64,000 nucleotides of DNA from Roseibacillus sp. Lineage in GTDB: Bacteria; Verrucomicrobiota; Verrucomicrobiia; Verrucomicrobiales; Akkermansiaceae. Both the position numbers and the translations under genes were made by a program. Under the pieces are notes generated by a model that searched no databases, was not told the origin of the DNA, and worked only from the letters and a program-made list of their open reading frames with translations. Within the stretch, counting starts at the first letter, position 1, and each line of letters begins with the position of its first letter. Location of the stretch: positions 160,001 to 224,000 of the forward strand of contig CBDEUM010000029.1 of NCBI GenBank assembly GCA_965242925.1, in the 5' to 3' direction. This document shows, piece after piece, positions 1 to 64,000 of this stretch.

Positions 1-647
1 TAGGCAGGATTACGCGAATCGCCTCGGCCTTCAGCTTTTGCGCCCCACCCGAATTCCTGGCCGGGAACATCCGGCTCAGCAGCGACCTGGAGCCCGCAGG
101 CTGCCTGGGCGACCTCGGCTGGTACACCATTCGGGCCACCCTTTTCGTGATGAACTACGAGATGCCGAAATCCCTTCGGGCCACCATGCTCTCATCCGCC
201 TCGCGGGCTGACAGCCCGGACCAGGTTCCCACTGAATTGAGTGCGGAACTCTTCTTTGACAATGGCATCTCAGCCACCTTCTACAATTCCTTCCTCACCA
301 ATCACCAGCAGTGGCTGCACGTGAGTGGCGACAGGGGAAACATCCGCCTCGACGATCTGGTCCTGCCTTATCCGGATGGCGAACTCGACTTTCACGTCAA
401 CAATGCCCAGTTCGTGATCGAGGGCTGCAAGTTCACCATGGAGAAGCATCTCCGGCGCGAGTTCGTTCCAGAGCCGGGTGGGAATGATCCCAGCGCCCAG
501 GAGACCAAGCTCTTTCGCACCTTCGCGGACCTCGCCCTGAGAGGAACGCCGGATTGTTTCTGGGCGGAGGCGGCTCTCAAGACCCAGGCGATCCTGGACG
601 CCTGCCTTGAGTCCGCACAGAACGGCGGCAGGCTCATCGAGCTCTGA
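1..647 (+). CDS. Gfo/Idh/MocA family oxidoreductase, C-terminal part (5' end outside window)
   Basis: Frame is open from position 3: GRITRIASAFSF...NIRLSSDLEPAGCLGDLGWY (GxLxDxGxY motif). It continues into ORF 147..647, ending ALKTQAILDACLESA. Confidence 0.85.
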   Translation, partial: GRITRIASAFSFCAPPEFLAGNIRLSSDLEPAGCLGDLGWYTIRATLFVMNYEMPKSLRATMLSSASRADSPDQVPTELSAELFFDNGISATFYNSFLTNHQQWLHVSGDRGNIRLDDLVLPYPDGELDFHVNNAQFVIEGCKFTMEKHLRREFVPEPGGNDPSAQETKLFRTFADLALRGTPDCFWAEAALKTQAILDACLESAQNGGRLIEL

Positions 648-675
648 TCCCTGGCCGGAGTCCCCTGTTCGGAGA

Positions 676-1245
676 TCAGAGGGTGTTCTTGAGTTGCTTG
701 AATTCCTTTCGCAGAGAAATGAGCTCGGTCTCGTGCTTGGTGATTTGCCCGTCAAGGTGCGCAAGGCGCTTCAGCGTCTTCGCGGTGTTCGACGCGGCAT
801 TCGATTTTGCGGGGCGACCTGGGGGGCGACCTGGGGGGCGACCTGGGGGGCGACCTGGGGGGCGACCTGGGGGGCGACCTGGGGGGCGACCTGGGCGCTT
901 GGAAGGAGCGCCTGGCTCAACGGCCTGCAGCCATTTGTTGATGGTGAGAGCCGACACCCCGAATTTCCTTACAGCGGCAGCAACGCCACCCCGGCCCCGG
1001 GCCCCATTCACACCTTTTACATGACCAAGAATCTTATTCCGCTCGGTCTGGCTGTAGCGCTTGCCTGTTGACTTGCGCTTGGCCGTTGACTTGGCCTTGC
1101 CTGTTGACTTGGCCTTGGGTGTTGACTTGGCCTTGGGTGTTGGCTTGGCCTTGGGTGTTGGCTTGGCCTTGGGTGTTGGCTTGGCCTTGGGTGTTGGCTT
1201 GGCCTTGGGTGTTGGCTTGGCCTTGGGTGTTGGCTTCTTGCTCAT
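676..1245 (-). CDS. Basic histone-H1-like / HTH / AT-hook-like DNA-binding protein with C-terminal coiled coil
   Basis: 189 aa: (PTPKAK)6 plus four degenerate copies; [12 protein letters not shown]...[18 protein letters not shown] (HTH-like); KRP(GRPP)6GRPA; heptad tail [32 protein letters not shown]. Confidence 0.75.
811..897. repeat. 12-bp tandem repeat GGGGGGCGACCT (six perfect copies at 821-892 plus partial flanks), encoding GRPP on the minus strand
   Basis: Directly visible head-to-tail repeat with no spacers. Confidence 0.97.
1057..1233. repeat. 18-bp tandem repeat CTTGGCCTTGGGTGTTGG (six perfect copies at 1126-1233, four degenerate copies at 1057-1125), encoding PTPKAK
   Basis: Directly visible, with polar degeneration PTPKAK>STPKAK>STGKAK>STAKRK>STGKR. 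Confidence 0.97.
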
Positions 1246-1261
1246 AATGGGTTCGTGAACT

Positions 1262-1289
1262 TTGATAGGATGGTTGGGGTATTCTGCAA
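1262..1289 (-). promoter_or_regulatory. Possible sigma70-type promoter of the histone-like gene (TTGCAG-16 nt-TATCAA) within an AT-rich patch
   Basis: Weak consensus match about 16 nt upstream of the ATG at 1245, with locally AT-rich flanks. Confidence 0.3.
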
Positions 1290-1369
1290 GTTATTTGTAT
1301 GGAGGTTATCAGAGAATTCCGATGAACAAATAGAAAATCAGTCCAGCTGGAGTGGGGATGCGGGGGAAA

Positions 1370-1440
1370 TCAAACTCCAGGGCCCTGGTGGTGGAAGGTG
1401 AAGTCCTCGTGGTGCAATCCGAGGCAGGACAGCAATCGAA
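1370..1440 (-). pseudogene. Possible decayed remnant of a DUF1501 C-terminus
   Basis: Translates LLSCLGLHHEDFTFHHQG, compared with [18 protein letters not shown] in the intact DUF1501 at 37194..38615. No start codon or remainder of the gene is present. Confidence 0.45.
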
Positions 1441-1541
1441 GCGCCGCTGACCATGCAAGCTGCCGGGGTTCCGGATCGTCATGAGAGTTGTCCGCTGCAA
1501 GCGGAATGTCCGTGATAGAGTTGGAACCCTGCATCTCAGTT

Positions 1542-1979
1542 TCAGGATCGTCCCTCCTCGAGATCGTAGACGTCGAACCAGACGTAGACGGGCCGGTTCC
1601 CGGGGATGAATTGCGGGATATAGCCTTCGAGAAATTCCTGGAGCTCGATCGGCAGTTCGCAGATCCTCTTGCCGCGCATGTCATTGTTCCACTGGATGAT
1701 CTCGCGGCGTTCGCGCCTGCTGGCATTTTCCTCGATCCAGGTCGCCACTGCCCCGTCCTCAGCGCCGGTGGAGACGAACTTCCGGAAAGTTTCCGCGGTC
1801 AGACTGGTGAAATCGAAGAAGAAATTGTCGAGGGGACAGTCGAACTTGTATTCCCCCAGGGTGCCGGCAATGGCTGCCCGGCACTTGTCGAGGGTGCGGG
1901 CGGCAATAACATAGCCCCCCAGCGTTTCGCGGGGACTACGGGGAGAGCTGCCGGGTCGGGTAAAATCAGAGGACTGCAC
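1542..1979 (-). CDS. DUF5069 domain-containing protein
   Basis: PRSPRETLGGYVIAARTLDKCRA...GEYKFDCPLD...WFDVYDLEEGR pattern. Confidence 0.8.
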   Translation of the reverse strand: MQSSDFTRPGSSPRSPRETLGGYVIAARTLDKCRAAIAGTLGEYKFDCPLDNFFFDFTSLTAETFRKFVSTGAEDGAVATWIEENASRRERREIIQWNNDMRGKRICELPIELQEFLEGYIPQFIPGNRPVYVWFDVYDLEEGRS

Positions 1980-2084
1980 TCCGACAGGTTTCGTCTGGTT
2001 GGCAGTCGGGTCAAGCTCGGTTAATCATCCAGCAGCGCCATGATGCCCGCAGGGCCATGTCGGACGACGGGCTCCTCCGCTCTG

Positions 2085-2930
2085 CTATTTGGCATCCAGT
2101 CGCTCCAGCAACGTTTTCCATCCCTTCATCGATCGACCCAGGTTGTCGCGGGAACTGCCGCGGATGCCGTAGTGCTGGAGACCGACCGGACCATCCCACT
2201 TCAGGGACTTCAGTTTTCGGAGGATCGGCAGGACATCGTAAGTGCCGGCATCGAGCGGTTGGATGAGGGTATTCCATCCCGTGCCGTCCTTGTCCGCACC
2301 GTTGATGGTGACCACAAAGAGGTGTGGGGCGGCTTCCTCAAGGCGTTTGTCGAGCTCTCTGCCGTCAACCTTGAGAAAGTGGCAGAGGTTGAAGGTGACG
2401 CCCAGGTTCCGGCGATCGGCGGCCTTGACCAGCCGTACGCAGTCCTGCACGCGGTCGGCGTAGGCGCCGGCGTGGGGGTAGAGTGCGAGGCGAACGTTCG
2501 ATTTGTCGGCGTGGTCGGCGAGCTCCTGCAACTTCGCTACCACCGGGGCGTCGGCGCCGGAGGGGTCAGCGGGCCGTCGCCCTCCGACGTAGAGCCACAC
2601 GACGGCCTCGCGCCCTTTCAGCTGGCTGATGGCCTTTTCCAGGTTCGCGTTGTTCGTGACGCCGTTGCTGCGGACCTCGATGCCATTGTAGAGCGGAGCG
2701 AACCTGATCTTGTGCTTGCCGGTGGCGGCCAGCATCTCGGGAATGTTGTTCGCCCCGGTGTACCCGATACCGGAGAAGCCCAGTTCCTTCACCAGAGCAG
2801 CCTGCTGGTCGTAGGACCGGGTCTGGCTGTCACGGGTGCCGGTGTCCATGGCAAAGAACTCCCACTCGGCGAGGCAAAGGGGGGAAAGTCCGGCCAGGGC
2901 GACGAAGAGGAAGAGGAGGCGAAGTTTCAT
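2085..2930 (-). CDS. Secreted sugar phosphate isomerase/epimerase (xylose-isomerase-like TIM barrel)
   Basis: Signal peptide; motifs LYPH, FNLCH, TINGAD, PLDAGTYD, GLQHY. Confidence 0.8.
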   Translation of the reverse strand: MKLRLLFLFVALAGLSPLCLAEWEFFAMDTGTRDSQTRSYDQQAALVKELGFSGIGYTGANNIPEMLAATGKHKIRFAPLYNGIEVRSNGVTNNANLEKAISQLKGREAVVWLYVGGRRPADPSGADAPVVAKLQELADHADKSNVRLALYPHAGAYADRVQDCVRLVKAADRRNLGVTFNLCHFLKVDGRELDKRLEEAAPHLFVVTINGADKDGTGWNTLIQPLDAGTYDVLPILRKLKSLKWDGPVGLQHYGIRGSSRDNLGRSMKGWKTLLERLDAK

Positions 2931-3008
2931 GTTGTGCGAGTCAAGGAAGTCGTGAAGAGCGATTCAAGCCCGGAGTAGACAGACAATCTGAACGCGTGAC
3001 TAGCCCCG

Positions 3009-4145
3009 TCAGGGCAGAGCGGTGTTCGGTTTGACTGCGTTGGCCGGATATTGGCCGTTGAAGACCATCATCTGGTCCTGCGTTTCGGCCACCACGAAGG
3101 ATTCGTCAATTTTGCCGTCCTTGCCGGTCACACGCGTCAGATCGAGTTGGAGGTGCTCGGCAAGGAATGGGTAGGCAGCCGTGCGCTTGGAGAGTCCGTA
3201 GTCGTGTTTCTCGTCGGGGAAATGGGCATTGGCAACCTTGTCCCGGGCGCCATGGAGCTTGTAGATGTGCTGGACGAAAGGGAACTCGACGGCGGGGGTG
3301 TTGAGGGTCCAGTCACTGCCGTTGGATATGAGGAGTTGCGGACGCGGGGCGGCCAGGGCGGCGATCTCAACATTGTTGGTCTTGTGCGTCTTGCTCCAGT
3401 GAATGGGCATTCCGCTCTCACAGTTGCAGCCACCAAAGAAGTGAGCGGAAACCTGGCAGACCGGAATGGTCACCGCCACCCGCTCGTCGAGGGCGGAGAG
3501 AATGAAGGTCTGGGTGCCCCCTCCGGAACATCCTGTCATTCCGATGCGCCCAGGGTCGACGTTGGGGAGAGTGAGAAGGAAGTCGAGAGCGCGCATGCTG
3601 TTCCAGGTCTGCAGGCGCAGGATCTCGGGAGTGCGTCCGTGGTCCCAGCCAACTTCCTTGGAATCGCCATAGCCCATCATGTCATACTGGAAGACGGCGG
3701 CGCCCATCCTGGCGAGGACTGCGCAGCGGATCTGGCGTGATTCACGAAAGCGACCCCCGTGACCGTGTGGACAGAGAATCCCGGCCAGCTTCCCCTTGAA
3801 ATCGGTCGGACGATAAAGCGTGCCGGTGACGTAGAAACCGGGGGAGCTTTCAATGGCGACGTTCTCGGCCTGGTAGCCCTTGTGGACACGCTTCTTGTTG
3901 AAGCGCGGGTTGAGGGGGGTGCGTTCCGGGAGGGTGGTGAGCTTGGCGCCGGCCAGGATTCCAGCTTTCACGGTGGCCTTGCGCTTCTCCCAGCTGGCGA
4001 GGTCGGGGGTGGCCGCCTTGAGTCCGGCCAGTTCCTTCCTGGCCGCCTCCTGGCCATGGGCGTGGCCCTTGCGGAGCCCCTGCGCGGATAGTGGGAAGGA
4101 GACGGATGTTCCAATGGCGAAAACGAGGAGCGGCAAGGTTTTCAT
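3009..4145 (-). CDS. Secreted alpha/beta-hydrolase (acetylxylan-esterase-like)
   Basis: Signal peptide from M at 4145; LCPHGH, GCSGGG nucleophile elbow, CNCE, and C-terminal HDY. Confidence 0.85.
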
Positions 4146-4246
4146 CCCACCAGAATTGAGCTCATCCCCCTGTAACTCAAGCACGGAGATGAACACTTGC
4201 CGTCATGCGCTTGACCGTTCGGGGAACAGGAACTAGCAACCCTTGC

Positions 4247-4948
4247 GTGAAAGTATGCGCCTTTGGCCTCACGGAGATCCCGCTGGGCCAACACAACATC
4301 AAGGATCCGCGCCTCGACGAAACGCACAAGCTGGTCGAAGCCAAGAAGAAGGCCTATGCCCAGGTGGAAGTCGTGGGTGACGAAGGGTTGGTTGACTCTG
4401 ATTGTGTGGTGACCACTGAAGATGGTTTCCTGGAACTGACTTTCCGTGACGTGGATTTCATCGAGACCCGGCTGGGACGTGATCCCTCGGCTGAGGAGCG
4501 GGAGGCCTTGCTCAAGCTGAAGGGTGCCCTCGAGAGTGAAAAAACCGTTTTCGAGGCAAACCTCGGCGAGGCCGAGCGGGAGGCCCTGGAAATCCATGGG
4601 TTCAGCAGCAACAAACCGATCGTGGTTGCCACTCCCGGGGAACTGGGGGAACCGGATGCACTCATGGTCCGGGTCTTCAGGGAAAGCGGATGGATTTGTT
4701 TCCTGACGGTGGGAGGCTCGGAAAACCGGGCTTGGCCCATTCCGGGAGGGACAACGGCCTGGGAGGCCGGGGGTACGATTCATACCGATATCCAGAAGGG
4801 GTTCATCCGGGCTGAAATCATCAGCTACGACGACTTCATCGAAGCCGGGGGGGAGACGCTGGCCAAGCGTGCGGATAAGCAACGCCTCGAAATGAAGGAC
4901 TACCTGATGCAGGACTACGATTTGACGAGCTTTCGTTTTAATAAATAA
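4247..4948 (+). CDS. YchF-derived DUF933/TGS protein lacking the P-loop
   Basis: GTG start. Retains DPRL and FLTVGGSENRAW...AGGTIHTDIQKGFIRAEIISYDD...RLEMKDYLMQDYD.TSFRFN. No GxxxxGKS/T motif; 233 aa. Confidence 0.85.
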   Translation: MKVCAFGLTEIPLGQHNIKDPRLDETHKLVEAKKKAYAQVEVVGDEGLVDSDCVVTTEDGFLELTFRDVDFIETRLGRDPSAEEREALLKLKGALESEKTVFEANLGEAEREALEIHGFSSNKPIVVATPGELGEPDALMVRVFRESGWICFLTVGGSENRAWPIPGGTTAWEAGGTIHTDIQKGFIRAEIISYDDFIEAGGETLAKRADKQRLEMKDYLMQDYDLTSFRFNK

Positions 4949-5101
4949 GAATCCTCTTCCCGGCCGGAGGAAGTGAAGTGGGAGATCGAACCGGGGTTTG
5001 CGAAGATTGAGGATTCCGACGTTGATGGATCCTAAAGGGCCTTGATTGCCGGGGAGAGGCATGCAGCATCCATCTGTCCGGGGTGACGCTGGACTGGGAC
5101 C

Positions 5102-8100
5102 ATGGGACTTTCGCTTTCAGCTCCGATTCGATTTCTCCCATTTTTCCTCATGGGAGGCATTGTCGGGTTGGGAATGGCCCGGGGGGAATCGGAAGAACGG
5201 GAACCGCACCTGCGACAGCTTGAGTCCCAGTTTCGTGAGACGGTCCAGCCGTTCCTGAAGAGCTACTGCTACCGCTGTCACGGTTCCAGGAAGATGAAAT
5301 CAGGGGTGCGGGTTGATCAACTCGACCTGAGCCTTGAGGACAAGCAGCTCTTCCTCCTGCAGCACATCCACAAGCAACTGAAGGACGAGGTCATGCCCCC
5401 GGAGGACGAGCGCCAGCCGGGGGCGGAGGAGCGCCAGCTGGTGTTGGAGTGGGTCAGGCAGGCCTTGGAGGAAGGGGCTCGTAAGGTCAGTCCCAAGGAT
5501 GGCTCGGTGCGCCGACTTACCGTGGCCCAGTATCACAATACCTTGCGTGACCTGCTGGGAGTGGAAGATCATCTGGCGGATGCACTGCCTGCTGATGGTG
5601 TTTCCAAGGAAGGGTTCAAGAATAACAAGGACACCCTTCTCCTGACGCCCCAGATGATCGAGACCTACTTCGATATCGCGGAAAAGGCGCTCGACCTGTG
5701 CTTGGTCGATGAGACGAAGAAGCCTCGGATCCAGTGCTTCCGTGTTGAGCTCGGGAAGGGGGTCAACAAGAAGCCGACTGCCGACAAGCTGGTATTGAAT
5801 GGGCCCAACCTGCTGCCCAAGGCAGATTTTCTCGTGCGCCAGGTGGTCCCGGATAAGCCCTTCCCCTTTGAGCCCTTCGCCATGCGCACAAAGTTCCGCT
5901 TCTTCGAGGGCTATGCGGGAAACGGCACTGTGCGTGCCTGGAGGAATTTTGAGGGGATTTATCACAACGTCTTCGCCGCTCTGAACGGCAAGTTTACCGG
6001 CGGCCTGAACTACGGCCGCTCCTACGTGTTTATTCCCGAGGGCCTCCTCCTGCGGCCCAGGTCTCCTGAAACTCAGAACGGCAAGCCTCCGCAGCAGGGA
6101 CCGTCGCCCTCCTTCTCGATGCCGCTGCGCGAATTGCCCAGTTCGGGGATGTTCCAATTGACCGTAGAGGCGGCCCGGTATGACGACGGTTTCCAGCCGA
6201 ACTCGCACCTGTGGAAGGCCGGCGTTGGGTTCGAGCTTGATGTGAACGGTGGAAAAGGCGCGAGCCTTGAAATTCCGGCCGCGGGAGTCTACCAGCTCGA
6301 TGTCGTCCTGGAAGGCAACCCCCGGGATGACGTGATGACCGCGGACATCGGGCAGCGTACCTTTTCAAAGAGGCTGAAAGGAAAGTTCGCCAAGGGCTCT
6401 GAATCCGCCGGAGCTGGCGCTGGAAAAAGCCCCCTTGGAATCGTTATCGATGACCCCGCCGCCGACAAGGTCGGCGACTGGACAGATTCTGTCCACGGTA
6501 AGCCTTACCTCGGCAAGGGCTACATCCATGACGGCAACACGTCAAAAGGCGCCAAGTTCGTCACCTTCAACGTGAAGCTCCCCAGGACAGGGAACTACCA
6601 GGTCAACCTGGCCTACACCTACGGCAACAACCGTAGCCCGGCGGTACCGGTCGAAATTCACCACGCCGACGGAGTGGAATCGGCCAAGGTCAACCAGATG
6701 AAGCAACCACCGATCGGCGGGCTCTTCACCCCCCTTGGAACTTTCCGCTTCGAAAAGGAAAAACCGGCTATCGTGGTCATCTCCAACAAGGACACCCGGG
6801 GGGTTGTCGTCGTCGACGGCCTGCAGGTTATCGAGGAGGAAGCCGGGAAGAAACCTGCAGCGAAAAAAGACGGCAAGGAACAGAAATCTAAAAACACCGC
6901 GCGGCTGAAGAAGGGTGAGGTGATCATTCCCTTCCTCGTGGCTCGTTTTGCCAAGGGCGCATCTCCAATCAAGATCGGTAATGGAGATGGAAAGAACCTG
7001 CGACGGGTTCATGTGACCCCGGTCAGCTCTGAGAGCGAGTCGGGACGGCAGTTTGCGGCCTTCGAGAAGCGCGCTCCAACGGTGAGCGCGCATATCGGGG
7101 TCAGGACGGACGTAGGACCCAGGTCTACCCGGGTGGATCAGCTTCTGGCTGTACCCTCAGCCACGGTCGAGCGCTACAGCTTCCGCGCCCCGATCAGCAG
7201 TTTCCCCTCTCCGGAGACCGAGGAAGGCAACGCCAACTACCTCGCCGGCTTGTGGGAGATCGCCATCCGGAGTGAGCCCTCAGGCGACCGCCAGGTGCCG
7301 CGACTGCTCCTGGGCGCGGTAGAATTTGAGGGTCCCTTCTACGAGACCTGGCCACCCCGGGGACATCGAGACATTTTTTTTGCTTCAGAGCGCCGCAAAG
7401 ATCCGCCGGCCTATGCCCGGGAGGTGCTCGAGCGCTTCGGAGCGCGGGCTTTTCGCCGCCCGGTGACCCCGAAGGAGCTGGAGTCCCTGGTGGGGGTGTG
7501 GCAGAAGAGCTATGCCCGGAAACAGGACTTCCAGGAGAGCGTTCGGGATGCGCTGCTGGTGATTCTTACCTCGCCCCAGTTTCTCTTCCTGGTTGAAGAG
7601 AGCGCCGGCCCGCAGGCGGAGCCTCTCTCGCCTTATGAGCTGGCGGCGAAGCTCTCCTATTTCCTGTGGAACACTGCGCCGGATGCGAGGCTCATCGAGC
7701 TGGCGGGGGCTGGGAAGTTGGGGGCAGCTGTGCCAGCGGAGATCGACCGGCTGGTGGCGCATGAGCGCTTTCTCCAATTTACCGGAGAGTTTGTCTCCCA
7801 GTGGCTGAGCCTCGACAAGTTCGATGTCGTGAACATCAGTGGGGGAAAATACCCCCGCCTCAACCGCGAGACGAAGAGGGAGCTGCGGAAGGAGCCCGTT
7901 CGCTTCGTCACGCACCTCATCCGGTCTAATCTGCCCCTTCGCAACCTGATTACTTCCGACTTCATCGTGGCGAACGATGTGGTCGCGGGCTACTACGGCC
8001 TTGGCGGAAAGGCAGAGAATGGATACGCTTTTACTCCAGTGCGTCATGGGGGGGAGACGCTGGGAGGAGTTCTTACGCAGGCGGCCATTCTTTCCGGACT

Positions 8101-8620
8101 TTCGGATGGCAGTGAGTCCAACCCGATCAAGCGAGGGGCCTGGCTGGCGCGAAGGATCATCGGGGAGCCTCCCGCCCCGCCTCCTCCCAATGTTCCGGAA
8201 CTTCCTGGCGGGCAGGAGGCAGAGGGCAAGACCCTGCGAGAGCGTCTGGAGCAGCATCGTGACAAGGTGGGATGTGCGGAGTGTCACCGCAAGATCGACC
8301 CCTGGGGCCTGCCCCTTGAGCAATTTGACGCCGGGGGGCTCTTGAAAAAAGGCAAGGTTGATGCCCGCTCCACCCTTCCCGATGAAACGGAGATTTCCGG
8401 CACGAGTGATCTCAAGCGTTACCTGACGGAAGAGCGTCTTGACCAGGTGGCGCGGTCCTTTCTGGAGCACCTCTGTATCTATGCGGTTGGGCGCGATCTC
8501 ACCTTCAATGAACGGGAATATCTGCGGGTGGAAGGTCGTCGGCAGTTGTCAGGAAAGGGCTACCGGATGCGGGATTGTTTTCTTTTCGTAGTCCAAAGTC
8601 CCCTTTTCCTTGAGAAATGA
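5102..8620 (+). CDS. DUF1587/1592/1588/1585/1595-type protein with planctomycete cytochrome c domain and an internal golvesin/Xly-like module
   Basis: CYRCH, RRLTVAQYHNTLRDLLG, LSYFLWNTAPD, NPIKRGAW, CAECHRKIDPWG. Confidence 0.88.
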   Translation: MGLSLSAPIRFLPFFLMGGIVGLGMARGESEEREPHLRQLESQFRETVQPFLKSYCYRCHGSRKMKSGVRVDQLDLSLEDKQLFLLQHIHKQLKDEVMPPEDERQPGAEERQLVLEWVRQALEEGARKVSPKDGSVRRLTVAQYHNTLRDLLGVEDHLADALPADGVSKEGFKNNKDTLLLTPQMIETYFDIAEKALDLCLVDETKKPRIQCFRVELGKGVNKKPTADKLVLNGPNLLPKADFLVRQVVPDKPFPFEPFAMRTKFRFFEGYAGNGTVRAWRNFEGIYHNVFAALNGKFTGGLNYGRSYVFIPEGLLLRPRSPETQNGKPPQQGPSPSFSMPLRELPSSGMFQLTVEAARYDDGFQPNSHLWKAGVGFELDVNGGKGASLEIPAAGVYQLDVVLEGNPRDDVMTADIGQRTFSKRLKGKFAKGSESAGAGAGKSPLGIVIDDPAADKVGDWTDSVHGKPYLGKGYIHDGNTSKGAKFVTFNVKLPRTGNYQVNLAYTYGNNRSPAVPVEIHHADGVESAKVNQMKQPPIGGLFTPLGTFRFEKEKPAIVVISNKDTRGVVVVDGLQVIEEEAGKKPAAKKDGKEQKSKNTARLKKGEVIIPFLVARFAKGASPIKIGNGDGKNLRRVHVTPVSSESESGRQFAAFEKRAPTVSAHIGVRTDVGPRSTRVDQLLAVPSATVERYSFRAPISSFPSPETEEGNANYLAGLWEIAIRSEPSGDRQVPRLLLGAVEFEGPFYETWPPRGHRDIFFASERRKDPPAYAREVLERFGARAFRRPVTPKELESLVGVWQKSYARKQDFQESVRDALLVILTSPQFLFLVEESAGPQAEPLSPYELAAKLSYFLWNTAPDARLIELAGAGKLGAAVPAEIDRLVAHERFLQFTGEFVSQWLSLDKFDVVNISGGKYPRLNRETKRELRKEPVRFVTHLIRSNLPLRNLITSDFIVANDVVAGYYGLGGKAENGYAFTPVRHGGETLGGVLTQAAILSGLSDGSESNPIKRGAWLARRIIGEPPAPPPPNVPELPGGQEAEGKTLRERLEQHRDKVGCAECHRKIDPWGLPLEQFDAGGLLKKGKVDARSTLPDETEISGTSDLKRYLTEERLDQVARSFLEHLCIYAVGRDLTFNEREYLRVEGRRQLSGKGYRMRDCFLFVVQSPLFLEK

Positions 8621-8717
8621 CTCCCGGATGCGGCAGGGCTATCCGGGGTGAGGAGGCTCCCATTCCATCGTACCCTTGTGGTGAGGACATCTTCTGGTAG
8701 TGTCATTTTCAGGAAGG

Positions 8718-10052
8718 ATGCCGAATCAGTTCAAGATCGACCGCCGCGCAGTCCTCAAGGGCATGGCGGGCGTGGCCCTGCCCCTGCCGCTGTTGGAAGC
8801 GATGGGAAAGGAGGTTGCTGAGAAAACGCCCCGGCGATTTTGTGCATTCTACGTCGCCAACGGCATGACCCTTCCCGACCCGAAGCTCGGGATCGACGAT
8901 TGGAGCTGGTTTCCCCGGGCGGAGAAAGCCGGAAAATTCGTCTTTGGAATCCCGACCGAGCCACTGAGTCCCCATCGTGGAAAACTCAGTTTCTTCGGAG
9001 GTTTGCAGCATCTGAACGGGACGAAAAATGATCCTCACGTCTGCTCGGACATGTGGTTGACGGGCGCTCCTCTGCACGATCCCGCGCCCGGAACCTACAA
9101 TACGGTGGGACTGGACCAGGTTGTGGCAGAGCATACCCGGCATCACTGCCGTCGCCCCTCGCTGGTTCTCTCGATTGATGCGGGCACGGGCTACACCTCG
9201 CGCACGGCTACCATTTCATATGATCGTGAAGGCAAGCCCATCCCGGCTGAGAATAATCCCCGGCGTATCTTTGAAAGCCTTTTCAAGAGTAACCGGGGAA
9301 CACTTGAGAGCCAGCGGGCGCAGTTGCGCATGCGCATGAAACTGGTGGATGCGGTTTCCGAAAACGCGAAGGCACTCGACCGGAAGCTCGGGCAGGCCGA
9401 TCGCGAGAAGATGGAACAATACATGACCTCCCTCAACGAATTCGAGTCACGCCTCCAGACCTCCGAGAAGTGGCTCGATATTCCGCTGAAAGAGCAGGAC
9501 TACTCCCACCTGAATCTCGACGCGAATCCTGCTGATGACCCGCAGGCCTATTACCGCACTATGCTGGATCTCATTGCGCTTGCTTTTGACGCCGACATTA
9601 CCCGCAGCGTCACCTTCATGATGAACCGGGAAGATGGCATGGGAATCAGCGATACCTTCCCGCTCAAGCTCGGGATGAGCATGACCCATCACAGCATGTC
9701 CCACAAGAAGGACAGGAACGGGTTGATCGAGTGGGGCAAGTACGACCGGTTCCTGAGCGAGCAGCTGGCCTATTTCCTGAGGCGTATGGATGGTTACCGG
9801 GACAGGCAGGGAACCGTGCTCGATAACACGATTGTCCTCTATGGCAGCGGAGCCAGCACCACGCACAAGAATACCAATCTTCCGACGCTCGTCGCGGGAG
9901 GCGCCAACATGGGCCTCAAGCATGGTCAATACCACCAGGCCGGTGGGCGCATGACCGACATGTACCTGAGCATCCTGCACTCCATGGGAATTGGGGAGGA
10001 GTCCTTCGGGGACAGCCGTGGGACGCTGCGCGATTCGATTTTCGGGGTGTAA
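8718..10052 (+). CDS. DUF1552 domain-containing protein (Tat-like signal)
   Basis: [44 protein letters not shown]; typical partner of the upstream gene family. Confidence 0.9.
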
Positions 10053-10067
10053 TCCGTCTCCTGTTCC

Positions 10068-11885
10068 TCAGTCCAGGTAGATAGCCTCGTTGCTGTTCAG
10101 GAGCGCGAGGGCCAGGTCGGACCGCGATCCGGCAGCGAGAAGGTCCTGGGCGATGGCGCGTTCTCCGGGGGTGGGCAAACGCGCGAAGAGAAGCAGGTAA
10201 AGGTGTCCCACGGGATCCTTCTCCGAGGATATCCGATCCGCCAGGGCGGTCGCGATGGTTCCACTGAACTCCGAGTTGAGCAGGGTGAGGGACTGGGTTG
10301 GGGTGGTCGATTTGTTTCGCTGCGGGCAACTGGCGTTACTGTCGGGGCGGTCAAAGACGTCGAAGAGGGGATAGCGCAGATTTCGGCGGACGAAGATGTA
10401 GATACTTCGGCGCAGGTGGTCGGCAGGATCGGTGCTGACCACCCAGTTCTTGTTGCGGATGGTAGCGGTGATCTCACGCGGCAGCGGAGGCCTGACCCCG
10501 GGGCCTCCCGCCTTGCGATTGAGGAGCCCGGCCACCGCGAGGAAGGAGTCCCGAATCGCTTCGCCCTCCAGGCGTTTGCGGGGAGCGCGGGAGAGGAGGA
10601 AGTTGCCGGGATCACGGGAGAGCCGCTTTTGCCAGTCCGGGCCTGATCCCCGGCTGGCCTGCCGGTAGGTCCGGGAGGTCAGAATCAGGCGGTGCATGGC
10701 TTTCAGGCTCCACTTTCGATGCGGCAGTTCGGTGGCGAGCCAATCCAGTAAGGCTGGGTGGGTGGGTTTCTGTCCGGTGCGCCCGAAGTCGTTGGGAGTG
10801 GTCACCAGGGCGCGGCCGAAGTGGTGGAGCCAGAGACGGTTGACGATGACACGGGTGGTGAGCGGGTGGTTGGTCCTGGTGAGCCACGCTGCGAGGGCGG
10901 TGCGACGGTAGGAAGTGGTGGCTCCATCCGGGGTGGCAGGGAGCTGGTCCCCGCCCGGATTGAGGATACGGGGGAAGGCCGGACCAACAGGATCACCGGG
11001 CCGGCGGAAATCGCCGCGCTCCATGACGAAGCTTAGGGGCGGAGCCAGCTGATGCTCCTTCACGTGGGGAAGGAGCTGTCGGCTCTTCTTGGGATCGATT
11101 ACGGTGGCGGCAAAGAAGGAACGGAAGCGGTAGAAGTCCTCGATGCTGATGGGATCGGTCTTATGGGCGTGGCACTGGGCACAACCGAGGGTGAGACCGA
11201 GGAAGGCCTCGCCCACGGTCTGCGTCATCTTGTTCAGGAACTCGTGGCGGCGCTCGGTCGCGAGGTTGATATCGGTCATGTCCGGTCCGGCCATGAGGAA
11301 GCCGGTGGCGAGGCGGGCGTGTTCATCAGGAGGGGCCACTTCGTCGCCCGCGAGCTGATGCCGGAGGAAGCGGTCGTAGGGCAGATCGTCATTGAGAGCC
11401 CGGATGACCCAGTCGCGATAGCGCCAGGCCTCCTTTCTCTCCTGGTCGAATTCAAAGCCGTCACTTTCTGCAAAGCGGGCCACATCGAGCCAGTGCTGAG
11501 CCCAGCGTTCGCCGTAGGAGGAGGAAGAAAGGAGGCGGTCGATGACGTGCTCGTAGGCAGTGGGGCTGGGATCGTTGAGAAAGGCCTCGATTTCAGCAGG
11601 GGTCGGCGGGAGGCCGGTCAGGTCGAAGGTGACCCGGCGCAGGAGGGTGCGGCGATCGGCTTCCGGTGCCACGGCGAGACCCTTTTCGGCAAGCCTTGCG
11701 CCGATAAACCGGTCGATCGGATTCGGGGCGTCCCCTTCAGGGAGCCCGGGGCGCACCGGAGGGCGGAAAGACCAGTGCCGGCGTTCCACGTCGGTGATGG
11801 CGCGCTCGGGTTCGGAGGCCTGAGTTGCGGCCGGGCATCCCAGCAGCAGGAAGACCGGAATTACGATTCTCGGGACTGGTTTCAT
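10068..11885 (-). CDS. DUF1549/DUF1553 (PSD1) protein without N-terminal cytochrome domain
   Basis: Start M at 11885; HWSF, DLTGLPPT, YGERWAQHWLD, CAQCHAHK, HPALLDWLA, RRSIY. Confidence 0.9.
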   Translation of the reverse strand: MKPVPRIVIPVFLLLGCPAATQASEPERAITDVERRHWSFRPPVRPGLPEGDAPNPIDRFIGARLAEKGLAVAPEADRRTLLRRVTFDLTGLPPTPAEIEAFLNDPSPTAYEHVIDRLLSSSSYGERWAQHWLDVARFAESDGFEFDQERKEAWRYRDWVIRALNDDLPYDRFLRHQLAGDEVAPPDEHARLATGFLMAGPDMTDINLATERRHEFLNKMTQTVGEAFLGLTLGCAQCHAHKTDPISIEDFYRFRSFFAATVIDPKKSRQLLPHVKEHQLAPPLSFVMERGDFRRPGDPVGPAFPRILNPGGDQLPATPDGATTSYRRTALAAWLTRTNHPLTTRVIVNRLWLHHFGRALVTTPNDFGRTGQKPTHPALLDWLATELPHRKWSLKAMHRLILTSRTYRQASRGSGPDWQKRLSRDPGNFLLSRAPRKRLEGEAIRDSFLAVAGLLNRKAGGPGVRPPLPREITATIRNKNWVVSTDPADHLRRSIYIFVRRNLRYPLFDVFDRPDSNASCPQRNKSTTPTQSLTLLNSEFSGTIATALADRISSEKDPVGHLYLLLFARLPTPGERAIAQDLLAAGSRSDLALALLNSNEAIYLD

Positions 11886-11886
11886 T

Positions 11887-13296
11887 TCAACCCAGGATGT
11901 CGTGTACGACGGTTCCCGCCACGTCGGTGAGGCGGTCCCGGCGCCCGTTGTGGAGATACGTGAGCTGCTCGTGATCAATACCGAGCAGGTGGAGCCAGGT
12001 GGCGTGCAGATCATGGACGTGGACAGGCTTGTCCTGGGCGCGCAGGCCGATCGCGTCCGTGGAGCCGTAGGCGGTTCCGCCTGTCACCCCGGCTCCCGCC
12101 ATGACAACACTGTAACCCCAGGGATTATGATCGCGTCCGGTCCCCTGTTCGCTCATGGGCATCCGGCCGAACTCGCCACCCCAGATAACGAGAGTGTCCT
12201 CCAGCAGGCCCCGTGCCTTGAGATCGCGGAGCAGGCCGGCGACCGGTTTGTCGGTGGCATTGCAGTAATGGTTGTGGTTCTTGAGGACATCCTTGTGGGC
12301 GTCCCATCCGGTGGTACCACCGGAGTAGAGTTGCACGAAGCGGACGCCACTTTCGAGCATACGGCGGGCGAGGAGACAGCGTGTGCCGAACTCCCGGGTG
12401 TGCTTCTCGTCGATTCCGTAGAGTTTGCGGGTGGCCTCGCTTTCGCGCGAGATATCGACCAGTTCAGGAGCGGCGGTCTGCATCCGGAAGGCGAGTTCGT
12501 ACGAGCGGACCCGGGCACCGAGCTCGTCGTCAAAATCACGCTGGGCGAGATGCTCACCGTTGAGCTTGCGGATGGCATCCAGGACCCGGCGTTGGCGCTC
12601 GGGAGTGATATCCTTTTGGGGATGAAGGTTGAGGATGGGGTTGCTTCCGGGGCGCATGGTAGTGCCCTGGTAGGTGGCGGGGAGAAAGCCGCTGCCCCAG
12701 GCTGGAGGGCCGCCCTTCAGGCCCCCTCCCGGATCAGGAAGGACCACGAAGGCGGGCATGTTCTGGTTCTCGCTACCCAGTCCGTAAGCCACCCAGCTGC
12801 CAAGGCTCGGCTTGCCCATTAAAATGGAGCCGGTGTTCATCTGGTAAACCGACTGTGGGTGGTTGACGCTGTCACCGTGGCAGCTGCGAACGACACAGAG
12901 GTCATCGGCCAGCCCCGAGAGGTGGGGGAGGAATTCGCTGATCTCGAGACCGGATTGTCCGTGGTGGTGAAAGGGCTTGATTGGCCCGAGGAGTGGATTC
13001 CGGGCGACTTCCCTGCGGGTCATGACGGAACCGAAACTCTCCGGGAGTGGTTTGCCCGAGTGCTTCTGCAGGTCGGGCTTGGGATCCCAGAGATCCATGT
13101 GGCTGGGCCCGCCATGCATGAAGAGATAGATCACGCGTCTGGCCTGTCCGGGGAAGTGGGATGGCTTTGGTACGAGTGGACGATTCGTTGTTGCGGCGTT
13201 CCCCTCCCCGGACGGGAGGAGATGGGCCAGGGCCAGGCTGCCGATGCCACCGCCGGAATGGAGGAGGAACTGGCGTCTGCTGGCGGACGGTGGCAT
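11887..13296 (-). CDS. DUF1501 domain-containing protein (Tat signal)
   Basis: SRRQFL; FMHGGPSHMDLWDPKP; GEFGRMP; GRDHNP; HVHDLHAT. Confidence 0.93.
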   Translation of the reverse strand: MPPSASRRQFLLHSGGGIGSLALAHLLPSGEGNAATTNRPLVPKPSHFPGQARRVIYLFMHGGPSHMDLWDPKPDLQKHSGKPLPESFGSVMTRREVARNPLLGPIKPFHHHGQSGLEISEFLPHLSGLADDLCVVRSCHGDSVNHPQSVYQMNTGSILMGKPSLGSWVAYGLGSENQNMPAFVVLPDPGGGLKGGPPAWGSGFLPATYQGTTMRPGSNPILNLHPQKDITPERQRRVLDAIRKLNGEHLAQRDFDDELGARVRSYELAFRMQTAAPELVDISRESEATRKLYGIDEKHTREFGTRCLLARRMLESGVRFVQLYSGGTTGWDAHKDVLKNHNHYCNATDKPVAGLLRDLKARGLLEDTLVIWGGEFGRMPMSEQGTGRDHNPWGYSVVMAGAGVTGGTAYGSTDAIGLRAQDKPVHVHDLHATWLHLLGIDHEQLTYLHNGRRDRLTDVAGTVVHDILG

Positions 13297-13507
13297 CGGA
13301 GATTTCTAGCATTGTGATCGGGTGGAACCAAGCCGCCACCACGCTTTTGTATGCGTTCTCCCCGTCACCATTGATCTCCCGGCGCCGGGGATTCTTCGTG
13401 CCGTTCATGCTGGCGTGCAGTTTGTGCTGTTCCCCCGCGTCTGGAATCGTGCGGCCTGTGGCCACAAACCACTTTCGGGCGAGGCGTTCACGCGTTAGAA
13501 GTCACCC

Positions 13508-14914
13508 ATGAAACGCTTGTGGCCTTTCCTCCTGGTCCTGGCTTCCTGCCTGCACGCCCGGGAGGCACCCAACATCCTTGTCATCATGGCCGATGATTGC
13601 ACCTACAACGATCTGCCGGTCTATGGGGGAGAGAACGCGAAAACACCGAATATCGACAAACTGGCGAAAGAGAGCCTGGTCTTCAACCGCGCCTATCTTA
13701 CGGAAGCGATGTGCCAACCGTGCCGGGCGGAATTGTTCAGCGGGCAGTATCCCATGCGCAATGGCTGTGCCTGGAACCATTCCGCCAGTCGCGATTCGGT
13801 CACCAGCATGCCGCAGCATCTCACCCCGCTCGGATATCGGGTCGGCCTGGCTGGGAAGGTGCACGTGAAGCCGAAGAAGGCGTTTCCTTTTGAGGTGGTG
13901 AAGGGTTTCGATACGAACTGCGTTCGTAATCCCACCCGCCCTCATCAGCTGGAGGGCCTGGTTGAGTTCATGGAGCGGGACCGGAAGAAGCCCTTCTGCC
14001 TGGTGGTGGCGCTGGTGGAGCCGCATATCCCGTGGGTGATGGGAGATGCTTCTCAATATCCCCCGGCCAAGCTGAAATTGCCCCCCAATATCGCGGACAC
14101 GGTGCGGACCCGGCAGGATTTTGCAGCCTACCTGGCCGAGATCACCTACATGGACGGCCAAGTGGGGGAGATTCTCAGGACGCTGGGAAAAAGTGGCAAG
14201 GCGAAGGATACCCTGGTCCTGTTCACTTCGGAACAGGGTTCACAGTTCCCCGGCTGCAAGTGGACCAACTGGGACACGGGGGTGCACACTGCCTTCATGG
14301 CACGCTGGCCGGGTCGGATCGAGGAAGGACGACGCACGGATGCCGTCGTGCACTACGCCGATATCCTGCCCACGGTCCTTGCGCTGGCCGGGGGTGATGG
14401 TTCCAGGCACGCCTATGACGGCAGCAGTTTTGCGGAGGTGCTCCTCGGAAAGGAAGATCGCCACCGCGAGTATGCCTACGGGCTTCACAACAACATTCCG
14501 GAAGGTCCGCGGTATCCGATCCGGACGGTGACGGATGGCGAGTGGCGCTATATCCGGAACCTGCTTCCGGAAGAGATTTACATCGAAAAACACCTGATGG
14601 GAATGAAGGGAACGGGGGTGCTCAACAACCCCTACTGGGCGACCTGGGTGCGGGATTCATGGAACGATCCCCATACCTACAAGGTGGTGCGCCGCTACAT
14701 GCGCCGTCCCGCTGAGCAACTTTACCGCACTTCGCAGGACCCCTACGAAATGAATAATCTGGCTGAAAATCCGGCCTTTGCCGCCATCAAGGCGAGGCTG
14801 AGTGCTGAATTGAATCGCTGGATGAAGGAGCAGGGAGATCCCGGGGCCCCGCAGGACACCCACAGGGCCCATCAGGCCGCCCGGGAGGGGAAGCACCTCT
14901 ACGGGGTAAAGTAG
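13508..14914 (+). CDS. Sulfatase (S1, sulfamidase-like)
   Basis: Signal peptide; PNILVIMADD; formylglycine motif CQPCR; GKVH; DPYEMNNLA. Confidence 0.92.
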   Translation: MKRLWPFLLVLASCLHAREAPNILVIMADDCTYNDLPVYGGENAKTPNIDKLAKESLVFNRAYLTEAMCQPCRAELFSGQYPMRNGCAWNHSASRDSVTSMPQHLTPLGYRVGLAGKVHVKPKKAFPFEVVKGFDTNCVRNPTRPHQLEGLVEFMERDRKKPFCLVVALVEPHIPWVMGDASQYPPAKLKLPPNIADTVRTRQDFAAYLAEITYMDGQVGEILRTLGKSGKAKDTLVLFTSEQGSQFPGCKWTNWDTGVHTAFMARWPGRIEEGRRTDAVVHYADILPTVLALAGGDGSRHAYDGSSFAEVLLGKEDRHREYAYGLHNNIPEGPRYPIRTVTDGEWRYIRNLLPEEIYIEKHLMGMKGTGVLNNPYWATWVRDSWNDPHTYKVVRRYMRRPAEQLYRTSQDPYEMNNLAENPAFAAIKARLSAELNRWMKEQGDPGAPQDTHRAHQAAREGKHLYGVK

Positions 14915-15010
14915 TTCAATAGCGGGGCCGTCCATCCCCGCAGGTCCGTGGGGATTGGAGAAGGGCCGGGCGGGCGCGGTTGTCCGGACACCGGTGAGAA
15001 GATCCGGGAC

Positions 15011-15751
15011 TCACTTCCTCTTCTGCTGGAAGAGCCAGTCGTGAATCTCGGACTGGTTGAAGACCTTGCTGGTGATGAGATGGCCGGCAGGGAGTTCACT
15101 ATACTTGTGTGCGATGCCCTTTTCCTTCAGGGCATTCGAGATGTCCCGGGCCCGCTGGATCTTGACGGATTTGTCGCGGCGACCGTGAAAGATCCAGATA
15201 TTGATGCCCTGGAGGTGGGAGACATCCTTGATGCTGGCGGCTCCGGCCAGGGGAACGGCGGCGGCGAAGAGATCGGGTCGCTTGTCGATGAGATGCCAGA
15301 CACCGTAGCCACCTAGGGAGAATCCGGTCAGGTAGACGCGTTTGGGATCGGCCACCTTGACCTCCTTGAGGAAGTCCTGGAGGAGAGAGAGGACGGAGTC
15401 TCCGGAGCGGGTCATCCAGGCCTGACCGTGATCGCATTGCGGGGCGATGAGGATGCAGGGATGCTGCGGGAAGTTGCGCACGAAGGAAGCGGGCACCGCG
15501 ACCTTGGTCTGTTTGAGGTTGTCGGTCCCGCATTTGGCCGATCCGTGGAGATAGATCACGACCGGGAGGGAGGCGGTGCGGGCGACTTTCTTCGGGGCAT
15601 AGACCTTGTAGACGATATTTCCGTGGGCTCCCCCCACCCAACGGCCGGCAAAGTGCTTCTGGTACTTTCCGAGGAGCGGGTTGGCATGGAGGGGGAGAAT
15701 CCCGGTCAGGGCAAACAGCCCCAGGAGGAGGCGGATGGAAGGGGCAGTCAT
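15011..15751 (-). CDS. Secreted carboxylesterase/phospholipase or peptidase-like alpha/beta hydrolase
   Basis: YLHGS, APQC, GFSLGG, FHGRRD, GH triad pattern. Confidence 0.8.
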   Translation of the reverse strand: MTAPSIRLLLGLFALTGILPLHANPLLGKYQKHFAGRWVGGAHGNIVYKVYAPKKVARTASLPVVIYLHGSAKCGTDNLKQTKVAVPASFVRNFPQHPCILIAPQCDHGQAWMTRSGDSVLSLLQDFLKEVKVADPKRVYLTGFSLGGYGVWHLIDKRPDLFAAAVPLAGAASIKDVSHLQGINIWIFHGRRDKSVKIQRARDISNALKEKGIAHKYSELPAGHLITSKVFNQSEIHDWLFQQKRK

Positions 15752-15784
15752 GTCAGGGCGTGGAACAGGAGCATGGGCCCCGGT

Positions 15785-18700
15785 TCAGGGGCGCACCAGT
15801 CGCAAAAGCCTGCGATCCCCAACCGGGATAACGCGCACCACATTGAAGCCCGCGGCTTCCAGGACGGGAGCCGGACTGAAGGACCAGGGGAACTGGTCCG
15901 GTCTCGGAGATTCCTGGAGGAAAAACTGGCCTGCTTCAGGCAGAAGGGGCCAGGAGATGGTGACGCTGCCGTCGGGCAGGACGCGGAAGGATGGGTCGGG
16001 AAGGGGCGGGAGGGCATTTGTACTTCCGCCCCGGCTCGTGAGGATCCCGTTGACGGTGAGGTCGTGATCTCCTCGTCTGCCATCGACAAAGTGCAGCAAC
16101 ATGCGATCGCCGTCGATCTGTGCGCCGGTCGTGCCGTCATAGGAGAAGTCATACCAGTGAGGAACGGGATTGTCCGGGGTTGGACCGAAGCCATGAAAGC
16201 CATCACCCAGTTGCTCGCTGGAGGCCAGAACGGCCACGGTGACAGAACCTCCATTCGGGAGTCCAACCAGATCGAAATGCCAGATTTCGTGCGGGAATTC
16301 CTGACTGGTCAGGGGAGGCAGGGCGAGGAGGGATTCAGCGGAGACGCTCCTCATCGTCATCCCCTCCGAGGTGGCGATGGTGAGTGACCCCGAGAGGAGG
16401 ACCGGAAAGGAGGCGACATGCCCCTGTCGGGCGTCTGGAACTCCGTCCTCGTTTGCGTCCCCCGTAGCCAGTCCCTCTTCCAAGCTGTCGCTGATGCCGT
16501 CACCGTCGGTATCTGTGGGCCCCTCGATACGGATCCACTCGCTGTATTCCGAAGTATTGAGAGAACTGTTGGTGATGGAGGCGCGGATGTGGGACCCACG
16601 CAGATCAATCGCACTTTGCAGGTCGAAGGTGAAGGGGATGACCGGGGAGGTGTGGTTGAGAGGAATGATCTCCGAGTACTGGGAACCGAACACCGTGGTA
16701 GTGGGCATGGAGAAGACGATCTCAAGTTGGTAGCTACCTGCGGATGCTCCGGGAAGATGACCCACGCATTGAACGGTGTTCCCGTCCTGGACGACGCGCT
16801 GTAGAACGGGGGGGTTGATCTTGTGATTGCCGCCCTCGTCGAGGTCATCCGGATCGGGGGCGTCACGCCCGTCTCCTTCCGGTCCCGTGGAGAGGTCGAT
16901 ATCGAGGTGTCCGTTGTCGGCGATGAAATTTCCGTGGAGCCGGTTGTTTCCGCCACCGCTCACCAGGATTCCCTCCAGATGGTTATGGACGATGTTGTTT
17001 GCCTCGAGGGATTGTGGCCGGCCTCCGATTCGGTTATCGCTGCTGTCCAGGATGTGAATGCCACGCAGGTTGGGGCGGGGAACGGGAGCCTCGGGGCCGA
17101 AGGGAGCCTGGGCTCCGATCAGGTTTCCGTGCACCCGGTTCAACCCCGGGATGTAGGAAACCGGCCCGGGAGGCGAGGTGAGGAGGATTCCGGTGGGATT
17201 GGAGTAGATCTGTCCACGATCGGCGAGGAGGGATCCGCCGATCAGTGTCTGACGTCCTTCGCAATGTACTCCACACTCTCCATTTTCGGATGATCGGAGT
17301 CCCTTCAATTCGTTCCCGATGCCACGCACCAGGACGCCGGAGCGCAGGTTGCAGTGCGTCTCATTGCCCTCCAATACGGCGTGATCGCACTCAAGTGCGA
17401 TTCCATTACCTGCATTGCGCAGGGAGAAGGGAGTCAGGCGGGCACCCGTGATATTGTTGCTCAGGGTAGTGCCACTGGCGTCCCCGATGACGCGGATGCC
17501 GTCAGCCCCGTTGCCCTGCACCCTGCATTCCGTGATGGTGTTGCCGGGGGCCTGATGGAGAACGATCCCACCCAGGAAGCCGGCGGCGATGGATTCCCAG
17601 GGGCTTGTTTCGTTCAGACTGGTGAAGTGGATGCTGCTGTTGGCGAGGTTGCTGTCGAGGGCAGCAAAGGAAGGCATTGAGGTGCGCGGGGAGGGGGAGA
17701 GGAGGAGATTCCCGAAGGCAATTCCCGGGCCGAGCAGGTTGCTGGAATGGGTCCCGGGGAACGAGCCACCCACTGTGGTCGATATCGTGTTGCCGGTGGC
17801 CTCGGGGCCAAAGACGCCGATCCCGCCCACCCAGTTGCCGGCGATATGGCAGTTTGAAATGACATTGCCGGGGCATTCGATCCGGATTCCGTAGCCTTCA
17901 TTGCCAGCCCCGGTCTCTCCCACGGGCGCGAGACCAAGATAGCAATCCTCGATCCGGTTTCCTCCCCCGCCCTTGAGAAGGATGCCGCTGGGATTGGGGG
18001 CGGCAGGACCGGGAATCCCGCCAAAGGCGGCAGAGCGGAAGCGGGTGAAAGACAGTCCTCGCAGGGTGGAGTCACCTCCGGAGAGAACCAGTCCATCTGA
18101 ACTGTTTCCCTCGGGAAGGTTTTTTCCGCTGATCTCCACGGCGAAGGAACCGGGGCCTGGCTGTGTCGTTCCGTCGATCAGGATTGATCCGGTTGCTTCA
18201 GGGAGAGGTGACTGCAGGGTGATGCGGGGATTTTCCCCGACCGGCATGTTGAATCCGATCGTGTCGAGGCCCTCACGCCGGTTTGCCAGTTCCAGAGCGG
18301 CGCGGAGGGTGATCTGTTCGCCCGGGGTGGCCGGATCAGCATCCAGCCATTCGTCGAGAGGATCAGGATCGCCGAGATCCCGGTCGTCATTGACAATGAG
18401 AAAGGACAACATACGGACGCGAAAGGTGCGGCTCTGAGGCAGGCTGTTCCCATCAACCGGGGTAGCCGTGAGAGTGGTGGTCCGGATGGAATGCTCCGGA
18501 GTGCCGGCGCCGAAGAAGGCTGCCTGGATCGTGAGACCACCGGCTCCGGGATCTACGCTGAGGGTAACCCCTGCAGGAGAGAGGATCCCGGACGTAATGT
18601 TTTCGAGATTGTTGGCGAGGTAGACGACCGCCCAACTGGTTTCGGTGTTCTCCACGGCCTTGATCACGAACTCCCGGGCGGCAGGGCGATTGTTGAGGAT

Positions 18701-18823
18701 GGTAAACTCGTGAAGGGTGTTCTGATCGGAGCGCAGAATGCTCGTGATCCTGTCCTGCCCACTGAGGGGGAGGGAGAGAATCAGGAAGAGGGTTGTGGCA
18801 AGGGTGCGAACGATGAAGGGCAT
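15785..18823 (-). CDS. Large secreted right-handed beta-helix protein with Ca-binding DxDxDG motifs, a choice-of-anchor-U-like domain and a verrucomicrobial C-terminal module
   Basis: Signal peptide; repeated GNxxxGI beta-helix turns; DTDGDGISD; GPTPDNPVPHWYDF.YDGTTGA...DGRRGDHD; tail VTISWP...FLQES...W...RLLRL. Confidence 0.8.
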   Translation of the reverse strand: MPFIVRTLATTLFLILSLPLSGQDRITSILRSDQNTLHEFTILNNRPAAREFVIKAVENTETSWAVVYLANNLENITSGILSPAGVTLSVDPGAGGLTIQAAFFGAGTPEHSIRTTTLTATPVDGNSLPQSRTFRVRMLSFLIVNDDRDLGDPDPLDEWLDADPATPGEQITLRAALELANRREGLDTIGFNMPVGENPRITLQSPLPEATGSILIDGTTQPGPGSFAVEISGKNLPEGNSSDGLVLSGGDSTLRGLSFTRFRSAAFGGIPGPAAPNPSGILLKGGGGNRIEDCYLGLAPVGETGAGNEGYGIRIECPGNVISNCHIAGNWVGGIGVFGPEATGNTISTTVGGSFPGTHSSNLLGPGIAFGNLLLSPSPRTSMPSFAALDSNLANSSIHFTSLNETSPWESIAAGFLGGIVLHQAPGNTITECRVQGNGADGIRVIGDASGTTLSNNITGARLTPFSLRNAGNGIALECDHAVLEGNETHCNLRSGVLVRGIGNELKGLRSSENGECGVHCEGRQTLIGGSLLADRGQIYSNPTGILLTSPPGPVSYIPGLNRVHGNLIGAQAPFGPEAPVPRPNLRGIHILDSSDNRIGGRPQSLEANNIVHNHLEGILVSGGGNNRLHGNFIADNGHLDIDLSTGPEGDGRDAPDPDDLDEGGNHKINPPVLQRVVQDGNTVQCVGHLPGASAGSYQLEIVFSMPTTTVFGSQYSEIIPLNHTSPVIPFTFDLQSAIDLRGSHIRASITNSSLNTSEYSEWIRIEGPTDTDGDGISDSLEEGLATGDANEDGVPDARQGHVASFPVLLSGSLTIATSEGMTMRSVSAESLLALPPLTSQEFPHEIWHFDLVGLPNGGSVTVAVLASSEQLGDGFHGFGPTPDNPVPHWYDFSYDGTTGAQIDGDRMLLHFVDGRRGDHDLTVNGILTSRGGSTNALPPLPDPSFRVLPDGSVTISWPLLPEAGQFFLQESPRPDQFPWSFSPAPVLEAAGFNVVRVIPVGDRRLLRLVRP

Positions 18824-18997
18824 TCCCGACGGTAACTAGTGGTAAATAGGCCGAGCGAGACTCTGGCGCAGGTCCTGGGTCAGGCAAGTCTTGAAAAGGA
18901 AGGAGCCGGATGGGGCGGGAACAGCACATGAAGGGGTGAGGGCGGGGAATGCTCTTTTCTTGCGGTCATCGGGGGAATGGCGTAACGCCTCGGGACC

Positions 18998-21670
18998 ATG
19001 AAGCGAAAACTCGTCTGGATTCTCTCGTTACTTGCCTTGCCAGTCCTGGCACAGGAGGAAGTGGATGCCGTGGCCGAGGGCAAGCAGGCCTTTGCCACCT
19101 ACGGATGCATCACCTGCCATGTGGTGGACAAGAATGATAACTCGTTGCGGACAGGACCGAGTCTTTATGGTCTTTTCGTCAATGATCCCCGGGAGCGCGA
19201 GGTGAGTGTCCCCGGAACCGAGGGGAAGAAAAAGGTGAAGGCGGACAGGTCCTATTACCAGGACTCGGTGCGCAAGTCCACCGATGTGCTGGCCATTGCG
19301 GAGAGCGGGGAAACGAAGGGGACGGCCTATCCCGCCGCCATGCCGATGTATACTGCGGAGGTTATTTCCGACCAGGCGGTGGAACACATTTTCCACTATC
19401 TGCGGACCCTTGCCGACGAGGGTCAGACAGGGCCCCGGGTGGTCAAGGTGAAGCTCGACAGGAAAGCGCAGCCTAAAAATCTTCTTGAGGTTGGAGGAGA
19501 AGTGGTGGTAGCCGGGCGCACGCGGGTGTTTCGGGCGCCTATCACCAAGTCGAGCGGACGGGCGGTTCACGTGGGATTGCCTAACGGGATGAACTACACC
19601 TTCGATTCGCGCACCCTCTCAGTGCGAAACGTCTGGGGTGGTGGGTTTCTCAATCTCAATGAAGAGCGCCGCGGTCGGGGGCAGCCCAATTCCCGTCGGG
19701 GACAGGGTAACCAGACCTTTATCGAGGGTCTTGGAATCCTGCGGCCGGTGCTGGGCGGAGCGCCGGTGGACTTCGAGTTCAAGGAACCGGACGTCAAGGA
19801 TCACAAGAATGTCGAGAAGTGGCTGTGGGAAGACCGCGATTTTCCCGAACTCCTTGCCTCGGTGGATGCCAATTACCACGGCCACAGCCTGGAGTCCTCG
19901 ACAGGTGACCCGGTCTTCCGTTTCCGGGTGGGGCGCAACGAGTTCCTGCAGGCAGTGCGCTTTGCGGAGGACGGACGACTGGAGATCGGTCTGCGAGCGA
20001 ACCTGAAGGACGCCCAGACCTTCCAGGTCTCGGAGGCCGGGTTAACCGAGATGACGGTCAAGGGGGGCAAGCTGGCCAACGGGAAGTGGACCCTTCCGGC
20101 GGGGCCTGCCCGGGGCTATACCTTCAGTGCGCGACTGCAGAGGGCCTTGGTCGCCCGCCCCTTCATCGACAGGGAGGAACACTGGGGGGAGCAACCGGTT
20201 GTGCGCAACAAGAACAAGGCAGGCAAGAAGATGATGGAGGTGCCTCCCGGATATTCGTTTGAAAACTGGGAGTCTCCCAAGGACATCTACGGTCGGGATC
20301 AGCTCTTTGAGCCCACCGGGATCGCGGTGGCCAAGGACGGGACGATCGTGGTGGCCACGCGGACAGCCGGAATCTGGCGGATCCGCAACGACAAGTGGAC
20401 GAAGTTTGCGGAAGGCACCTACGAGTGCCTGGGCGTGGTGATCGAGGACGACAAGGGCGACCAGTTCGTGGTCATGCAGAAGCCCGAGTTGACCCGCATG
20501 AAAGACAGCAATGGTGACGGGCGCGGTGACAGTTTCGAGACGGTGTGCGACGACTACGGGTTCCACGGGAACTATCACGAGTACGCCCACGGCCCTGCGC
20601 GCGACAAGGAGGGCAACTACTACTTCTCCCTGAATCTCTCGCACGGTGGAAACGAGCGGACCTCCTGGCGGGCCGGCGGCCCCTTCATGGGATCGATGGG
20701 TGGATATCGTGGCTGGGCTTGTCGGGTCACCCCCGCGGGCAAGTTCGAACCCTACGCCAGTGGGCTGCGGAGCCCTGCCGGAATCGGGGTCGATCCCGCC
20801 GGGCGGCTGTGGTACTCCGAAAACCAGGGTGAGTATGTGGGCTCCTCCAAGGTGGTGCCCTTGGAGAAGGGAAAATTCTACGGACACCTCTCAGGGTTGC
20901 TGACCCTGCCCGGGAAAATGAAGCCGGACTCGGCCGAACTGAAATTCGACAAGTGGAAGGACAAGATTCGCAAGGGGGCGGTGTGGCTGCCACACGGAAT
21001 GGTGGCCAATGCACCGGGCAACCCGGCCTGGGATACGACGGGCGGGAAGTTTGGGCCGTTCAAGGGGCAGATGTTCATGGGCGACCAGACGCTCTCCAAT
21101 CTCTTCCGGGTGGTAACCGAGCAGGTCAACGGGATCGATCAGGGATGTGTCATTCCCTTCGGACGGTTCTTTGCCTCCGGAGTGATGCGTCCGGTCTTCC
21201 TGCCGGACGGTAGTCTACTGGTGGGTCAGACGGGACGGGGCTGGGGCGCCTGGGGCGGCCAGCAGGCCAGCCTGCAGCGTATCGTCTATGATGGAAAGAC
21301 GGTGGCCGCGGCCATCCACCATGCCAAGGCGGCCAAAAACGGATTTCTTCTGAAACTCACCCAACCGGTAGGGCAGGCGGTCAGTGAAGAGCAGCTGGCG
21401 GACAAGCTCAAGGTCCGGTCCTGGTTCTACACCAACACGGGACGTTACGGCTCACCCCGGCACGAGGAGCGTGAAGATGCCATCGACCGCGTGCACATTG
21501 ATGACGACCGCAAGAACGTGCTGGTCGTGATGAAGGACTTCGGGTCCGGTGACAGGAAGTGGCTGGACCGGCTCTATCACATCGAGATCCCGGACACCAA
21601 GGAGCTCTTCGGAGCTGCACCGGTGATGGATTCGATGCGGGCCTACTTCACTCTGCGAATCATCCCATGA
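18998..21670 (+). CDS. Cytochrome c fused to a glucose/sorbosone-dehydrogenase-like beta-propeller (PVC type)
   Basis: Signal peptide; CITCH...GPSL...MP; GNYHEYAHGP; GLRSPAG; ENQGEY. Confidence 0.82.
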   Translation: MKRKLVWILSLLALPVLAQEEVDAVAEGKQAFATYGCITCHVVDKNDNSLRTGPSLYGLFVNDPREREVSVPGTEGKKKVKADRSYYQDSVRKSTDVLAIAESGETKGTAYPAAMPMYTAEVISDQAVEHIFHYLRTLADEGQTGPRVVKVKLDRKAQPKNLLEVGGEVVVAGRTRVFRAPITKSSGRAVHVGLPNGMNYTFDSRTLSVRNVWGGGFLNLNEERRGRGQPNSRRGQGNQTFIEGLGILRPVLGGAPVDFEFKEPDVKDHKNVEKWLWEDRDFPELLASVDANYHGHSLESSTGDPVFRFRVGRNEFLQAVRFAEDGRLEIGLRANLKDAQTFQVSEAGLTEMTVKGGKLANGKWTLPAGPARGYTFSARLQRALVARPFIDREEHWGEQPVVRNKNKAGKKMMEVPPGYSFENWESPKDIYGRDQLFEPTGIAVAKDGTIVVATRTAGIWRIRNDKWTKFAEGTYECLGVVIEDDKGDQFVVMQKPELTRMKDSNGDGRGDSFETVCDDYGFHGNYHEYAHGPARDKEGNYYFSLNLSHGGNERTSWRAGGPFMGSMGGYRGWACRVTPAGKFEPYASGLRSPAGIGVDPAGRLWYSENQGEYVGSSKVVPLEKGKFYGHLSGLLTLPGKMKPDSAELKFDKWKDKIRKGAVWLPHGMVANAPGNPAWDTTGGKFGPFKGQMFMGDQTLSNLFRVVTEQVNGIDQGCVIPFGRFFASGVMRPVFLPDGSLLVGQTGRGWGAWGGQQASLQRIVYDGKTVAAAIHHAKAAKNGFLLKLTQPVGQAVSEEQLADKLKVRSWFYTNTGRYGSPRHEEREDAIDRVHIDDDRKNVLVVMKDFGSGDRKWLDRLYHIEIPDTKELFGAAPVMDSMRAYFTLRIIP

Positions 21671-21709
21671 ACCTGGTGGCGCCTGGAATGCGCCGCCAGC
21701 TTTCCCCGA

Positions 21710-22798
21710 TTACTTTGCGGGCACACGCCCCAGGCCGAACTCGCAGCTGATCCTGACCACCTTGCCTTCATCGAGATGAACCTCGATGAACTTGGAGGAG
21801 GCGAACGGGTTGCCATCCTGATCCTTCAGGGTGGCGATCACCTCCCGGGTCTTCACATCAAAGACGTCGGGGGTGTGGCAGTAACCGTATTTCCCGTCCA
21901 GCGAGAAGCACACCCAGCCGTGACCTCCGATGCTGAGGTCAAGGTGGCCGGATTGCTTGGGAGGCATGACGGTCATGTCGAAGGTGTAGAGACGCTTGCC
22001 GTCCTGATCGGAAAGCCAGAGCTGGGTTTCGTCGGGTGTCATGCCGGCCCCATGCGTGCGATGTTTGATCACTTTCCCGGTGTCCGGGTCGATGGCCTTG
22101 ACCCGGTGGATCACCTTGCCGGCCGTGAGATCGACCACATCGACCCCGATGTGGGCTCCAAGGCAGACGTAGGCATGTGAATTGTCGTACTTTACGGTAT
22201 AGGGAAAGACGCCTCGTTCCCCCACCGGCTCGATGCTCTGAAGAATCCTGCCGGTTCTGGCGTCGAGCTGGGTGAGTTTGGTGGTGGTGCCGAGATAGAT
22301 GTAGTTTCCCTTCAGGCTGGCGATGCTGTTGTGGGCGGCACTGCCCACCTTGATGGTCTTGAGGGGGTCTCCGGTCCTAGGATCGATGACAAGGAAGCCG
22401 CTGTCGTCCCCGCGGTACCACCACCCGGTGGGAGCGTAGATGGTCTTACCGTCGGGTGTGATGCAGCTGCGGTCGCAGCCCCGGTCATAGGTTCGGTTCC
22501 ATATGACTTTCCCGCTTTCGATGTCAAAGCAGCCCATCCGGCGGTTGGTGGTGCCGAAGTAGAGTCGCTTGGTGGCGGTGCATCCGGTGAATCCGCGCAC
22601 TCCCTCCTTCATGTCCGGAATCTCGATGCGGCGAACGAACTTGTGACCGTTGTCGATGTCGAAAACGAGAATGCCGGCCCCGGACTTGCCCTCGCGCTGG
22701 GCACCATCCGGGGTGGCGCAGTAGAGGTAGCGGCGGACTTCGGCAGAGGTAGAGGAAAGCGCGAAGAGGACGAAGCTGAGAGCGAGGATGATTTTCAT
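21710..22798 (-). CDS. Secreted YncE/lactonase-like beta-propeller protein
   Basis: Signal peptide; repeated TPDG/SLDG blade motifs. Confidence 0.75.
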   Translation of the reverse strand: MKIILALSFVLFALSSTSAEVRRYLYCATPDGAQREGKSGAGILVFDIDNGHKFVRRIEIPDMKEGVRGFTGCTATKRLYFGTTNRRMGCFDIESGKVIWNRTYDRGCDRSCITPDGKTIYAPTGWWYRGDDSGFLVIDPRTGDPLKTIKVGSAAHNSIASLKGNYIYLGTTTKLTQLDARTGRILQSIEPVGERGVFPYTVKYDNSHAYVCLGAHIGVDVVDLTAGKVIHRVKAIDPDTGKVIKHRTHGAGMTPDETQLWLSDQDGKRLYTFDMTVMPPKQSGHLDLSIGGHGWVCFSLDGKYGYCHTPDVFDVKTREVIATLKDQDGNPFASSKFIEVHLDEGKVVRISCEFGLGRVPAK

Positions 22799-22810
22799 GA
22801 GACGAGGAAC

Positions 22811-23734
22811 TCAATTGAGTGGGAGTCGGTAGGCTGTTGCAGCGTTCTTCCAATAGTAGTTTTCACGGGCCTCCTGGCCCTTTCCGGAGATCCAGGCGTC
22901 AACCAGCCTGAGGAAGCTGCCATAGGATCCGCTGTGCTTGGTGCAGGGCCAGTTGGATCCGTAGACCAGGCGGTCCCTACCAAAGTTCTTCCAGAGCACC
23001 TCAAGAACCGCCTGGTAGTGGGCGGGATCCTTCACGGCAGGCTGAGTCGCACAGCGTTGGTAGAGGCCTGAGATCTTGCAGTAGACGTTCTTGTTGGCGG
23101 CCAGGCTCTCGACAGCCGCAATCCAGTCCTTCCCCGGTGGTTTGCCGTCAAAGTCGTATCCGAGGCAGTGGTCGATCACGATGGTCAGATTCGGGATGCT
23201 GTGTGCCAGCTTGTCAGCGATCCTGATCCCCGGGATGCCCCCTCCGTTGGTGAGGTAGTCCATGGTGAGCTCGCGCTGGGCCAGCATGTTGAGATTGGAG
23301 AGGACAAGGTCGTGGGTGAAGTCGATGGCCTTGGGACCGCGGGCCCGGACCCCGACAAAACGCCTGTCCTTTTTCAACCGCGCAACGTGCTGGTCAAAGT
23401 CTTCCCGATAGACGTCCACATTTCCGACAAGACCAATGTAGAACTGATCCTCCTTGACCAGGTCGAGAACCCATTTGTTGTCCTCCAGGCGATCGCTGGC
23501 CTCCACGATGACCACCCCGGTGACGCCGGCGGCCCTGGCCAGTTTGTTGTATTCCGGGGGAAGATGGGGCTTATAGAGCACCTTGTCGTCAGCGGGGGGC
23601 CAGCCAACCTTCTTTTCCCTCGTTGTGTCGTAGAGGTGGATGTGGGTGTCGATGAGGTGCTTGACGGGCTTGATCTCAGCACCTGACAACTGGGAACCAA
23701 GCAGGACGGAGCAGAGGACGCGGGCAGTTTTCAT
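22811..23734 (-). CDS. Amidohydrolase_2 family protein (L-fuconolactonase-like) with signal peptide
   Basis: IDTHIH, VIDH, CKISGL, YGSNWP. Confidence 0.85.
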   Translation of the reverse strand: MKTARVLCSVLLGSQLSGAEIKPVKHLIDTHIHLYDTTREKKVGWPPADDKVLYKPHLPPEYNKLARAAGVTGVVIVEASDRLEDNKWVLDLVKEDQFYIGLVGNVDVYREDFDQHVARLKKDRRFVGVRARGPKAIDFTHDLVLSNLNMLAQRELTMDYLTNGGGIPGIRIADKLAHSIPNLTIVIDHCLGYDFDGKPPGKDWIAAVESLAANKNVYCKISGLYQRCATQPAVKDPAHYQAVLEVLWKNFGRDRLVYGSNWPCTKHSGSYGSFLRLVDAWISGKGQEARENYYWKNAATAYRLPLN

Positions 23735-23798
23735 TCTTGATGGGGATGGGATACTGGCCACCGGTTGGGGATCAGCGGCTACCTGTCATGCCGCACAC

Positions 23799-25148
23799 TT
23801 ACTCTCCTGTTCCCCCGGTCCATTTCTCGGTCTGGAAGGGAGAGGCCGGAAGGCCGGCCCGGTTGATCAGGTTGGGATTGGCCACCTTGTGCCAGCCGAA
23901 GCGCACCTGGGTGGGACTCTTGATACTTTCTGCACTTACCAGCACGAATTTCCCTTCGATCTTGGCCTTGGCGTCTACGAATTGCCCATCCGCTCCCGCG
24001 ATCTTGAATTCATTGAGATCCTGTCCGTCGCGCGACTTGAGGCCGTCAGAATGAGCGAAGGCGAGGCGGATTCTACCGCCTTCCACCTTCATGGCCTTGT
24101 AGAGCGGTCCGGAATAGACCACCCCCTTTTTCTGGTAATGCCTGGCCAGAGCCCAGCGGGCGAGGCGGTCCCCCACGTCATGTTTGTTGCGGGGGTGAAT
24201 GTCCCCGATGTTGTGGACGATGTCAGTGGTCACGGCCATTCCGGTGTGAGGGAGCTTGAGGGTGGCGCACTGGGCTTCCCAGAGGGCGGGCAGCTGGCCG
24301 GGAGCGTAGCCCCCGCTCCAGGGAGCAATCTGCACGAAGTAGAAAGGCATGTTCCCGTTGTTGAAGACGCGACGCCATCCCTCGATGAGATCCTTCATCT
24401 TGCCGGTGTAAGCGAGACCGTTTTTGTGGAGGCAGTTGGTTTCGCCCTGGTACCAGATCGTGCCGGTGACCGGGAAGTTCACGATCGGGGCGATCATTCC
24501 GTTGTACATTTTCCCGGAACCCTTGTCGGTGACGGTCCAGGGCTCGATGGGAGAACCGCCCCATGAGCTGTTGATCAATCCGATGGGAACTTTCTGGTCG
24601 GCGTGAACAGTCTTGCCGAAATGGTAGAGGACAGCGGAGAAGCTTGGGATAGTGGACGAGGTGCAGGGCTTCCACTGGGCTTCCACGTCGGTCTGCGGTG
24701 TATCGAACTGTTTCTTGGGGATGTGGAAGAGGCGGATCCCCGGGTGGTTGGCGTCCTTGACGAACTCATCCTTGCGTTCGCTCCCGTTCAGGTTCCATTC
24801 CATGTTGGACTGTCCGGATCCAATCCAGACGTCTCCAATGAGGATGTTTTCAAGGACGATGGTATTCTTCCCCTTGATGGTCATCTTGTGGGACTTGCCA
24901 CCATCGGACTTGAGGGAAGGCAGGACGATCTCCCAGGAGCCGTCCTCGTCGGTGGTGGCGGTGAAGGTGCGCGGGCCGAACTTGATGGAGACCTTTTCCC
25001 CCTCATCAGCAGATCCCCAGATGTGGAGGGGGGCGCCACGTTGCAGCACCATGTGATTGCCGAAGATGTTGGGAAGCTCGACGTCGGCATTTCCCGTGAG
25101 CGGCAGGAAGCCAGCGAGAAGAGTGAACAGGGCGTGTGTATATTTCAT
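23799..25148 (-). CDS. Sialate O-acetylesterase (SASA) family protein
   Basis: FGNHMVLQR, GQSNM, WYQGE, DIHPRNK, GLPASPF. Confidence 0.92.
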   Translation of the reverse strand: MKYTHALFTLLAGFLPLTGNADVELPNIFGNHMVLQRGAPLHIWGSADEGEKVSIKFGPRTFTATTDEDGSWEIVLPSLKSDGGKSHKMTIKGKNTIVLENILIGDVWIGSGQSNMEWNLNGSERKDEFVKDANHPGIRLFHIPKKQFDTPQTDVEAQWKPCTSSTIPSFSAVLYHFGKTVHADQKVPIGLINSSWGGSPIEPWTVTDKGSGKMYNGMIAPIVNFPVTGTIWYQGETNCLHKNGLAYTGKMKDLIEGWRRVFNNGNMPFYFVQIAPWSGGYAPGQLPALWEAQCATLKLPHTGMAVTTDIVHNIGDIHPRNKHDVGDRLARWALARHYQKKGVVYSGPLYKAMKVEGGRIRLAFAHSDGLKSRDGQDLNEFKIAGADGQFVDAKAKIEGKFVLVSAESIKSPTQVRFGWHKVANPNLINRAGLPASPFQTEKWTGGTGE

Positions 25149-25201
25149 GGTAGCCTTGGTTCCTAGAGGGAAAGGAGACCGGGCACCAGCGGAAAGGGTG
25201 C

Positions 25202-26443
25202 CTACTTGTGGCTGATTTCAGAGAGCTTCCAGGTGCGATCGGTGGCGACCTTCCTGTTGCCCATGATGATGCGCACGCGCATGGAGGGATCGTTCCCGGT
25301 AGTGTCGAAATCGACAGCCGCAAAACTGAGGTTGCCGCTGTTGGCGATCCCGGAGGAGATCACCTCTACCAGAGGGTAGCCCACCCGGGTTGATTCGGGG
25401 TGTTGCCAGACGAGGGAGTTGTGGATGTCGCCCGACATGTAGACGACCCCATTGATCCTGTTGGTCTTGACTGCATCGAAAAGTCGGTGACGGGAAAAAG
25501 TATAGATCCTCCATCCATCACCCTTGCTGTGATCGAGAGTGCTGCCGGAGGCGATGACCTTGAATTTGGCCCTGGAGGCCTTGAGGCCTTCGAGGAGCCA
25601 GTTGAACTGGGCGTCGCCGAGCATGCGCTTCTTGGCGTCGTCGGGGGCCTTGTCCGGACTTCGATGGTAGCGGCCATCGACCAAAAAGAAGTCCACTTCC
25701 CCCCAGCTGAATTTGAAGAAGGCACCCGGGGTGGCCGCAGTGCCCGCGGAGGGATTGCTCCAGAACTGTTTCCAGCCAGCGAGGGACTGTTCCTTCCCCC
25801 TGGCAGTTTTGTCAGAATCGTTGGGACCGTAATCATGGTCGTCCCACATGGCGTAGGTGGGAATATTGCGGATGACGGCCGCAAACTCCGGGACTCGTCG
25901 ATAGCGCAGGTGGTGCCCCCACTGTTCGGCGGGATCGGTGGTGTCGGCGTAGTGGGTGTCGCCCACCGTGAGATGGAGGTGTGGTTTCTCGGCGCGGAGG
26001 AGGTTCCAGGATCCCTGTGGTTGCCCGAACTTCATGCAGGAGGTGAGAACCATGCGGAACTTGTGGGGCGTGCCGGGCTGGGGCGGGGTTCGGAAGGAGC
26101 CCTGCAGGGTCCCGGCGGTTTCCCCGTCCACCTTCACTCCGTAGTGGTAGAAGGTGTCGGGGTTGAGGTCGGTGAGAGTTGCAGTCTGGAGGATTCCCAC
26201 CACCTTTCCGACCGGTTTATTGATGGGAGTGAACTTCAGCGGCGTGTTGAACACCTTGGCGGCATCGGGGGAGGCAAAGATCTCGCACTTGGCACCCGGG
26301 GAAGCGAAGAACCAGATACTCGCGGAGGTTGGCGTGACGGTGCCGACGAGGGGACCGGCCGTTCCCTCCGGAGCGGCCGGGAGGGGAGAGCAGGGAAGGA
26401 TCAGGAAGAGGGCTGCGCAGCCCATGCTGAAGAGCAATTTCAT
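25202..26443 (-). CDS. phoD: Alkaline phosphatase D family metallophosphatase
   Basis: Signal peptide; GDTHYAD, WDDHDYGPND, DGRYHR, SGDIH. Confidence 0.88.
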   Translation of the reverse strand: MKLLFSMGCAALFLILPCSPLPAAPEGTAGPLVGTVTPTSASIWFFASPGAKCEIFASPDAAKVFNTPLKFTPINKPVGKVVGILQTATLTDLNPDTFYHYGVKVDGETAGTLQGSFRTPPQPGTPHKFRMVLTSCMKFGQPQGSWNLLRAEKPHLHLTVGDTHYADTTDPAEQWGHHLRYRRVPEFAAVIRNIPTYAMWDDHDYGPNDSDKTARGKEQSLAGWKQFWSNPSAGTAATPGAFFKFSWGEVDFFLVDGRYHRSPDKAPDDAKKRMLGDAQFNWLLEGLKASRAKFKVIASGSTLDHSKGDGWRIYTFSRHRLFDAVKTNRINGVVYMSGDIHNSLVWQHPESTRVGYPLVEVISSGIANSGNLSFAAVDFDTTGNDPSMRVRIIMGNRKVATDRTWKLSEISHK

Positions 26444-26466
26444 GAGGTGGTGGAGTGGTTGGATGG

Positions 26467-28829
26467 TCAGGGATAAAGGAGATGTTTCCTGCGTCGATCT
26501 GCAAAGGCATCCAGGTCTTGCTGCCATTCGGCGATGATGGAGGAATGAGGGAGCTGGTTCAGGATAGCGTGTTCAGTGGCAGGGTGGCGGAGAAGGGTGT
26601 TGAGCTTCTCGGTCTTCCACTCGGCAGGGTAGAGTTGCCGAAAGAGCTTGAGCCATGGCAAGACCTAGTTCTACGGAAGGGCACTTGGCCGGATTCTTGA
26701 GGAGGATCCGCACCCCGCCGCATTCTTCGCCTTCGAACATGCTGGTCTCCGGGGTGAAGTGTATTGGGAATGAACTGCAAGCCCGGGAGTTCGACGGTGG
26801 TGAGTTGGTCGGCAAGATCCTCGGGTACGATATAGGGGGCACCCACAATTTCGAAGGGGAGTTTGGTTCCCCGGCCTACCGAGAGATTGGTGAATTCAAG
26901 GAGGCCGAGACCGGGGTAGAGAGTGGCGGCAGTGAGATTGGGCATGTTTGGCGAGGGTTTGACCCAGGGCAGTCCGGTCTCATCGAAGCGCATGGAGCGC
27001 TTCCAGTGGCGCAGGGGCACCACCTTGAGATCGAGTTGCGGGAAGCGCTCACTTTGGTACAGTTTGGCGATCTCTCCCGCCGTCATGCCGTGCTGCACCG
27101 GGATCTCATGGAATGCCACGAACTTGCTTTCGCCGTCGCGGAGGGGTCCCGCTACCTTTGATCCGCCGATAGGATTGATGCGGTCGAGCACGATAAACTT
27201 GATCCCGGCTTCTTCCGCGGCCTCCATGGCGAGGCCCATGGTGGAGATGTAGGTGTAGAACCGGCATCCGATGTCCTGCATGTCAAAGACGAGGGCGTCG
27301 ACCTCGGCGAGGTGCTCTTTCATGGGTTTGCGCCGGTCCTTTCCGGCATAGAGGCTGCGCACCGGCAGGCCGGTCGTATCGTCCACCCCGTCTTCCACCT
27401 TCCCCGTCCCGGCTCCCGCGGATGCCGTGCTCGGGTCCGAAGAGAGATACCAGGTTCACTTCCTTGGCCGCATGCCAGGAGGTCAATGGTGGTTCTGCGA
27501 TCGCGACTCATTCCGCTCGGGTTGGTGATAAGGCCCACCCGCAGGTCCTTGAGGGCACCAAACTTTTCGGCTACGAGGACGTCGATGCCATTGAGGACGT
27601 TGCCGGCGGGGCGTTGAACCCTGTCTAGGGCTTTTTTTCGTTCCTTTTCGCTGAGATCCGGCAACGCCCCGGTGACGTTTCTGAAATCGAATCCGGTCGC
27701 TTGGGCAGCCAGGGTTCCAAGGCGGTAGCGGAGGCTCAGGACGTTGCCACCGGAGGGGTGATTGCGGTTGCTCAGGAAGATGATGGAGGTCCTGCTGAAG
27801 GGGTCGATCCAGAGCGAGGTGCCGGTCCACCCGGAGTGGCCGAAGGAGCCGCGCGGGAAGAGTTTTCCCCGGGGACCGGCATAGGGCGAGTCAATGTCGA
27901 ATCCGAGTCCACGCCGTGCGGTGATAAACTCTGGTGATTGCACCGTTTGCATAAGCTTTACCGTCTCTGGTCTGAGGATCCGGATACCATCCAGCTCACC
28001 GCGGTTGAGAATCATGCGGGTGTAGCGAGCGAGATCGTGAGCGGTGGTAAAGAGGCGGCCGGCGTGTCCCGCCTCGCCTCCCATCGCCCGGGCGGTGGGA
28101 TCGTGCACTACGCCACGGAGCACGCTTCCATCTTCCATGCGGGTGGTGGGCGCGATTCGCGCGAGTTTTTCGTCTGCTGGCCGGAAGCCCGTGTCGGTCA
28201 TCCCGAGAGGGCCGAACACGGATTCCTGAGCATAGAGCGAGAGGGGCCGCATGGTGATCCGTTCTACGATTTCCCCAAGAAGGATGAAATTGATGTCGCT
28301 GTAGCGGTAGGCACAGCCGGCGTGACCGAATGAGGCCTCGCTGGTGGCCAGGGCGATCCCGGCGGCATGGCCCCTGCCAGTCATAACCACGGCGAATGCC
28401 CGGGAGGAGACCGCTGGTGTGAGTGAGGAGGTGGCGAATGGTGACGGCGGCCTTGTTGGGATCCCCGGTGAGCTCGGGAAGGAACCTGCTGACCTTGTCT
28501 TCCAGGGTCAGTTTATTCTCTTCAATGAGCTTCAGGATGCAGGGTGTGGTGGCTACCACCTTGGTCAGGGAAGCGGCGTCGAAGATCGTGTTGACGGTCA
28601 TGGCCTCGCTTGCGGGGACAGTGACCCGCTTTCCGTAAGCTTTCCGGTAAACTTCTTCCTGGCGTTCCAGCCACAGTACGCCACCGGGTAGCCGCTTGCC
28701 CTTGATCGAGCTCAGGACCGCGCGGTCCATTTTCCGGAGGATCTCAGAACGGAGGACCGAGGAATCCGGTGCAGTGGTCTGGCCTGGCATGGACAGAACC
28801 AGAATGAAAAAAAACCCGACGATTCGCAT
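26467..28829 (-). CDS. namZ: Serine hydrolase (beta-lactamase-like) fused to exo-beta-N-acetylmuramidase NamZ (DUF1343); five apparent +1 frameshifts
   Basis: Fragments across frames: ASLTK (SxxK), LLTHTSG, YSDINF, FGHSGWTG, GIDVL, FGPEHG, DMQDIGCRFYTY, LDRINP, PSPNMP, GRGT. Removing one base at each of five homopolymers restores a single ORF. Confidence 0.85.
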
Positions 28830-28970
28830 GGACTACAGTTTTGGTGAACGGGGGAACTTTCAGGAGGTTACCCGGGTTCCATCGCTTTGTCTCCCCGCTA
28901 ACAACAAGGCGGCGGCTTCCCGGAATCCCGAAGGCCGCGGCGCTGGATCCCAATGCGGGTGATCCTGCGT

Positions 28971-31221
28971 TTAATACACCCACGGCCCGCGCCTGCTTGA
29001 TGAGGAGGCGCCCGGTTTCGGTGATCTTGAATTCGACCTCCATGGCCCAGGTGGACGTGTTCCCCGGGTTGTACTTGGAGCGGAAGTGGCTGTGGACAAG
29101 GTTCATCTTGGCCTTGAGGTCGAGGGCCTGATTGCGGGTCAGAACGGTCTCTCCCTCCGGGAGCTGGTTTGAAAAGCGGATGTACTGAATCTCGTCGGAG
29201 GATCCCGCCAGGCGGGCGATGAGGTATTCTTCCGGGATGGATCCGGCCTCCGGATTGGTGACCAGGTTTTCGCCGATCTGCACATTGACGTAGTGTCCTT
29301 CCCAGCGGGGGTCGAAGATGTTGGTGGTGACGCCCACGCCGTTGGCCTGCTCATTCTCGTAGTTGGGATGGACGAGCACACCCATCGCAGCGGAAAAGTG
29401 GGCGATGCGCCAGAAGTCGCGCTCTTCGAAGGCACGGTAGTTCCACAGACTGGCCCAGACCTGTTTGACGGTCTTCTCGAAAGGGCCCTCATCAAGACCG
29501 TGGGTGAAAGAGCTGTAGAGACCGGCCCCGTTGAAGCCCTCGAGGTCTTCATTGTTGGTGCTGGAGCGTGCCCGCAGGGTCGTGCCCGGCCCCAAGCTGT
29601 TCCGCAGGCTGGTAATGGCCTCCGACATCCAGGCCGGAAGCGGAGCGTCCTCGATGTCGTCGCGGAATTTTTCGAGCAGGGCGGACCGGAAGAGAGGAGA
29701 GTTCTGGAAGAGCGACTGGTCCATCATGGTCTGGGCCTCGTCGTAGAGGCCGTTGAACTTCATGAACTCGTCGTAGAAGTAAAACGGGATGGCGAAGCCG
29801 TTCGGGGCATTCCGTGGCAGAATCCGGCGCAGTTCGGCCACGTTGGCAGCCTTGGCACCGAAGGCGTCGGAATCGTTGAACTGGACCTGGGAGAGGGACC
29901 GGATTGCGGTGATGCTGAGATCACGTTGCGGGATCTGGGGGTTCTCGGGGCGGATTGCCTCGAACCAGTCATCCACCTCCGCATCGGTGGCGGCCCGGAT
30001 TTCAAAGCCGTCCGCGGTGACCTTGTAGTAGATGTTCTGATCGAGAAAGGGTGCGATCTCGGGGTGGGTGGAGGCATCCTTGATGAAGGCATTCGGGGTG
30101 TTGTTCTGCTTGGCCTTGAGGTTGATGTGGGAGAGGGGCGTTTGCGGGATCTCGGTAATGATGCCCGCCACATGAGTGAGATCGTTCGGGATGTTGCGGA
30201 AGATCACGATATCGCGCACAGAGAGCGTTTCCGTACCGTTGACCACGCGGAGCCGTCCATAGCCCTCGCCCGGGTTGAGTCCGGTGTAGACCACATTGGC
30301 GTAGAGGTCTTCGGTCTGAACCACGTTGATATAGGAGTTGTCGTAGTCCTCCTTCTCGTCGTTGTGCCAGCGACGCTGTGTTTCGCTGGCGGGGTGGTAG
30401 GCGATATTTCCGTCCACGAAGGGCATGGCGGCTGCGATCAGCTCGTAGCCCTTTTCCACGAATCTGAAGGCAACCGGATCGGTGGGCCAGAACTCGACGG
30501 TGTAGAGCCCTTCTCGTCCCTTGTCGTCTACGTAGTTGTCGTGCGCGATGAGGCTTCCGGCCAGATTCTTGCGGCGGGTATTGTCGAAGTATGTTTCGTT
30601 GTTGAAGAGACCGAGGTCGTTGTAGCGGTTCACGACCTGGCTGGTGAAGTCGAAGTGGTACTGGTAACGATTGCTGTTGGCGAAGTAGAGGACCGGGGTG
30701 CTGGTATGAACATCGTAGACGAGAAACTTGATTTCGCGTACGGATTGCGCTCCCGGCCGGTCGTCCCGGGCCGACAGTTGCTCGAAGTGGGTCCGGTTTA
30801 CCACCATGATGGCGCCTTGGGCCCGCTCGACCGGTGGGGCTGGATTGAGGGGATTGTAGTAGCCCGGTCGAGCCAGCTCGAGCCAGTCGGAGAACCCGTC
30901 GCGGTCGGAGTCCCGGGCCGTTGCCGAAGTGAGATGAGTGACCTGATAGTATCCCTGGTCCTTGGGGCGGGAAGAATCCGCGATAGTGGTGGGATTGGAG
31001 CTGCCCCTCACCATGGCCACGGGGCGGCCGCGGGTCAGCTGCGACAGAGTGCGGGCTCGCCGCAGGATATGATACATTCCAGATTCAGATTTCAGCTCGA
31101 AAGCGATCTTGCCTCCGGGAGAGTGTCCCACGGAGTTGATGGCAGGTTCGGCCCCGGGAAGGGTGGCCGTGGTCACGCCATAGAGAAGGACCAGCAGGGA
31201 TCGTTGGGGGGAAGGGGGCAT
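28971..31221 (-). CDS. PEP/pyruvate-binding (PPDK_N ATP-grasp) domain protein with N-terminal export signal; true stop probably at 28971
   Basis: FGAKAAN, GFAIPF, RSSTNNEDLEGFNGAGLY, VWASLW, MEVEFK, KQAR. Removing one C at 28986-28988 gives KQARPWVY*. Confidence 0.85.
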
Positions 31222-31300
31222 GAACGGAAATGGGGACACAGAAAAAACCATAGGCCAATTCGGAAAGGAGACTAGCGGGAAGTTGTTTCCAGCGGTCCCT

Positions 31301-33520
31301 TTATTTCGTCAGGATGGCATTCAGCGTCTCACTGGGCCGCATGGCGGCATTGGCCTTGGCTTCGTCGGGTTGGTAATAGCCGCCCAATTCGACCGCTTGC
31401 CCCTGCACGCTGCCCAGTTCGGCCAGGATGTGCTCTTCGGCGGCACCCAGTTGCTCGGCGAGGGGAGCAAACTCGGTTTTGAGTTCGGGGTCTGCATCCT
31501 GCGCGGCAAGTGCCTGGGCCCAGTAGAGAGCCAGATAGAAATGCGTTCCCCGGTTGTCCCGTTCCCCACATTTGCGCGAGGGGGCCTTGTTATTGAGGAG
31601 ATACTGGGTACTTGCCTCGTCTAGGGTCTCGCCCAGAACGCAGGCCTTGGAGGAGTCGAATCTCCCGGCAAGGTGTTCGAGGGAGACGGCAAGAGCCAGG
31701 AACTCTCCCAGGGAATCCCAGCGGAGGTGATTTTCCTCCACGAATTGCTGGACATGCTTGGGTGCGGATCCGCCCGCGCCGGTCTCGAACAGCCCGCCAC
31801 CGTTCATGAGCGGAACGATGGAGAGCATTTTGGCACTGGTGCCCACTTCGAGGATGGGGAAGAGGTCGGTGAGGTAGTCGCGCAGGACGTTGCCGGTGAC
31901 GGAGATGGTGTCCTGGCCCGCCTTGAGTCGCTCCAGGGTGAAACGGCAGGCTTCCACCGGGGCAAGGATGCGCAGGTCGAGTCCCTCGGTATCGTGTCCG
32001 GAGAGGTAGATCGTCACCTTTGAGATGAGTTGCGCGTCGTGGGCCCGGTTCTCGTCGAGCCAGAAGACGGCCGGGGTGCCGGTGGCGCGGGCACGACTGA
32101 CCGCCAGTTTCACCCAGTCACGGATGGGAGCATCCTTCGTCTGGCAGGCCCGCCAGAGGTCGCCTTTTTCAACGGGATGTTCAAGGAGGACGTTGCCCTC
32201 GTCGTCGACGATGCGGATCGTCCCGTCGCCCGGTGCCTGGAAGGTTTTGTCGTGAGATCCGTACTCCTCGGCCTTCTGCGCCATCAGTCCGACGTTGGGG
32301 ACGGTGCCCATGGTGGCGGGATCGAAGGCGCCGTGCTCGCGGCAGAAATCGATGGTGGCCTGGTAGACACCGGCGTAGGAGCTGTCGGGAATGACCGCGA
32401 GGGCGTCCTGACGTTCGCCCTGCGCGTTCCACATCTTACCCGAATCGCGGATCATGGCCGGCATGGAGGCATCGATGATGACGTCGCTCGGCACGTGCAG
32501 ATTGGTGATTCCCCTGTCGGAGTTCACCATGGCGAGAGCGGGGCCCTTCTCGTAGCAGGACTGGATGTCGGTCTTGATTGCGGATCGCCTGTCCTCCGGA
32601 AGGGTCTCGATCTTGGCGAGGAGATCACCGAAGCCGTTGTTGAAATCAACGCCGAGTTCGTCGAGGATCGGGCCGTGCCTGGCAATCAGGTCACGGAAGT
32701 AGACGCGGACGCAGTGACCGAAGATGACCGGGTCGGAGACCTTCATCATGGTGGCCTTCATATGGAGGGAGAAGAGGATGCCCTCTTCCCTGGCGCGTGT
32801 GATCTGGTGATCGAGAAATGACACCAGGGCCTTGCTGCTCATCACGGTGGCGTCGACCACTTCGCCGGCGAGGAGGGGCGCGGCGGTTTTCATGACACCC
32901 GTGCTGCCGTGCTGGTCGACGAACTCGATCTGGAAGGTGGAGTCCGTTCCGGTCGTGAAGGACTTCTCCTTGTAGCGGAAATCGCTGGCGCCCATGGTGG
33001 CGACATTCGTTTTCGAGTCCTTCGACCACTCGCCCATGGAGTGCGGGTTGCTGCGGGCATACTCCTTGACGGCCTTGGGGGCTCTCCGGTCCGAATTACC
33101 CTCCCTCAGGACCGGATTCACCGCGCTGCCCTTGACCCTGTCGTAGCGCGCCTTGATCTCGAGCTCTCCGGCACTCGTGGGGTCTTCGGGGTAGTCGGGA
33201 AGTTGGTAGCCCTGGTCGCGCAGTTCTCCGATGGCAGCCTTGAGCTGGGGGACGGAGGCACTGATATTGGGGAGCTTGATGATGTTGGCCTCGGGTGTTC
33301 TGGCGAGGGTTCCGAGCTCCGTCAGGGCGTCCTCAACCCGCTGCTCCTTGGTGAGGAGATCGGGAAAGTTGGCGAGAATGCGGCCCGCCAGGGAGATGTC
33401 GCGGGTCTCCACCCGGATTCCCGATGACCTGGTAAACCGCTGGATGATGGGAAGCAGGGAACGGGTTGCGAGAGCGGGAGCTTCGTCGGTTTCGGTGTAG
33501 ATGATCGTGGGAGCGGGCAT
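31301..33520 (-). CDS. icd: Monomeric NADP-dependent isocitrate dehydrogenase
   Basis: [62 protein letters not shown]; 739 aa. Confidence 0.98.
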
Positions 33521-33695
33521 GACCGGCGGGGACTGAAGGGATGGGCGTGTACGTCAGCCGGCGGCGATGGTCAATAGAATGTGGGACCGACCAAAGGCTT
33601 GCGGATCGTTGCCGTTCCCTTTCGCTTGTTGCGTTCATTACGACGAGGAATTTGCTTCAATGCCCCGGACGTTCCCGCCACGATGATGCACGTCC

Positions 33696-35453
33696 ATGAA
33701 GCGCGCTCTGTTTTCCATCCTGCTGCAGGGAATTGCGGCCGTTCCCGTTGTTGCGGACCAGCCAAATGTCCTGGTGTTTCTCAGTGATGACCAGGGCTGG
33801 GGGGATCTGACCAGCTCTGGAAACACGGACTTGCGCACGCCGCATATCGATTCCCTCAAGCGTGATGGAGCCAGTTTCGACCGCTTCTATGTTTGCCCGG
33901 TCTGTTCGCCGACGCGGGCCGAGTTTCTCACCGGCCGGCACCACGCCCATTCCGGAGTCTATTCCACTTCGGCGGGAGGCGAGCGCATGGATCTTGACGA
34001 AACCACGGTGGCCGATCTTTTCAAGGAGGCCGGCTATGCCACTGGTGCCTTTGGCAAGTGGCACAACGGGATGCAGTATCCCTACCATCCCAATGGTCGC
34101 GGGTTCGGCGAATTCTATGGCTTCTGCAGTGGCCACTGGGGCAACTACTTCGACCCCATGCTCGAGCAAAACGGCCGCATCGTGAAGGGGGAGGGATTCT
34201 GCATCGATGACTTCACCAACAAGGCGATGAGGTTCATGACGGATGCGGTGAAGGGGAAGAAGCCCTTCTTCGCCTATCTCCCCTACAACACCCCGCACTC
34301 TCCCATGCAGGTGCCCGACAGGTTTTGGCAGCGCTTCAAGGACCGGCCGCTTGTGAAAGTGAACGGGCAACAACCCGGGAAGGAGTTGCAGACCCACAAG
34401 AGGAGTGCGCTCGCGATGTGCGAAAACCTCGATTGGAACGTCGGACGCGTACTCGCCATGCTGGAGAGCCTGGGCATCGAGGACGACACCATCGTGGTGT
34501 GGTTTCATGACAACGGGCCGAATGGCGTGCGTTGGAATGGCGGGATGAAGGGCCGCAAGGGATCGACCGATGAAGGAGGGGTGCGCAGTCCGCTCTACCT
34601 CCGCTGGCCGGGCGTCATCGCGCCCGGGACCGAGATTCCGCACATTGCCAGCGCGCGCGACTTACTCCCCACCCTTTGCGATCTTGCCGGAGTCCCCCCT
34701 GCCAACAGGAAGCCACTGGATGGAGTCAGCTTGAAGCAGTTGCTCGAAAAGCCCGGATCCACAGCCGACTCTTGGCCTGACCGGGTTCTCATCAACCAGT
34801 GGAAGAACAGGATCAGCGTGAGAAACCAACGCTTCCGGCTTGATGACAAGGCGAGGCTTTACGATATGGTTGCGGATCCCGGGCAAAAAACCAATGTGGC
34901 TGCCAGGCACCCAAAGGTTGTCGAGGAACTGGGCATGGCGGCAGCAAGGCATCGCGAGGAATTCATGCCCACCTATTTCGAGGACAAGCGTCCCTTCGTG
35001 ATCGCTCATCCCGACTCGCCTCTGACCCAGCTTCCGGCCCGCGATGGGAAGTCGCACGGAGGAATCAAGCGCTCTAACAGATTTCCCAACTGTTCCTACT
35101 TCCGCAACTGGAGCAGCACAGAGGATCGGATCACCTTCGGCGCCGAGGTTGCCGCCAGCGGGATTTACGAGGTGGTCCTCTACTACGCGGCCAGGGAGGC
35201 GGGAGCGAAGTGCGAGCTGAGTTTCAACGACGCGACCCTCAAGTTCCAGATCGCCGAAGCGCACGACGTTCCCGAGTTCGGGGGCGAGCACGACCTGCAT
35301 CCACGCATGGAGTCTTACGTGAAGGACTTCAAGGCCGTGACGATCGGGAAGATCGTGCTTGAGAAGGGGAAGGGCGAACTGACTCTCCGCGCCACTGAGA
35401 TTCCGGGAGCGGAAGCAATGGAGTTTCGCCTGCTGACCCTGAAGCGAATGTAG
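33696..35453 (+). CDS. Arylsulfatase (S1) with C-terminal beta-sandwich (CBM-like) domain
   Basis: PNVLVFLSDDQGWGD, CSPTR, GKWH, DNG, GRKG...EGGVR. Confidence 0.93.
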   Translation: MKRALFSILLQGIAAVPVVADQPNVLVFLSDDQGWGDLTSSGNTDLRTPHIDSLKRDGASFDRFYVCPVCSPTRAEFLTGRHHAHSGVYSTSAGGERMDLDETTVADLFKEAGYATGAFGKWHNGMQYPYHPNGRGFGEFYGFCSGHWGNYFDPMLEQNGRIVKGEGFCIDDFTNKAMRFMTDAVKGKKPFFAYLPYNTPHSPMQVPDRFWQRFKDRPLVKVNGQQPGKELQTHKRSALAMCENLDWNVGRVLAMLESLGIEDDTIVVWFHDNGPNGVRWNGGMKGRKGSTDEGGVRSPLYLRWPGVIAPGTEIPHIASARDLLPTLCDLAGVPPANRKPLDGVSLKQLLEKPGSTADSWPDRVLINQWKNRISVRNQRFRLDDKARLYDMVADPGQKTNVAARHPKVVEELGMAAARHREEFMPTYFEDKRPFVIAHPDSPLTQLPARDGKSHGGIKRSNRFPNCSYFRNWSSTEDRITFGAEVAASGIYEVVLYYAAREAGAKCELSFNDATLKFQIAEAHDVPEFGGEHDLHPRMESYVKDFKAVTIGKIVLEKGKGELTLRATEIPGAEAMEFRLLTLKRM

Positions 35454-35509
35454 GGTGGGGAGCTGAGAAGAAGGGATGGAGGCAATCGGCCTCGGAAGGG
35501 AGATCGGGC

Positions 35510-35580
35510 CCGGTGAGGGCTGCGCCGAAAACCAGTCGGTTCCCCTGCGGGAGGGGCGATAAGTTCCAGCGCTGCCATTC
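35510..35580 (+). pseudogene. Possible decayed SEC-C (zinc-binding) motif remnant
   Basis: Translates PVRAAPKTSRFPCGRGDKFQRCH, compared with SEC-C consensus PKVGRNDPCPCGSGKKYKxCH. Confidence 0.4.
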
Positions 35581-35634
35581 CGCCCGGTGCAAGGGCTTGC
35601 TCTCCGTCCGCAACTCCCTACCGTCCCGCCTCTC

Positions 35635-36501
35635 ATGTCCATCGAACTGATCCTCACGCACCCGGGTGGCGCGCACAAAGACGACTACCTGGCCTGCAGT
35701 TTGCTGGTGGCGCAGCACGGGGCTCCGATCGAGCGGCGTGAACCGGAGCAGGGCGATCTCGACAACTCCGCAGTGCTGGTGGTCGATGTGGGTGGAGAAC
35801 ATGAGCCGGAGCGGGGGAATTTTGATCATCACCAGTTCCCGCGCGATCACGATCCGATCTGTGCGCTGTCCCTTGTGTTGCAGGACCTCGGGCTCTACGA
35901 AGACGCAAAAATGTTCTGCGACTGGCTCGAGCCCGCGGAGTGGTTCGACACCCGGGGGGCAGGCGGGACGGCCAAGTGGCTGGGCGTTGAGCGCGACATC
36001 ATGAGCAAGCTCAACTCGCCGATGGATGTGACCCTGTTGCGACGCTTTGCACAAGCCAGGCGTCTCGACCCTGGCGATTTGCTCTACGAGATGATGCGCT
36101 GGGTGGGAGAGGATCTCCTGGAGTATTTGAAGACCCTGCGCGAGCGGCTCACCTACATCGGTGAGCATGGCGAGCTCTGGACGCTGGAGGCCAACGGTGC
36201 GGACTCCTTCAAGGTCCTGTTCATGCCACGGACCAATCCGCTCCCGGCCGAGCCCTCGATGGGGTTTGGGCGCTATCTCGATTCGATCGGCGAATCGGAG
36301 AACGTGGCGGGCCTGGTCTATCCGGACCGGCGGGGCAGCGGCTATGGGCTCTCTCGTCACAACGATCACCCGCGACTGGAGTTCACCCGGATCGACGCAG
36401 AGGACGACGTGCATTTTGCGCACGCCCGGGGATTCGTAGCGAAGACTTCGGCCACGGAGAAAGAGCGCCTGAAGGAGTTGCTTCGAGCGGCCTGGGTGTA
36501 A
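35635..36501 (+). CDS. MYG1 family protein (metal-dependent nuclease-like)
   Basis: THPGGAHKDD, VDVGGEH, FDHHQ, FAHARGF. Confidence 0.88.
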   Translation: MSIELILTHPGGAHKDDYLACSLLVAQHGAPIERREPEQGDLDNSAVLVVDVGGEHEPERGNFDHHQFPRDHDPICALSLVLQDLGLYEDAKMFCDWLEPAEWFDTRGAGGTAKWLGVERDIMSKLNSPMDVTLLRRFAQARRLDPGDLLYEMMRWVGEDLLEYLKTLRERLTYIGEHGELWTLEANGADSFKVLFMPRTNPLPAEPSMGFGRYLDSIGESENVAGLVYPDRRGSGYGLSRHNDHPRLEFTRIDAEDDVHFAHARGFVAKTSATEKERLKELLRAAWV

Positions 36502-36555
36502 TTGTGGGAGGGGACGGGCCTACAGCCTGCTCCATGATGTAGAATTTTGACGACC

Positions 36556-37149
36556 GTGAAAATCCAATCGGCCATATTCGAGTGTGGGGCGGTCAGTTTC
36601 GACGGCTGTCCGGAGTCGAAGCTCCCTGAGTTCGCCTTCATTGGACGCTCCAACGTGGGCAAGTCGTCCCTCCTCAATCTTCTGGCTGATAAGGAGGGAC
36701 TGGCACGGGTGTCCGGCAGCCCGGGGCGAACCCGGGAAATCAATTTCTTCACCATCAACGGGAGCTGGAGCCTGGTGGATCTTCCCGGCTATGGATATGC
36801 CAAGGTGTCCAAGGCCGATCGAACGCGTTTCCAGGAGTTCATTGCAGCCTATCTCATTGAGCGGGAGAATCTTTTCTGTGCCTTTGTGCTGATAGACTCA
36901 CGTCATCCTCCTCAGCGGATCGATCTCGAGTTCGTACAGTGGCTGGTGGAGGGAGCGGTGCCGTTCGCACTGGTTTTCACCAAGGCTGAGAAGAGCAGGG
37001 ACTCAGCGCTGAGGAAGAACGTGATGCTCTTTCTGGAAGCGATGAAGGACTGGAGCGAGGGCGATCCCGCCGTTTTCACCTGCTCGGCCAAGACGGGGGA
37101 CGGTCGCAGGGAGATCCTTTCCTTTATAGGGGATGCGATGCAGGGCTAG
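36556..37149 (+). CDS. yihA: Ribosome biogenesis GTP-binding protein YihA/YsxC (EngB)
   Basis: GRSNVGKSS, PGRT, DLPGYGYA, DSRH, TKAE(K). Confidence 0.95.
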   Translation: MKIQSAIFECGAVSFDGCPESKLPEFAFIGRSNVGKSSLLNLLADKEGLARVSGSPGRTREINFFTINGSWSLVDLPGYGYAKVSKADRTRFQEFIAAYLIERENLFCAFVLIDSRHPPQRIDLEFVQWLVEGAVPFALVFTKAEKSRDSALRKNVMLFLEAMKDWSEGDPAVFTCSAKTGDGRREILSFIGDAMQG

Positions 37150-37193
37150 GAGGCATCCCCGGCCGCTGAAGCGGATGGATTATGCGGCCCTCT

Positions 37194-38615
37194 TCAAGCG
37201 AGGACGCCCTTTACAATCTTTCCATGGACGTCGGTGAGGCGGAACTGCCGGCCCTGGTAGCGGAAGGTCAGGCGCTCGTGATCGATACCGAGAAGGTGGA
37301 GGATGGTGGCATTGAAGTCATGCACGTGAACGGGATCACGGGCGATGGCATAGCCAAGTTCATCGGTCGCTCCGTGGGCATGGCCAGCCTTGCTGCCCCC
37401 GCCCGCCATCCACACGCTATAGGCGTCCTTGTGATGATCACGACCGGCCTTGGAGCGCTTGGCGCCGTCTCCGGTTGTACCCTGGGCCATGGGAGTGCGT
37501 CCGAACTCGGCGCTCCAGATCACCAGGGTTTCGTCGAGAAGACCCCGTTCTTTCAGGTCCTTGATAAGGGCCGCGATTGGTTTGTCGACCTGCCTGGTCT
37601 TGTTAGGGAGATTATCGAAGACTGCTCCGTGGTGGTCCCAGCCCTGGTCGAAAAGCTGGACAAAACGCACGCCGCGTTCCACCAGTCGCCGGGCCAGAAG
37701 GCAGTTATTGGCAAAGGACGTTTTCCCCGGTTGTGTGCCGTACATCTCGTGGATGCGTTGGGGTTCGCTCGCGATGTCCATCAGTCCCGGGACGCTGGTC
37801 TGCATGCGGTAGGCCATTTCATACTGGCTGATCCGGGTCGCGATCTCGGGATCGCCCACGTCGTCGAGAGCGGCCTGATTGAGGTTGTTCACGGTGTCCA
37901 CCACCAGCTTGCGTTCCTTGTCGGAGACTCCCTTCGGGTTGGAGAGATAGAGGACCGGGTCGCCCTTTGAGCGGAACTGGATGCCTTGGTGGATGGTAGG
38001 CAGAAATCCGCTTCCGAAGGCGCTGTTGCCTGCGCCCAGAACCTGGCCGGTGATGAGAACCACGAATCCGGGAAGGTTCTCGTTTTCGCTGCCAAGGCCG
38101 TAGCTCACCCACGAACCGATGCTGGGTCGGCCGAAGCGCTCAAACCCCGTGAGCAGGAACATCTGGGAGGGGGCATGGTTGAACTGGTCGGTGTGGAGCG
38201 TCTTGATGAGGCAGAGTTCGTCCGCCACCCCCTGCAGGTGGGGCAGGAGGTTGGACAACTCGAGCCCCGATGTTCCGCACTTCCGGAAGGCGAATTTGTC
38301 CTCCCGGGGGGTGCCCAGCAGATTGGGCTGCTCGCGGATAAAGGCCAGCTTGGTGGTATCGAAGAACTCATCCGGGCACAATTGCCCGTTTCGTTTCTGG
38401 AGCTCCGGCTTGTAGTCGAAGAGGTCGAGGTGGGAGGGTGAGCCGACGAGGTGAATGTAGATGACGTGCTTGGCGCGTGGAGCGTGGTGGAGCCCGGCCT
38501 CTGCCCCTGCAGGCGCCCCGTTTGCCAGTGATGACAGGGCCGCAGATCCCAAGCCATAGCCGGTCCTTTGCAGGAAGAGGCGACGGGTTGCGGTCTGGAG
38601 CGGGGTCGGGATCAT
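37194..38615 (-). CDS. DUF1501 domain-containing protein (Tat signal)
   Basis: [38 protein letters not shown]. Confidence 0.93.
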
Positions 38616-38646
38616 TGCTCAATAACGAGAGGGTCTAGTCTGAACC

Positions 38647-41600
38647 TTAATTCCTCGTGATCGTTTCGTCGAGATTCAGGAGGGCATTGGCTACGTAGAA
38701 CCAGGCGGCCAGTTCGGTTCGTTCCCTGCTCTTGGGCTTATAGGTAAAATGGGGATTGTTGAGGAGGGCTTCAGCTTCCCCCGGATTGCGCTGAAAATGC
38801 TCAAGTCTCTCGTGAAGAAGAGTGTCAATGATCTCCATTTCCCGGTTGCTCGGGAGGCGGGCGAGGGCGAGGCGAAAGCCGTGGCGCGTACGAACTCCCG
38901 GCGACTTGGATTCCTCCAGGATGCGGTCGGCCAGCGCGAGGGCCATTTCGACGAAGGCGGGGTCGTTCAGCAGCGTCAGGGCCTGGCTCGGGGTGTTGGT
39001 CCGGGCGCGGCCCACGGTACAGGCCGCACGATCAGGGGCATCAAAGTTGACCATGCTGGGATAAGGAGCGGCCCGGCGGTAGACGATGTAGATGCCGCGG
39101 CGCCAGCGGTCTTCATCCTTCTCCTCTACCCACTTGGGCTCATTGCGGCCGGTCTGGTGCCAGAGGCCGGGAGGCTGGTGGGGCATGACCGGTTCGCCGT
39201 ACATCCTGCTGGAGAGCAGCCCGGAGATGGCCAGGGCGTTGTCGCGAATGCGCTCCGCATCCATGCGAAAACGGGGAGCGCGGGCAAGGAGGAGATTGCG
39301 GGGATCCTTTTCCACCAGATCGGGAGTGAGCCGGGACGATTGACGGTAGGCCTGTGAGAGTACGATGGTCTTGAGAACGTGTTTCATGTCCCAGCCGGAG
39401 TCCATGAACTCAACGGCGAGCCAATCCAGGAGGTCGGGGTGGGTGGGTGGCTCGGACTGGGTTCCGAAGTCCTCGAGGGTGGACACGATTCCGTTGCCGA
39501 ACAGCTCCGCCCACCAGCGGTTGACTGCCACGCGGGCAGTGAGGGGGTTGTCTTTGCGAACGAGCCAGCGGGCGAGGTCGAGGCGGTTGCCTGGAGCTCC
39601 GTTCTCCAGCTTGGGAAGGCGGGCGGGGGTGTTGGCGGTGACTTGGGCATCTGGGCTGAGGAAGTTGCCGCGTTTCAAGATGTGTGTTTTACGGCGCTCC
39701 TTCATCTCGACCATGACGAGGGTTTGATTGGCTTTGATGGTATTGCGCTGCTTCTTGAGGCGGGCGATCCCGGCATCGATCTCCTTCAGTGTGGGGTTTT
39801 CTTTTTCGAAGTGGGCGCGGAGTTTCTTTTGTTGGGCTTTGTTGCGTGTGTCGGCAGGCTTTCTGAGGATAGCGATCAGGTCGGCAGGGAGTTTGGTGTC
39901 TTTGCTGACCTGGCTACGAGCGGAGAGGCGGAGGTTTCCAATGACACGCCCTTTGCCCCAGTCCTGCGGCAGGGTGAAGACGAGGGTGGTTGCACTTGTT
40001 TGCTCGATCGGTTTGACGAGTTCGAAGGTAGCCCAATGTGATTTGCCGAACTGCGGATTGATGGCCCATCCCGTAGCGGGGTTTCCGTCGATCAGGCCGG
40101 CGACGTCCCAATTCTTTTGGGAGAAGTTGGCCTGTGGGCGGTGAAGTTTGATCGGGGTGTCACTATCGTCTTTGCGGAGAGCGGCGGTGAATTCCTTGAG
40201 GACGAAGTTGGGTCGTTGGGCTTCTCCGCGGCCTGGTCCTTTGCCGGGCAGCTTGGGAGTTGCGAGCGCTTCCAGTTTGAGTTGGGAGATGCGGGGGAGG
40301 GCGGTTCTGGTTTCGACGGTGTAGGTCGTGGTGTTGGGAACGTTGCCACTGAGGAGGACGGACCCATCTTTGAGGATGTCGTGTTGTTCTCCGCCGGTGG
40401 AAGTGAATTTAGTGACTTGGAGGACTTCCCAATCACTTTGTTGCTCGGCGCTTTCGGAGTGGTGGCGTTCCCAGGCGAGATAGGCTTCTTCCTGAGACTT
40501 GAGGGTGGCGTCGCGGTCTTTCTGGAGCAGGATGATTTGATTATCGCCATCTTTCGCTTGTTGTTGCTGCCCGGCGGTGAGGGGAAGATCGAGATAGGGC
40601 CCAATGAAATCGTGTGAAACGTCAGTCTTGTTACTGGGAAGCTGCACTTCCAGCGGGGTGTGATTGAAAAAGTCGAAGAGAGCGTAGTAGTCCCTCATGG
40701 TAAAGGGGTCGTACTTGTGATCATGGCACTGCGCGCACTCCATCGTGATGCCCAGCCAGACGGTAGCGGTGGTATTAACGCGATCGATCACCTGGTTGAC
40801 CCGGTTGCCCTCCGGGCTGACCCCTGCTTCCACGTTGCAGGTCACAGTCCGGTGAAACCCAGTGGCAATCTTCTGCTCGAGCGTGGCATCCGGGAGGAGA
40901 TCGCCAGCGAGCTGCTCGATGGTGAATTGATCGAAGGGCATGTTTTCGTTGAGAGCCCTGATAACCCAGTCACGGAAGCTCCACGACGGGCGCAACTGGT
41001 CAGCCTGAAAGCCGTTGGAGTCGGCATAGCGGGCCAGGTCAAGCCAGGGCCGGGCCCAGCGTTCACCAAAACGGGGAGAAGCGAGAAGGCGGTCGACCAC
41101 AGACCGGTAGGCGCGCTCTTCGTCCTGCGGGCTGTCGAGGACGGCCTCGAACTCACGGAGCTCCTGCCAGGTCGGCGGTAGTCCGATGAGATCAAGGGAG
41201 AGGCGGCGCAGGAGGCGGGCGGAATCCGTGGGCTGCGAATAGCTCAGGCCTTCTTTCTCGAGACGCCGTAGCAGGAAGGCATCGATGGGGTTACGGACCA
41301 GGGAAGAGGCCTTGACCGCGGGGACAGTGGGCCGCTCCGTCTTTTGCCAGGCCCAATGCTCCTCGTAGGCTGCCCCCGCCGCGATCCAGTCCTTAAGCAG
41401 GTTTTTCTGGGTCAGGGAGAGCGAACGTTTTGACTTATGCGGGGGCATTTGTTCGTCCCCATCCTCAGAGAAGATCCGAGCCAACAGTTCGCTCTCCCCC
41501 GGGTTGCCCGGGACGATGGCGGCGCCCGTCTCCCCGCCCCTGGTGGCGCCTTCAAGGGTGTCCAGGCGCAGTTTTGACTTGCGCGCCTTTTGATCCGGGC

Positions 41601-41718
41601 CGTGACAGTGGAAGCAGTTTTCCGCCAGAATGGGCCGGATCTCGCTTTGAAAATCCGGCTGCTCGCCAGCCGTCACGCTCAGCGGCAGGAGAAGCAGGAG
41701 AGATGCCGGAAGGCGCAT
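38647..41718 (-). CDS. PSD1 / planctomycete cytochrome c protein (DUF1549+DUF1553) with internal discoidin-like domain
   Basis: Start M at 41718; CFHCHGPD; FGERWARPWLD; CAQCHDHK; IDGNPATGWA (discoidin-like); HPDLLDWLA; RRGIY. Confidence 0.92.
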   Translation of the reverse strand: MRLPASLLLLLPLSVTAGEQPDFQSEIRPILAENCFHCHGPDQKARKSKLRLDTLEGATRGGETGAAIVPGNPGESELLARIFSEDGDEQMPPHKSKRSLSLTQKNLLKDWIAAGAAYEEHWAWQKTERPTVPAVKASSLVRNPIDAFLLRRLEKEGLSYSQPTDSARLLRRLSLDLIGLPPTWQELREFEAVLDSPQDEERAYRSVVDRLLASPRFGERWARPWLDLARYADSNGFQADQLRPSWSFRDWVIRALNENMPFDQFTIEQLAGDLLPDATLEQKIATGFHRTVTCNVEAGVSPEGNRVNQVIDRVNTTATVWLGITMECAQCHDHKYDPFTMRDYYALFDFFNHTPLEVQLPSNKTDVSHDFIGPYLDLPLTAGQQQQAKDGDNQIILLQKDRDATLKSQEEAYLAWERHHSESAEQQSDWEVLQVTKFTSTGGEQHDILKDGSVLLSGNVPNTTTYTVETRTALPRISQLKLEALATPKLPGKGPGRGEAQRPNFVLKEFTAALRKDDSDTPIKLHRPQANFSQKNWDVAGLIDGNPATGWAINPQFGKSHWATFELVKPIEQTSATTLVFTLPQDWGKGRVIGNLRLSARSQVSKDTKLPADLIAILRKPADTRNKAQQKKLRAHFEKENPTLKEIDAGIARLKKQRNTIKANQTLVMVEMKERRKTHILKRGNFLSPDAQVTANTPARLPKLENGAPGNRLDLARWLVRKDNPLTARVAVNRWWAELFGNGIVSTLEDFGTQSEPPTHPDLLDWLAVEFMDSGWDMKHVLKTIVLSQAYRQSSRLTPDLVEKDPRNLLLARAPRFRMDAERIRDNALAISGLLSSRMYGEPVMPHQPPGLWHQTGRNEPKWVEEKDEDRWRRGIYIVYRRAAPYPSMVNFDAPDRAACTVGRARTNTPSQALTLLNDPAFVEMALALADRILEESKSPGVRTRHGFRLALARLPSNREMEIIDTLLHERLEHFQRNPGEAEALLNNPHFTYKPKSRERTELAAWFYVANALLNLDETITRN

Positions 41719-41859
41719 GGCAAGTGGTTTGTAGGCCTTGGTTGTGAGGTTCGCAAGGATGGAGCTGGTCGGGGGTCTTGGTTCCATCGTTTTCTTCAAT
41801 GTTTGGATTGAACTTATCCGCTCCCGCAAGCCGGTATTTTCAGGCATGCTCTTAATTGC

Positions 41860-42579
41860 ATGAGCGCATCGCACCGTGAATTGAGCTGGGTCCTGCTCAT
41901 GCCGCCTCTGGTGGTGCCGACCCTGGGGACCCTGCTCTACTTTGTCGTCTTTCCGGAGGGAGGCCTTGGAACCTCAATCTACACGGGGACCAAGCTCTTC
42001 ACTCTGGTTTATCCCTTTCTCTTCCTGAGGCAGATCGGCCTGGGCGGGATTATCCGGAGGCGGCGTCACGATCCCTCCGTCCGGTGGCCACGATGGGGGA
42101 CCGTGCTGCTCACGGGACTGGCGACCGGACTGGCCATTGCGGCAGTAGGGTTCGTGTTCATGCTGACCCCCCTGGGAGACATTGTGCGCGAGGGGGCAGG
42201 CAGGGTGTCGGACAAAGCGGAAGGAATGGGCCTCAAGGATCACTTCATCCTCTTTGCCATCTTTGTCTCTGTGATCCACTCTGCCCTGGAAGAGTTCTAT
42301 TGGCGTTGGTTTACATACGGTCAACTGCAACGCAAGATGAGTCGCTGGGCTGCCCATATCGTGGCGGCGGTGGCCTTCGGGGGACACCACCTCATCGTCA
42401 CACTGCAGTTTTTCGACATCGCCCTCGCGGTTTTACTGACGGTCTGTGTGGTGGTGGGAGGCTTTATCTGGAGCCTGATGTATGAGAGGCAGGGAACGGT
42501 GATAGGATCCTGGATCAGTCATCTCTGTGTGGATGTCATGCTCATGGTGATTGGGTTCCAGCTGGTCATGGGAGCTTGA
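41860..42579 (+). CDS. CPBP (Abi/CAAX) intramembrane glutamic metalloprotease
   Basis: Multiple TM segments; EEFYWR, FGGHH, WISH motifs. Confidence 0.88.
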   Translation: MSASHRELSWVLLMPPLVVPTLGTLLYFVVFPEGGLGTSIYTGTKLFTLVYPFLFLRQIGLGGIIRRRRHDPSVRWPRWGTVLLTGLATGLAIAAVGFVFMLTPLGDIVREGAGRVSDKAEGMGLKDHFILFAIFVSVIHSALEEFYWRWFTYGQLQRKMSRWAAHIVAAVAFGGHHLIVTLQFFDIALAVLLTVCVVVGGFIWSLMYERQGTVIGSWISHLCVDVMLMVIGFQLVMGA

Positions 42580-42686
42580 TGGTTCGCGGCGGGGCGGGGA
42601 TTTGTCTGCGCTTCCGTGTTGATGGATGAGGGCCGGGCTGCTTGATTTGCGCCCAAGTGGTGAGGGAAAAAAACAGAGGGCAGCGC

Positions 42687-43391
42687 ATGAGCTGGCCATC
42701 GATGGTGGCCGCGCTGGGCGTCCCCCTGCTCTGTGCTCTGGCCTACGTGGTCTGGTTTCCCCATGGCAACGGTGGACGCAGTGTCTGGTTCGCGACCAAG
42801 ATTTGGATCCTGGTTTATCCTCTCTTCTTCTTCGGTCTGATTGGTCTCGGTGGTCTCACCCGGCGGGAAGACCGGCCCGCAACCTGGCCGTCCTGGAAAG
42901 TGGTGATTCTCACCGGGGTTTTGATCGGGGTGGGTGTTGCGCTTGTCGGTTGGCTCATGGTCATCACGCCTGTGGGTGATATCGTGAAGGCCAATAGTCA
43001 CAACCTGGTTGAGAAGGCCAGGGGACTCGGTTTCGCCACGAAGGGGCGTTTCCTCATGGTGGCGGCTTTCATCACCCTTTTGCATTCTGCGATGGAGGAA
43101 TACTACTGGCGCTGGTTCGTCTACGGGCACCTGCGACAGATGGTGGGTCACTGGCCCGGACACCTCGTCGCGGCTCTTGCCTTCACCGGACATCACCTCG
43201 TTCTCACGAGCGTCCTCTTCCCGTTGCCCCTTGCGCTTTTTCTGTCCTTCATCGCATGCCTCGGCGGGTTGATGTGGACGCTCATGTATGAATGGCAGGG
43301 CACCGTTCTTGGGTGCTGGATCAGCCATCTGGTGGTGGACGCCTTCCTCATGATTGTGGGCTATCGTCTCATCATGGGTGCGGGAATCTGA
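42687..43391 (+). CDS. CPBP (Abi/CAAX) intramembrane protease, tandem paralogue
   Basis: EEYYWR, FTGHH, WISH; colinear with the upstream gene. Confidence 0.88.
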   Translation: MSWPSMVAALGVPLLCALAYVVWFPHGNGGRSVWFATKIWILVYPLFFFGLIGLGGLTRREDRPATWPSWKVVILTGVLIGVGVALVGWLMVITPVGDIVKANSHNLVEKARGLGFATKGRFLMVAAFITLLHSAMEEYYWRWFVYGHLRQMVGHWPGHLVAALAFTGHHLVLTSVLFPLPLALFLSFIACLGGLMWTLMYEWQGTVLGCWISHLVVDAFLMIVGYRLIMGAGI

Positions 43392-43482
43392 CGATCGTCC
43401 CGCTTGGCACGGCTGGTGCGGACGGAAAGCTGGTGGAGTCTGTGGAGGGGAAAAGAGCCTCGGAGAATTGAGAGTGGTGGGC

Positions 43483-46400
43483 TCAGTTCCTTGACTGCAG
43501 ATAAGTGACAAGGTCGCGGACCTGCTGGTCACTCATCCGGTCGAGAAGCCCTTCCGGCATGACGGATACGGGAGCACGGCTCTGATGGGCCAGGTCCTTG
43601 CGGGCAACCACGGTCCTGATCCCGGCCAGGTCCTTGATAGTCACCGTACGCTCACTGGCATCGGCAAGGAATCCGGTGAGCACGGCGGGCGGGGCGTCTC
43701 CCACCGGGCGGAGGGTGAGGGTGGCGAGTTCAAAACCTTCCCGGATCCCGAGGTTGGGATCAACGATTGCCGGGACGAGGTAGTCGAGGTTTTTCATTTC
43801 ATAGCCCGTAAGATCGGGCCCGATGTCGCGACCCTGGTCGCCGAACTTGTGACAGGTTGCACAGTGGGCGCCGAAGAGTTGACGTCCGCGCCCGGCCTCT
43901 CCCCCGGGAGCCTTGGCAGAGAGGAGGGCCTTGACTTCCCTGATGCGGATCGCCTTGGCGGCATCGGACAGGCGAATGGCGCCAAAATGCCTGGTGATCA
44001 ATGGCCCGATACGTTCGTCTTCGTAGGTCGCCATCAGGAGCAGGCTGTCGCGGCCGATCGTTTTCTTGTCGATCATTCCCGCGTCCACGGCGGTGAGGAG
44101 GAGGTGAGCCCAGGCCGGTCGGCTGGCAAGGAGCGACTGGGCGACCTGCCGGAGGTCACCCTGGAGCCGGGGGTAGAAGGTGAGCAAGGTCGAGGGGATC
44201 TCCCTACTTGCATACCTCCGGAGGGCAGTGAGGGCTGCCAGACGGACCGGGGGCTCATTTTTTTCTTCGCGGAAGAGTGAGAGAAAAATCTCCTCCGAGG
44301 GAGCGTCGCCGAGTTCTCCCAGGGACTTGATGAACTCAAGCCGTTGGGCGACCGGGGTTTTTCGATCAGCCAGCAGGGGGCGGGCGGCGGCCAGGGCTTG
44401 TGGACTTTTCAGGCGCAGGGACAGGCGGATGACCGAGTCGGTCACGGGCTGGTTCTTCCAGATCGTGGCCACTGCGGCATCCAGTTCGGGAGGAACCGGT
44501 TCGAGGGAGGTTCCTTCGAGGGCCTGTTCCATTCCGCGGATGAGAGCCTCAAGGTGCTTCGTTCCGGCCGCCTTTTCCAGCAGCCATGCGCACATCCGAA
44601 GGCTCTCCGGGCTCCGCTCCGCCATGTAACGGCGTCCGATGCGTTCGCGGAGGACTTTCTCGAAAAGCGGCGTATCCCAGAAGCCCGCGTAGGACAGGAG
44701 CTCCCTGGCCCGGTCGGGATGCCGGGTGATCAGGGCTTCCATTGCCCACCAGAGCTGTAGTGGGATGAATGGATCCTCTGAGAATTCACCGCGGCTGGCG
44801 AGGCCCTCGATAAGATGACGATCCCCCAGGCGTTGAGCGGAGGAGGCGAGCTGGGAAACCACTTCCGGGTGGCTGGCCTTGCGGGCCAGCTGGTGGAGGA
44901 CGGTGCCGAGACTGACTTCGTTTTCAGCGGCCACCCGGATTACCCATCTTTGCAGGTCCGGATTGGGGATATCGAGAACTGTGGTGAAGAACTCAGTCAT
45001 GGCCGGGCCCTCGGTTTTTTCCAGGCCCAATCCCTGGATAACCCACAGGGCCTCCAACGCCCGCTGATCGCGTTCCTCCGGATTTCCCGGATTTCGGGTG
45101 AAGGCGTCCATGAGCAAATGCCGGACGGAGTCATCATCGCGTTGGACAAGGAGGCGCCGGGCATGGCGACGTGCCCACTGATTGCGTTCGAAGAGCACCT
45201 TCACCAGATCTACCGATGACAACTCACCGAGATCCCTGATCGGGCCGGGTTTGGCGTCCCGGGCGCGGATGCGGTGGATGCGGCCGTTGCTGCGGTCCCA
45301 GTTGTCGCGGGGATCGACGTGGGTGATGCGGGCGTCGTAGAAATCAGCCACGTAAATGGCGCCTTCCGGTCCGACGGCGCAGTGCACCGGACGGAACCAC
45401 TTGTCTCCGGTCTGCATCGGGTTTTCCTCTTCCACCGTCCTGAAGGTGCTGCCATGTGAGTCCATCCGCAGGGCGTGGATCTTGTTGCCGAGCGAGTTGG
45501 GCCCGACCAGGCGCCCCTCCAGGCTCGGGATCGCACCGCTGCTGTAGCGAATCCACTGGTGCACGAGGCGGGTCTTCTCCCCCTCGATCGGCATGCCGAA
45601 GAAATGTCCGAAGGTGTAGGGGTTGGTGTGGGGTCCGTGTTTGCCGAAACCTTTCTGATAGTAGCCGCCCTGTACGAAATGGACGGCTTGCTGAGTGCCG
45701 TTGGTTCCCGAGTAGAGCCGCCCCTGGTCGTCGAAATTGACACCGAAGTTGTTCCAGCCGCCCTCAGCGAAAAGCTCAAAGACATGGCGGGCAGGATGGT
45801 AGCGCCAGATGTTCTGCCCGAGGAAGGCATGTCGCGGGGCGTTCTCGTCGAGATGGACCCGGACGCGGGCGGTCACTGTGCTGCCGGTACACCCGTAGAG
45901 CCAGCCGTCGGGGCCGAATTTGAGACTGTTGGAAATGGAGTGGGTGTCCTCGAGGTTGAACCCGGAGAGGTGCACCACCGGTTTGCCGTCGGGAATGTCG
46001 TTCCGGTCCTTGTCGGGATAGAAGAGAAGGTAGGGCGGGTGAAGCACCCACACGCCGTCTTTGCCGTGGGCCAGGGAGGTGACCATGTTAAGTCCATCAA
46101 GGAACGTCTTGTGCACGTCGAAAGCGCCGTCGCCGTCCGTGTCCTCGTGGATGGTGATTTTGTCCTGCCCGATAAATTTTTCATGCAGGGGCTCCGTGAA
46201 GGGAGGGGGCGGCGGAACCTGGTCGAAGACCTTGCGGAGATGCTTGTCCCAGGTGAGGACCTCGAGACCGGCGGGATTGGGATACTGAATATACTGTACC
46301 ACCCAGAGTCGCCCACGTTCGTCGAAGTCAAGATACAGGGGTTGGCGGACCAGCGGTTCGCTGAGGACTGTTTCGACTACCAGGTCCGTGCCGATCTTGA

Positions 46401-47088
46401 ATTGGGCGAGTGCCTTGTCCGGGGGAGAGGGATCGCCCTTGTCGTCGGCACGGGCATAGGGATTGTTGTTACCCTCGAAGTGCTTGGACACGGCCGTCAG
46501 CATGCGCCTGCGCCAGCCCTTGTCCGCAGGAATGACGCCACGATGCCCCGCGCGCTCGGGGCCCGCACGCTCAATGAACGACTTCATCTCGGTTTCCGGG
46601 TGTCTGCCCCACTGGGCCCAGGCCGGAACGTCGCCGCGGCGGAAGAGCCAGTTGCCGCTCAGATCGATGGCATCATCCACGCGCGTCAGGTGAATGGGCC
46701 CCTTGAGGATTCCGCCCCTGCCGCCCTTGTTGAAGAGACGCCAGGCAATGAGGTTGGCTTCGCCAAAACGCACCTGGTCCGGTTCGATGACGAAGGGCCG
46801 ACGGATGCTGCTCGAGGGAGCGCCGAAGAGGGGCGGCATGGATCCGTTGGCACCAATCTTGTTTCCGTTGAAGAAGCCCTCGTCCACATCGCTGATCGCA
46901 TCTACCATCAGGAGGAGGCGGCTGCCCTCCCACTGTGCAGGCACCTCTACGTAGGCACGGTACCATCCGAATCCCTTCTCTCCCTTCCAGCCCTCCGCAT
47001 GCGGGACAGGGACGGGCGTCCAGTCGTCGAGTTGGGCCAGGGCCGGGTCGACGGCCAGCAGACCAAGTAGAAGAGCGGACAATCGCAT
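43483..47088 (-). CDS. PVC-type membrane-bound dehydrogenase propeller + HEAT repeats + heme CxxCH protein, with N-terminal sugar-binding jelly-roll
   Basis: GWYRAYV..P...DVDEGFFNG (GH2_N-like); FDERGRLWV; EDTDGDG; FRPV...GPEGAIYVAD; CATCH...GPDL...MPEGL. Confidence 0.88.
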   Translation of the reverse strand: MRLSALLLGLLAVDPALAQLDDWTPVPVPHAEGWKGEKGFGWYRAYVEVPAQWEGSRLLLMVDAISDVDEGFFNGNKIGANGSMPPLFGAPSSSIRRPFVIEPDQVRFGEANLIAWRLFNKGGRGGILKGPIHLTRVDDAIDLSGNWLFRRGDVPAWAQWGRHPETEMKSFIERAGPERAGHRGVIPADKGWRRRMLTAVSKHFEGNNNPYARADDKGDPSPPDKALAQFKIGTDLVVETVLSEPLVRQPLYLDFDERGRLWVVQYIQYPNPAGLEVLTWDKHLRKVFDQVPPPPPFTEPLHEKFIGQDKITIHEDTDGDGAFDVHKTFLDGLNMVTSLAHGKDGVWVLHPPYLLFYPDKDRNDIPDGKPVVHLSGFNLEDTHSISNSLKFGPDGWLYGCTGSTVTARVRVHLDENAPRHAFLGQNIWRYHPARHVFELFAEGGWNNFGVNFDDQGRLYSGTNGTQQAVHFVQGGYYQKGFGKHGPHTNPYTFGHFFGMPIEGEKTRLVHQWIRYSSGAIPSLEGRLVGPNSLGNKIHALRMDSHGSTFRTVEEENPMQTGDKWFRPVHCAVGPEGAIYVADFYDARITHVDPRDNWDRSNGRIHRIRARDAKPGPIRDLGELSSVDLVKVLFERNQWARRHARRLLVQRDDDSVRHLLMDAFTRNPGNPEERDQRALEALWVIQGLGLEKTEGPAMTEFFTTVLDIPNPDLQRWVIRVAAENEVSLGTVLHQLARKASHPEVVSQLASSAQRLGDRHLIEGLASRGEFSEDPFIPLQLWWAMEALITRHPDRARELLSYAGFWDTPLFEKVLRERIGRRYMAERSPESLRMCAWLLEKAAGTKHLEALIRGMEQALEGTSLEPVPPELDAAVATIWKNQPVTDSVIRLSLRLKSPQALAAARPLLADRKTPVAQRLEFIKSLGELGDAPSEEIFLSLFREEKNEPPVRLAALTALRRYASREIPSTLLTFYPRLQGDLRQVAQSLLASRPAWAHLLLTAVDAGMIDKKTIGRDSLLLMATYEDERIGPLITRHFGAIRLSDAAKAIRIREVKALLSAKAPGGEAGRGRQLFGAHCATCHKFGDQGRDIGPDLTGYEMKNLDYLVPAIVDPNLGIREGFELATLTLRPVGDAPPAVLTGFLADASERTVTIKDLAGIRTVVARKDLAHQSRAPVSVMPEGLLDRMSDQQVRDLVTYLQSRN

Positions 47089-47298
47089 GAGCGAAAGGAG
47101 TAATGCGCGAGCGGACGCCGCCTTTCAACCGTCAAAGTGGTGTCTGGTCCCGAACCTGTGGATGGCCCGGCGGATATGGCCGGTACGGGCCCCGGCCGGG
47201 AGGGGGAGGGCTCCGGCAGTCCGGAAAGCGGGTGCCACCTCGCGTGGTTTCAACCTGCACGCTTGATCCGGCACCCGGTTTTGGAGTTGGATGAGCTC

Positions 47299-48339
47299 AT
47301 GAAGCGGCGCAATTTCCTACAGGGAGCGGCCATGGGCGCTCCTCTCCTCGGTTCCGGAAGTGCTTTGGCGGAGAAGCTCCAGACGCAGAAGAAACTGGCC
47401 CTTGGTTATGACAATTTCGCGGTGCGAGCGATGAAGTGGAAGGCGCCCGAGCTCATCGAGTACGCTGCCAAGCTTAAGTGCGACACTCTCTTCATCACGG
47501 ATTTCGGTCCCTTCGAGAAGATGGACGATGCCTATCTGAAGGACCTGCGCAGGCAAGGCGAGGATGCCGGGGTGAAGATTCTGCTGGGGAGCTGGAGCAT
47601 CTGCCCGACCTCGGTGAGGTTTCGCGATACGTGGGGGACGGCTGATGAACACCTCCAGCTTGGCATCCGTGCGGCCAAGGCGCTCGGTTCTCCCGCTTTC
47701 CGCGTCATCCTCGGGGCTGGGGATGACCGGAAGACCGAGGGAGGGATAGAAGCGCGCATCGCGGACACGGTGAAGGTTCTCAAGCGTAACCGCACGCGTT
47801 GCCTGGACTCGGGGATCAAGGTCGCGATGGAGAATCATGCGGGGGACATGCACACCCTGGAATTGAAAGCGCTCATCGAGGAGGCCGGGCCCGAGTATGT
47901 GGGAGCCAACTTCGATTCCGGGAATGCGGTCTGGACCATGGAAGACCCCGTGCAGGCCCTGGAAAACATCGGCAAGTACGTTCTCACCACCAGCCTGCGT
48001 GACTCCGCGGTGTGGGAGAGTGAGAACGGTGTGACAGTGCAGTGGACCGCGATGGGTTCCGGGGATACCGACCTGAAGACCTTCTTCAAGCGGTTTGCAG
48101 AGCTCTGTCCCCAGGTCGCGGTGAACATCGAGACGATCTCGGGGTTCAATCGCGAGTTGAAGGTGAAAAACGATGATTTCTGGAAGGCCTGGCCAAAGGG
48201 CAAACCGAAGGGATACGAAAAGTTCCTGGCCCTGGCCGGAAAGGGAAAGCCGCGTGAGGTCGGCCGGATTGATCAGCGGGAGGACATTGCGAAGAGCATT
48301 GACTACTGCAGGACGGAGCTGGGTCTGGGGCGGCGTTAG
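47299..48339 (+). CDS. Tat-exported sugar phosphate isomerase/epimerase (TIM barrel)
   Basis: MKRRNFLQG; MENHAGD; NFDSGN; IET. Confidence 0.87.
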   Translation: MKRRNFLQGAAMGAPLLGSGSALAEKLQTQKKLALGYDNFAVRAMKWKAPELIEYAAKLKCDTLFITDFGPFEKMDDAYLKDLRRQGEDAGVKILLGSWSICPTSVRFRDTWGTADEHLQLGIRAAKALGSPAFRVILGAGDDRKTEGGIEARIADTVKVLKRNRTRCLDSGIKVAMENHAGDMHTLELKALIEEAGPEYVGANFDSGNAVWTMEDPVQALENIGKYVLTTSLRDSAVWESENGVTVQWTAMGSGDTDLKTFFKRFAELCPQVAVNIETISGFNRELKVKNDDFWKAWPKGKPKGYEKFLALAGKGKPREVGRIDQREDIAKSIDYCRTELGLGRR

Positions 48340-48469
48340 ACCGGTGAACGGGATCCGGTGAGAGCCCCTCCTGACTTCGGTTCAACTGCCGGCGGGGAGT
48401 GATTTCTGCGGCCCCTGGCCACCGACAAAAGCGGATTGCACCCCGTGGAATCCGGTCTTAACTGGACCG

Positions 48470-48967
48470 GTGCCGCGATTGCTCCTGCCCCCGCCTCACC
48501 GCTTGATCGCGCTCTATGAAAACGGTGGGATCACGCGGGCACAGCTGCAGGCGGCCATGACCATCCACCAGCAGCGCCTGCTGGTGGAGATCGCGGAAGC
48601 GCGGGAGAACCCGGTCCTGTCCTGTCTCGACGAAAAGTTAAGCAGGTATGCCGCCGGCCGGCTCGAGCGACGACACGGGGAACGTCTCATCCGCCTGGTG
48701 CTGGGAGCTCTCGCTGACATCGAGAACTTCCCCCCGGCCGACCTGCTCTGGAATGCGGGCCACCCGGATGTGCCGCTCCACTGCTTCTTCCGGCTTCGCC
48801 GGGAACCTGTCTTCCGCCTCATTCGCCTCACCATGGATCCACTCGGGGTGAAGGTGATCATCGAGCACGGCCGATCTTCCAAGCGCCAAACCACCCGGCA
48901 GGAGATTCAGCTTGTGCGGGATCGCTTCGGGAAACTTTCCGCGGAGTCCGGAGCCAGGCGGAACTGA
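48470..48967 (+). CDS. Hypothetical protein
   Basis: 165 aa ORF filling the gap, with typical codon use; no motif recognised. Confidence 0.6.
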   Translation: MPRLLLPPPHRLIALYENGGITRAQLQAAMTIHQQRLLVEIAEARENPVLSCLDEKLSRYAAGRLERRHGERLIRLVLGALADIENFPPADLLWNAGHPDVPLHCFFRLRREPVFRLIRLTMDPLGVKVIIEHGRSSKRQTTRQEIQLVRDRFGKLSAESGARRN

Positions 48968-49019
48968 ATTTTCCGGTCGCCGGTCTTGCGCTGCTGGGGC
49001 CAAGCGTTAGGTTGCGGGG

Positions 49020-49769
49020 ATGAGCGTGAAAATCCTCGCCCTTCCTCTTCTCCTTGTCATGGCCCTTGGGGCGATGGTGTTTGCCCAGGTGGACCGCAGG
49101 CCGAAGAAGGCCAGGGTGATCGAGAAAGGAGTAAGCTTCGACCCGGTGGTGCGAAATATGGAAGGCTGGACCGTGCACATTGACCCGGCCCTGCTCGAAG
49201 GCAAGCACGCCCCTGTTGGAGCGAAGTGCCTGCGCATGCTGGGTGATCACCTCAACCGCATCTCCCTCCTGGTGCAGGGTGACGTGCTGGAGAAGCTGAA
49301 GAAGTGTGAGATCTGGATCGAGCACAGGCACCCGTCACTTGGCGGGATGCAGTATCATCCCAGCGAGGGATGGTTGCGGAATAATGGTCATGACCCCCGC
49401 CTGACCAGGAAAGTGCACATTCCACAGGCGGAGGCGCTTCTCTCGCGGGGCCAGTTGCTCAAGCATCCCGCGGTGGTCCTTCATGAACTCGCGCACGCTT
49501 ACCACGACCAGGTTCTCGGTTTCGATTTCAAGCCGGTCGTCGATTCCTTTGAGAAGGCCATGGAGGATGGAACCTACGAGAAGGTTCTTCTGTATACCGG
49601 TCGGACCGTGAGGCACTATGGTGCCACCAACCATAAGGAGTATTTCGCGGAAGGAACAGAGGCCTACTTTTACCGCAACGACTTTTACCCCTTCGTGCGC
49701 GCGGAACTCAAGGAGCACGATCCCACTTTGCACGATGCCTTGAAGGACATCTGGGGTTCCGCTCAATAG
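49020..49769 (+). CDS. Secreted zinc metallopeptidase (HExxH)
   Basis: Signal peptide; LHELAHAYH; YGATNHKEYFAE. Confidence 0.85.
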   Translation: MSVKILALPLLLVMALGAMVFAQVDRRPKKARVIEKGVSFDPVVRNMEGWTVHIDPALLEGKHAPVGAKCLRMLGDHLNRISLLVQGDVLEKLKKCEIWIEHRHPSLGGMQYHPSEGWLRNNGHDPRLTRKVHIPQAEALLSRGQLLKHPAVVLHELAHAYHDQVLGFDFKPVVDSFEKAMEDGTYEKVLLYTGRTVRHYGATNHKEYFAEGTEAYFYRNDFYPFVRAELKEHDPTLHDALKDIWGSAQ

Positions 49770-49883
49770 GAGGCCCTCTGCTGATTCATTCTCGCCAGGG
49801 CTCTCCGGGTCCTCCCGGAGAAGTTTGAGCACGAGCAGGAGGGTGAATGGGTTGTGGATTCAGGATCAGTCCAATAGCTGACC

Positions 49884-52175
49884 CTACAAATCCCTTCCGT
49901 GTAATTGCAGGAGGCGCTTGCCTTCCTTCACCACGAATTCGCAATCCATGAACGGATCGGCACTGATGTCGTGCCAGAGCACCTGGCCGCCCGGGGAGAT
50001 GACGAAAGTGCCGTGGAGGGGCGCCTTCTCAAAGTCGTCGTAGGCGCTCCATTCACGGAAGACGTGCATGGCCGGGTCGGCCACCAGGGGGAACGGAAAA
50101 CTCCCCCCGTCCTTTTCCCACTTCTCCCTGGACTTGCGCAGGTCCCCTTCGCTGTCGCTACTGATGGCGAGAACCTCAAAGCCGGCTTTCTCGAAGAGTT
50201 CGGCGTCCTGGGCGAACTTTTCCAGTTGTTCGGCACAGTGCAGGCAGCCGTAGCCGAGGTAGAAGAGGAGGACCAGGGGCCGTCCCTGGAAGTCCTTTCG
50301 CGAGATGGTCTCACCCTCCCCGTTGGGGAGGGTAAAATCATGGGCCGCCGGGGGCGTCCAGGCCACCGGGCCGAGGGAGTCGAGGGAAGGACGTTCACCC
50401 ACGTCCTCGCGCACCAGGGGTTTGGCCTGCCAGTCACCCAGATTGAGGTCCCCGGCGATTTTCATTACGCGGGCGACCGGCGGGGCTTCCGGGTCGAGGT
50501 AGGCTGAGATCGGCTTGAGAAGGTCGAAGGCCTTTTTCAGCTCCTCCTTCTTGTCGGTGGCATGGAGGATCTCGATGCGGGCGAGGAGGGGAAGAACCCG
50601 CTTTTCCCCGTTCTTGACCGCTTCCTCGCTCAGGCTGAGAGCCTTTTCCGGGTCCCCGGCGCGCAGGTGGAGTCGGGCGAGGGTATACTTGTCGCCCTGC
50701 ACCGCACCGAGGTGCTTTTTGGCCTCCTCGTGGTTGTTTTCAAGCAGGGCCACGAAGCAGCTGAGGGCTTGGCGGGCCTTCTCGACACTGCTGACCCACT
50801 CCCCGGGCTTCTTTCCGGCCTCCTTCACCAGCTTCTTGGTGTCCTTCTCGTTTTTCTTTTCCTTCTCTGCCTTCTCCCGGGCCTCTTTCTCTACCTTCTC
50901 CCTTTCCTCGGTAGCAGTGTTCAGCAGCTTGGCCATTTCCTGATCGACGGATCGCACCCCATCCAGTGATTCCTTCCCGAAGTGCGCATGTCCGAGAAGC
51001 CGGAGACGCTTGAGTTGTTCCTCGCGCTTGGAAGTTGGCTCGAGATAGGGGGTATCGGCCAGGCGGAGCGTTTCGTCCCACAGCTCAAAGCGCTTGAGGA
51101 CCTCGAAGATGCGGCTACGACCGTACTTTGCGCTGCGTCCACCCTTGCTAATAGTGTTCAGCCTGGGGTGGCGTGGATTGGCGAGGAGGCTCCGGGCCAT
51201 CCCGAGGGCATCGTGGGCCCGTCCCAAAGTCATCCAGTTGCGGCAAAGCCACTCGTTATTGTGGGCGTAGTTGTGAATCTGGTCGGGGAGAACCCGGCGT
51301 GTAATCATATACTGGTGATCGGTGCGGGCGGAAGCCTCCTGGGCGAAGGCGGAGTCGTCCCAGCGCTTGAGCTTGGAGTAGATGTGTCCAGGCATGTGCC
51401 ACATATGGGCGATCCCGGAAGCGGTGTGACCGAGCTTGGCTGCGGAATTGAGGGCGACTTTGGCCTTCTTGTTGTCCCACAAGTGGATGCGGTAGTGGTG
51501 CGCCGGGTGCCTGGGATTCACCGCGAAGATCTGCTGCAGGATGGCGTCCACCGCCTGGTGACTGTGGATGGGTAGTCCGCTGCGGCCAAATTGCCAGAGG
51601 CGGACACAGAGAAAAGCGCGGGCTTCAAGGTCATCCGGGTAGTCCTGGATAATGCTTTCGAGATCGTCGATGAGCTCCTGCTTGCGCTTCTTGGCATCCT
51701 TGGGCTCACCATCGAGATAGTTGGCCTGCGCATCGATGTAACGACGGTTGTGCTCAGAGGCGTGCTCCTTCAGTTCGCGGGCCTTTTTGATGAATACCTT
51801 GGCCCGCTTCTCGTTTTCCCAGTTTGCCAGGGCCATGCCCCAGTAAGCCATCGCGCACTTGGGATCCCGGGAGGCGATTTGCCGGAAGGTCCGCTCGGCC
51901 TCGTAGTACCAGAAGCCGTGCAGCTGCCCGACTCCCTGGTTGAAGAATTGCTGTCCCTCCCCCCAGGCGCACTGAACCGGGAAGGAAATCTGGCCGGTAC
52001 CCTCGATGGGCAGGGCGGAGTGTCGTGGGCCCTCATTGAAGGCTTCACCCTGGTGGGAGTGCCCCGCCTTCGGCTTGTTCTCGGCGGCGGCCTCCTCCGG
52101 TTTTTCCTCGGCCAAGGTCAGGAGGGGAGTGATGCCGAGCAGGGTTGTCAGGATGAAGTGGCGATTCAGGATCAC
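49884..52175 (-). CDS. TPR-like helical protein fused to a C-terminal redoxin (AhpC/TSA) domain
   Basis: FFNQGVGQLHGFWYYEAERTF; HYRIH; HMPGH; FYLGYGCLHCAEQL; FPLVADP. Confidence 0.85.
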   Translation of the reverse strand: MILNRHFILTTLLGITPLLTLAEEKPEEAAAENKPKAGHSHQGEAFNEGPRHSALPIEGTGQISFPVQCAWGEGQQFFNQGVGQLHGFWYYEAERTFRQIASRDPKCAMAYWGMALANWENEKRAKVFIKKARELKEHASEHNRRYIDAQANYLDGEPKDAKKRKQELIDDLESIIQDYPDDLEARAFLCVRLWQFGRSGLPIHSHQAVDAILQQIFAVNPRHPAHHYRIHLWDNKKAKVALNSAAKLGHTASGIAHMWHMPGHIYSKLKRWDDSAFAQEASARTDHQYMITRRVLPDQIHNYAHNNEWLCRNWMTLGRAHDALGMARSLLANPRHPRLNTISKGGRSAKYGRSRIFEVLKRFELWDETLRLADTPYLEPTSKREEQLKRLRLLGHAHFGKESLDGVRSVDQEMAKLLNTATEEREKVEKEAREKAEKEKKNEKDTKKLVKEAGKKPGEWVSSVEKARQALSCFVALLENNHEEAKKHLGAVQGDKYTLARLHLRAGDPEKALSLSEEAVKNGEKRVLPLLARIEILHATDKKEELKKAFDLLKPISAYLDPEAPPVARVMKIAGDLNLGDWQAKPLVREDVGERPSLDSLGPVAWTPPAAHDFTLPNGEGETISRKDFQGRPLVLLFYLGYGCLHCAEQLEKFAQDAELFEKAGFEVLAISSDSEGDLRKSREKWEKDGGSFPFPLVADPAMHVFREWSAYDDFEKAPLHGTFVISPGGQVLWHDISADPFMDCEFVVKEGKRLLQLHGRDL

Positions 52176-52502
52176 GGGCTCAATACGAACATGGTTGGCC
52201 CCTTTCTACCAAGTGGAATTACCGTGGAAACCGGAGGAGATCCCCTGGCTGGGGGTGAAAAACCGCGTTGCTTCCTGACTCTTCATTGTTCTCCGCAGGG
52301 TCCATGCTCCGTGGAAGACACTCTGTTCGTCCTCTCCGGGAACGTAAGTCAGGTGAAGCATCGTCAACCCGCCGGGATAGGTCGTGGTTGCGATCCTGCC
52401 ATCCGCCGATTTCGGATTGGTTCCAAACTGAAGGGATTCCTTTGTGGTGGGCTGGGCGGTCCGCCTCTTGACGCCGGCCATCCGGGCCAGTAAGCAGGCC
52501 GC

Positions 52503-53921
52503 ATGCCTGCGTTCCGCATTTTTTGGCTTGGCGGCCTGCTGATCAGCCCTCTGGCAGCAGAAAAAAGAGATCCGGACGGTTGGCAGGGGAGCGGGAACGT
52601 GGGTCTGACGCTGGCGACCGGAAACTCGGACTCTCTCCGTGCCACCGCGGGCCTGGATGTCACGCGGACGTTGGGCCCCTGGGAATCACTGGCCGCAGCC
52701 TCGGTCCTGTATGGAGAGGACGACGGGGTGAGCTCCAACGAGCGCTTGGAGGGCTCGCTTCAGCTCAATCGCAGATTCGGCAGGCGAGTCTACGCCGGTC
52801 TCACCAGTGAATTCCTCTACGATCCACTGGCCGGGATCGACTGGCGCTTCGCGGTCACGCCCCTTCTGGGGTGGCGGGCGGTCGATGAGGAGCGTCTCAA
52901 GCTCATTCTGGAAGCGGGACCCGGCTATACGTGGGAGGATCGTGATGCAGGGCCCCGTGGCTACAGTTCGGTTCGCCTGCATGAGCGCCTGAGCTTTCAG
53001 GTGACGGAAGAGGCTCGAATTTTCCAGTCCCTGACCGCCTTACTGGAGGCTGAAGACCCCGGCAACTTCATCCTCACCGCGGAGGCCGGAGTAGAATCGA
53101 AATTGGCAGGGAGGTGGTCGCTGCGGGTGGCGGGCAAGGCTGTTTACTATGGCGAGGCGCAGGGAAGCCGCGGCGAAGACCTGCTGGTGACTGCTGGTTT
53201 CGGATACAACCATTTCCCCGAATCCCATGAAGAGGGCTCCCCGGAGTCCACTCTCAGAGGGGTGGAGCTGGGAGAGGGCAGGTGGACCATCACCGCACTC
53301 CTTGGTGGAAGTTACTCCCGGGGCAACAGCGAGGCGCGCTCGATCAACACTGGCCTGAAGTTGAAGAGGGAAGGGGAGGGGGACGAATTCGCGGCAGGAT
53401 TCCTTGGGAGCTATGGTGAGCGGAAGGGGGAAATCAGCGCGGAAACACTGGCTGCCGATGCCCACTACCAGCGCGACTTGCGGAACAAGTGGTTCGCGGG
53501 ACTGCGTGGTGATTTTGATCATGATGCGCCTGCCGAAGTGGAATGGCGGATTGCCGGCACACCCTACGCCGGGTGGCGTTTGCTTGAGACTGAGCGCAGT
53601 AAGCTCACGATAGAAGGCGGCCCCTCCTTCGTGACCGAGCAGCAGGGCGGGAGAGAGAACATGTTTTCGGGCGCCTATGCCGGAGTGAAGGGTGAACACA
53701 AGTTGGTTGCGGGGACCCGTCTCTTCGTCGAACTGTCCTGGCTGGGCGAAACGGCCGACTGGAAGAGCTATCTCCTTACTTCTGAGGTGGGGATAGATCA
53801 TGCCCTCTCCGACAAGCTCAGCCTGCAGGTAATTGGGCGTAACACCTACGATAGCACCCCGGCCTCCGGCCGGGAGCGGCATGACTTCCAGGTTGTGAGC
53901 GCGCTGGGAGTGACTTTTTGA
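52503..53921 (+). CDS. Outer-membrane beta-barrel with two tandem DUF481 (YdiY-like) domains
   Basis: Two homologous halves of about 230 aa (G..L..GNS... / GGSYSRGNS...; LEAGPG / IEGGPS); terminal LGVTF beta-signal. Confidence 0.82.
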   Translation: MPAFRIFWLGGLLISPLAAEKRDPDGWQGSGNVGLTLATGNSDSLRATAGLDVTRTLGPWESLAAASVLYGEDDGVSSNERLEGSLQLNRRFGRRVYAGLTSEFLYDPLAGIDWRFAVTPLLGWRAVDEERLKLILEAGPGYTWEDRDAGPRGYSSVRLHERLSFQVTEEARIFQSLTALLEAEDPGNFILTAEAGVESKLAGRWSLRVAGKAVYYGEAQGSRGEDLLVTAGFGYNHFPESHEEGSPESTLRGVELGEGRWTITALLGGSYSRGNSEARSINTGLKLKREGEGDEFAAGFLGSYGERKGEISAETLAADAHYQRDLRNKWFAGLRGDFDHDAPAEVEWRIAGTPYAGWRLLETERSKLTIEGGPSFVTEQQGGRENMFSGAYAGVKGEHKLVAGTRLFVELSWLGETADWKSYLLTSEVGIDHALSDKLSLQVIGRNTYDSTPASGRERHDFQVVSALGVTF

Positions 53922-54560
53922 ACGGTCTGTTCTACGGTCCAAGGAGGCCTCAAAAGGAAGGAAAACCTGCAAAAAAGGTTTTCGGATGGCATGCCGGCGG
54001 AAGAAATGCAGCGGGCGGGGATCTTTTTTTGTGGCCGGTCCAGCGGGAGTGGGAACTGATTTTTTAAATTATTCCAGCGGTCCGCAGGGCCGGGGACTGG
54101 TCGGGTGCACTCTGGTTGGGGGGCTGCGAACGGTTGCGTCCCGGATCGGGGGGCTGATGGATGGGGGACCCCCGTGATTCGCTCGGAATGAGGCCTCGAA
54201 AGCTGCAGTATCCGGATAGCGGGGTGACCGGGAGGCCCCCTGTTGAGCCAATCTGCGGCACGATGATCTGTTAGAGGGAGCCCGGGTGCCGGTCATCACG
54301 TTTTGGGGGTAGTCGAGGCCGAAGAACGTCTGACCCGGTACCATTTCTGGAAGTTTCAGGGCCCCCGGACTGTTCTTCACATTGCCTCACATCGCTCATT
54401 TCCCGGGGGGGCATTGTTCCAGGAGTCCATGCCGGAAGGGGTCGACATAAAATATTATTCACGGAGGTCGTAGTGAAATGCTTGACGGAAACCTCGGAAA
54501 TTCATGGGTTTCTCACGCGAAGTTTCATTCGAACTCAAATCAATAATAGAACCAATAATC

Positions 54561-54875
54561 ATGTCCCAGAAAGCAGCAACTAAGACGGAGATCCTCAACA
54601 ATATAGCAGAAGCCACCGGCTTCAACCGCAAGCAAGTTGCCTCGGTGCTTGATGCGCTGAGTGGTGAGATCAACAAGGGAGTGAGCAGGGGCGGACCGGG
54701 ACAGTTTACTATCCCCGGGCTCTGCAAAATCGTTGTGCAGGATAAGCCAGCTACGGAGGCGGCTATCCGTCCGAATCCGTTCAAGCCGGGCGAAATGATG
54801 GAAGTTAAGGCCAAGGCGGCCCGCAGGGTCGTCAAGGTGCGCCCGCTCAAGAACCTGAAAGACATGGTCGCCTAG
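54561..54875 (+). CDS. HU/IHF family DNA-binding protein
   Basis: TKTEILNNIAEATG...FTIPGL...RPNPFKPGE...KAKAARRVVKVRPLKNLKD. Confidence 0.92.
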   Translation: MSQKAATKTEILNNIAEATGFNRKQVASVLDALSGEINKGVSRGGPGQFTIPGLCKIVVQDKPATEAAIRPNPFKPGEMMEVKAKAARRVVKVRPLKNLKDMVA

Positions 54876-54904
54876 GCAGCGGTCAACAGACAAATCCTTC
54901 GTGG

Positions 54905-54939
54905 ACCGCGCTCTTTCCAGGAGCGCGGTTCTCGTTTTT
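54905..54939 (+). terminator. Intrinsic terminator after HU
   Basis: 9-bp stem ACCGCGCTC/GAGCGCGGT with a 7-nt loop, followed by TCTCGTTTTT. Confidence 0.7.
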
Positions 54940-55003
54940 GGGGATGATTGCAGGGGGCCGTTTCACTCTTGCCTCCCGGGTTTGATCCCCCAATCCTTGC
55001 GAG

Positions 55004-55375
55004 ATGGCCGATCACAGCAGCATCGTCAGTATCCACCCCTATTTCAAGATCCACGAGGGCAAGTTGGATGAGGTGAAGGACCTCCTGCCTGAGTTTGTCG
55101 CCAAGGTGGAAAACGAGGAGGCTGCCCTCTACTATAATTTCACGCTGAACGGAGATGAACTGTTCTGCCGTGAAGGCTACGTGGGAGCCGCCGGAGCTCT
55201 CGCTCATGTCGAGAACGTGGGACCGGAACTGGATCGGCTCTTCAGCCTGGCCGAGATGATCCGCATTGAAATACACGGTCCCGCCGAAGAACTCGAGAAT
55301 CTCAGGGAGCCCTTCGCGGCCCTCAACCCGACCTGGTGGAATTACCAGTGCGGACTCACCGACCAGGGGGAGTAA
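55004..55375 (+). CDS. Dimeric alpha-beta barrel (ABM-like) hypothetical protein
   Basis: VSIHPYFKI...LYYNF...CREGY..A.GALAH..NVG. Confidence 0.7.
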   Translation: MADHSSIVSIHPYFKIHEGKLDEVKDLLPEFVAKVENEEAALYYNFTLNGDELFCREGYVGAAGALAHVENVGPELDRLFSLAEMIRIEIHGPAEELENLREPFAALNPTWWNYQCGLTDQGE

Positions 55376-55417
55376 CGCTATCCCCGGAAATGCGGGCCAG
55401 GAAACAGGATCGTTGAG

Positions 55418-56194
55418 ATGAACGTTGTCGCCCTGCAGTTCGATATCGCCTGGGAGAACCGGAAGGCCAATTTCGATACGGTCCGGCGTCTTCTCACCAA
55501 GTCCGCTGTTTCTCCGGGGTCGCTCATCGTGCTTCCTGAGATGTTTTCCACTGGCTTCAGCATGGATGTTTCCAAGTTGGCGGAAGGGAAGAGGAGCGAG
55601 ACCGAGAAATTCCTCTCGTCCTTGGCCTGGCAGTATGAAAGCCACGTCATCGGAGGCCTCGTGAGCAAAGACCCCTCTTCAGCGATGGGTCGCAACGAGC
55701 TGGCAGTCTACGATCCCTCCGGGCGCCCGGTGGCTCTCTACCAGAAGAATCATACCTTCTCCTACACGGATGAATCGAGGCATTATCTCCCGGGGGATGG
55801 ACTGGCCATGTTCCGCTGGCACGACTTTACGGTCTGTCCGGTGATCTGTTACGATCTCCGCTTTCCGGAGCTCTTTCGCAAGGGCGTGCGCAACGGAGCC
55901 GATCTCTTCACGGTCAGTGCGAACTGGCCGGTCGCACGGTTCCGGCACTGGAAGACCCTGCTGGATGCACGGGCGATTGAAAACCTCGCCTACGTGGTGG
56001 GCGTTAACCGGGTGGGGAGCGATCCCCGCTTCCGCTATCCCGGGGGGTCGCGCATCGTGGACCACCACGGGAGCCTTCTGGCGGAAGCTGGTGACTCCGA
56101 GGGGGTGCTCTCCTGCGAGCTGGATCACGCCGATCTGGTTGCCTGGCGACGGGAATTCCCTGCCCTCGATGACATCAAGGACCAGGCGCCATAA
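55418..56194 (+). CDS. Carbon-nitrogen hydrolase (nitrilase family, YafV-like amidase)
   Basis: E-K-C triad: LPEMF, YQK.H, ICYDLRFPE; ARAIEN. Confidence 0.92.
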   Translation: MNVVALQFDIAWENRKANFDTVRRLLTKSAVSPGSLIVLPEMFSTGFSMDVSKLAEGKRSETEKFLSSLAWQYESHVIGGLVSKDPSSAMGRNELAVYDPSGRPVALYQKNHTFSYTDESRHYLPGDGLAMFRWHDFTVCPVICYDLRFPELFRKGVRNGADLFTVSANWPVARFRHWKTLLDARAIENLAYVVGVNRVGSDPRFRYPGGSRIVDHHGSLLAEAGDSEGVLSCELDHADLVAWRREFPALDDIKDQAP

Positions 56195-56249
56195 TCCCAT
56201 GAGATAGTTGTCGCGAAGGCAGGCGCCGCGGGCCTGATTCCGCAATCCG

Positions 56250-56906
56250 CTATTTCCAGTCGTCGCCTATCCTCTTGCGGTAAGCCGCGATGTCCTTGTT
56301 TCCGTAGTAAGCAATCAGAATGGCGCCATCGGCGGCCACGGTTTCGAAGAGGTCGTGCATGAGCTCCTGTTCCCCGGGCCACGGGTAGACGTAGAAGACG
56401 TCGATCTCGTCCACCTCACAATCCATCCCCTCGTAGGGGGGGACGGTTGTGGCGGCTTCCTCCCAGCGCGAATCGGGTTCAGGGACCATCAACTCCGCTC
56501 CTCCCTGGGCGGGGTAGGATTCGTAGCCCTCGGGGAAATAGCTCGTGCAGAGGTTTTCGACCGTGATCCCGTGATCGCCGGCCAGTTGCCTCGCGAGCGC
56601 GACAAGGTCTTCTTCGATCTCCAGTCCGTAAGCCCGGTAGCCGAGGAGGGAGGCCAGGCAGGCACCCACGCCGAAGCCACTGCCCCACTCGCAGAACGTC
56701 CGTCCGGCGGGGAGATCCTCCTCGGTGAGAAACCTCAGGACATGGTAGAGGAGAACAGGATCGCTGGGGAGGAAGCGGGGGACCCTGCGGTTGCGGTTGG
56801 TGTCGAAGAGATGATCGAGGCGGTGCTCCGCATCCTCGATGAGGGAGGAAACCCGGGGAGGGAGTTCGGATTCGTCGATTACCAGGACGATCTCTTCCAA
56901 GGCCAT
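56250..56906 (-). CDS. Class I SAM-dependent methyltransferase-like protein
   Basis: FCEWGSGFG, YGLEIE, YVYPWP; start M at 56906. Confidence 0.78.
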   Translation of the reverse strand: MALEEIVLVIDESELPPRVSSLIEDAEHRLDHLFDTNRNRRVPRFLPSDPVLLYHVLRFLTEEDLPAGRTFCEWGSGFGVGACLASLLGYRAYGLEIEEDLVALARQLAGDHGITVENLCTSYFPEGYESYPAQGGAELMVPEPDSRWEEAATTVPPYEGMDCEVDEIDVFYVYPWPGEQELMHDLFETVAADGAILIAYYGNKDIAAYRKRIGDDWK

Positions 56907-56996
56907 CCCCTGCAGTGTGCGTGCCTGCCATTCCCTTGTCGATGCATGGGACCAAATTCCTCGACTCTGCAAAGGATCCGGCGGACATTCGCATCC

Positions 56997-57500
56997 TTGA
57001 AGGAGGTGGAGATTTTTACCGACGGTGCCTGCCGTGGGAATCCGGGACCTGGCGGCTACGGGGTCGTTCTCAAGTCCGGGACACATCGCAGGGAACTGAG
57101 CGGGGGATTCGCCCGCACCACCAACAACCGCATGGAATTACTTGCCGCTATCGCAGGACTTGAAGAATTGAAACAGCCCTGCCGGGTGACGGTCTCGTCG
57201 GATTCAAGATACCTCGTCAATTCCATGACTCGCGGCTGGTTGCAAAAATGGAAGGGCCTCGGCTGGCGACGGGGGCCTGGCCAGCGGCTCCGCAACGAGG
57301 ATCTCTGGAAGCGTCTCGATGCGGTATGCGGGGGGCACGAACTTCACTGGGAGTGGGTCAAGGGCCACGCCGGTCATGCCGAGAACGAGTGCTGCGACGC
57401 CCTTGCCGTGGAAGCGGCGGAAGACAAGGGACTTCCCGCTGATGAAGGCTACCTGGATGAGGAGCAACTTGCAGGAGAAGAACCCGGCCTCTTTGACTGA
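56997..57500 (+). CDS. rnhA: Ribonuclease HI
   Basis: TTG start; FTDGACRGNPGPGG, TNNRMEL, SDSRY, NEDLW, WVKGHAGHAENECCD. Confidence 0.96.
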   Translation: MKEVEIFTDGACRGNPGPGGYGVVLKSGTHRRELSGGFARTTNNRMELLAAIAGLEELKQPCRVTVSSDSRYLVNSMTRGWLQKWKGLGWRRGPGQRLRNEDLWKRLDAVCGGHELHWEWVKGHAGHAENECCDALAVEAAEDKGLPADEGYLDEEQLAGEEPGLFD

Positions 57501-57572
57501 GAGCAGGGTCTCCCTCCGGGCGAACCACGGGCGTGCGGGGCCGGAGCGGGCTCATCCTCCGAAGAAGGTATT

Positions 57573-57983
57573 TCACTTCTCGAGAAAGGAGGCCAGCTTC
57601 TCCGGCTCGGGGTTGCCGAGCCAGAGCACCGCGTCATCCCGGGTGATGATCTCCAGAGCTCTTCCTTGAAAGCAAACCCAGATCTTGTGTCTCCGCTTCC
57701 TCAGGGGAACATCGATCACCTCAATGCTTTTGATCTCAGAGAGGGGAATCGTTTTCTTCAGGATGCCGATTCCCAGCTGAGCCTCGAGTTTTTCCCCGGT
57801 GACCCGGACCGTCAGCGGGTTCCAGAAACAGGGAATCAGAATCGCCCACGGGGCTACCCAGATGATGTGAAACCAGGCTCCGCTGACAGCCAACAGGCAG
57901 GACAGGCATACCAGTAACACCGTACTAAAGGACAGCCACCAGGACTTATCGGTTCTGCGATAGACGTCGTCGGTCGAATCCAT
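57573..57983 (-). CDS. Small membrane protein with bacterial PH-like C-terminal domain
   Basis: Two TM segments, then LTVRVTGEKL...IPLSEIKSIE...NPEPEKLASFL. Confidence 0.6.
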   Translation of the reverse strand: MDSTDDVYRRTDKSWWLSFSTVLLVCLSCLLAVSGAWFHIIWVAPWAILIPCFWNPLTVRVTGEKLEAQLGIGILKKTIPLSEIKSIEVIDVPLRKRRHKIWVCFQGRALEIITRDDAVLWLGNPEPEKLASFLEK

Positions 57984-58069
57984 GGAATCAACTTTACGAG
58001 GAAACCACTGATTGCCCAAGGGAGATCTCGGGCCTCGCCTTCCTGCCCTGGCAGCTTCCCGGGGTGCGG

Positions 58070-61000
58070 TTACTTGCCAGCTTTCGCTTGCGGCTTGCCA
58101 GGAGCAGGTTTTGAGCTGTCCTTCTTCTTGAGCTCTTCCTTTTCCTTTTCGCGCTCCAGGAACGACTTGCCCTCGGTGATCCACTTCCTGCCGGTTTCGT
58201 CCTTGAGGAAGTGTGCCATCCACTCCCTGACGCGGTAATGGTAATCGACCATGTTTTCCTCCTTACGCAGGCCGTGATTCTCACCGGGATATACGAGGAG
58301 GACGACATCGTCCTTCCCGGCCCAGCGGGCGGCATTGTACATCTCAATGCCCTGGTCCCAGTCAACGGCACCATCCTTGTCCCCGAAGGCGATGAGGAGG
58401 GGCGTGTTGAGGGTGTCCAGTCCATGAATGGGGGAATTGCGTGCGTAATTCTCGGCATCCCGCCAGAAGGGCTTGTTCATGCGCCCCTGCGATTGCGCGA
58501 AGATGCGGGCATTGGTGCCACCGGAATTCCAGTAGACGCTCACCGACATGCTCATCAGGTCGGTGAGGGGTGCCCCGGCTACCGCGGCCGAGAAGAGGTC
58601 GGTCCGGGTCACGATGAAGGAGGTCTGGTAGGCGCCCCAGGAATGGCCCATCAGGCCCACCCGCCGGGGATCCACCATCCCCGTTTCGAGTACTTTTTCG
58701 ACTGCCGGAACCACGCAGTCCACTGCTGAGAGGCCCGGTTCCTGCGGGCGATAGACGATGTCGGGTTGGAACACGAAATAGCCCTCCGCCGAGAAGACGC
58801 AGGGGTTGTAGGGGTGCTTCTCGCCGGGGATGTAGTAGCGGTGCAGGTCCTGCGAACGTTTTTCGTAGATGTAGACGATCATGGGGTACTTCTTCCCCCG
58901 TTTGTAGCCGGCGGGGTAGGTGAGTACGCCCTGCAGGGGGACGCCGTGCCTGTTCTTGAAGTCGACCAGCTTGGAGCGTCCCCAGCGGTAGTTTTTCTGG
59001 AACTCGTTGGTGCGGGTGATCTGTCGTGGCGCCTTCAGTCCGGGTCCGGAAAGGAAAAGATCGCGGGATCGATCGGTTCGTTCCCGGGTGAAGGTGAAGA
59101 CCTCGGCATCCCGGGCGCGCTCAAGGTAGAGGAGGAGGGCATCCTCAAGGAGGTGAGTTTTCCAATCAATGGCGGGATGGTTTCTGTCCCCGAGGGTGAG
59201 GGTGCCGTATCCGGATTTCTTGGTGTGTTCGGCGGAGAGACCGATGTAGAGGCGATCCCCCGGGGCGATGGCCCCGTCATTATCCTTGCGGAAACTGGCC
59301 TGGGACAGGCGATGCCGGATCTTCCCTTTCCGACCGTCAGTCAGTTTGCGGGCGCGTTCTCCTCGGGGGTCGAGGAGCCAGATGTCGTAGCGGTCGTAGA
59401 GAAGGACGGCAGAACTGTCAGTGAGCCACACGCCATTGCCGAAGGGGCGCTTCTCGACCGCCAGGGTGTCATCTTTCTGGTCGGTAAAGGAGGGTTTCAG
59501 ACTGGAGGTGAGGTTGCGCTGCTTTCCGTTCTTGAGGTCGTGGCTCCAGACCTGTCCCTCGCGCAGGAAGAGAAAGAACCGTCCATCGGGGCTGGTGGAG
59601 AGGGTGAACTTGACTCCTTCCAGGATGCGGTTGCGTTTTCCGTTGGCGGTGTTGATGACGTAGACGTCATGGAGGCTGGGTCCGAACATGGCGGAGCGCT
59701 CGTGGGGTGATGAGTCCAGCCCGATGGCCCGGCGTCCGTCCCTGGTGATGGTGACCCGCTCGGTCAATTCGCTCTCAAGCTGAACCAGTTTTTCCTCGGC
59801 GATCCACCAGACCGCCTTGCGTGCGGGGTTCTTGCGTTTCGTGGCCTCCTTCTTCTGTCGTGGCATGATAGTGGCGTCCCGGGAGTGCCAGACTTCCACG
59901 TTGGAGGGGGTGGTGAGGGTCTCGCGGAGGGACTTCGCCGGGGCTGCGGGCTTTTCCTTGGGCTTTTCAGGATCCGCTTTGGGCGCATCCTTGGCGGGTT
60001 GCTCTTTCCGGGTGGAGTTTTCTGCCGGGGCACTCTCCTCCTTTCTGGTCTTCTGCTTTTTCTTTTTCCGGTTCTTTTCTTTTTTCCCGGCCGGTTTCCG
60101 GGAGGCGGGGAAGTCCTTGGGCTTGTTCTCCCATTTCCTGAGGGTGCAGTGGAGCGCCTCCCCATCCTGCGCCCAGCTCAGGTTGGAAGTGAGGTAGTGA
60201 TCGGGGGGAAAGGAGGAGTCCTTGCGGTGGTCGTAGACGGACCGCCCGCTGGCAGGGTTGGCCGGTTTGTCGAGATCGCGGAAGGAGAGGAGAGTGTGGG
60301 AGATGTCCTCCTTATCCCCGAACTTCATCTGCCGGGCTGCGGCAAGGTCAAAGGAGTCCTTGCGCCAGAGCAAGCCGACATAGTCCTGATCGCTGCTTTC
60401 CAGGGTCCTGAGGGTTTCCTTCTCCGGATCGAAGAGCTGAAGCGAATTACTGATACTGGGGGAATCGACGACCAGGGCGAGAAAAGCGCCCTGTCGGCTC
60501 CACGCGAATTTGGTGACATTCCCGAAGGTAGTGTCTTTCCCTGACGCGAGATTACGAACGAGCAGGGCCCGCGCGGGAGGTGAGGGTGGTACGCCCGGAC
60601 GGGCAGGAGCGGGTTTGCCAATGACTTCGATAGCCGCGAAGCGGCTGTTGTGGCTGAAGGTGAGGGAACTCACATTCTTGAATTCCGAGGTCTTCCCATC
60701 ACTCAGGGAGCGAAGATGGATGGTAGCGCCAGGGGAGGCAGGCTTCTTGGATTCCTTGTCTTTTTTCTTCTCCTCCGGACTTTTTCCCATTGTTACCGCC
60801 AGCCAATGGCTGTTGTTGGAGAAGACAGGACGTTCGCCCTGGACGAACACCTCCTGCTCCTTGCTTTTTCCTCCCTTGATGCGGTGGAGATGGAGCGAGC
60901 TCTTTTCATCCACTCTCCTGATGTCGAACACAAGCCACTGACCGTCATGGGATACCTTGCGGTTCCCCATGCTCAACTGTTCCCACTGGGCGTAGTCAGG

Positions 61001-61228
61001 AGGGGTGATGGGTTTTTTGAGAGGGCGTTTTTTCCTGCCGCCTTGCCTGCCTTCAGCCGGCTTGGGTTTTGATGCGGTGTTTTTCTCTGTCTTTGCCGGA
61101 ACAGGTTCTTCGGCAGGCTGTTCAGCAGAGGACTCACCGTTGCGGTCAGCAGCGCCCCTTGCCGGGGTGGGCGGGGCAAGAACGGCAGCGAGAGTGAAAA
61201 GGAGGACGAGGGTGTAGGGGTGCTGCAT
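58070..61228 (-). CDS. S9 family (prolyl oligopeptidase/acylaminoacyl) peptidase, secreted
   Basis: Signal peptide; propeller; YPMIVYIYE; GHSWG; GDKDGAV; YPGENH. Confidence 0.93.
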   Translation of the reverse strand: MQHPYTLVLLFTLAAVLAPPTPARGAADRNGESSAEQPAEEPVPAKTEKNTASKPKPAEGRQGGRKKRPLKKPITPPDYAQWEQLSMGNRKVSHDGQWLVFDIRRVDEKSSLHLHRIKGGKSKEQEVFVQGERPVFSNNSHWLAVTMGKSPEEKKKDKESKKPASPGATIHLRSLSDGKTSEFKNVSSLTFSHNSRFAAIEVIGKPAPARPGVPPSPPARALLVRNLASGKDTTFGNVTKFAWSRQGAFLALVVDSPSISNSLQLFDPEKETLRTLESSDQDYVGLLWRKDSFDLAAARQMKFGDKEDISHTLLSFRDLDKPANPASGRSVYDHRKDSSFPPDHYLTSNLSWAQDGEALHCTLRKWENKPKDFPASRKPAGKKEKNRKKKKQKTRKEESAPAENSTRKEQPAKDAPKADPEKPKEKPAAPAKSLRETLTTPSNVEVWHSRDATIMPRQKKEATKRKNPARKAVWWIAEEKLVQLESELTERVTITRDGRRAIGLDSSPHERSAMFGPSLHDVYVINTANGKRNRILEGVKFTLSTSPDGRFFLFLREGQVWSHDLKNGKQRNLTSSLKPSFTDQKDDTLAVEKRPFGNGVWLTDSSAVLLYDRYDIWLLDPRGERARKLTDGRKGKIRHRLSQASFRKDNDGAIAPGDRLYIGLSAEHTKKSGYGTLTLGDRNHPAIDWKTHLLEDALLLYLERARDAEVFTFTRERTDRSRDLFLSGPGLKAPRQITRTNEFQKNYRWGRSKLVDFKNRHGVPLQGVLTYPAGYKRGKKYPMIVYIYEKRSQDLHRYYIPGEKHPYNPCVFSAEGYFVFQPDIVYRPQEPGLSAVDCVVPAVEKVLETGMVDPRRVGLMGHSWGAYQTSFIVTRTDLFSAAVAGAPLTDLMSMSVSVYWNSGGTNARIFAQSQGRMNKPFWRDAENYARNSPIHGLDTLNTPLLIAFGDKDGAVDWDQGIEMYNAARWAGKDDVVLLVYPGENHGLRKEENMVDYHYRVREWMAHFLKDETGRKWITEGKSFLEREKEKEELKKKDSSKPAPGKPQAKAGK

Positions 61229-61391
61229 GATGCAGAATGTAAGGGGACGGCGGACTTACTCCGGATGATGCTCTGTTAGAAGCTTCCATTTCAGGAAATT
61301 CTGTCCGGGTGGCAAATAGAGCTGATCCCAGTGGAGGAATGCGGGAATAGGCCTCGACCTTCGCTGCGCATTGAAGGACGGTTCCACTGTG

Positions 61392-62081
61392 ATGGCTGAG
61401 GATTCTCCGAAATCGCATTCTGACTCTGAAGAACAGCCCGGGACGTTGCCTCCTCCGGACGTGGCGAAGACCGTAGGGCCCTCTTCTTCGGCAGGGAGCG
61501 GGAGCGGACCGGATGCTCCGCTCAAGGTGTCGGTGGATCCAGGTTCAAGTGCGGACGATCCTGATCTCCCGGTGTCTGCCCATGCGAACCGGCAGGTGCC
61601 AGGGGCGGATTCCACCCTGGGGAACCGTCTGCTGGCAACCCTGATTGACGGAATCGTTGCCGCAGGGTTGGCGTGGGCCGTGCAGTTGCTCAGCATCCTC
61701 CCTTTTATCGAGATCGGGAGCCAACTTTCCTGGGTGGTGGGTGCGGGCTACATCATCTTTCGTGATTCGCTTTCCTTTCTCCAGGGGCAGAGCGTGGGCA
61801 AGAGAGCAATGAAACTTCAGGCTGTCACCATGGAGGGAGTCAGTCTGGAGGGGAACTGGCGCCCGGGACTGGTCCGCAATGCCATCCTGGTCATTCCTCT
61901 CTTTCCCCTCGTGGAATTATTCGTGCTTCTTACCCGTCAGGATTATCCCAGACCCCTTCTGCGGCTTGGGGACGAGTGGGCCAACACCAAGGTGATCAAT
62001 GCCGGGCTGGATATTCTCAAATCGACGAACCCTGCCGCCCCGGCCGGGGATGCGGGGAAAGAGCGGGCGGAGCCGAACTGA
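61392..62081 (+). CDS. RDD family membrane protein
   Basis: RLLATLID, GQSVGK, RN, RLGDEWANTKV. Confidence 0.85.
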   Translation: MAEDSPKSHSDSEEQPGTLPPPDVAKTVGPSSSAGSGSGPDAPLKVSVDPGSSADDPDLPVSAHANRQVPGADSTLGNRLLATLIDGIVAAGLAWAVQLLSILPFIEIGSQLSWVVGAGYIIFRDSLSFLQGQSVGKRAMKLQAVTMEGVSLEGNWRPGLVRNAILVIPLFPLVELFVLLTRQDYPRPLLRLGDEWANTKVINAGLDILKSTNPAAPAGDAGKERAEPN

Positions 62082-62173
62082 CAGGACTGGTCAGCAGGTC
62101 GATCCGGCAGTGCTCGGGCATCCTCCCTGCGAGGCATCTTGACAGGACTGCGTATTTGAGGGACGAGGGAGGA

Positions 62174-63523
62174 GTGAGGCCGTTTCTTCTCGCCATGATG
62201 ACCTTGAGCACGGCCTCCCTTGCGGAGGACTGGCCGCAATACCTGGGAGCAGGCCGTGATGCGGTGTGGCGGGAACAGGATGTCGAACTCGATTTCGCAA
62301 AACGTGCGCCGCGTCTGGTCTGGTCCGTGCCAGTGGGCAGTGGTTACGCCGGGCCCTCGGTAGCGAATGGAAAGGTCTTTCTCATGGACCGTCAGGCCAA
62401 GCCCTTCGTGGCGGAGAAGAGGAAGCCCGGCACCAACGTCAATTTCGTGCGTGGGCGGATCCCGGGTTGGGAGCGTATTCTCTGCCTGGACGAGACCAGT
62501 GGGGAGGTTGTCTGGGAGCACAGCTACCGGGCTGACTATTCATCGGTCTATCCCTACGCGATTGGTCCGCGCACCACGCCCCTGGTGCATGATGGCATGG
62601 TTTATACCCTGGGAGCGGAAGGGCACCTGCATGCCTATACGGGCGACGGGGGCAAATTGATCTGGCACAGGAATATCCTGAAGGATTACGATTTGAAGAC
62701 TCCGCTCTGGGGAACTGCCGGACATCCGATCGTAGATGGAGATCTGCTCATTTGCCCGGTAGGGGGGCAGGGAAGCACGGTGGTGGCCTTTGATCGTGGG
62801 ACGGGTGAGGAGAAGTGGAAGGCCCTCAATGCGCGGGAAGCCGGCTACGGAACGCCGGTGATCGAAACCATCAATGGACATCGCCAGCTTCTTGTCTGGG
62901 ATGCGGAAAACCTCAACGGGCTGGATCCGGGCACCGGAGCAGTGCATTGGAGTGTGCCCTTCAAGCCGGAATACGGGATGGCGATCGGGGCACCCCGAGT
63001 CTGGAAAGACCTCGTCTTCGTCATGGGCTACAACAACAAGTCAGGTGCGGTGCAGGTGGCGCCTGATGGGAAGTCGGCCCGCCTGGCGTGGGGTCGTAAT
63101 CTGCGCAAGGGAGTGGCCGGGGTGATGAACACCGCATGGACGAAGGGAGGCTATATCTATTCGGGAGGACAGCGTGGCTTCTTCCGGTGTGTCAAGATGG
63201 AGACGGGTGAACGGATCTGGGAAACTCGGAAACCTCTCCTCAAGGCGGATGGCTCTGGACGCGGTCCCTGGCCTCATGCCTTCACGGTGCATCATGAACC
63301 ATCCGGGCAGACCCTCATTTTTAACGACCACGGGGAGATGATCAGCGCCCGGCTATTGCCGGAGGGTTACCGGGAAATCGCGCGCACCCGGATCATCGAG
63401 CCGACCCACACGGTGGCGGGAAGGCTCCTGGTCTGGTCCCATCCCGCTCTGGCCAACGGCCGGGTTTACTGCCGGAATGACAAGGAGATCCGTTGTTGGG
63501 ACCTGAGCGCAGGGGATCGGTAG
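62174..63523 (+). CDS. PQQ-binding-like beta-propeller repeat protein
   Basis: DWPQYLG, GYAGPSV, GPRTTP, repeated TGE..W blades, WSHPALANG. Confidence 0.88.
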   Translation: MRPFLLAMMTLSTASLAEDWPQYLGAGRDAVWREQDVELDFAKRAPRLVWSVPVGSGYAGPSVANGKVFLMDRQAKPFVAEKRKPGTNVNFVRGRIPGWERILCLDETSGEVVWEHSYRADYSSVYPYAIGPRTTPLVHDGMVYTLGAEGHLHAYTGDGGKLIWHRNILKDYDLKTPLWGTAGHPIVDGDLLICPVGGQGSTVVAFDRGTGEEKWKALNAREAGYGTPVIETINGHRQLLVWDAENLNGLDPGTGAVHWSVPFKPEYGMAIGAPRVWKDLVFVMGYNNKSGAVQVAPDGKSARLAWGRNLRKGVAGVMNTAWTKGGYIYSGGQRGFFRCVKMETGERIWETRKPLLKADGSGRGPWPHAFTVHHEPSGQTLIFNDHGEMISARLLPEGYREIARTRIIEPTHTVAGRLLVWSHPALANGRVYCRNDKEIRCWDLSAGDR

Positions 63524-63565
63524 TAAGCCGATCAAGGGGTTTTTTTGCTGTGAGATCAGGGGGCT

Positions 63566-64000
63566 ATGGTGCGTAATGGAGTCGTGCCAAGTGGGTCCGG
63601 GGCCATAGTAGTGTTTCTTCTGCTCGCGGGTGGGGTCTTTCCGGCCCATGCCGAGAAGATCATCGATTGGGAGGAGGCGCGCCAGTTCTGGTCCTTCCAG
63701 CCTCCCCGCATTGAAGCCCTGCCGGAGGTTGGCCTGGCGTCTTGGCCGAAAAGAGATCTCGATCGTTTCATCCTGCGCCGTCTGGAAGATGCTAGCCTGC
63801 AACCCGAGCGGGAGGCTGGGCGCATTGCCCTCATCCGGCGCCTGAGCTTCGATCTCACCGGATTGCCGCCCACCGTGGAGGAGGTTGAGGAGTTTGTGGG
63901 CAGTAGCGATTCCCGGGCCTATGAGAAACTCGTCGACCTGCTACTCGCCCGGCCGCAGTTCGGTGAACGTCTTGCCAGCATGTGGCTCCCGGTCATGCGT
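63566..64000 (+). CDS. DUF1549 (PSD1-type) protein, N-terminal part (runs off the window)
   Basis: My translation: MVRNG...AHAEK...FWSFQPP...DRFI...RRLSFDLTGLPPT...FGERLASMWL. Confidence 0.88.
   Translation, partial: MVRNGVVPSGSGAIVVFLLLAGGVFPAHAEKIIDWEEARQFWSFQPPRIEALPEVGLASWPKRDLDRFILRRLEDASLQPEREAGRIALIRRLSFDLTGLPPTVEEVEEFVGSSDSRAYEKLVDLLLARPQFGERLASMWLPVMR

Follow-up and report, generated by a model that had tools for sequence, protein, structure and literature searches.

The window, that is, the whole stretch of 64,000 nucleotides that was analysed, contains an open reading frame on the minus strand whose 189-residue product is composed of a disordered basic tail, a three-helix helix-turn-helix (HTH) domain, a basic linker and a long C-terminal helix. 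The features of the locus are as follows:

676..1245, minus strand: coding sequence of 189 codons plus stop, protein P0001 (from the ORF list; homologues were found)
679..801, minus strand: single long amphipathic helix, residues 149-189, predicted to form an antiparallel homodimer (AlphaFold2, complex prediction)
802..915, minus strand: disordered basic linker, residues 111-148, net charge +10, which holds KRP(GRPP)6GRP (sequence, AlphaFold2, composition)
811..895, strand not assigned: 12-nt tandem repeat encoding the PGRP array, 7.1 copies in the window's assembly, 100% matches, score 170 (TRF)
916..1059, minus strand: three-helix HTH, residues 63-110, helices 66-83, 87-95 and 99-109, closest fold 2rn7 TnpE (AlphaFold2, family alignment)
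1060..1245, minus strand: disordered N-terminal Lys/Pro/Thr/Ala tail, residues 1-62, about ten hexapeptides, net charge +22 (sequence, AlphaFold2, composition)
1066..1236, strand not assigned: 18-nt tandem repeat encoding the tail, 9.5 copies in the window's assembly, 94% matches, score 272 (TRF)
1246..1541, minus strand: upstream intergenic region, presumed to be the promoter region (GC profile)

The start codon of the 189-residue frame is the ATG at position 1245 on the minus strand. The open frame extends to 204 residues, and the 15 in-frame codons located 5' of the ATG do not include a start codon. There is no ATG, GTG or TTG among the codons of the tail, and therefore any translated HTH must carry the tail. 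The protein has a net charge of +43 and a pI of 12.0. The open reading frame 676..1245 is a real gene, which encodes a very basic small candidate DNA-binding protein. Open reading frames on the opposite strand (607-1071, 683-1024 and others) were considered and rejected as shadows of the repeats, since conservation in relatives is confined to the minus-strand frame. The GC content dips from about 60% in the surroundings to 40% at 1251-1350. The promoter scan identified no consensus promoter in the upstream intergenic region; the sole promoter-like site is 3' of the gene, and the sole terminator-like site is on the other strand, within the coding sequence. Parts of the gene are covered by contigs of three RNA libraries, which show neither the RNA level nor transcription itself, and the RNA-library contigs X16 and X17 give no cover across 1240-1700.

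The preliminary description divided the protein into four modules (tail, HTH-like core, GRP array and C-terminal helix). All four were found in the sequence and in the AlphaFold2 model, and the borders that had been assigned to them agree with those of the prediction. Residues 1-62 are predicted to be disordered, followed by a block of helices 66-83, 87-95 and 99-109 with pLDDT of 85-94, a disordered segment of residues 110-148, and a single helix 149-188 with pLDDT of 89-96. The core is predicted with confidence as a three-helix HTH, and the structural matches place it in a DNA-binding class. A compact relative, modelled with 37 sequences, likewise has a three-helix HTH and a long terminal helix (mean pLDDT 86.6). 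The family shares the signature GKRY...N..GRGG..AA..KF.VS.LTI..WL, in which G84, R85, G86, G87, A91 and W105 are invariant across 40 sequences, and the recognition helix is highly conserved at S98, L100, T101, I102, W105 and L106. Such conservation is compatible in equal measure with a specific DNA target and a structural role.

The best structural match of the core is the IS3-type TnpE 2rn7 (VIA Z 6.4, 61 residues aligned, rmsd 3.4), followed by a runner-up at Z 5.3 and by Brinker (2glo) and the GcrA DNA-binding domain, both at Z 5.0. The same structure heads the Foldseek PDB lists of both models with E of 0.24 and 0.31, and neither model has a match in the PDB at E<=0.001. The Pfam models matched at E<=0.01 by the 37 compact members are HTH_Tnp_1 (15 members), BrkDBD (9) and HTH_28 (7), and the best match to HTH_Tnp_1 (PF01527) among them has E 5.1e-6. 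Positions ~10-83 of the NCBIfam model transpos_IS3 are matched by 26/37 compact members, with a best E of 4e-6, which is far under the 160-bit cut-off. The cut-off of PF01527 (24.1 bits) is passed by one paralogue in G026 with 24.9 bits. The 189-residue protein itself misses every Pfam cut-off: it has no match to PF01527 at E<=10, nor does the model match it at E<=0.01 in the scan of the whole genome, and it reaches 12.2 bits (E 0.19) against the Brinker DNA-binding domain (PF09607), under the cut-off of 23.4 bits. That cut-off is passed by relatives with 29.7 bits (L038:5947-6558) and 23.8 bits (L048:6039-6413). The hhalign comparison with the IS3 OrfA of the window's genome gave a probability of only 38.9%. 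A search of PDB sequences by means of the family profile returned nothing below E 0.035, and its matches are generic coiled coils. The HTH is of the transposase/Brinker type and, as judged from sequence and fold comparisons, the core of HTH and helix is a remote relative of IS3 OrfA, all of the fold and profile matches being weak.

This remote homology, together with the four to seven family matches present in some genomes, would fit an IS3-family relic or regulator, namely an orphan OrfA that would modulate transposition and bind to the ends of the IS. The surroundings of the gene make such a role very improbable. The downstream neighbour is a convergent Gfo/Idh/MocA oxidoreductase gene, and there is no orfB. 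The window's genome has one copy of the family and a single rve domain, which belongs to an IS3 element 204 kb away that possesses an OrfA of its own. The preliminary description had pointed to core homologues consistently located beside IS3-type integrase genes as evidence against its interpretation; none of the 136 open reading frames flanking the family at 19 loci contains an rve domain. One family member is located <2 kb from an rve domain in each of five genomes, four of which are multi-copy, and there the rve domain belongs to an intact IS3 on the opposite strand with its own OrfA. Neighbouring genes are conserved across genera, and the gene is single-copy and near-universal in several of them. 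Furthermore, the invariant GRGG loop of the family is a 6-residue insertion that is missing from the IS3 OrfA of the genome. The family gene is a resident, mostly single-copy chromosomal gene without a transposase partner. Its neighbours vary by lineage and include YkuD+HAD, GDPD/DAO, Gfo/Idh/MocA, or a topoisomerase IV subunit A-like gene. At six of the 19 loci, which represent several genera, the gene trails the same YkuD+HAD fusion gene, and a role as a local regulator is conceivable there.

The self-association of the C-terminal heptad helix, which had been proposed from its sequence, is supported by the prediction of complexes. Two copies of residues 145-189 reached a pair score of 0.65, compared with 0.00 for the best of 3 controls; a score of 0.65 is reached by 20/30 solved same-chain pairs and 1/23 solved single chains, counts that apply only roughly here because the prediction used an alignment made for this analysis. 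High scores come easily to coiled coils in the prediction of complexes. The homodimer runs had contact agreement of 100% and pLDDT of the partner of at least 87. The contacts follow i+j ~346, which corresponds to an antiparallel arrangement.

The tail is built from MSKK, six copies of PTPKAK, and one each of STPKAK, STGKAK, STAKRK and STGKRY. Its 62 residues include 21 Lys, 1 Arg and no acidic residues. The hook region contains seven GRP motifs, all of which are PGRP and none RGRP, which bears out the earlier remark that most copies lack the Arg preceding the motif in RGRP. The protein has no Pfam match to AT_hook (PF02178), a very short model. The PGRP units are thus not canonical AT-hooks. 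The likeness to histone H1 stands in part: the long basic Lys/Ala/Pro tail is H1-like in composition only, and the globular domain is absent, as Pfam found no match to linker histone H1/H5 (PF00538) and the folded part is the three-helix HTH.

Both long arrays are missing from the positional orthologue, relative to which the PGRP array is a 29-residue insertion. Array lengths differ among proteins that are 94-98% identical, and other array lengths are present in three independent assemblies (P0002-P0004). This absence and variability identify the two long arrays, at the level of sequence comparison, as recent slippage expansions. The exact repeat copy numbers given here are those of the window's assembly: neither array is spanned by any listed contig of four public runs, the contigs stop at ~807-866 and ~1099-1207, and both arrays are runs of N in the record of the sister species. 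One RNA-library contig differs from the window by three synonymous GGT>GGC changes at 865, 877 and 889, which are a weak hint of purifying selection.

The protein had been presented as without a characterised counterpart in architecture. It is not unique, as a profile search for relatives returned 506 sequence clusters, which makes it one member of a family of about 500 clusters. We found no literature on this HTH/coiled-coil family. It occurs, mostly in single copy, in 69/95 and 53/81 sampled genomes of two families of Verrucomicrobiales, and in 0/124 sampled genomes of five other families of the same order. Several genera are nearly universal for it (e.g. 16/16, 16/17 and 39/41 sampled genomes). 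The genus of the window has it in only 9/19 genomes and genus g3 in 17/39, which is patchy for a core chromatin protein; the sensitivity of the search and incomplete genomes may be partly responsible. As far as sampled, the family is confined to two families of one Verrucomicrobiota order. Therefore, the link to condensed nucleoids across PVC bacteria, suggested in the preliminary description, is not indicated.

The basic arms are common to the family. In the 145/152 sequences with 10 or more linker residues, the inter-domain linkers have a median K+R of 0.22 and D+E of 0.03, and the pI is at least 10 in 132/152 family sequences. Outside the HTH, GR[PK] is present in 46/152 relatives, [KR]GR[PK] in 19/152 and RGRP in 9/152, and hooks of the RGRP or GRKP type are present in some members. 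In 32/153 members the HTH domain occurs two or three times in tandem, with Lys/Ala/Pro linkers in between. Since Lys/Ala/Pro segments and GRP-type hooks recur across the whole family, as the record of the tails of relatives confirmed, the basic and almost acid-free tails and linkers are a selected family trait, not a chance feature of one protein. Gains and losses were counted on a FastTree phylogeny of 113 concatenated HTH and helix cores, a short alignment that yields an unreliable tree, in which the basic N-tail is present in 22 of 113 members and requires at least 17 changes, the GR[PK] linker in 37 of 113 and at least 21 changes, and the long K/A/P linker in 13 of 113 and at least 8 changes. 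These counts hint that the arms were repeatedly gained or lost.

Based on the predicted structure, the basic arms and the distribution of the family, we give about an even chance to the reading that the protein is a dimeric architectural (nucleoid-associated) protein or global regulator and, as such, a candidate for DNA binding. The three HU/IHF-family genes of the window's genome were counted against the architectural role. They also favour a sequence-specific transcription factor with a local target or small regulon, in which the HTH dimer would sit on an operator of defined sequence, with the arms contributing nothing but affinity, because HU-family proteins are already present in the genome. 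Regulators are commonly laid out as an HTH with a dimerising helix, the recognition helix is conserved family-wide, and at 6/19 loci the gene lies 70-430 bp downstream of the YkuD+HAD gene in the same orientation. The neighbours differ between lineages, however, and no constant target operon is evident. Tandem HTHs joined by H1-like linkers, the pI of at least 10 in 132/152 members and the charge of +43 would be unusual for a specific regulator. We regard the transcription factor as possible, though doubtful.

The neighbourhood in genus g3 points to another role, that of an organiser of chromosome sites in segregation or decatenation, which would tether a few sites as do RacA and MatP, proteins with an HTH or RHH and a coiled coil. 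In two g3 genomes the homologue is co-oriented with, and 114-118 bp upstream of, a gyrase/topoisomerase IV subunit A-like gene, and in one of them ParB is located ~4.6 kb beyond that gene. The predicted antiparallel dimer would be suited to tethering. Nevertheless, the topoisomerase neighbourhood was found only in genus g3, with 2 loci examined, and neighbours in other genera are unrelated. RacA itself was matched in the search of PDB sequences only at the level of noise (E 0.68). A site organiser is improbable on this evidence. The very basic composition and the invariance of the GRGG loop could also speak for binding of RNA instead of or besides DNA, for example by a ribosome-associated protein or an RNA chaperone, with the RGG-type loop, the GRP units and the Lys-rich tail as RNA elements. 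The "extended AT-hooks", which have been reported as RNA-binding elements, are similar to GRP cores that have basic residues at a distance. The folded domain, however, belongs to a DNA-binding HTH class, and no ribosomal or RNA-processing genes are among the neighbours at the examined loci, which makes the binding of RNA a slim prospect.

For the dimeric architectural protein or global regulator, a mechanism of DNA binding can be proposed. The C-terminal helices would pair, which in the antiparallel model would give a rod of ~5 nm with an HTH head at either end and, on both sides of each head, a disordered basic arm. Reading of the major groove would fall to the HTH, and charge would be neutralised by the Arg-Pro units and the Lys-rich tail, placed in the minor groove or along the backbone. 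In this way a single dimer could connect two DNA segments, or two distant sites. In the strain of the window, replication slippage has recently lengthened both arms to ten KPTPKA-type and seven PGRP units. The longer arms probably raise the non-specific affinity for DNA.

We speculate further that an HTH and zipper similar to those of IS3 OrfA were domesticated in the ancestor of two Verrucomicrobiales families and gave rise to a bridging protein similar to H-NS or Lsr2, which may silence foreign DNA that is rich in AT. Each strain would adjust the affinity of the protein through the slippage-prone H1-like and Arg-Pro arrays, with a possible contribution of Ser/Thr kinases acting on TP sites; the window's genome has 10 matches to Hanks-type kinases. 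This scenario is, as a whole, unlikely.

Full-text searches of the literature yielded no studied nucleoid-associated protein of Verrucomicrobiota. The members of the near-universal, lineage-specific and mostly single-copy family are very basic proteins with an HTH and a dimerising helix, some of which have H1-like or AT-hook-like arms, and the family is therefore a concrete candidate for a nucleoid-associated protein of Verrucomicrobiota. The idea is testable because cultured species are among the carriers of homologues, namely Rubritalea marina DSM 17716, R. tangerina KCTC 12907, R. spongiae KCTC 12906 and R. profundi SAORIC-165. A data set of gene essentiality determined by TraDIS has been published for Verrucomicrobium spinosum (PMC12283558), and the terms nucleoid, histone, helix-turn-helix and DNA-binding do not appear in the main text of that article. 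If the kinship with OrfA reflects domestication, the family would provide a clean bacterial case of the DNA-binding module of a transposase recruited for a host function, and the repeat arrays, if the proposal is true, would illustrate how quickly the affinity for DNA can be tuned.

The closest comparison is with IS3 OrfA. The account of IS911 OrfA in PMC2909936 describes an N-terminal HTH followed by a multimerising leucine zipper. The same succession of a three-helix HTH and a multimerising helix is present here in helices 66-109 and 149-188, the latter forming the predicted homodimer, TnpE 2rn7 is the best structural match, and family members match OrfA profiles weakly. Unlike IS3 OrfA, the gene described here has neither an orfB/rve partner nor a frameshift site, and it is single-copy with conserved neighbours; the family is further set apart by the invariant GRGG loop insertion and by the basic low-complexity arms.

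The arms have a parallel in CarD of myxobacteria, which serves as a precedent for the architectural reading. In Myxococcus CarD and its Anaeromyxobacter analogue, the disordered basic DNA-binding region is described as RGRP hooks or an H1-like Lys/Ala/Pro stretch (PMC2919716, PMC4374960), and the HMGA-type AT-hook domain and the histone-H1-like domain can reportedly replace each other with function retained (PMC2919716). Both kinds of arm, RGRP-type hooks and the H1-like stretch, are used in the HTH/coiled-coil family. In contrast to that family, CarD has an N-terminal domain that interacts with RNA polymerase and an acidic segment; it lacks an HTH and a terminal coiled coil, and is unrelated in sequence.

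The chlamydial protein Hc2, AlgP of Pseudomonas and the tail of mycobacterial HupB contain histone-H1-like Lys/Ala/Pro repeats of high positive charge, and the number of repeats varies between strains for some of them. The Lys/Ala/Pro repeat tail of high positive charge is shared with the protein of the window. The folded domains of those proteins differ from the one described here, being absent or HU, and the hexapeptide here is rich in Thr and Pro (KPTPKA).

In outline, H-NS and Lsr2 join a helical domain for oligomerisation through a flexible linker to a DNA-binding part, which has a minor-groove element of the Arg-Gly-Arg type. The layout of oligomerising helix, flexible linker and DNA-binding part is similar here. 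There is no relation in sequence or fold, the domains are arranged in the opposite order, with a C-terminal oligomerisation helix, and an HTH is present. Neither the H-NS (Histone_HNS) nor the Lsr2 domain was found in the window's genome, which is 89.9% complete, or, by Pfam, in the 189-residue protein. Therefore, the niche that H-NS and Lsr2 occupy may be open in the genome of the window.

The protein under study, P0001, is encoded by an intact 189-codon open reading frame with an ATG start on the minus strand of the window (676-1245). The preliminary description had proposed a four-module chromatin protein, and the four modules, a histone H1-like tail, a helix-turn-helix (HTH) region, an AT-hook-like array and a coiled-coil stretch, are indeed seen in the translation:

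Part (i), tail: MSKK + PTPKAK x6 + [18 protein letters not shown] + STGKRY
1066-1236, 18-nt tandem repeat encoding the tail, 9.5 copies, 94% matches
Part (ii), compact region: [44 protein letters not shown]
811-895, part (iii), KRP(GRPP)6GRP, 12-nt repeat, 7.1 copies, 100% matches
Part (iv): heptad-like C-terminal stretch

The module borders match the AlphaFold2 model, in which residues 1-62 and 110-148 have low confidence, helices 66-83, 87-95 and 99-109 have block pLDDT values of 85-94, and residues 149-188 form one helix with pLDDT of 89-96. P0001 contains 33 Lys, 16 Arg, 1 Asp and 5 Glu residues (net charge +43, pI 12.0), and the tail alone has a charge of +22 and no acidic residues. The open frame contains no alternative start codon upstream or inside the tail, and therefore the HTH cannot be translated without the tail. 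Opposite-strand ORFs over the gene were rejected as shadows of the repeats. P0001 has no match above the cut-offs of Pfam and NCBIfam, and no paralogue in its own genome.

A profile of the five closest sequences, searched against 1.84 billion representative proteins, retrieved 506 clusters at E<=0.001, of which 232 were at E<=1e-10. The C-terminal helix is combined with one HTH in 113 of 153 family sequences, with two in 21 and with three in one; the helix was not detected in ten sequences with two HTHs and seven with one, and one sequence has the helix alone. The HTH signature, GKRY(S/T)..EK..IL.FV...N...GRGG..AA.KKFGVS.LTI..WLK, is followed by a variable linker and the helix signature L..L..L...I...E.EL..L...F..LK..L. 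Residues G84, R85, G86, G87, A91 and W105 do not vary among 40 sequences. The regions outside the folded parts are basic and nearly free of acidic residues, with linker medians of 0.22 for K+R, 0.03 for D+E and 0.43 for A+K+P (145 sequences, each with 10 or more linker residues). N-terminal extensions of at least 30 residues occur in 37 of 152 sequences, with K+R of at least 0.25 in 19 of the 37, and the pI is at least 10 in 132 of 152. P0001 belongs to a family of basic HTH and coiled-coil proteins that is uncharacterised and lineage-specific. In the ESM Atlas, the clusters nearest to the core are nameless or auto-named 'Brinker domain' and come mainly from Verrucomicrobiota. A paralogue in genome G026, which has four family matches (L052:4813-5337), has the family HTH, passes the HTH_Tnp_1 cut-off, and in place of the terminal coiled coil ends in another segment of about 80 residues.

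Named homologue records come from Akkermansiaceae MAGs, four Rubritalea species, and MAGs labelled Luteolibacter, Prosthecobacter, Verrucomicrobiaceae and Verrucomicrobiales. Two further homologue-bearing MAGs are oddly labelled Thermodesulfobacteriota and Fibrobacteria, the former with a Rubritalea-type gene neighbourhood. The MAGs labelled Akkermansia muciniphila (L041) and Prosthecobacter debontii (L043) have identical gene order around the homologue; at least one of the two labels looks doubtful. In an even sample of the order Verrucomicrobiales, 123 of 301 genomes had a match at E<=1e-4; the family counts are 69/95 in f1, 53/81 in f3, 0/25 in f4, 0/94 in f5 and 0/5 in three others together. 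Several genera are nearly saturated (16/16, 16/17, 39/41, 5/5 and 5/5), and most genomes have one copy, some up to 5. A phylum sample gave 14 matching genomes of 301, all from f1; in both samples 15 candidates were scored per genome, so that weak members may be missed. In the genus of the window, 9 of 19 genomes match the profile of closest sequences. At least part of the window stretch occurs in 20 runs from 14 studies, mostly labelled marine or seawater metagenomes, and the organism is marine.

Both the sequence and the position of the low-complexity segments vary, from KPTPKA in P0001 to AAKKVVKK-type linkers in P0042 and a PKAKAAK linker between HTH and helix in L015, which argues for repeated independent growth; a tree-based count, rough and weak, also points that way. 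Many family linkers contain a single hook-like motif (KRGRP, RRGRP or KRGRKPG), and outside the HTH GR[PK] occurs in 46, [KR]GR[PK] in 19 and RGRP in 9 of 152 sequences. Arrays of at least three P[GS]R[PK] motifs are limited to P0001 and P0002 among the family sequences examined. In another species of the genus (G014), a family member is 110 aa long and its gene converges on the same Gfo/Idh/MocA oxidoreductase gene. This protein shares 55 identities with P0001 over 131 columns, has no tail, and aligns to the PGRP array as a single clean 29-residue gap. These differences and the 100% identical 12-nt units show that slippage expanded both arrays recently in the window lineage; for the hook array, a KRPGRP seed is the probable starting point. 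P0002-P0004 from other assemblies are 94-98% identical to P0001 in aligned columns, with 1-3 hexapeptides and 3-6 GRP(P/A) units. In the sister species record 'Akkermansiaceae bacterium UBA7890' (L010 / L029), the orthologous gene has runs of N in place of both arrays; its reading frame looks split into two ORFs. No contig spanning either array was among those listed from four public marine runs. The arrays are thus present in several assemblies with apparently variable lengths, and the exact count in the window is that of its own assembly. What looks like a convergent copy of this architecture in another lineage is seen in proteins P0014, P0017 and P0006: one or two copies of an unrelated HTH (HTH_17/MerR-like) come first, then linkers with GRGG or RGRP or rich in K/A/P, then a GRPPGRPP array, and last a C-terminal coiled coil.

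The top structural match of the P0001 model and of the model of a compact relative was TnpE (2rn7), with a VIA Z-score of 6.4 (61 residues aligned, rmsd 3.4; next row 5.3) and Foldseek E-values of 0.24 and 0.31. Among 37 compact members, 15 matched HTH_Tnp_1, nine BrkDBD and seven HTH_28 at E<=0.01, and 26 matched the N-terminal positions 10-83 of NCBIfam transpos_IS3. Alignment of the family profile to the OrfA of the only IS3 element detected in the genome gave 38.9% probability over 48 columns in hhalign, with the GRGG loop as a 6-residue insertion. The HTH and leucine-zipper layout described for IS911 is that of the family core (PMC2909936). Individually weak but concordant, the structure and profile matches point to a remote kinship of the core with IS3 OrfA, which suggests an old domestication. 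The IS3 element lies 204 kb from the P0001 gene:

L054:1468-2615 (G000:C29, outside the window), IS3-type element, 99-aa OrfA and overlapping 284-aa OrfB with rve domain

A near-identical copy is present in G009 (L056).

The P0001 gene itself is not part of an IS element. It is flanked by the convergent oxidoreductase gene downstream and a DUF5069 gene upstream. No rve or other transposase catalytic domain was found in 95 ORFs at 13 of the 17 loci L030-L046 (all apart from L031, L033, L034, L039 and some distal ORFs) or in 41 ORFs at six further loci. In five genomes, four of them multi-copy, one family member lies less than 2 kb from an rve domain, on the strand opposite to an intact IS3 with its own OrfA. 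The preliminary description had set homologues consistently beside IS3-type integrase ORFs against its own reading; the convergent neighbour, the distant IS3, the lack of rve in the neighbours scanned at 19 loci and the conserved gene orders show that this is not their usual setting. One such order, GDPD, DAO and family gene, is common to three Rubritalea loci (L030, L032, L035). In 6 of 19 loci, in several genera, the family gene directly follows a fusion of L,D-transpeptidase (YkuD) and HAD phosphatase domains, preceded in five by a ketoacyl synthase gene:

L036:4812-5933, YkuD+HAD fusion gene
L037:1712-2863, YkuD+HAD fusion gene
L041:4719-5933, YkuD+HAD fusion gene
L043:3301-4512, YkuD+HAD fusion gene
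L044:4755-5903, YkuD+HAD fusion gene
L049:2877-4814, YkuD+HAD fusion gene

By eye, the YkuD part apparently starts without a signal peptide. In P0039, P0052, P0059 and P0116 a YkuD part, with or without HAD, continues into the HTH protein, either as a genuine fusion or through an error of gene calling.

Two features speak against an architectural role: the recognition helix is conserved in the family, as in specific regulators, and the YkuD+HAD gene, being co-oriented, may point to regulation at the locus. A role in chromosome handling is hinted at by two genomes of genus g3, in which the family gene precedes, on the same strand and by 114-118 bp, a gyrase/topoisomerase IV subunit A-like gene:

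L047: homologue, 6068-6448; gyrase/topoisomerase IV subunit A-like gene, 6567-8702
L048: homologue, 6039-6413; gyrase/topoisomerase IV subunit A-like gene, 3780-5924

These homologues are 125-126 aa long, the one in L047 with a KRGRKPG hook, and a ParB gene lies about 4.6 kb downstream in L047. The DNA-organising interpretation of the preliminary description holds in part: the H1-like tail, HTH and coiled coil in a basic family favour it, but the PGRP units are not canonical AT-hooks, and the patchy presence of the family in two genera also speaks against an architectural reading. RNA-library contigs (three libraries, three studies) overlap the gene in part, which shows neither its level nor, strictly, its transcription. 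We consider P0001 very probably a dimeric DNA-binding protein; an architectural or global role is the most likely one, at roughly even chances.

Two copies of residues 145-189 with a 40-row alignment gave a pairing score of 0.65 (best of three controls 0.00), a mark reached by 20 of 30 proteins solved as pairs of a single chain type and one of 23 solved as single chains, in rough counts (own alignment). Contact agreement over three runs was 100%, with partner pLDDT of at least 87. The best-defined contacts (178-168, 182-164, 185-161, 188-157 and 171-171) have residue sums of about 346, and therefore the predicted pair is antiparallel and centred near residue 173. The prediction supports self-pairing of the C-terminal helix, and generic coiled coils may score by likeness alone. 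Such a dimer would be a rod of about 5 nm with an HTH and its pair of basic arms at either end, and this geometry would suit a protein that bridges two duplexes or two distant sites. The HTH would bind in the major groove, and the Arg-Pro units and Lys/Pro/Thr tail would occupy the minor groove or run along the backbone. S/T-P-K-K is a minor-groove motif of sperm histones, which the T-P-K-A units of the tail resemble. Phosphorylation of the TP sites is conceivable, since the genome contains ten Hanks-type kinase matches.

Full-text searches on nucleoid-associated, AT-hook or histone H1-like proteins of Verrucomicrobia, including Akkermansia muciniphila, brought up no paper on a P0001-like protein, judged by titles and abstracts. 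The genome contains three HU/IHF-family genes, one of them in the window:

54579-54869 (G000:C29:214579-214869), plus strand, HU/IHF-family (Bac_DNA_binding) match, 47.1 bits

Bacterial basic DNA-organising proteins with low-complexity arms are known; the notable features of P0001 are its likely transposase-derived core and slippage-prone arrays. In its layout P0001 resembles H-NS and Lsr2, in which a linker joins an oligomerising helix to an Arg-Gly-Arg-type element; neither was found in the genome (89.9% complete). Among functional precedents, the nearest is CarD of myxobacteria, in which the HMGA-type hook domain and the H1-like domain are described as exchangeable with function kept (PMC2919716; PMC4374960).

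Follow-up and report, generated by a model that had tools for sequence, protein, structure and literature searches.

A P-loop-less YchF derivative under purifying selection in Roseibacillus sp. and related bacteria

We analyzed a stretch of 64,000 nucleotides from Roseibacillus sp. (GCA_965242925.1 CBDEUM010000029.1:160001-224000), hereafter the window, and found that positions 4247-4948 are almost certainly a real, selected gene for a YchF derivative without a P-loop. That the product is also a functional 233-aa protein working through a ribosome- or RNA-binding mechanism is a larger statement, which as a whole we hold with somewhat better than even confidence. YchF and its relative OLA1 are among the few NTPases present in nearly all life, and both their cellular role and the purpose of their ATPase cycle are debated. 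The short protein, here called mini-YchF, appears to be a pseudo-NTPase form of this near-universal factor and appears to have replaced it in some lineages.

The gene and its relation to YchF

The gene and its neighbors are as follows.

4247..4948, plus strand: mini-YchF coding sequence, with a GTG start and 233 codons plus stop; conservation across 27 + 24 homologues begins at M1-K2
4205..4246, plus strand: upstream in-frame extension from an ATG, probably untranslated, conserved in no homologue
3009-4196, minus strand: divergent esterase-like gene, 395-aa frame, with a weak glucuronyl-esterase match (PF22244, E 5e-11)
5102-8620, plus strand: 1172-aa Planctomycete-type PSD/PSCyt protein with DUF1587, DUF1592, DUF1595, DUF1588, DUF1585, PSCyt1 and a mid-protein Golvesin_C

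Counted from the ATG, the plus-strand open reading frame (4205..4948) specifies 247 aa. The protein from GTG 4247 is 233 aa long, starts MKVCAFGLTEIP, and begins where the alignments of homologues (27 close and 24 diverse) begin. Base 4245, two bases before the GTG, is missing from contigs X5 (RNA library) and X8 (DNA), which throws ATG 4205 out of frame and leaves the frame of GTG 4247 unaffected; this one-base difference is a natural strain polymorphism. Because the homologue alignments start at GTG 4247 and because of the deletion at 4245, we took 4247-4948 as the gene. Upstream alignment of the window with the related loci L119 and L118 did not separate the two starts, the three sequences being too similar.

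A consensus scan for promoters and terminators over positions 3900-5300 found zero promoter-like sites and a single terminator-like site, which falls within the gene on the minus strand and is no more than chance would give. The elements TTGACC (4211-4216) and TAGCAA (4234-4239), spaced by 17 nt, were missed by the consensus scan and are conserved in L118 and L119. Speculatively, were these elements to act as a promoter, transcription would begin no more than a few bases from GTG 4247, giving a leaderless mRNA or one with a very short leader. In the divergent esterase-like frame, a probable signal peptide begins at an internal Met (MKTLPLLVF...), so that the true start of that gene probably lies downstream of GTG 4196.

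The protein itself divides into four parts.

4247..4417, plus strand: G-domain remnant, residues 1-57, with strands b1, b2, b3 and b4 and a short 'RLD' helix; P-loop, helix 1, switch I and switch II are deleted (hhalign mapping)
4418..4600, plus strand: inserted coiled-coil (helical) domain, residues 58-118, aligning to the YchF helical domain, with a shortened tip loop (ETRLGRDP)
4601..4687, plus strand: last G-domain strand (KPIVVA) and linker helix, residues 119-147; ATPGE stands in the place of G4 (NVxE), and the G5 segment is deleted
4688..4945, plus strand: TGS-like YchF C-terminal domain, residues 148-233 (PF06071, E 6.2e-29)

The sole Pfam match was PF06071 (YchF-GTPase_C, formerly DUF933), at residues 164-246 of the 247-aa frame; it covered profile positions 2-84 of 84 and scored 100.4 bits against a gathering threshold of 27. 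KDPRLD is present as well, so that both the conserved C-terminal YchF/DUF933 TGS region and the surviving DPRL described in the sequence-only reading are borne out. The YchF equivalog model TIGR00092 scored 103 bits, below its cut-off of 279.2, with the match confined to the C-terminus (positions 283-367 of 368), and none of the other NCBIfam models matched the window protein. Walker A (GxxxxGK[ST]) is absent from it. Identity to the genome's own YchF reaches 46% and is confined to the last 95 residues.

To locate the losses, we used hhalign to compare two profiles, one built from 24 short forms and the other from 22 full-length YchF proteins, the first of which was this genome's own. The profiles aligned over 219 columns (E 1.2e-68), and the short form proved to be about 130 residues shorter than YchF through five deletions. 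YchF residues 1-42, comprising strand 1, G1/P-loop, helix 1 and switch I, are condensed to 14 residues; 18 residues past the DxxG position (switch II) and about 23 residues past the next strand are lost; 9 residues are lost at the coiled-coil tip; and about 57 residues are lost together with the YchF-type G4 (NVxE) surroundings and G5. All five losses are in frame, separate and internal. A split gene with its G domain encoded elsewhere was ruled out, since the losses are five separate internal segments and not one block.

For motif counts, 39 short and 41 full-length forms were aligned together with MAFFT. Walker A occurs in 0/39 short versus 38/41 full-length forms, the exceptions among the latter being two that read GxxxxGR[ST] and one aberrant sequence; DxxG occurs in 8/39 versus 38/41, and a G4-like motif in 2/39 versus 34/41. 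Together with the deletions in the profile alignment, these counts show that switch I (G2), DxxG/switch II (G3), G4 N(V/M/L)xE and G5 do not qualify as present in the short form. The reported loss of G1 and switch I is thereby confirmed, and the description of G3 as reduced to GDEGLV was roughly right, in that the Asp of DxxG is replaced and the Gly kept. The helical domain is indeed shortened, as had been noted, but the G domain accounts for the greater part of the missing ~130 residues. Since the five in-frame deletions took all five G motifs, no canonical ATP or GTP binding or hydrolysis would be expected, and the motif loss predicts neither ATP binding nor ribosome-stimulated hydrolysis. 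At the sequence level the protein has the features of a pseudo-NTPase: an NTPase-derived fold, purifying selection and loss of the nucleotide-binding motifs. As a separate observation, two full-length YchF-like proteins, P0190 and P0265, carry Arg for the Walker A Lys (GxxGSGR[ST]T).

An AlphaFold2 model was built from a 27-sequence alignment (mean pLDDT 83.8, pTM 0.77). In it, five strands of the sheet remain, accompanied by a coiled coil of two helices and a TGS domain, the TGS part being only moderately confident (pLDDT 52-84 per block). In the G remnant, strands are modeled at residues 2-5, 14-18, 38-43 and 53-56 and a helix at 21-28; in the helical domain, helices are modeled at 58-76, 82-96 and 108-114, the first two of which align to the YchF helical domain and identify the inserted coiled coil. 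YchF and OLA1 structures took the top Foldseek ranks (E 1e-16 to 4e-11). With VIA-align, the model superposed on Haemophilus influenzae YchF (1jal_B) over 233/233 residues (Z 18.9, rmsd 3.2 A) and on ribosome-bound E. coli YchF (8kie_y) with Z 17.4; 11 YchF/OLA1 entries gave Z 16.8-18.9, and the next family, archaeal Obg-like GTPase, gave Z 10.6. The predicted model thus has the YchF fold and domain arrangement, and the superposition on YchF extends along the whole chain. This superposition indicates that the protein, as modeled, is a YchF with its nucleotide-binding machinery cut out rather than a TGS domain on an unrelated N-terminus.

Among known systems, the YchF/OLA1 family (Obg-family P-loop ATPases; TIGR00092; 1JAL, 2DBY, 2OHF, 8KIE) is homologous over the 219 profile columns and shares the three-domain arrangement, the C-terminal TGS, the inserted coiled coil and PDxRLD. 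Unlike these proteins, mini-YchF has G1, G2, switch II, G4 and G5 deleted or replaced, a truncated tip, a score under the equivalog cut-off and a clade of its own. Pseudo-GTPases are familiar from eukaryotes, for example the pG domains of p190RhoGAP and the degenerate septins, and mini-YchF resembles them in keeping a GTPase-derived fold under selection after loss of the nucleotide motifs. These mostly retain a full-size G domain, whereas that of mini-YchF is cut to its sheet, and here the change hits a universally conserved bacterial translation-associated NTPase. In a 2025 survey of ribosome biogenesis factors, ychF is treated as broadly conserved (PMC12641178).

Selection, assembly and phylogeny of the short form

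We compared 87 DNA copies of the gene, namely the window, 80 metagenome loci and 6 genome loci. Internal stops were found in 0/87, and the codon count was 233 in 82/87, 231 in four and 235 in one. By the NG86 method, applied to 1024 mutually non-independent pairs with at least 85% aa identity and dS of 0.1-1, median dN/dS was 0.116 for the whole gene, 0.106 for the G-domain remnant, 0.145 for the helical part and 0.09 for linker plus TGS. Between the window and its nearest copy, L119 (98% aa identity), dN was 0.0094, dS 0.12 and dN/dS 0.078, and against L118 (91% aa identity) dN/dS was 0.11. Selection maintains the coiled coil, the TGS domain and the YchF-wide PDxRLD segment, at a strength equal to that seen for the TGS. 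The proposal that the in-frame deletions reflect selection and not decay therefore stands. A decaying pseudogene remnant of a duplicated ychF, which might be suspected from a length far below that of YchF and a score below the equivalog cut-off, is refuted by the 87 intact copies, by dN/dS of about 0.1 in all three parts and by a length conserved across 28-98% identity, and we assign it practically no probability.

The window's genome is a 42-contig draft, 89.9% complete, a state in which an assembly or binning artefact might collapse a full-length ychF; this explanation, anticipated in the sequence-only reading, is refuted by DNA contigs from two other studies (X2 and X8), independent runs that are colinear over 3900-5300 with zero joints and span the gene, and by the same architecture in 80 metagenome and 7 genome loci, so that its probability is negligible. 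Contig X5 (1219 nt), from an rRNA-depleted metatranscriptome library, covers 3900-5094 and attests presence in an RNA library, which is not proof of transcription. The stretch occurs in seawater and marine metagenomes. A canonical ychF lies on another contig of the same genome (G000:C14:29694-30806; 440.9 bits with TIGR00092; GLPNVGKST), which bears out the description of the short gene as a paralogue.

Same-length homologues exist by the hundreds. The best 120 matches in a search of 5.8 billion proteins have 59-98% identity, and 100 of them are exactly 233 aa long. Names among these best matches include 'DUF933 domain-containing protein [Verrucomicrobia...]' and, at JGI, 'ribosome-binding ATPase YchF', a label that several sources use and that is probably wrong for short forms. 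An exhaustive search added 19 further representatives at 50% identity (225-238 aa, near-full-length match, 28-58% identity), of which the three named by organism are Candidatus Omnitrophota. When the 229-aa form of genome G139 was used as the query, 1451 proteins were found at E<=1e-30; source names in this 229-aa clade are Victivallales, Candidatus Scalindua japonica ('GTPase, probable translation factor'), Brocadiaceae and Planctomycetota, alongside scattered MAG labels from other phyla, of uncertain reliability. Look-alikes in the ESM Atlas form clusters of 230-233 aa and are commonest in Omnitrophota and Verrucomicrobiota. A TGS-pattern search of genome contigs returned mostly full-length ychF, with short forms at 7/80 loci (L019-L024, L090). 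In the full-text literature, subscription journals lying outside its coverage, we found no description of a P-loop-less or DUF933-only YchF. As the sequences are already in public databases, the novelty lies in recognition of the family.

A maximum-likelihood tree of the 39 short and 41 full-length proteins was computed from 233 shared columns (IQ-TREE quick mode, LG+C20). A branch with SH-aLRT 100 sets the 39 short forms apart, all of them in a clade separate from full-length YchF, with the caveats that quick-mode support is less reliable and that columns beside the shared deletions may draw short forms together. Within that clade, 10 other Verrucomicrobial forms group with the window protein (support 100), and this group is nested in a 14-row clade (support 100) with Omnitrophota G262 and G266 and one MAG labelled Margulisiibacteriota. 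The 229-235-aa architecture is one well-supported group and occurs in Verrucomicrobiota, Omnitrophota, Victivallales and anammox Planctomycetes. Mini-YchF is an old, single-origin family that databases name only 'DUF933 domain-containing protein'.

Occurrence with and without full-length YchF

Of 201 genomes sampled evenly across the window's phylum, eight carry the short form (G000, G189, G142, G085, G139, G088, G178 and G140). Two of them, the window's genome G000 and G189, are among the 67 genomes of the window's class, and both have a canonical ychF too; in the window's own family the short form is present in 0 of 17 other genomes. The Verrucomicrobial MAGs G203-G205 likewise have both forms. 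In Verrucomicrobiae the short form is thus a paralogue beside canonical YchF. Its patchy occurrence in the class, together with its nesting in the tree, suggests that it was acquired there horizontally.

A different picture emerged from G085, G139, G088, G178 and G140, which belong to three other families and are 91-97% complete. No protein in any of these five genomes scored above the TIGR00092 cut-off; the best match in each was the short form's own TGS domain (74-98 bits), and the remaining matches, at <=48 bits, fell on N-terminal G-domain positions in other open frames. Within family f33, G085, G139 and G088 have the short form only, G064 the full-length form only and G142 both. G142 may be a mixed bin, since its two forms lie on contigs under 2 kb (C337 and C328) of a 360-contig bin.

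Among 81 sampled genomes of Omnitrophota, the phylum of MAG G201, six have the short form, 69 have full-length-type matches only and six have none. Each of the 6/6 carriers, for which no completeness figures are given, has exactly one match. MAGs G201 and G202, also given without completeness figures, have the short form only. The short form is therefore the only YchF homologue in 11 sampled genomes, in addition to G201 and G202. When 16 genomes with two matches were searched again, the second matches proved to be the coiled-coil part of the same full-length gene, and G004 has two full-length genes; extra short forms were thereby ruled out in this set, besides the already-scored G142. Separately, the Omnitrophota loci L105-L112 contain at least three full-length YchF-like kinds (GLPNVGKST, about 365 aa; GLEQSGKTT, 351 aa; GFPGCGKST, 339 aa), and in three Omnitrophota genomes (G255:C95, G277:C189 and G281:C26) two YchF-type genes lie about 1.2 kb apart.

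One history that would account for this distribution is that a nucleotide-free YchF replaced the ATPase YchF in several lineages (among them some of the Omnitrophota, one Victivallales-like family plus two further families of Verrucomicrobiota, and perhaps anammox Planctomycetes) and later moved horizontally into some Verrucomicrobiae. We regard this scenario as a serious possibility that falls somewhat short of probable.

The proposed role and its alternatives

We propose that mini-YchF is a nucleotide-independent ribosome- or RNA-binding factor, a role that, by analogy with YchF, we consider modestly probable. The protein retains the three-part YchF layout of a G-domain beta-sheet core, an inserted coiled coil and a C-terminal TGS, and would use the acidic coiled coil and TGS domain that it has kept to bind ribosomes or RNA in a stoichiometric manner. 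In doing so it would perform the nucleotide-independent part of the work of YchF, occupying a ribosomal site and modulating subunit association or the handling of stalled ribosomes. Release would be set by abundance or competition and not by ATP hydrolysis, as expected for a passive factor without a nucleotide switch. RsfS, the ribosome silencing factor, is a small, nucleotide-free protein that binds uL14 and hinders subunit joining at the 50S interface. It offers a possible working analogy to mini-YchF, although its fold and family are unrelated.

The retention of the acidic coiled coil and of the TGS makes docking on ribosome or RNA plausible. According to a study of the E. coli protein, YchF binds the 50S subunit at uL14, bL19 and H62, mainly via its helical domain; helices 4 and 5, which are acidic, are turned towards the basic surface of uL14/bL19, and the lysine tip K149, K152, K156 and K159 contacts H62 (PMC11814078). 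Its authors consider that the ATPase activity probably serves release and not binding, and they propose that the TGS contacts small-subunit h5 on stalled ribosomes and that a nucleic-acid-binding cleft lies between the helical and TGS domains (PMC11814078). Elsewhere, E. coli YchF is described as cross-linking to IF3 via N20 in helix 1 (PMC8138138). Several of these contact elements are lost in the short forms: helix 1 and the helix-7 region are deleted, and the lysine tip is truncated. At the median, the coiled-coil tip numbers 13 residues and 2 K+R in short forms, compared with 22 residues and 7 K+R in full-length forms, so that the conserved basic tip, with its equivalents of the four E. 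coli lysines, is not seen in the short forms. The known binding modes of YchF may therefore not be carried over, and the loss of the lysine tip, helix 1 and helix 7 contacts implies that affinity, and perhaps site, must differ from those of YchF. Co-folding mini-YchF with uL14 and bL19 of the same genome, run without controls, gave a score of 0.00 (mark 0.32), which speaks neither for nor against binding.

TGS domains can also make contact at the CCA end of tRNA. Those of RelA, Rel and DRG align to residues 148-233 of mini-YchF with Z 6-8; DRG/Rbg1 and RelA/SpoT differ from it in being active enzymes with another domain context and 9-23% identity. In Rbg1 and RelA, the TGS contacts rRNA or the tRNA 3' end (PMC11814078).

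The same losses of lysine tip, helix 7 and helix 1 would fit a protein whose conserved TGS/coiled-coil cleft has nothing to do with the 50S site of YchF and instead binds, for instance, tRNA or a different RNA, DNA, or a protein of the stress response; the nucleic-acid-binding cleft proposed for YchF is in keeping with this, and so is the company of uvrA. In a soil and peat subclade (~60-65% identity; L120-L197, L019 and L021), uvrA lies directly upstream on the same strand in 45/81 loci, counted among those with >150 nt of upstream flank (median gap 20 nt), and a large TPR protein lies downstream in 38/87 sequences (86 loci and the window searched). Because these contigs are related to one another, the uvrA/TPR linkage is lineage-level synteny and not many independent observations. 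The uvrA linkage is moreover limited to this one group and absent from the window, whose own neighbors are shared only with L119, a 98%-identical marine contig; across clades the neighborhood is neither conserved nor translation-related. The residues conserved in short forms are mostly also conserved in YchF itself, which argues for a retained YchF-type partner. We therefore judge a non-ribosomal role unlikely.

Distribution bears on the suggestion, made in the sequence-only reading, that mini-YchF serves as a decoy for canonical YchF or regulates it. Such an antagonist, with a role specific to Verrucomicrobiae, would compete for a shared ribosomal or protein partner or heterodimerise with YchF, acting as a hydrolysis-dead inhibitor. 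It would find its target in G000, G189, G203, G204 and G205, where full-length ychF coexists with the short form; its TGS is 46% identical to that of the genome's own YchF, and patchy presence in 2/67 genomes of the class fits an accessory regulator. As the general role of the family, the suggestion does not survive: the short form is the sole YchF homologue in the five carriers from other classes and in 6/6 Omnitrophota carriers, as well as in the two MAGs without completeness figures, so that antagonism cannot be the ancestral role. The truncation of the lysine-rich tip that anchors E. coli YchF to the 50S at H62 (PMC11814078) also makes equal competition there doubtful. We consider the antagonist reading quite unlikely.

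The nucleotide-independent ribosome- or RNA-binding factor is the reading we consider most likely, and the family has consequences for annotation as well as for function. Calls of presence or absence of the 'universal' YchF that rely on the C-terminal domain or on automatic names can mislead, and a dedicated family model would correct the misnaming. The short form, from which every nucleotide-binding element has been removed while strong purifying selection maintains what remains, offers a ready-made test of the nucleotide-independent functions of YchF. If replacement of the ATPase form in several lineages is true, the core job of YchF would need neither ATP binding nor hydrolysis, and the short form would be a natural separation-of-function allele of a protein whose role has been unclear for decades.
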